Positions 1-12,253 of a stretch of 12,253 nucleotides of DNA are shown here, in pieces. This DNA is from a virus (lineage: Duplodnaviria; Heunggongvirae; Uroviricota; Caudoviricetes). The notes below the pieces were generated by a model. That model had not been told where the DNA came from, ran no database searches, and worked only from the letters and a program-made list of their open reading frames with translations. Each line of letters opens with the position of its first letter. Positions within the stretch are counted from its first letter, which is position 1. Position numbers and translations under genes: made by a program. The stretch covers positions 1 through 12,253 of IMG/VR virus record IMGVR_UViG_3300028048_000107, one strand, 5' to 3'.

Positions 1-21
1 AAGTATTTTTTTTTATTTTTA

Positions 22-67
22 TGTGGTGGGTAACTTATAACTAAAATCACGAGCATGTACCACCACA
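22..67. repeat. 8-bp perfect inverted repeat with 30-nt spacer
   Basis: tgtggtgg (22-29) and ccaccaca (60-67). Confidence 0.6.
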
Positions 68-190
68 CTTGTCAAGACTAAATTTTGTTTAATATTTGCC
101 CGCTAGACCCCCATTTTCATAGGCTAGGAGCGTGAGTAGAGCACTCCCTATACATTTAATATACCTGTGAAAAATATGGCTAAAATAGGC

Positions 191-469
191 TTATTTTCTA
201 AAAGGATCTGCTCTCATATCTTCAATCATTTTATGAAGTTCTGTAATATCTGGGTCTGCATTCCACAAATTATATGTTCTTTCAGATCCTCTACAAATTA
301 AATTTAATTTATAGTCGTTTGTAATACCATTCCAATAAAATTCAAATAGTTCATAATTTCCGTCATGCTCACGAGTAACTAATCCCATGAATTTAAAGAA
401 ACAAGCATAAGCTATTAAGTATAAAAGCATCCAAACAGCTATAATTAAAAGTGTAAAATTAAATAGCAT
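191..469 (-). CDS. Hypothetical membrane-anchored protein (92 aa, one N-terminal hydrophobic segment)
   Basis: ORF overlapping the upstream gene end; residues ~3-31 (FNFTLLIIAVWMLLYLIAYACFFKFMGLV) are hydrophobic, followed by a hydrophilic domain. Confidence 0.75.
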   Translation of the reverse strand: MLFNFTLLIIAVWMLLYLIAYACFFKFMGLVTREHDGNYELFEFYWNGITNDYKLNLICRGSERTYNLWNADPDITELHKMIEDMRADPFRK

Positions 470-674
470 CGTGGTCTTCCACCTCTAGTGATGATAAATA
501 TTTTACACAAACATCTGATAAATCTTCTTCGTATTTAATGCGATCATGTTCTTCAAAATATTTACGAGTCAATGACTCTTTATTTCTTTGACACATACAT
601 CTTACACAATCACTATCACAAAAAGTAATGTGGTAACTAGTTGGTCTTGTTAGAAGGTAATTTCCCATTTCCAT
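459..674 (-). CDS. Hypothetical protein (71 aa)
   Basis: ATG overlaps the TAA of the upstream methyltransferase (TAATG coupling at 672-676); AGGAGG upstream; contains CDSDCVRCMC. Confidence 0.7.
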   Translation of the reverse strand: MEMGNYLLTRPTSYHITFCDSDCVRCMCQRNKESLTRKYFEEHDRIKYEEDLSDVCVKYLSSLEVEDHDAI

Positions 675-1162
675 TAGCTATTGCCCTCCTCAATAGGTTT
701 AGGTACTTCCCAAAAATGTATATATGGTTCTTCTCTTTTAGTAGGCTTAAATATTACAATGCATGAAGGAAATGGTGCTGAATTAGGTGATTCATTAAAG
801 TGTAATCTACCCTTAATTAACCTAATTTCATCTGCATCACAACAATATTCTTGCATCCATTTAGTATCTGTTCTTGCAGGTACTAAACATACTACAGTTG
901 ATTTATGTTCTTTAGACTCATATGACGCTTTTTTGATCCAAGTTTTTACCAAGCTGTAGGGTGGATTCATAAAACAAGTTCCATGCCATTCTTGCTTTAA
1001 TCCATCTACTTCAGGGCTATAAAAATGAGAACATTTAGCATCAAACTCTGTAGCACACACATCTAAGTCAAAATTAAATTCTGCATTTAATACATCAAAT
1101 AAATGTTGTGGTGTTGCCCACTTATCTGATTTTGAAGAAAATAGTGATTTACTGATTGTCAT
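674..1162 (-). CDS. Phage DNA N6-adenine methyltransferase (Dam-like, phage N-6-adenine-methyltransferase family)
   Basis: Motifs SDKWATPQ, FDLDVCA, FMNPPYS (catalytic NPPY), LVPARTDTKW, IKGRLHF, APFPSCIVIF are typical of the small phage Dam-like family. Start placed at ATG 1162 (MTISKSLFSSK), preceded by AAGGTGGT; the ORF caller used 1183. Confidence 0.92.
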   Translation of the reverse strand: MTISKSLFSSKSDKWATPQHLFDVLNAEFNFDLDVCATEFDAKCSHFYSPEVDGLKQEWHGTCFMNPPYSLVKTWIKKASYESKEHKSTVVCLVPARTDTKWMQEYCCDADEIRLIKGRLHFNESPNSAPFPSCIVIFKPTKREEPYIHFWEVPKPIEEGNS

Positions 1163-1415
1163 TAAACCAACCACCTTCAGCATAGATTACAATATGATCA
1201 GAAGTTACTTCATCTACTTCAACACCAGTAAAGAATCTTTCAAATCCATGCAGAATATAAGCAAGGTCTGCATAAAGCCAACTTGCTTTAGCTTCATTAA
1301 AAGAGATAGTAATTAAATGTCCAATCCTTTCATAATGCTCTACAGATACAAGATGAAACTCTGTATGTAAATTACTAAATATATTATTTATAGTTGCTAC
1401 AATTAAACTTTTCAA
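1149..1415 (-). CDS. Hypothetical protein (88 aa), paralog of 1419-1670
   Basis: TTG start with GGGGAA RBS; shares a W-x-Y...D...E..F...DHIV-IY...F pattern with the neighbouring ORF. Confidence 0.75.
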   Translation of the reverse strand: MKSLIVATINNIFSNLHTEFHLVSVEHYERIGHLITISFNEAKASWLYADLAYILHGFERFFTGVEVDEVTSDHIVIYAEGGWFNDNQ

Positions 1416-1418
1416 TGG

Positions 1419-1670
1419 TCATTCCCCCAAGAAATATTCATCATACACATAAATGGTTACAATATGATCTTCACTAATACTTACTAGATTAACAATATCA
1501 AACTTTGCTTCAAGTTCTAAGAAAAGATTATAGACATCTTCTAAATTATATGACCAATCTCTATCTGTATCATCAATACGAATTGCTACAGTACACTCAA
1601 ATAATCCGTGCTGAACTACATCTACTAATGTTAAAGGTTCTTCAAGTAAACCATTGATAAATTCTTCCAT
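1419..1670 (-). CDS. Hypothetical acidic protein (83 aa), paralog of 1149-1415
   Basis: ATG 6 nt downstream of the DHH gene stop; very acidic; WSYNLEDV...EAKF...EDHIVTIY. Confidence 0.8.
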   Translation of the reverse strand: MEEFINGLLEEPLTLVDVVQHGLFECTVAIRIDDTDRDWSYNLEDVYNLFLELEAKFDIVNLVSISEDHIVTIYVYDEYFLGE

Positions 1671-1675
1671 AATAG

Positions 1676-2611
1676 TTACCCCGCTTTTGAAATAAAACTT
1701 ACTTTATCATGCAATACATTTCTAATAATATCTTCAGCTAAATTAGTAATAGGTGCTCCTGCTGCTTTAGGATGTCCACCACCACCATAAATATCTTTCA
1801 TTAACTTGCCTAAATCTAAATTATTTCTTGTAGTTCTTACACCAATAATATTAGTAGCAGGATTAATATTCATTGCAACATCTACGTCATATTCATTACA
1901 AATAGCATTTCCAACTGTACTCATATCTACACTACCAAATACAATACCATAAGAATAATTATTGGTATTCACAATATAAGTATTTTTAAGTGCTTTTTCC
2001 ATTTCTTTATTTTGTCTACGCTCTTCATATTCAAGTACTGCACGTTCACTATCTGTAAATACATTGAGATCATTTAGTTTACCTTTGAGAAGTTTTGCAG
2101 TAAATACATCACAGAATTTATCTATACTATTAGTGTAAAGAAGCATTGATAAGTATCTAGGAATATTAGATGTTCCTTCAGCCCATTCCCAAGTATCATA
2201 GAGTCTAACTTGTTCTACAAAATAGTCACAATTAACAGTAAATCCCTTTCTTTCCTGCAAGAATTTATAGAAAATTTCTGTGCCACAAGTAGGGTGTCCA
2301 TCTTCTCTATGAGTTTCTACCTTAAAATATTCACTTTTCTGTACTAATGATAATGCTGTTGCATGATGATCAAATAATCTAATCTTACCAATTACTCTAT
2401 GATTGCTGTTACGTAACTTTTCATAATTAAAACTACAATCTGTAACATATACTAAATCTCTATGTGCATTATCATCTTTAATTAATCTATTAGTGACTTC
2501 ATCTGGTGAATTACAATACCGAACTTCAACTCCATCTCCCCATGCAAGTTTAGCAAGTATTGCACAACCAACACCATCTAAATCATTGTGTGTATATAAT
2601 TTATAGTTCAT
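1676..2611 (-). CDS. DHH/DHHA1-family phosphoesterase (NrnA/NrnB-like oligoribonuclease/oligonucleotide phosphodiesterase)
   Basis: Motifs THNDLDG (motif I), VTD (II), FDHH (III), CGT, and C-terminal GGGGHPKAAG (DHHA1); 311 aa. Confidence 0.92.
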   Translation of the reverse strand: MNYKLYTHNDLDGVGCAILAKLAWGDGVEVRYCNSPDEVTNRLIKDDNAHRDLVYVTDCSFNYEKLRNSNHRVIGKIRLFDHHATALSLVQKSEYFKVETHREDGHPTCGTEIFYKFLQERKGFTVNCDYFVEQVRLYDTWEWAEGTSNIPRYLSMLLYTNSIDKFCDVFTAKLLKGKLNDLNVFTDSERAVLEYEERRQNKEMEKALKNTYIVNTNNYSYGIVFGSVDMSTVGNAICNEYDVDVAMNINPATNIIGVRTTRNNLDLGKLMKDIYGGGGHPKAAGAPITNLAEDIIRNVLHDKVSFISKAG

Positions 2612-2916
2612 GCTATCTTACCTACTTTAACTAATCTAACAATATGTTGTGTTCCAAAATCTTCTTCAATTTCATATCCTATTATATTTTCAATATACTT
2701 ATCAGTAGACTTAATCCTATTCAAAAGTTTCCGTTTATTTCGTAAAATATAGTCTAAAATTGCCTTTGCTTCATATATAGTATTAAAACTATAAGATTTA
2801 TATTTATTGTAGGTAATGCCAAAACTAAGTAGAATATTTTCTTCATTAACTATAGGTGTTAAATATAAATAATCTAACTTACCACTTCTTTGGCATTTAA
2901 ATACTAACCTGTACAT
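2608..2916 (-). CDS. Hypothetical protein (102 aa), possible distant paralog of 3801-4073 and 4073-4315
   Basis: Coupled to both neighbours (TAATG at 2916, ATGA at 2608-2611); Y-x-L...YLYL...Y-x-F-x-T-xx-EA pattern. Confidence 0.75.
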   Translation of the reverse strand: MYRLVFKCQRSGKLDYLYLTPIVNEENILLSFGITYNKYKSYSFNTIYEAKAILDYILRNKRKLLNRIKSTDKYIENIIGYEIEEDFGTQHIVRLVKVGKIA

Positions 2917-3143
2917 TAAAGGAATACTTCTACATCTTTATTTAAGTTGAAATGTAAATCTCTTACAAACCGAGACATAATTTCTTCTGCTGAATAATCA
3001 AGATCAAATACATAATGGTTAGCTTTTTCAAAATCATCAATATTTAATTCTGGAAATAACCAAAGCTGATTATTTACAAAAGAAATATGCCAATTACTGA
3101 TAATATTAATAATAGAATTCTTTTTTCTGTCCATAATAATCAT
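2916..3143 (-). CDS. Hypothetical protein (75 aa)
   Basis: ORF filling the gap between the deaminase and the next gene with 1-nt spacing/overlap. Confidence 0.65.
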   Translation of the reverse strand: MIIMDRKKNSIINIISNWHISFVNNQLWLFPELNIDDFEKANHYVFDLDYSAEEIMSRFVRDLHFNLNKDVEVFL

Positions 3144-3144
3144 T

Positions 3145-3549
3145 TTATACCAACTCCATTTTCATAAATTTATTATAGTCTGTATAATACACTGTAGTTA
3201 TTCCAACTTGTCTTAAAACAAACTCACAGGCAGGACAAGGTTTGCAACAACACATTTGTCCATTACCATCTTCTCGATAAAGATAACAAGTAGCTCCGCT
3301 TAAATTATAAGTGGTTGAATGTATTACTGCATTAAGCTCTGCATGAATATAGTTATTTTTCGTAGTGAACTTCCTACACTTTTCATTTAAGAACTTTTGT
3401 TTAGGATGGGATTTTTCTACATTACAACCTCTAGCAAGTATCTTATTACCTTTAACTATCACACACCCTATGTTTATCCTATAGAATGTAGATTTATCAG
3501 CTTCAGCTTTTGCAAGTAGAAAATAATGTTTTTCTTTATTTGTCAACAT
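3145..3549 (-). CDS. Zinc-dependent cytidine/dCMP deaminase-family protein
   Basis: IGCVIVKGNKILARGCN, HAE (Zn-binding His, catalytic Glu) and KPCPAC (two Zn-binding Cys); 134 aa. Confidence 0.9.
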   Translation of the reverse strand: MLTNKEKHYFLLAKAEADKSTFYRINIGCVIVKGNKILARGCNVEKSHPKQKFLNEKCRKFTTKNNYIHAELNAVIHSTTYNLSGATCYLYREDGNGQMCCCKPCPACEFVLRQVGITTVYYTDYNKFMKMELV

Positions 3550-3811
3550 AAAATTTAGTGATGTGCTGAATACCTTTAAGCTCTAAATCATCTATAACAC
3601 GATTAAGATTAAATCCATAAGTATATCCTTGAGATTTAGAATAATATTCAATATATTTTCTATACATCTTATCACAATTCTTACATTTATATAATTTTAA
3701 TACATCTATACCAATTAAATCTGGTGGATAATAAGTATATGTTGTATATTTATACTCCAGCCCGTCCACAGGCTGATAGTCATGAAAACCAAAGAAACAT
3801 TTAAGATTCAA
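3536..3811 (-). CDS. Small prophage-type protein with C-x5-H...C-x2-C (DUF1660-like, probable Zn binding)
   Basis: N-terminal LKCFFGFHDY and later YKCKNCDK. Start more likely TTG at 3811 (after AAGGGTTGAG) than 3835. Confidence 0.65.
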   Translation of the reverse strand: MNLKCFFGFHDYQPVDGLEYKYTTYTYYPPDLIGIDVLKLYKCKNCDKMYRKYIEYYSKSQGYTYGFNLNRVIDDLELKGIQHITKFYVDK

Positions 3812-4073
3812 TATACTCAACCCTTTCAAGTTCAATTTTTACAGAAAGTATCATGATTCCTTCTACAATAAGGCTATCTTCTTCCTTAAAATATTCTGTC
3901 AAATTACTTGCTACATCATGAGCTACATTCTTATCCCAAAAAAGAAACGCTTCTCCAATATTAAGTGTAGTAAACCAACTATCAGCAGTAGCACCATCTT
4001 TTACATACATAGTAATATCAGCATTAGTTTCTTTATCTCTACATTCTATTGCAATCGCATATAACTTTTCCAT
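3801..4073 (-). CDS. Hypothetical protein (90 aa), paralog of 4073-4315
   Basis: TAATG coupling at 4073; pattern YAIAIE...MYV...EAFLFWDKNVA...ILSVKIELERV. Confidence 0.8.
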   Translation of the reverse strand: MEKLYAIAIECRDKETNADITMYVKDGATADSWFTTLNIGEAFLFWDKNVAHDVASNLTEYFKEEDSLIVEGIMILSVKIELERVEYIES

Positions 4074-4315
4074 TAGAAGTACTCCTTTGCAACTACTACA
4101 TCATCCATATTTACATTTACACTGCGAACCTCAAAAGCTGTAATACCACAATCAGCAAAATTCTGACGAATTAAAGAAATACCATGCATAGCTTCTTCTT
4201 TTGTTCTAAAGAATGTAGCATCATGCCAACGACATGTAAGAGAAGGAGTATTGCTATTAATAACATAAAGGTAAAGATTATCAGATTTTGTTTCAACTTT
4301 AACAATATAGCGCAT
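4073..4315 (-). CDS. Hypothetical protein (80 aa), paralog of 3801-4073
   Basis: GGAG RBS; pattern YIVKVE...LYV...DATFFRTKEEA...VRSVNVNMDDV. Confidence 0.8.
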   Translation of the reverse strand: MRYIVKVETKSDNLYLYVINSNTPSLTCRWHDATFFRTKEEAMHGISLIRQNFADCGITAFEVRSVNVNMDDVVVAKEYF

Positions 4316-4318
4316 AAC

Positions 4319-4696
4319 TTATTCTCCTTTCACTACTCTAACATCTTTAAGTGAATATTTAACATGCCAAACCTTACTTTTATTTTCTCTTGTATATGAG
4401 TATACTATTCCTTTAATTGTAATTGGATTATTCCAATTAAATTCTTCTACATTAAAGTTCTTAAATTCTTCTAAGTGAATCCACAAATGATCCACATCTG
4501 GGATATTACTGACACTAAATAATACTGATTTACCAATAAAATTTACAGACAATACATCTTGCAGAGCTAATATCTTCCCAGTTAAGGTTATCTCTTTATC
4601 CAAAAATTTTCTGAAAAAATCGCCTCTAGCTTTAGCCTGTTCACCTAACTTAAGTCCAATTTTATTTTTTGTTCTATGACTCATCCCATAGCTCAT
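4319..4696 (-). CDS. Hypothetical protein, possible OB-fold (125 aa)
   Basis: Beta-strand pattern ITLTGKI ... ITIKGIVYSY ... YSLKDVRVV resembles OB-fold strands; basic N-terminus. Start may be the ATG at 4684. Fold assignment is inference. Confidence 0.7.
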   Translation of the reverse strand: MSYGMSHRTKNKIGLKLGEQAKARGDFFRKFLDKEITLTGKILALQDVLSVNFIGKSVLFSVSNIPDVDHLWIHLEEFKNFNVEEFNWNNPITIKGIVYSYTRENKSKVWHVKYSLKDVRVVKGE

Positions 4697-5357
4697 CCTC
4701 CGACAAAAAGTATATTTGAGTACCTACTACTTTTAGATATTGCTTTTCTATGAAGTCAACCCAAGAAGTAGTTGGCCCAATACCTAAAGACTTCTTATGT
4801 GGTGATAAAAATCTCTTAAATGTTCCTATATGCATTCCATTTTCAAAAGGTACTTCTAAGATGTTTCCGTTTACTCTTTTTACCCAAACTCTTTTCTTGT
4901 ATGAGTTATAAATAGTTGCAGTATCATTTGTCCTAGTTATTCTAGTAATAAATGAATTATTATCTTTCGTGTCAATCTCCTCTATATCCACATATTTGAG
5001 ATCAACACCAACAGATTTAAGATTCGATAACTTCTGTCCAAGGGATGTTACAAGCGTTACTCTTTTTAAGTGATCTGTAATGGCTTTAAGTGCTATTGCT
5101 AAATCTTTATCTTGAGTAATAACATAATACTGAAAGATATTATCTTCATATAGAGATTTAACAATATCTGCGGTCATATAGGTATCTGCACTATTTTTAC
5201 CGTGACAACAATCAATAAATTCTACATTACTAAGTCTAAGATATATACCACTAATTACTGACTTCTTTGCGTATACTTTATACTTTTCTTCTTTATGTTT
5301 AAGATAGAACTGCTTAAAAAGAGTTTTACTAATATTTTCTGCGTCCACAAAAACCAT
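4674..5357 (-). CDS. NYN-domain (PIN-like) putative ribonuclease with C-terminal winged-helix (LOTUS/OST-HTH-like) extension
   Basis: VFVDAENI, GKNSADTYM and ITQDKDL retain the acidic metal-binding residues of NYN domains; GAGGTGA RBS; directly downstream of a consensus promoter. Confidence 0.82.
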   Translation of the reverse strand: MVFVDAENISKTLFKQFYLKHKEEKYKVYAKKSVISGIYLRLSNVEFIDCCHGKNSADTYMTADIVKSLYEDNIFQYYVITQDKDLAIALKAITDHLKRVTLVTSLGQKLSNLKSVGVDLKYVDIEEIDTKDNNSFITRITRTNDTATIYNSYKKRVWVKRVNGNILEVPFENGMHIGTFKRFLSPHKKSLGIGPTTSWVDFIEKQYLKVVGTQIYFLSEDELWDES

Positions 5358-5383
5358 ATACTCACCTCTTTCCCTATGATTTA

Positions 5384-5412
5384 AGTATAGCAGATTTTGT
5401 ATTATTTGTCAA
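5384..5412 (-). promoter_or_regulatory. sigma70/sigmaA promoter with extended -10, upstream of the NYN gene
   Basis: Minus strand TTGACA (5412-5407), 17-nt spacer aataatacaaaatctgc, TATACT (5389-5384); TG at the extended -10 position. Confidence 0.88.
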
Positions 5413-5645
5413 GGATTTTTCGATAAATCTACGTAATTTTTATTGTTTTGTACAGCTTCTGCCAGTAATTGTATAGAATTTGGAGAAATGTGTGAAAATT
5501 CACTGGTAACTACAGGCTCTTTTGCAGTAATATCATTAACTAAATAAGTCAGCTTTATTGTTCCTTTATTATAGGAAGCAGGAGTAAGTTCTGCTTTGAT
5601 TAGTTTATCTATACAAATTAAGTCGTTATTTACTTTTACATACAT
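5409..5645 (-). CDS. Hypothetical protein (78 aa)
   Basis: ATG at 5645 (MYVKVNNDLICIDK) preceded by AGGAAGGTGA; the ORF caller extended it to GTG 5678. Confidence 0.75.
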   Translation of the reverse strand: MYVKVNNDLICIDKLIKAELTPASYNKGTIKLTYLVNDITAKEPVVTSEFSHISPNSIQLLAEAVQNNKNYVDLSKNP

Positions 5646-5952
5646 GAATCTCACCTTCCTGTTTCCAAAGACGTTCACGATTAGACATCTCTACTAAAAA
5701 TTTAAATCCATGAGAATAATCTACATCTACTACAATACCATACTTAAATCCATTATCATAATAAGAAACCTTATCACCAATCTTTGCTAAATTTCTTGCT
5801 GTGTGTATCATGATATGACCTTCTTCTGTCCAAACAATAGTTCCATCTACTAGTTTAACTTGATATTGTAAAATACCATTATGAATACGTGAATCTGTAA
5901 TTAATCCTACTTCATTATGCCACTTTACAATGTCGTTATATTTAAATTTCAA
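5626..5952 (-). CDS. Tandem SH3-like/KOW (YorP-like) two-domain protein (108 aa)
   Basis: Two internal repeats: KFKYNDIVKW..VGLITD...YQVKL.DG..VWTEEGHI and AKIGDKVSY...YGIVVD...FLVEM.N...LWKQEGEI; TTG start with GGAGGTGA RBS. Confidence 0.8.
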   Translation of the reverse strand: MKFKYNDIVKWHNEVGLITDSRIHNGILQYQVKLVDGTIVWTEEGHIMIHTARNLAKIGDKVSYYDNGFKYGIVVDVDYSHGFKFLVEMSNRERLWKQEGEIHVCKSK

Positions 5953-5969
5953 TAGCTATCACCTCCAAC

Positions 5970-6000
5970 AAAAAAAGACAGAAATTAAATCTCTGTCTTT
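5970..6000 (-). terminator. Rho-independent terminator
   Basis: 9-bp inverted repeat aaagacaga (5974-5982) / tctgtcttt (5992-6000); on the minus strand the stem runs into TTTTTTT; 23 nt downstream of the 6023 stop. Confidence 0.8.
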
Positions 6001-6022
6001 AATTGTCGTACTGCTTAAATTA

Positions 6023-6376
6023 TTACATTCTATCTCTAAGAACTTTTACATCATGTTTTACTGCGTATAAAATTTCTTTTTTAAGTTGTGCTTTAGCAAG
6101 ATTAAAACGATTGATAAGATCCTCCCTAGCAAGTCGTTTACCTTCCTCCAAATCAAACGTATCATTAGGATGACATTTTGCAATACCTACGAGTTTTCTA
6201 CCATTTAATACTTTTTCTGTAATATCATCTGCAAATCCCCAATCACTAAATGCTGTACCATATGTGTACTTATCTACACATTCCCAAAGGGATTCTTGCC
6301 AAATTCTTTTAAGTGTTTTACCATCTTGAGAAAATTTTGCGACAATAGTTGTACCATTCTGTTCGTAAGTAATCAT
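6023..6376 (-). CDS. Conserved phage hypothetical protein (117 aa) with AKCHPNDTFDLEEGKRLA motif
   Basis: AGGAG RBS; the A-x-C-x-P-x-D-x-F-D-xxx-G-xx-LA motif is recognisable from phage hypothetical proteins; function unknown. Confidence 0.85.
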   Translation of the reverse strand: MITYEQNGTTIVAKFSQDGKTLKRIWQESLWECVDKYTYGTAFSDWGFADDITEKVLNGRKLVGIAKCHPNDTFDLEEGKRLAREDLINRFNLAKAQLKKEILYAVKHDVKVLRDRM

Positions 6377-6412
6377 AATTTTATGCTCCTTTGCTTTACA
6401 TTTTCTGTATTT

Positions 6413-6441
6413 ATTTTAACATTCTTCTTTATATTTGTCAA
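6413..6441 (-). promoter_or_regulatory. sigma70/sigmaA promoter with extended -10, embedded in the 3' end of the resolvase gene
   Basis: Minus strand TTGACA (6441-6436), 17-nt spacer aatataaagaagaatgt, TAAAAT (6418-6413); TG at the extended position; the resolvase TAA stop forms the first half of the -10. Confidence 0.75.
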
Positions 6442-6763
6442 GTAGTTTTTTGAAAGTTTTTTCTGGGAGGACAAAATAGTTTTCTCCGTCTGGCTCAAAC
6501 TGAATAACCACTGCCCCAAATTGTTTATGAAGCTGAAGCCGTTCAAGCTCATTATCTTCTAACCACGATTTTTTTATACTAAATGATTTTTTACTAGTAG
6601 TCTGTGTTTTGCATTCATACACAAATAAATCATCTACACAATCTCCACAAGTAAATGGTGAAGCCCCTGAATTACTACATCTAGAACCATCTACAAGATT
6701 CTTTATATATTCTTCTTGTTTATTTGAGTAGAAACGTGTAGCCTTATCATTCTTAGTTGCCAT
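6416..6763 (-). CDS. PD-(D/E)xK nuclease, Holliday-junction-resolvase-like
   Basis: QE...N-terminal helix, SGA...GDC (catalytic D), YECKT (ExK), SFSIKKSWL, and C-terminal hydrophobic strands; 115 aa, typical size. Confidence 0.85.
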   Translation of the reverse strand: MATKNDKATRFYSNKQEEYIKNLVDGSRCSNSGASPFTCGDCVDDLFVYECKTQTTSKKSFSIKKSWLEDNELERLQLHKQFGAVVIQFEPDGENYFVLPEKTFKKLLDKYKEEC

Positions 6764-6959
6764 TAGGAATAAACTCCGAATCTAAATATTCATTGATAAA
6801 TTCACCACAAGACCTAAACTTATTATTCTTGTAGGCTTCATTACAGGGGGTTCTAAATAAACAATTAAAACAACCCAAACTACTTCTCATCATCTTGCTA
6901 TATTGATAGTTAGAGTGTTCTGATCCAAGAATAGAATCCAATGCTTCTTTTCGTGTCAT
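6753..6959 (-). CDS. Hypothetical Cys-rich protein (~68 aa)
   Basis: ATG at 6959 is 7 nt after GGAGG; CFNC-x4-C...C may bind metal. Confidence 0.7.
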   Translation of the reverse strand: MTRKEALDSILGSEHSNYQYSKMMRSSLGCFNCLFRTPCNEAYKNNKFRSCGEFINEYLDSEFIPNGN

Positions 6960-6961
6960 AT

Positions 6962-7120
6962 TCAATCCTCCAATTCATTCATTTTAAGTAGTATAAGACA
7001 ATTACAGTCCAATACGAGTACTTCCACTAATCCATCTGATCTATGGGCATTTACTATCTTACATCGCTTACCATTATATTCTTGATATTCTTTTTTATTT
7101 GTTCTTATAGTGAATTCCAA
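6962..7120 (-). CDS. Small SH3-like hypothetical protein (52 aa), absent from the supplied ORF track
   Basis: GGAGGGG RBS, 6-nt spacer, TTG at 7120; translation MEFTIRTNKKEYQEYNGKRCKIVNAHRSDGLVEVLVLDCNCLILLKMNELED*, TGA ending at 6962; fills the otherwise empty gap. Confidence 0.78.
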   Translation of the reverse strand: MEFTIRTNKKEYQEYNGKRCKIVNAHRSDGLVEVLVLDCNCLILLKMNELED

Positions 7121-7143
7121 GTTTAGCCCCTCCCCTAAGTAGA

Positions 7144-7686
7144 TTACAGTCCCTTAAAAACATAATCAGGAGGAACTGAATGTTCTATAGGATCTATAAT
7201 AACATCTTTTTTAGCCAATTCAGCCCAATATGCATACTGCCTAGCCTTTTCTTTTTCTTTCTCTACAGATTCACTTTTCTTATGTGACATTCGCATAGAA
7301 TATTTAATGAAATTACCTATTAAAAATCCATAAAACTGCTCCTTAGACATAATTCTTTGCATCACCTGTATTGGTTGAAGTGCTGAATTTTGATAATGTT
7401 CTTGTTTTGCAGATACTCCGCAATTGGCACTAGATGTTTTTCTTGCAAATAAAGGAGTAAACATTTCTTCTGTCCAAAAATGTATTCCAGAGTCAATATC
7501 TAATCTATAAACATATATTTCTTCAACATCATCATATTCTACAGATGTAATGCAAGCTTCTGTTCTTGCATAATTACACATACCACTAGAAACTCTAGGA
7601 GTAAAGTTATCAATATCTTTAATTCTAACATAGTCTCCTATCTTATATTTATAGGATTCTGATTTAATGTCAAGAATTTTGTCCAT
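7144..7686 (-). CDS. DUF3310 (SaV-like) domain protein with N-terminal SH3-like domain
   Basis: C-terminal HYQNSALQPIQVM...FYGFLIGNFIKYSMR..K....EKEKEKARQY matches the DUF3310 pattern; N-terminal YKIGDYVRIK...EACITSV...YRLDID...FWTEEMF is SH3/YorP-like; GGAGG RBS. Confidence 0.82.
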   Translation of the reverse strand: MDKILDIKSESYKYKIGDYVRIKDIDNFTPRVSSGMCNYARTEACITSVEYDDVEEIYVYRLDIDSGIHFWTEEMFTPLFARKTSSANCGVSAKQEHYQNSALQPIQVMQRIMSKEQFYGFLIGNFIKYSMRMSHKKSESVEKEKEKARQYAYWAELAKKDVIIDPIEHSVPPDYVFKGL

Positions 7687-8377
7687 TGTATACCTCCATA
7701 ACCTCTTTTAATGTTGGTGCTTTTCCACAAGACATCTTACCTTCAGGACAATAACCTAAAGATATACAAGATGCTCCTGCATTCTTAAAAATAATAGGTG
7801 ATGCTTCTTTACAAAGTCTAAGCATTTCATTAGCTACTACTCTAAATTCATATTGAGCACGATTACAACATCTTAAATTAAAAATATGAAACAATTCTTG
7901 TGCATTTACTGTAGTAATGATTTTTGTTTCACATGCATTAGGAAGAACTGACCTAGCATCTTCTTTTTTAAAACCTGCATCTACAAGTCTTTTATAGAAT
8001 CCTGCAATATTCTGCATAAAGGATTCATATTCAGAAGCCATATTAGAATTAGCTATCGCTTTTGGTACAATATACTGAAAATTTTCTTCATTAACATATC
8101 TTTGACTACGTTGATCTAGAGTTAACCCTACATGATGCCGACAAAATTGGTGACTGAAAGCCCTAGATACTCCTTCTATAGCAAAGGTAAAATATATCTG
8201 AGTAAAAGGACTTGCATGCCCACTTTCGGCTAAATCTTCAACTAAAGCTTTAATTTTCTCCCATGTAAGATTTTCCATTAAGGTTTCTATATTTACTGTA
8301 TTTGCATAACAAAGTCTTGCAGCTGATGCAACAATAAGTTCTGGTTCTGGTGTATGTGTTAATAAAATTACCCTCAT
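7670..8377 (-). CDS. thyX: FAD-dependent thymidylate synthase ThyX (235 aa)
   Basis: MRVILLTHTPEPE..VASAARLCY, GHASPF, FAIEGVSRAFSHQFCRHH...QRSQRYV, EDARSVLPNA, RAQYEFR, C-terminal GASC...CPEGKMSCG. True start ATG 8377 (GAGG RBS); the 8518 extension overlaps another gene. Confidence 0.92.
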   Translation of the reverse strand: MRVILLTHTPEPELIVASAARLCYANTVNIETLMENLTWEKIKALVEDLAESGHASPFTQIYFTFAIEGVSRAFSHQFCRHHVGLTLDQRSQRYVNEENFQYIVPKAIANSNMASEYESFMQNIAGFYKRLVDAGFKKEDARSVLPNACETKIITTVNAQELFHIFNLRCCNRAQYEFRVVANEMLRLCKEASPIIFKNAGASCISLGYCPEGKMSCGKAPTLKEVMEVYNGQNS

Positions 8378-8381
8378 ATTT

Positions 8382-8654
8382 TTATTCCTCATCTTTAGAT
8401 AGAACAAGCATAAAGCTATTTGCTTCAAAATACATAACAACTCTACCATATTTGGAATGGATAAAATACCACCAATAGTCCATAGAATTATTATCATAAA
8501 CATCTTCTGTAAAACCATTACCCATTAACACTTCTCTTAAATTATAAGGAGAAATGCTTGTTCCTGTAAAGTTGACAGGTTCAAAATCTGTTAAAAACTT
8601 ATCTAAAGTAGTTTGTACAAAGTTTCTTTCTTCTTCAGTCAATATATATCTCAC
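8382..8654 (-). CDS. Hypothetical protein (90 aa)
   Basis: ATGA overlap with the upstream gene (8651-8654); ends 4 nt before the thyX start. Confidence 0.8.
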   Translation of the reverse strand: MRYILTEEERNFVQTTLDKFLTDFEPVNFTGTSISPYNLREVLMGNGFTEDVYDNNSMDYWWYFIHSKYGRVVMYFEANSFMLVLSKDEE

Positions 8655-9130
8655 TTAAAACCCTCCAAAAAATCATCTATCTTTTTATAGTCCTTAAATA
8701 ATTCAGTTGGTTTCTTATCTGCTATACGAGCTTTAATCATTTCGTAAACATGGTCTAATTTTTCAGAAATTTCTTTAGCTTCTAGAGGCATTTTAATTGA
8801 GTAATCAGTAACAAGTTCAAACATGTGTGCTAATTTACTGGTATATGCCAATGGCGTATAGCTAGGTTTTCCATCCGCAGATTTCTTAGCTTCAGCTAAA
8901 GCATACCCAACCCCTCCCCCATAAACATATATAAACAAAGGATACTCAAGAGGAATACATCTAGTAGGATAAGGGTGCTTTTTCTTAGATGGAGAACTAT
9001 GCTCCTTTTCTAAAATTTCAGCAACCCTCTCCCTAGAGCCTGTAGCTTTTTTAATTTTTTTAACAGGGTTAGCTACATTACCCTTTTCTTTCATTATTGT
9101 TTTGCTAGTTTTTGACCCCTTTCTCGGCAT
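8651..9130 (-). CDS. Hypothetical protein with Lys/Arg-rich N-terminal tail (159 aa)
   Basis: AAGGGGG RBS; basic, probably disordered N-terminus (MPRKGSKTSKTIMKEKGNVANPVKKIKK) followed by a globular segment. Confidence 0.8.
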   Translation of the reverse strand: MPRKGSKTSKTIMKEKGNVANPVKKIKKATGSRERVAEILEKEHSSPSKKKHPYPTRCIPLEYPLFIYVYGGGVGYALAEAKKSADGKPSYTPLAYTSKLAHMFELVTDYSIKMPLEAKEISEKLDHVYEMIKARIADKKPTELFKDYKKIDDFLEGFK

Positions 9131-10028
9131 TATTAAGCCCCCTTATGAAATTAAACATATCATCAACACTGCGATTTTTAATATCATATGTAAAGTTAGA
9201 TGTAGAACTCTTAGCAAATTTATTATTGACAAGATCTACATAGAATGTAAATGAACCATCATCACCTTGATACATAGTTTCCCACTCATCTTCACTAAGC
9301 ATAGATTTAATATCTAATTGCTTACAAGCAAGAGTATCAAAACCAATACCTTTAAATTCTCCGTAAAAAGCTTTGGTTCTTAAATACTTCTTTAAGAAAT
9401 CTTGATTATCAGCAATAAGCCTATTCATATGCTCATAATACTCTTTACCACGACCTATATTTTTATATCCTAGTATTAAAAGATTTAAATCTCTAGAAGC
9501 TAAATGATATAGATCTTCTTCACTAAATATACCTGCAACTACATGAATAACTACATTTTCTACTTTTGATAGGCATAAAAAGAACTCCCCTTCGTATTTC
9601 TTATAAGAAATACCAATGCCATGAATAAGTCCATTTTCTTGCCAATCAACTAATGTTTGTAAATTATACATAAATTGATTTTGATTTACTGTGATGTTAG
9701 CAAATACTTTTTGAGCTTTAAGCATTTCTAAAAATGGTAGTAATGTAGGGTTATCTAAATCATTTCCATTTAATGCAAGCTCTGTATATGGGTGCAATGA
9801 CGGAATAAAAGTATTCACTACATAATCAGATATTAAATCTGCATGTTTACCTTTTGGTGTACAACCCAAATAGCAAAAATTACACGATTGACTACACTTC
9901 TGTGTTATAGAAACATCCATACTTTCTGCAAAGGAAGGATGAAAATCATCCTCCTTTGAGATTCTAATTTTAGTACCTGTATTTTCGTCTATACTTACAT
10001 AGACATTGCCATTCTTGTACTTTACCAT
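9105..10028 (-). CDS. Radical SAM enzyme (phage family starting YKNGN...GTKIR), no SPASM/twitch domain
   Basis: CxxxCxxC motif KCSQSCNFCY preceded by DVSIT; ELALNG (the usual GGE position is altered), NITVNQ, GIGIS, VIHVVAG, LLILGYK barrel strands; only three Cys outside the triad. Confidence 0.92.
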   Translation of the reverse strand: MVKYKNGNVYVSIDENTGTKIRISKEDDFHPSFAESMDVSITQKCSQSCNFCYLGCTPKGKHADLISDYVVNTFIPSLHPYTELALNGNDLDNPTLLPFLEMLKAQKVFANITVNQNQFMYNLQTLVDWQENGLIHGIGISYKKYEGEFFLCLSKVENVVIHVVAGIFSEEDLYHLASRDLNLLILGYKNIGRGKEYYEHMNRLIADNQDFLKKYLRTKAFYGEFKGIGFDTLACKQLDIKSMLSEDEWETMYQGDDGSFTFYVDLVNNKFAKSSTSNFTYDIKNRSVDDMFNFIRGLNNAEKGVKN

Positions 10029-10558
10029 GGAAGCACTTCTTTCTCTACTTCAAATTTAAGATCTCTTTTCATGTCATTAAAGATACAATACTCATCACCA
10101 TCAATAATTACAATATATTTAGGTGTGAAAATAAAATCTTCTAAAGTAACATTTTCTTCGCTTAAGAATTTTTGAAGTAATCCTTCTGATTGATGGTCTA
10201 CATAACCAAAAGGATACCATGTATCTTCTGGATCTGGAAGTTCAATATGGTCAAAATTTTTTACATGCTTTTTAATAATAGCTTCAAGCTTAGAAATAAA
10301 TTCTTTAGCTTCTTCATTATCTTTATTATATTCTTGACAATAAGATGCAATAGCGTAAGCTACTTTACTACGCCAAGTATTTAAAAATTGAAACGGATAA
10401 CGACTAAACTCTAAATCATCGTCAGAAAAATGTAATGTACCTCCATAATACACTTTAAGTTCTTTTTCATCATAACTATCATTATTCTTAGTAATAATAA
10501 TAGAGTGCATAGAAGATGAATTTGTTTCAAACATACCTTTTCTGATTGTTAATTTCAT
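10022..10558 (-). CDS. FETNSSSxH-motif protein (178 aa), radical SAM partner of unknown function
   Basis: N-terminal IRKGMFETNSSSMHSIII, internal GYVDHQS, C-terminal IVIIDGDE; its stop overlaps the radical SAM start (ATGGTAA, 10022-10028). Confidence 0.85.
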   Translation of the reverse strand: MKLTIRKGMFETNSSSMHSIIITKNNDSYDEKELKVYYGGTLHFSDDDLEFSRYPFQFLNTWRSKVAYAIASYCQEYNKDNEEAKEFISKLEAIIKKHVKNFDHIELPDPEDTWYPFGYVDHQSEGLLQKFLSEENVTLEDFIFTPKYIVIIDGDEYCIFNDMKRDLKFEVEKEVLPW

Positions 10559-10767
10559 AACTTATACCCCATTTCTGTAAGAATTTTATTAACATTTACT
10601 GTTGTTACATCTAACCCTTTTTTTGAACGACTCCATTCTCCATCTTTCATGAAATATTCATCAGCAAAAGGAGCTAGAATCTTAAATAGATTACCTTCTG
10701 TAATTAGAATATCGGCTGGTAATACTAATCCTACTTGTCTTACCACAGATGGTTTATAAACTAACAC
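10555..10767 (-). CDS. Hypothetical protein (70 aa), first gene after the promoter
   Basis: GTG start with GAGGTGA RBS; ATGA overlap with the FETNSSS gene. Confidence 0.8.
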   Translation of the reverse strand: MLVYKPSVVRQVGLVLPADILITEGNLFKILAPFADEYFMKDGEWSRSKKGLDVTTVNVNKILTEMGYKL

Positions 10768-10788
10768 TATTAATCACCTCACAAAAAG

Positions 10789-10817
10789 AGTATAGCATAT
10801 TTTAATGGATTTGTCAA
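10789..10817 (-). promoter_or_regulatory. sigma70/sigmaA promoter with extended -10, heading the radical SAM/thyX operon
   Basis: Minus strand TTGACA (10817-10812), 17-nt spacer aatccattaaaatatgc, TATACT (10794-10789); TG at the extended position. Confidence 0.88.
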
Positions 10818-10825
10818 GAGGAAAT

Positions 10826-11953
10826 TTAATCCTCACAGAGCTTCTTTTCTAATTTTTCTCGCAATTCTTTATAAAAATCTTCATGATTTTTTAAATATTC
10901 CATAGCTTTTGCTTTACCTTGAAATTTAAGTGGGTTATCTTCTGAATCTGTAATAACTTCTTCATTGTTATCTAAAAAGGAATACCATGCTCCACCTTTT
11001 TCAATAAGCCCATAAGTAACCCCCATCTCAAAAGTATCGTTATAACCGTCAATACCACAGTCATAAGAAATACTATATTTACTTACCCTCCTGTCTGGTA
11101 GAGTTGCTTTATTCTTTAATAACTCTACTTCAGCATAATTACCATAAGCTTCTTCTGCATGGGAAGTTAGCTCTTTATAGTTTTTATCATATAGTTTACC
11201 CTTACGAATTAACATTCTAAGGGAACATGTATGCTTAAACATACGACCACCTGGCGATATGACTTGATGATAGCCTGACAGGTCATCTCTACACTGATTA
11301 ACTCCTATAAACATACAACCATACTTATTACATAGAGGTAATAATTTAGAACAGAATGTAGATAGGGGGGCAGATATGCCACAATAGCTCTTATCTTCCA
11401 TAGTTTTCTCTGCTACACTTTTTGGAACAAGAGCTGGTATGGAATCCAATATCACACAACCTACTCCATCACTATCAATAAGTTCTAATAATATTTGAAA
11501 TAACTGTTCAGCAGTTTGATTCTCTGGGGCAATAAAGATAAGATCATCTACATCAACACCATTCTTATACATCCAATCTTCATCACTTGAGAACTCACTA
11601 TCAAGATATACAACTTTTTTATATCCTCGATCTTTAAGATATGCTAGTCTTTCTTTTTCTTCTTTATTAGGCTTTTCTTTTGCTTCTAATTCGGCAACCT
11701 CATTATCATGTTCTTGCTTTAGTACTTTTTGAGCACTTCCACAAATAGAATAGCATAAAGTGGATTTGCCAGCAGAGGGCATACCCAAAATTTCTACTAC
11801 AGTTCTAGGCATACCACCCCTAAAAAGAAATGTAAGAGCAGGACTCACAAGAGGAATACGAGCATAGTTACGCTTTTTAATGTCTGCTCTACCTACCATA
11901 TTAAAACCATATTTTTTATTTACATTTTTAATAACTTCGTCTAATTTACTCAT
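10826..11953 (-). CDS. recA: RecA-like recombinase (phage RecA/UvsX type)
   Basis: Walker A GMPSAGKST, VVYLDSE, PENQTAEQ, Walker B CVILDSIPAL, FIGVNQCR, SPGGRMFKH...LR, KNK, I.YD.GID..., GLIEKGGAWYS; 375 aa. Confidence 0.93.
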   Translation of the reverse strand: MSKLDEVIKNVNKKYGFNMVGRADIKKRNYARIPLVSPALTFLFRGGMPRTVVEILGMPSAGKSTLCYSICGSAQKVLKQEHDNEVAELEAKEKPNKEEKERLAYLKDRGYKKVVYLDSEFSSDEDWMYKNGVDVDDLIFIAPENQTAEQLFQILLELIDSDGVGCVILDSIPALVPKSVAEKTMEDKSYCGISAPLSTFCSKLLPLCNKYGCMFIGVNQCRDDLSGYHQVISPGGRMFKHTCSLRMLIRKGKLYDKNYKELTSHAEEAYGNYAEVELLKNKATLPDRRVSKYSISYDCGIDGYNDTFEMGVTYGLIEKGGAWYSFLDNNEEVITDSEDNPLKFQGKAKAMEYLKNHEDFYKELREKLEKKLCED

Positions 11954-12253
11954 ATATCCTCCTTTACTTTACTTAATCTAGCTTTAGCAATATTAAAATA
12001 TTCTAATTCTTTTTCTATACCAATAAACCCAAATCCTTCTAAAATACAAGCTATTCCAGTAGTACCACTTCCCATAAAAGGGTCTAATACAATTCCATTA
12101 TAGGGTGTCACTAATTTTACTAAATATCTCATTAAAGATATTGGCTTTACTGTTACATGATTATTGCCTTTTGGTAAATTCTCACAGCCCATATTCTTTT
12201 CAGATTTAGAAGCCTTAGAGCAATAAAAGAAACGAGAAATACCACCCTCATCA
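11950..12253 (-). CDS. DNA methyltransferase, N4-C/N6-A family, C-terminal part (5' end outside window)
   Basis: HVTVKPISLMRYLV...IVLDPFMGSGTTG...FIGIE (SAM-binding motif). The frame stays open upstream of ATG 12192 to the window edge, reading DEGGISRFFYCSKASKSEKN, a segment typical of these phage methylases. Confidence 0.9.
   Translation of the reverse strand, partial: DEGGISRFFYCSKASKSEKNMGCENLPKGNNHVTVKPISLMRYLVKLVTPYNGIVLDPFMGSGTTGIACILEGFGFIGIEKELEYFNIAKARLSKVKEDI

Follow-up and report, generated by a model that had tools for sequence, protein, structure and literature searches.

The question raised by this locus is what a radical SAM (rSAM) enzyme does with the small protein encoded directly upstream of it. 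The window, that is, the whole stretch of viral DNA analysed, is 12,253 nucleotides long and corresponds to positions 1 to 12,253 of the IMG/VR record IMGVR_UViG_3300028048_000107. The features discussed below are located as follows:

10789..10817, minus strand: sigma-70-like promoter (TTGACA, 17 nt, TG-n-TATACT) upstream of three coupled genes
10555..10767, minus strand: 70-aa ORF with a GTG start, without a family match
10022..10558, minus strand: partner (client) protein, 178 aa, from ORF translation
10502..10558, minus strand: N-terminal tag of the partner, residues 1-19 (M-K-x-x-I-R-x-G-x-F-E-T-N-S-S-S-x-H-S)
10022..10028, minus strand: ATGGTAA overlap, the rSAM start codon lying on the partner stop codon
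9105..10028, minus strand: rSAM enzyme, 307 aa, phrog_16999, from ORF translation
9942..10028, minus strand: N-terminal extension of the rSAM enzyme, residues 1-29, three short strands (alignment and model)
9873..9896, minus strand: CxxxCxxC (C45, C49, C52), the radical SAM [4Fe-4S] ligands, invariant in 28/28 sequences

Re-translation reproduced the two ORFs, their sizes, the motif positions, and the ATGGTAA overlap, all of which had been described in an earlier sequence-only reading. Judged by the sequence, the partner and rSAM genes are real and translationally coupled through this overlap; an ATGA overlap joins the stop of the 70-aa ORF to the partner start. The promoter-like site (10817-10789, minus strand) matches at 11/12 positions, with TG preceding the second hexamer. 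The pair is indeed the second and third gene after this near-consensus promoter, because the 70-aa ORF comes first. The same reading placed the pair in one operon with thyX. No minus-strand terminator-like site was found between the promoter and thyX (7670-8518), although a second promoter-like site is present at 8570-8541, between the rSAM gene and thyX, so co-transcription with thyX is plausible at most. The neighbours of the module in the window are genes of nucleotide and nucleic-acid metabolism (RecA, ThyX, dCMP deaminase, NYN, DHH, and Dam), and in other phages it adjoins RNA-repair and NAD genes.

The 307-aa enzyme belongs to the radical SAM superfamily (PF04055), as indicated by its CxxxCxxC motif, the HMM scores of its homologues, and its predicted barrel. 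Its residues 45-52 read CSQSCNFC. Among 28 homologues, the only invariant cysteines are C45, C49, and C52, while C56 is present in 25/28; no conserved Cys column was detected beyond these four, and no SPASM/twitch (auxiliary-cluster) cysteines were found. The YKNGN...GTKIR stretch at the N-terminus is conserved in the same alignment, with Y4, N6, G7, N8, G18, K20, R22, and F29 invariant. An intact CxxxCxxC motif, the absence of SPASM/twitch cysteines, and an N-terminal extension had all been noted from the single sequence, and the alignment confirms them. The cysteine pattern points to only one [4Fe-4S] cluster in the enzyme and to the absence of auxiliary clusters. At the site of the GGE-type SAM-binding motif after beta-2, the enzyme has A-L-N-G-N-D with N87, G88, and N89 invariant; the canonical GGGEP occurs at this site in the relatives from the Arash and phiYS40 phages.

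A Pfam search with the enzyme itself gave no match at E <= 1, and weak NCBIfam matches (YydG, CbpB, and Cps4B) were far under their own cut-offs. The 29.5-bit threshold of Radical_SAM (PF04055) is exceeded by the more distantly related homologues Arash gp146 (51.4 bits), phiYS40 gp161 (46.6 bits), and Ma-LMM01 gp128 (31.5 bits), which tblastn ties to the enzyme at 2e-7, 3e-4 (a partial match), and 2e-31, respectively. The level of identity with Ma-LMM01 gp128 is 31%, and the match to phrog_16999 is 1.4e-33 over residues 30-281. Searches of Pfam, NCBIfam, and PADLOC with the rSAM enzyme or the partner gave no meaningful match, and neither of the two could be placed in any known family that has a function of its own, in agreement with the sequence-only reading.

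The AF2 model of the enzyme (pLDDT 89.7) predicts a partial TIM barrel with a C-terminal beta-hairpin region. The closest solved folds are SkfB (Z 17.7, rmsd 4.0, 270 aligned residues) and SuiB (Z 17.4), followed in the PDB by EpeE (Z 15.5) and anSMEcpe (Z 13.9); the best fold matches are thus peptide- or protein-modifying rSAM enzymes. A profile search against PDB sequences gave nothing significant. Viperin and QueE are absent from the NCBIfam/Pfam matches and from the 50 best PDB matches.

The partner is an acidic protein (pI about 4.6-4.8) with three motifs: FETNSSSMH (residues 10-18), GYVDHQS (118-124), and IIDGDE (151-156). Across 28 homologues with 36-87% identity, the invariant residues are R6, F10-S16, H18, S19, D121, H122, S124, and D153-E156. 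An alpha/beta fold is predicted (pLDDT 85), and the confidence of the monomer model is low at residues 1-12, in keeping with a free tail. No counterpart of this fold was found in the PDB by Foldseek (best E-value 0.56) or among 48,161 chains by VIA-align 2 (best Z 2.7); the AFDB clusters contained uncharacterised relatives only and the ESM Atlas viral hypothetical proteins only. All 28 homologues gave only scattered single matches in Pfam. A tblastn search of 50,697 phage records with the partner found nothing, whereas inspection by eye and a regular expression do show genes with the motif in these records; BLAST is too insensitive for this family. Longer relatives did not appear in one search, whereas a HMMER search recovered fused and duplicated forms. 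Two other ideas about the partner were dropped: pyruvoyl or Ntn-type self-processing at N-S/S-S, since such processing needs no rSAM enzyme, and DNA-mimic anti-restriction, suggested by the pI of about 4.6, since acidity alone is no evidence.

The earlier reading stated that the pair recurs in gut phages, and its recurrence is real and far above chance in both directions. An ORF with E[TS]NSS[ST] near its N-terminus was found in 79/82 loci of rSAM homologues. All 172 tag ORFs at rSAM loci share the strand of the rSAM gene; the distance to the nearest one is at most 100 nt in 68 loci and at most 1 kb in each of the 79. Past residue 70, the motif occurs in only 2/4,040 ORFs. Conversely, 77/80 partner-family loci have an rSAM gene, within 6 kb in 75 of them and 11-12 kb away in the other two; the remaining three lie on records that are 11-74% complete. 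The pair is found in gut and rumen phages, Lak megaphages, cyanophages, and Salmonella phage Arash; in the Microcystis phage Ma-LMM01 it is represented by gp130 and gp128. Natural fusions exist in both orders. In the L022/L023 form (453 aa), the rSAM part precedes the tag protein without a stop codon between them, which makes the tag internal; in P0316 (575 aa) and Arash gp146 (476 aa), the tag and body precede the rSAM part. The N-terminal domain of Arash gp146 matches the partner family with an hhalign probability of 97%. Neither a third conserved gene nor a recognisable ligand-binding domain was found with the module. The pair is dedicated and co-inherited, and its two members probably interact physically.

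The N-terminal segment of the partner is a portable tag. It is present on at least three protein bodies, the groups of which are unrelated by hhalign (probability 0.3-0.6%), and its R, F, E, N, S, S, S, and H are invariant across these groups. One to six tagged genes accompany each rSAM gene. The main body (P0001 type) is encoded in nearly every locus, the other bodies are optional, and the tagged clients are folded proteins with lengths of 96-243 aa. Some variation of the tag exists, as the Arash variant reads F-A-T-N-S-S-S; G8 is not invariant, and the tag has no other conserved glycine. Most of these bodies lack the DHQS/DGDE motifs. Since the tag is portable and most bodies that carry it are without these motifs, its role cannot depend on them.

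A degenerate start, M-T-N-S-S-S, can also be noted in phiYS40 gp162, which adjoins the rSAM gene gp161. It is a lead only, and no relation between gp162 and the partner body was detected by hhalign (1.8%).

The complex of the two proteins was modelled with SAM and the 4Fe-4S cluster in three runs and compared with three controls. The complex scores were 0.06, 0.82, and 0.85 (median 0.82), and the best control scored 0.01; in calibration, the mark for this score was reached by 58/80 solved complexes and by 2/110 mismatched pairs. Contact agreement was at least 52%, and the partner pLDDT was at least 71. The predicted interface is formed by partner residues 1-15 and by rSAM residues 17-29 together with residues lining the barrel. 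Partner residues 2-8 are predicted to add as a beta-strand to the N-terminal hairpin of the enzyme (17-29), and residues 9-15 are predicted to lie inside the barrel, where the substrates of rSAM enzymes lie. Docking of the FETNSSS segment in the barrel had been proposed as a check, and the models place it there. Invariant residues are enriched at the predicted interface, both in the enzyme (19 observed versus 10.5 expected, p = 0.002) and in the partner (9 versus 2.7, p = 0.0002); the body invariants F56 and D153 are also located there. The docking is a model prediction and may echo solved complexes of RiPP maturases with their peptides.

The explanation that we prefer, with a modest degree of confidence, is that the rSAM enzyme recognises and radically modifies the tag, and that the two proteins make up a two-component phage protein-modification module. 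We infer that the tag is the substrate. The enzyme would take hold of the free N-terminal tag of the partner by a two-step process: residues 2-8 of the tag, among them the invariant R6, would be added as a beta-strand to the conserved N-terminal hairpin of the enzyme, and residues 9-15 (F-E-T-N-S-S-S) would then cross the barrel at its top, above SAM and the cluster. A residue in T-N-S-S-S, the deepest-conserved core, would lose a hydrogen to the 5'-deoxyadenosyl radical, and the resulting covalent change would be needed for the function of the partner and, in other phages, of further tagged proteins. Since auxiliary clusters and further conserved cysteines are absent from the enzyme, the candidate chemistry is either redox-neutral (epimerisation, rearrangement, or cross-link) or a DesII-like reaction in which Ser is oxidised to an aldehyde. 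As one of two options, the sequence-only reading also proposed that the Ser-rich motif is modified to give a catalytic cofactor and that DHQS/DGDE supply metal or active-site residues. The predicted placement of the motif inside the barrel agrees with the former, whereas the latter is weakened by the tag not being specific to DHQS/DGDE proteins. Against tag modification speak the low score of one of the three complex runs, the deviating tag of Arash, and the fusions and tight translational coupling, which are more often seen between subunits than between an enzyme and its substrate. The presence of F56 and D153 at the modelled interface would also fit a composite active site.

These last points lead to the main rival explanation, which we regard as rather unlikely, namely, an obligate heteromeric rSAM enzyme. 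In it, the tagged protein would serve for specificity or capping, as a subunit without catalytic activity, and the complex would act on a third molecule, e.g., a nucleotide, RNA, DNA, or a metabolite. The N-terminal peptide would plug the barrel and supply polar residues (E, T, N, S, S, S, H), and the one catalytic subunit would be directed to other targets by paralogues that have different bodies. Fusions in both orders, the overlapping start and stop codons, the near-universal main body beside optional others, and the two body invariants at the predicted interface are all consistent with this, as are the nucleotide and nucleic-acid genes nearby (RNA-repair and NAD genes elsewhere). Also in favour is the lack of a C-terminal cluster domain, by which the barrel is closed in the nearest relatives of the enzyme. 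However, the modelled peptide sits where substrates lie, the tag alone is common to the unrelated bodies, peptides are the substrates of all the nearest solved enzymes, and the module includes neither a third conserved gene nor a recognisable ligand-binding domain. The option of joint nucleotide or metabolite synthesis, raised in the sequence-only reading, survives in this form and is just as doubtful.

Two further explanations can be considered improbable. The invariant N-terminal 15-19 residues could be modified and then released as a small peptide with the role of a signal, inhibitor, or cofactor, and the bodies would serve only as a follower or scaffold. Such a RiPP-like product would fit the invariant N-terminal peptide with its variable C-terminal parts, the RiPP maturases as nearest folds, and the predicted strand addition, which is similar to leader-peptide binding; nevertheless, genes for a protease or a transporter do not recur alongside the module, the tag is internal in the L022-type fusions, and the main body is strongly conserved (invariant DH.S and DGDE, a confident fold), which a mere scaffold would not need. 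The idea that the two genes are independent neighbours, the enzyme making a nucleotide-type product (cf. viperin and QueE) and the 178-aa protein being a separate hydrolase, has slighter prospects still and is already disfavoured: DH.S and DGDE resemble a metal-dependent active site and the surroundings belong to nucleotide metabolism, but the two-way linkage extends across very distant phages, the fusions occur in both orders, and the complex score is far over the controls.

With tag modification as the preferred reading, the module can be compared with RiPP rSAM maturases (SkfB, 6efn; SuiB, 5v1s/5v1t; CteB, 5why; ChlB, 9gm3). These share with it an N-terminal element before the barrel, and the alignment with SkfB and SuiB, the best structural matches, starts from model residue 1. 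In both, a substrate segment adds as a beta-strand and then enters the barrel (in the phage pair, by prediction), and one enzyme can serve several precursors with a common recognition peptide. Unlike these maturases, the phage enzyme has no SPASM/twitch cysteines, and its N-terminal element is a beta-sheet of about 29 residues, not a full PqqD-like winged helix. Its clients are folded proteins of the sizes given above, not short peptides; their conserved part is at the extreme N-terminus, where the recognition and reaction sites appear to be contiguous. Sequence identity is 10-13%, with no family HMM match. The module may work like RiPP maturase/precursor systems, although it has neither a short precursor nor a PqqD-like RRE. 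As the enzyme is without their auxiliary clusters, the chemistry of its best-matching maturases cannot be transferred to it.

Glycyl-radical activases carry a single cluster, like the phage enzyme, and differ in that the phage tag has no invariant glycine. Together with anSMEcpe (4k36-4k39) and CrpC/CrpA (PMC13692751), they are rSAM enzymes that mature whole proteins; the shared features are a dedicated enzyme encoded beside its protein client and a short, highly conserved client motif entering the barrel (here predicted). A precedent is given by CrpC, which acts on the whole protein CrpA from the same gene cluster. The anSME enzymes act on Ser or Cys, and anSMEcpe is among the structural matches listed above. 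However, the phage tag (R-x3-F-E-T-N-S-S-S-x-H-S) does not contain the C/S-x-P/A-x-R sulfatase motif, the auxiliary clusters needed in anSME (two) and CrpC are absent, and the phage client has no PDB fold match.

No paper describing the module, and none containing the motif string, was found in the literature search; the Arash paper does not mention gp146. Clustered at 50% identity, the unnamed partner family comprises at least 4,110 clusters, and a word-based search found 991 rSAM homologues, with no Pfam family for either protein. Modification of the tag, if it takes place, would represent a new rSAM protein modification on a Ser/Thr/Asn motif that proceeds without auxiliary clusters, as well as a new class of phage-encoded protein maturation and a new protein fold. 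More tentatively, many phage lineages might share an undescribed post-translational system, in which a minimal single-cluster rSAM enzyme installs a radical-derived modification or cofactor in the T-N-S-S-S tag and thereby activates new-fold acidic proteins and other tagged clients during early infection, for nucleic-acid metabolism or counter-defence. The tag question is directly testable, since cultured phages with the module exist: Arash gp146 (fused) and Ma-LMM01 gp128/gp130.

As for existing annotations, the label of phrog_16999, 'Fe-S oxidoreductase' (Ma-LMM01 gp128, phiYS40 gp161), is generic and records neither function, partner, nor tag. Arash gp146 is annotated as 'methyltransferase'.

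The analysis establishes P0001, the partner protein, and P0002, the radical SAM (rSAM) enzyme, as a dedicated two-component module. The window spans bases 1-12,253 of a virus record that is 92,075 bases long and 87% complete, and the minus strand carries every gene of the region.

Features of the region (coordinates, strand, description)
674-1183, minus, DNA methyltransferase gene
1676-2611, minus, DHH/DHHA1 phosphoesterase
3145-3549, minus, dCMP/cytidine deaminase
4674-5357, minus, NYN-domain protein
7144-7686, minus, DUF3310 protein
7670-8518, minus, thyX, longest ORF (start at 8518; Thy1 domain from residue 52)
8382-8654, minus, 90-aa ORF upstream of thyX
8570-8541, minus, second promoter-like site (promoter scan)
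9105-10028, minus, P0002, 307 aa (ORF translation)
10022-10558, minus, P0001, 178 aa (ORF translation)
10555-10767, minus, 70-aa ORF with a GTG start, upstream of the partner and translationally coupled to it (ATGA overlap with the partner start)
10817-10789, minus, promoter-like site (11/12 consensus positions; TG ahead of the second hexamer)
10826-11953, minus, RecA homologue
11950-12252, minus, DNA methyltransferase gene

The gene array around the module is a replication and nucleotide block. One of the two methyltransferases is of the phage Dam type (PF05869, 9e-37). The second, an N6_N4 methylase (PF01555), is truncated at the window end, where the record ends as well, and its C-terminal part is what remains. 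The 70-aa ORF, for which no family match was found, is the first gene downstream of the promoter-like site at 10817-10789, and a terminator-like site was not detected on the minus strand between that site and thyX. The sequence M-R-V-I-L-L-T-H is located at thyX residue 48 (~8377), right after the stop of the 90-aa ORF; a start at ~8377 is likelier than the one at 8518. The genes and motifs described in the sequence-only reading are all present: the 178-aa and 307-aa ORFs, their shared ATGGTAA overlap, the P0001 motifs F-E-T-N-S-S-S-M-H (residues 10-18), G-Y-V-D-H-Q-S (118-124) and I-I-D-G-D-E (151-156), and the CxxxCxxC of P0002 (CSQSCNFC, residues 45-52). Below, the N-terminal F-E-T-N-S-S-S-x-H type motif is called the tag, and the remainder of a tagged protein its body. 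The whole record has exactly one rSAM gene of the P0002 family and one tag-bearing gene.

Neither P0001 nor P0002 has a Pfam match at E <= 1. P0002 is similar to phrog_16999, labelled 'Fe-S oxidoreductase' (1.4e-33), and a tblastn search revealed homologues in Lak megaphages (~46% identity), Microcystis phages (e.g., Ma-LMM01 gp128, 31%), Salmonella phage Arash (24%), and, as a partial match, Thermus phages phiYS40 and TMA. Since three of these homologues, which are more canonical, pass the Pfam Radical_SAM threshold and CxxxCxxC is invariant across the homologues, P0002 can be assigned by sequence to the radical SAM superfamily. The closest solved structures to its AF2 model (pLDDT 89.7) are SkfB (Z 17.7, rmsd 4.0, 270 residues aligned) and SuiB (Z 17.4), followed by EpeE (Z 15.5), BlsE (Z 14.9), and anSMEcpe and PqqE (both Z 13.9). 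Peptides or proteins are the substrates of most of these enzymes; BlsE belongs to blasticidin S biosynthesis. In contrast to those that are SPASM/twitch enzymes, P0002 lacks conserved cysteines past the cluster motif: C56 is kept in 25 of 28 homologues, and there is no other conserved cysteine outside the motif. The N-terminal extension consists of three short strands with invariant Y4, N6, G7, N8, G18, K20, and R22. Thus, the homologue alignment (28 sequences for the cysteines) bears out the intact cluster motif, the missing SPASM/twitch cysteines, and the extension noted earlier.

A word-based search found 201 homologues of P0001, all without a name or Pfam domain, and an exhaustive HMMER search (E <= 0.001) extended the family to at least 4,110 clusters at 50% identity. 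In a 28-sequence alignment, R6, F10 through S16, H18, S19, D121, H122, S124, and D153 through E156 are invariant. The AF2 model is confident (pLDDT 85.2, pTM 0.84) outside residues 1-12. Searches of solved structures gave nothing similar (best Foldseek E-value 0.56; best Z 2.7 against 48,161 representative chains), and matches in AFDB and ESM Atlas are solely uncharacterised, mostly viral relatives. The modelled fold thus appears to be without a known counterpart among solved structures. A confident match to a known family with an independent function, which would have spoken against the proposed pairing, was found for neither protein in Pfam or among structures.

Co-occurrence and adjacency, proposed earlier as a check, were analysed in both directions. 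Of 82 loci with an rSAM homologue (80 IMG/VR loci, Ma-LMM01, and Lak-B7), 79 contain one or more ORFs with E[TS]NSS[ST] close to the N-terminus. All 172 tag-bearing ORFs are on the same strand as the rSAM gene, and the distance to the nearest is at most 1 kb in each of the 79 loci and at most 100 nt in 68 of them; past residue 70, the motif occurs in just 2 of 4,040 ORFs. Conversely, 77 of 80 partner-family loci have an rSAM gene, within 6 kb in 75 and at a distance of 11-12 kb on the same record in two; the other three are on records 11-74% complete. A search of 185,579 prokaryotic species genomes yielded just 21 matching loci, and almost all of these sit on MAG contigs of Clostridia and Tenericutes from gut or rumen, which makes the module an essentially viral one. 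In 17 of these 21 loci, tags adjoin the rSAM gene.

When 138 distinct tagged proteins were grouped after cutting off the first 25 residues, they split into a main group (71 proteins, 147-243 aa, including P0001 and Ma-LMM01 gp130), a second group of 45 short proteins (96-145 aa, with a C-terminal A-F-G-x-Y-G-Y-D-G, e.g., L002:6681-6983), and several small groups. By hhalign, the main group scored as unrelated to the second (0.3%) and third (0.6%) groups, while R, F, E, N, S, S, S, and H are invariant in both large groups. Judging from these sequences, the motif is a portable tag carried by unrelated bodies. Every tagged group is acidic (median pI ~4.6). The most frequent layout is a main-type gene, a short-type gene, and the rSAM gene (43 loci); the window has the simpler form of one main-type gene and rSAM (14 loci), and Lak phages carry a run of four or five tagged genes. 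Short proteins of the second group accompany the module in most phages and are not found in the 92-kb record of the window. Because all that is left of the tag in two more distant relatives is F-A-T-N-S-S-S (Arash) and M-T-N-S-S-S (phiYS40 gp162), T-N-S-S-S is its deepest core. In phiYS40 (L189:3340-5357 for gp162 and gp161), the 317-aa gp162 starts with the degenerate tag M-T-N-S-S-S-A-S and is encoded immediately ahead of the rSAM homologue gp161; the body of gp162 has no detectable relation to the partner family (hhalign 1.8%).

Natural fusions occur in both orders, which argues for physical association. In loci L022 (5986-7347) and L023, the rSAM frame runs without a stop into a tag-bearing protein (453 aa); two in-frame GTG codons shortly ahead of the tag could also yield a separate tag protein with a shorter head. 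In P0316 (575 aa), the tag and body precede rSAM, as they do in the 476-aa Arash gp146 (L188:4542-5972, OQ632216.1), where the tag F-A-T-N-S-S-S is followed by a partner body (hhalign 97% against the partner profile). The 'methyltransferase' annotation of gp146 looks like a misannotation, and the published Arash paper does not discuss this protein. Arash is a cultured phage with the whole module in one protein, which makes it a tractable experimental system. As gene-called, family proteins P0304, P0342, P0344, and P0305 have one tag and then two partner-type bodies, and P0307 is a single chain with two tagged units; these forms may be real fusions or gene-calling read-through.

For prediction of the P0001-P0002 complex, the alignments of the two proteins were combined with SAM and a 4Fe-4S cluster as ligands. 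Scores over three runs were 0.06, 0.82, and 0.85 (median 0.82), against 0.01 for the best of three controls; in the calibration of the tool, which used neither small molecules nor user-supplied alignments, 58 of 80 solved complexes and 2 of 110 mismatched pairs came up to that mark. Contacts agreed between runs by at least 52%, and the partner pLDDT was at least 71. In this prediction, which covers the suggested docking check, the FETNSSS region lies inside the rSAM barrel. The partner contributes residues 1-15, 21, 56, 58, 60, 149, 151, and 153. On the rSAM side, residues 17-29 take part, the lowest-error pairs (rSAM 19-24 with partner 2-8) forming a beta-strand addition, as do the C-terminal ends of every barrel strand (36-40, 83-87, 109-113, 136-139, 158-162, 182-186, 226-231, and 250-255). 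Invariant residues are over-represented at the interface (p = 0.002 for rSAM, p = 0.0002 for the partner). The model supports binding of P0001 to P0002, and may echo solved maturase-peptide complexes.

The tag likely inserts directly into the rSAM active site. On balance, we favour modification of the tag by the rSAM enzyme, given the portability of the tag between unrelated bodies, the small and polar nature of its invariant residues, its predicted place at the substrate position, and the peptide or protein substrates of the nearest enzymes. Such an enzyme has been shown to act on a whole protein from the same gene cluster (PMC13692751). The main rival, an obligate two-subunit enzyme with a third molecule as its substrate, seems less likely than tag modification; the natural fusions, the translational coupling of the pair, the near-universal presence of a P0001-type body, and the body invariants at the predicted interface are in its favour.

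With neither auxiliary clusters nor an extra conserved cysteine in the enzyme, thioether formation, methylthiolation, and cysteine-dependent epimerisation in their known forms are disfavoured; the remaining candidates would be redox-neutral chemistry or an oxidation of the DesII type. The chemistry of the enzyme is beyond the reach of sequence alone. The literature search found no paper containing the motif string and no description of the module.

Among neighbours in ~50 lineages (loci L003-L162; the grouping is approximate because fusion proteins merged rSAM and tag clusters), no third gene travels with the module. The commonest neighbour, in ~12 lineages, is a CCA-adding or poly(A) polymerase-type enzyme. 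Less frequent are Rnl1- and Rnl2-like RNA ligases, RlaP, a metallophosphoesterase, a class-V aminotransferase (cysteine desulfurase-like), NadE (NAD synthase), and an isochorismatase. These recurrent, non-universal neighbours, found in 5-12 of the ~50 lineages, point to a theme of RNA repair, NAD, and Fe-S.
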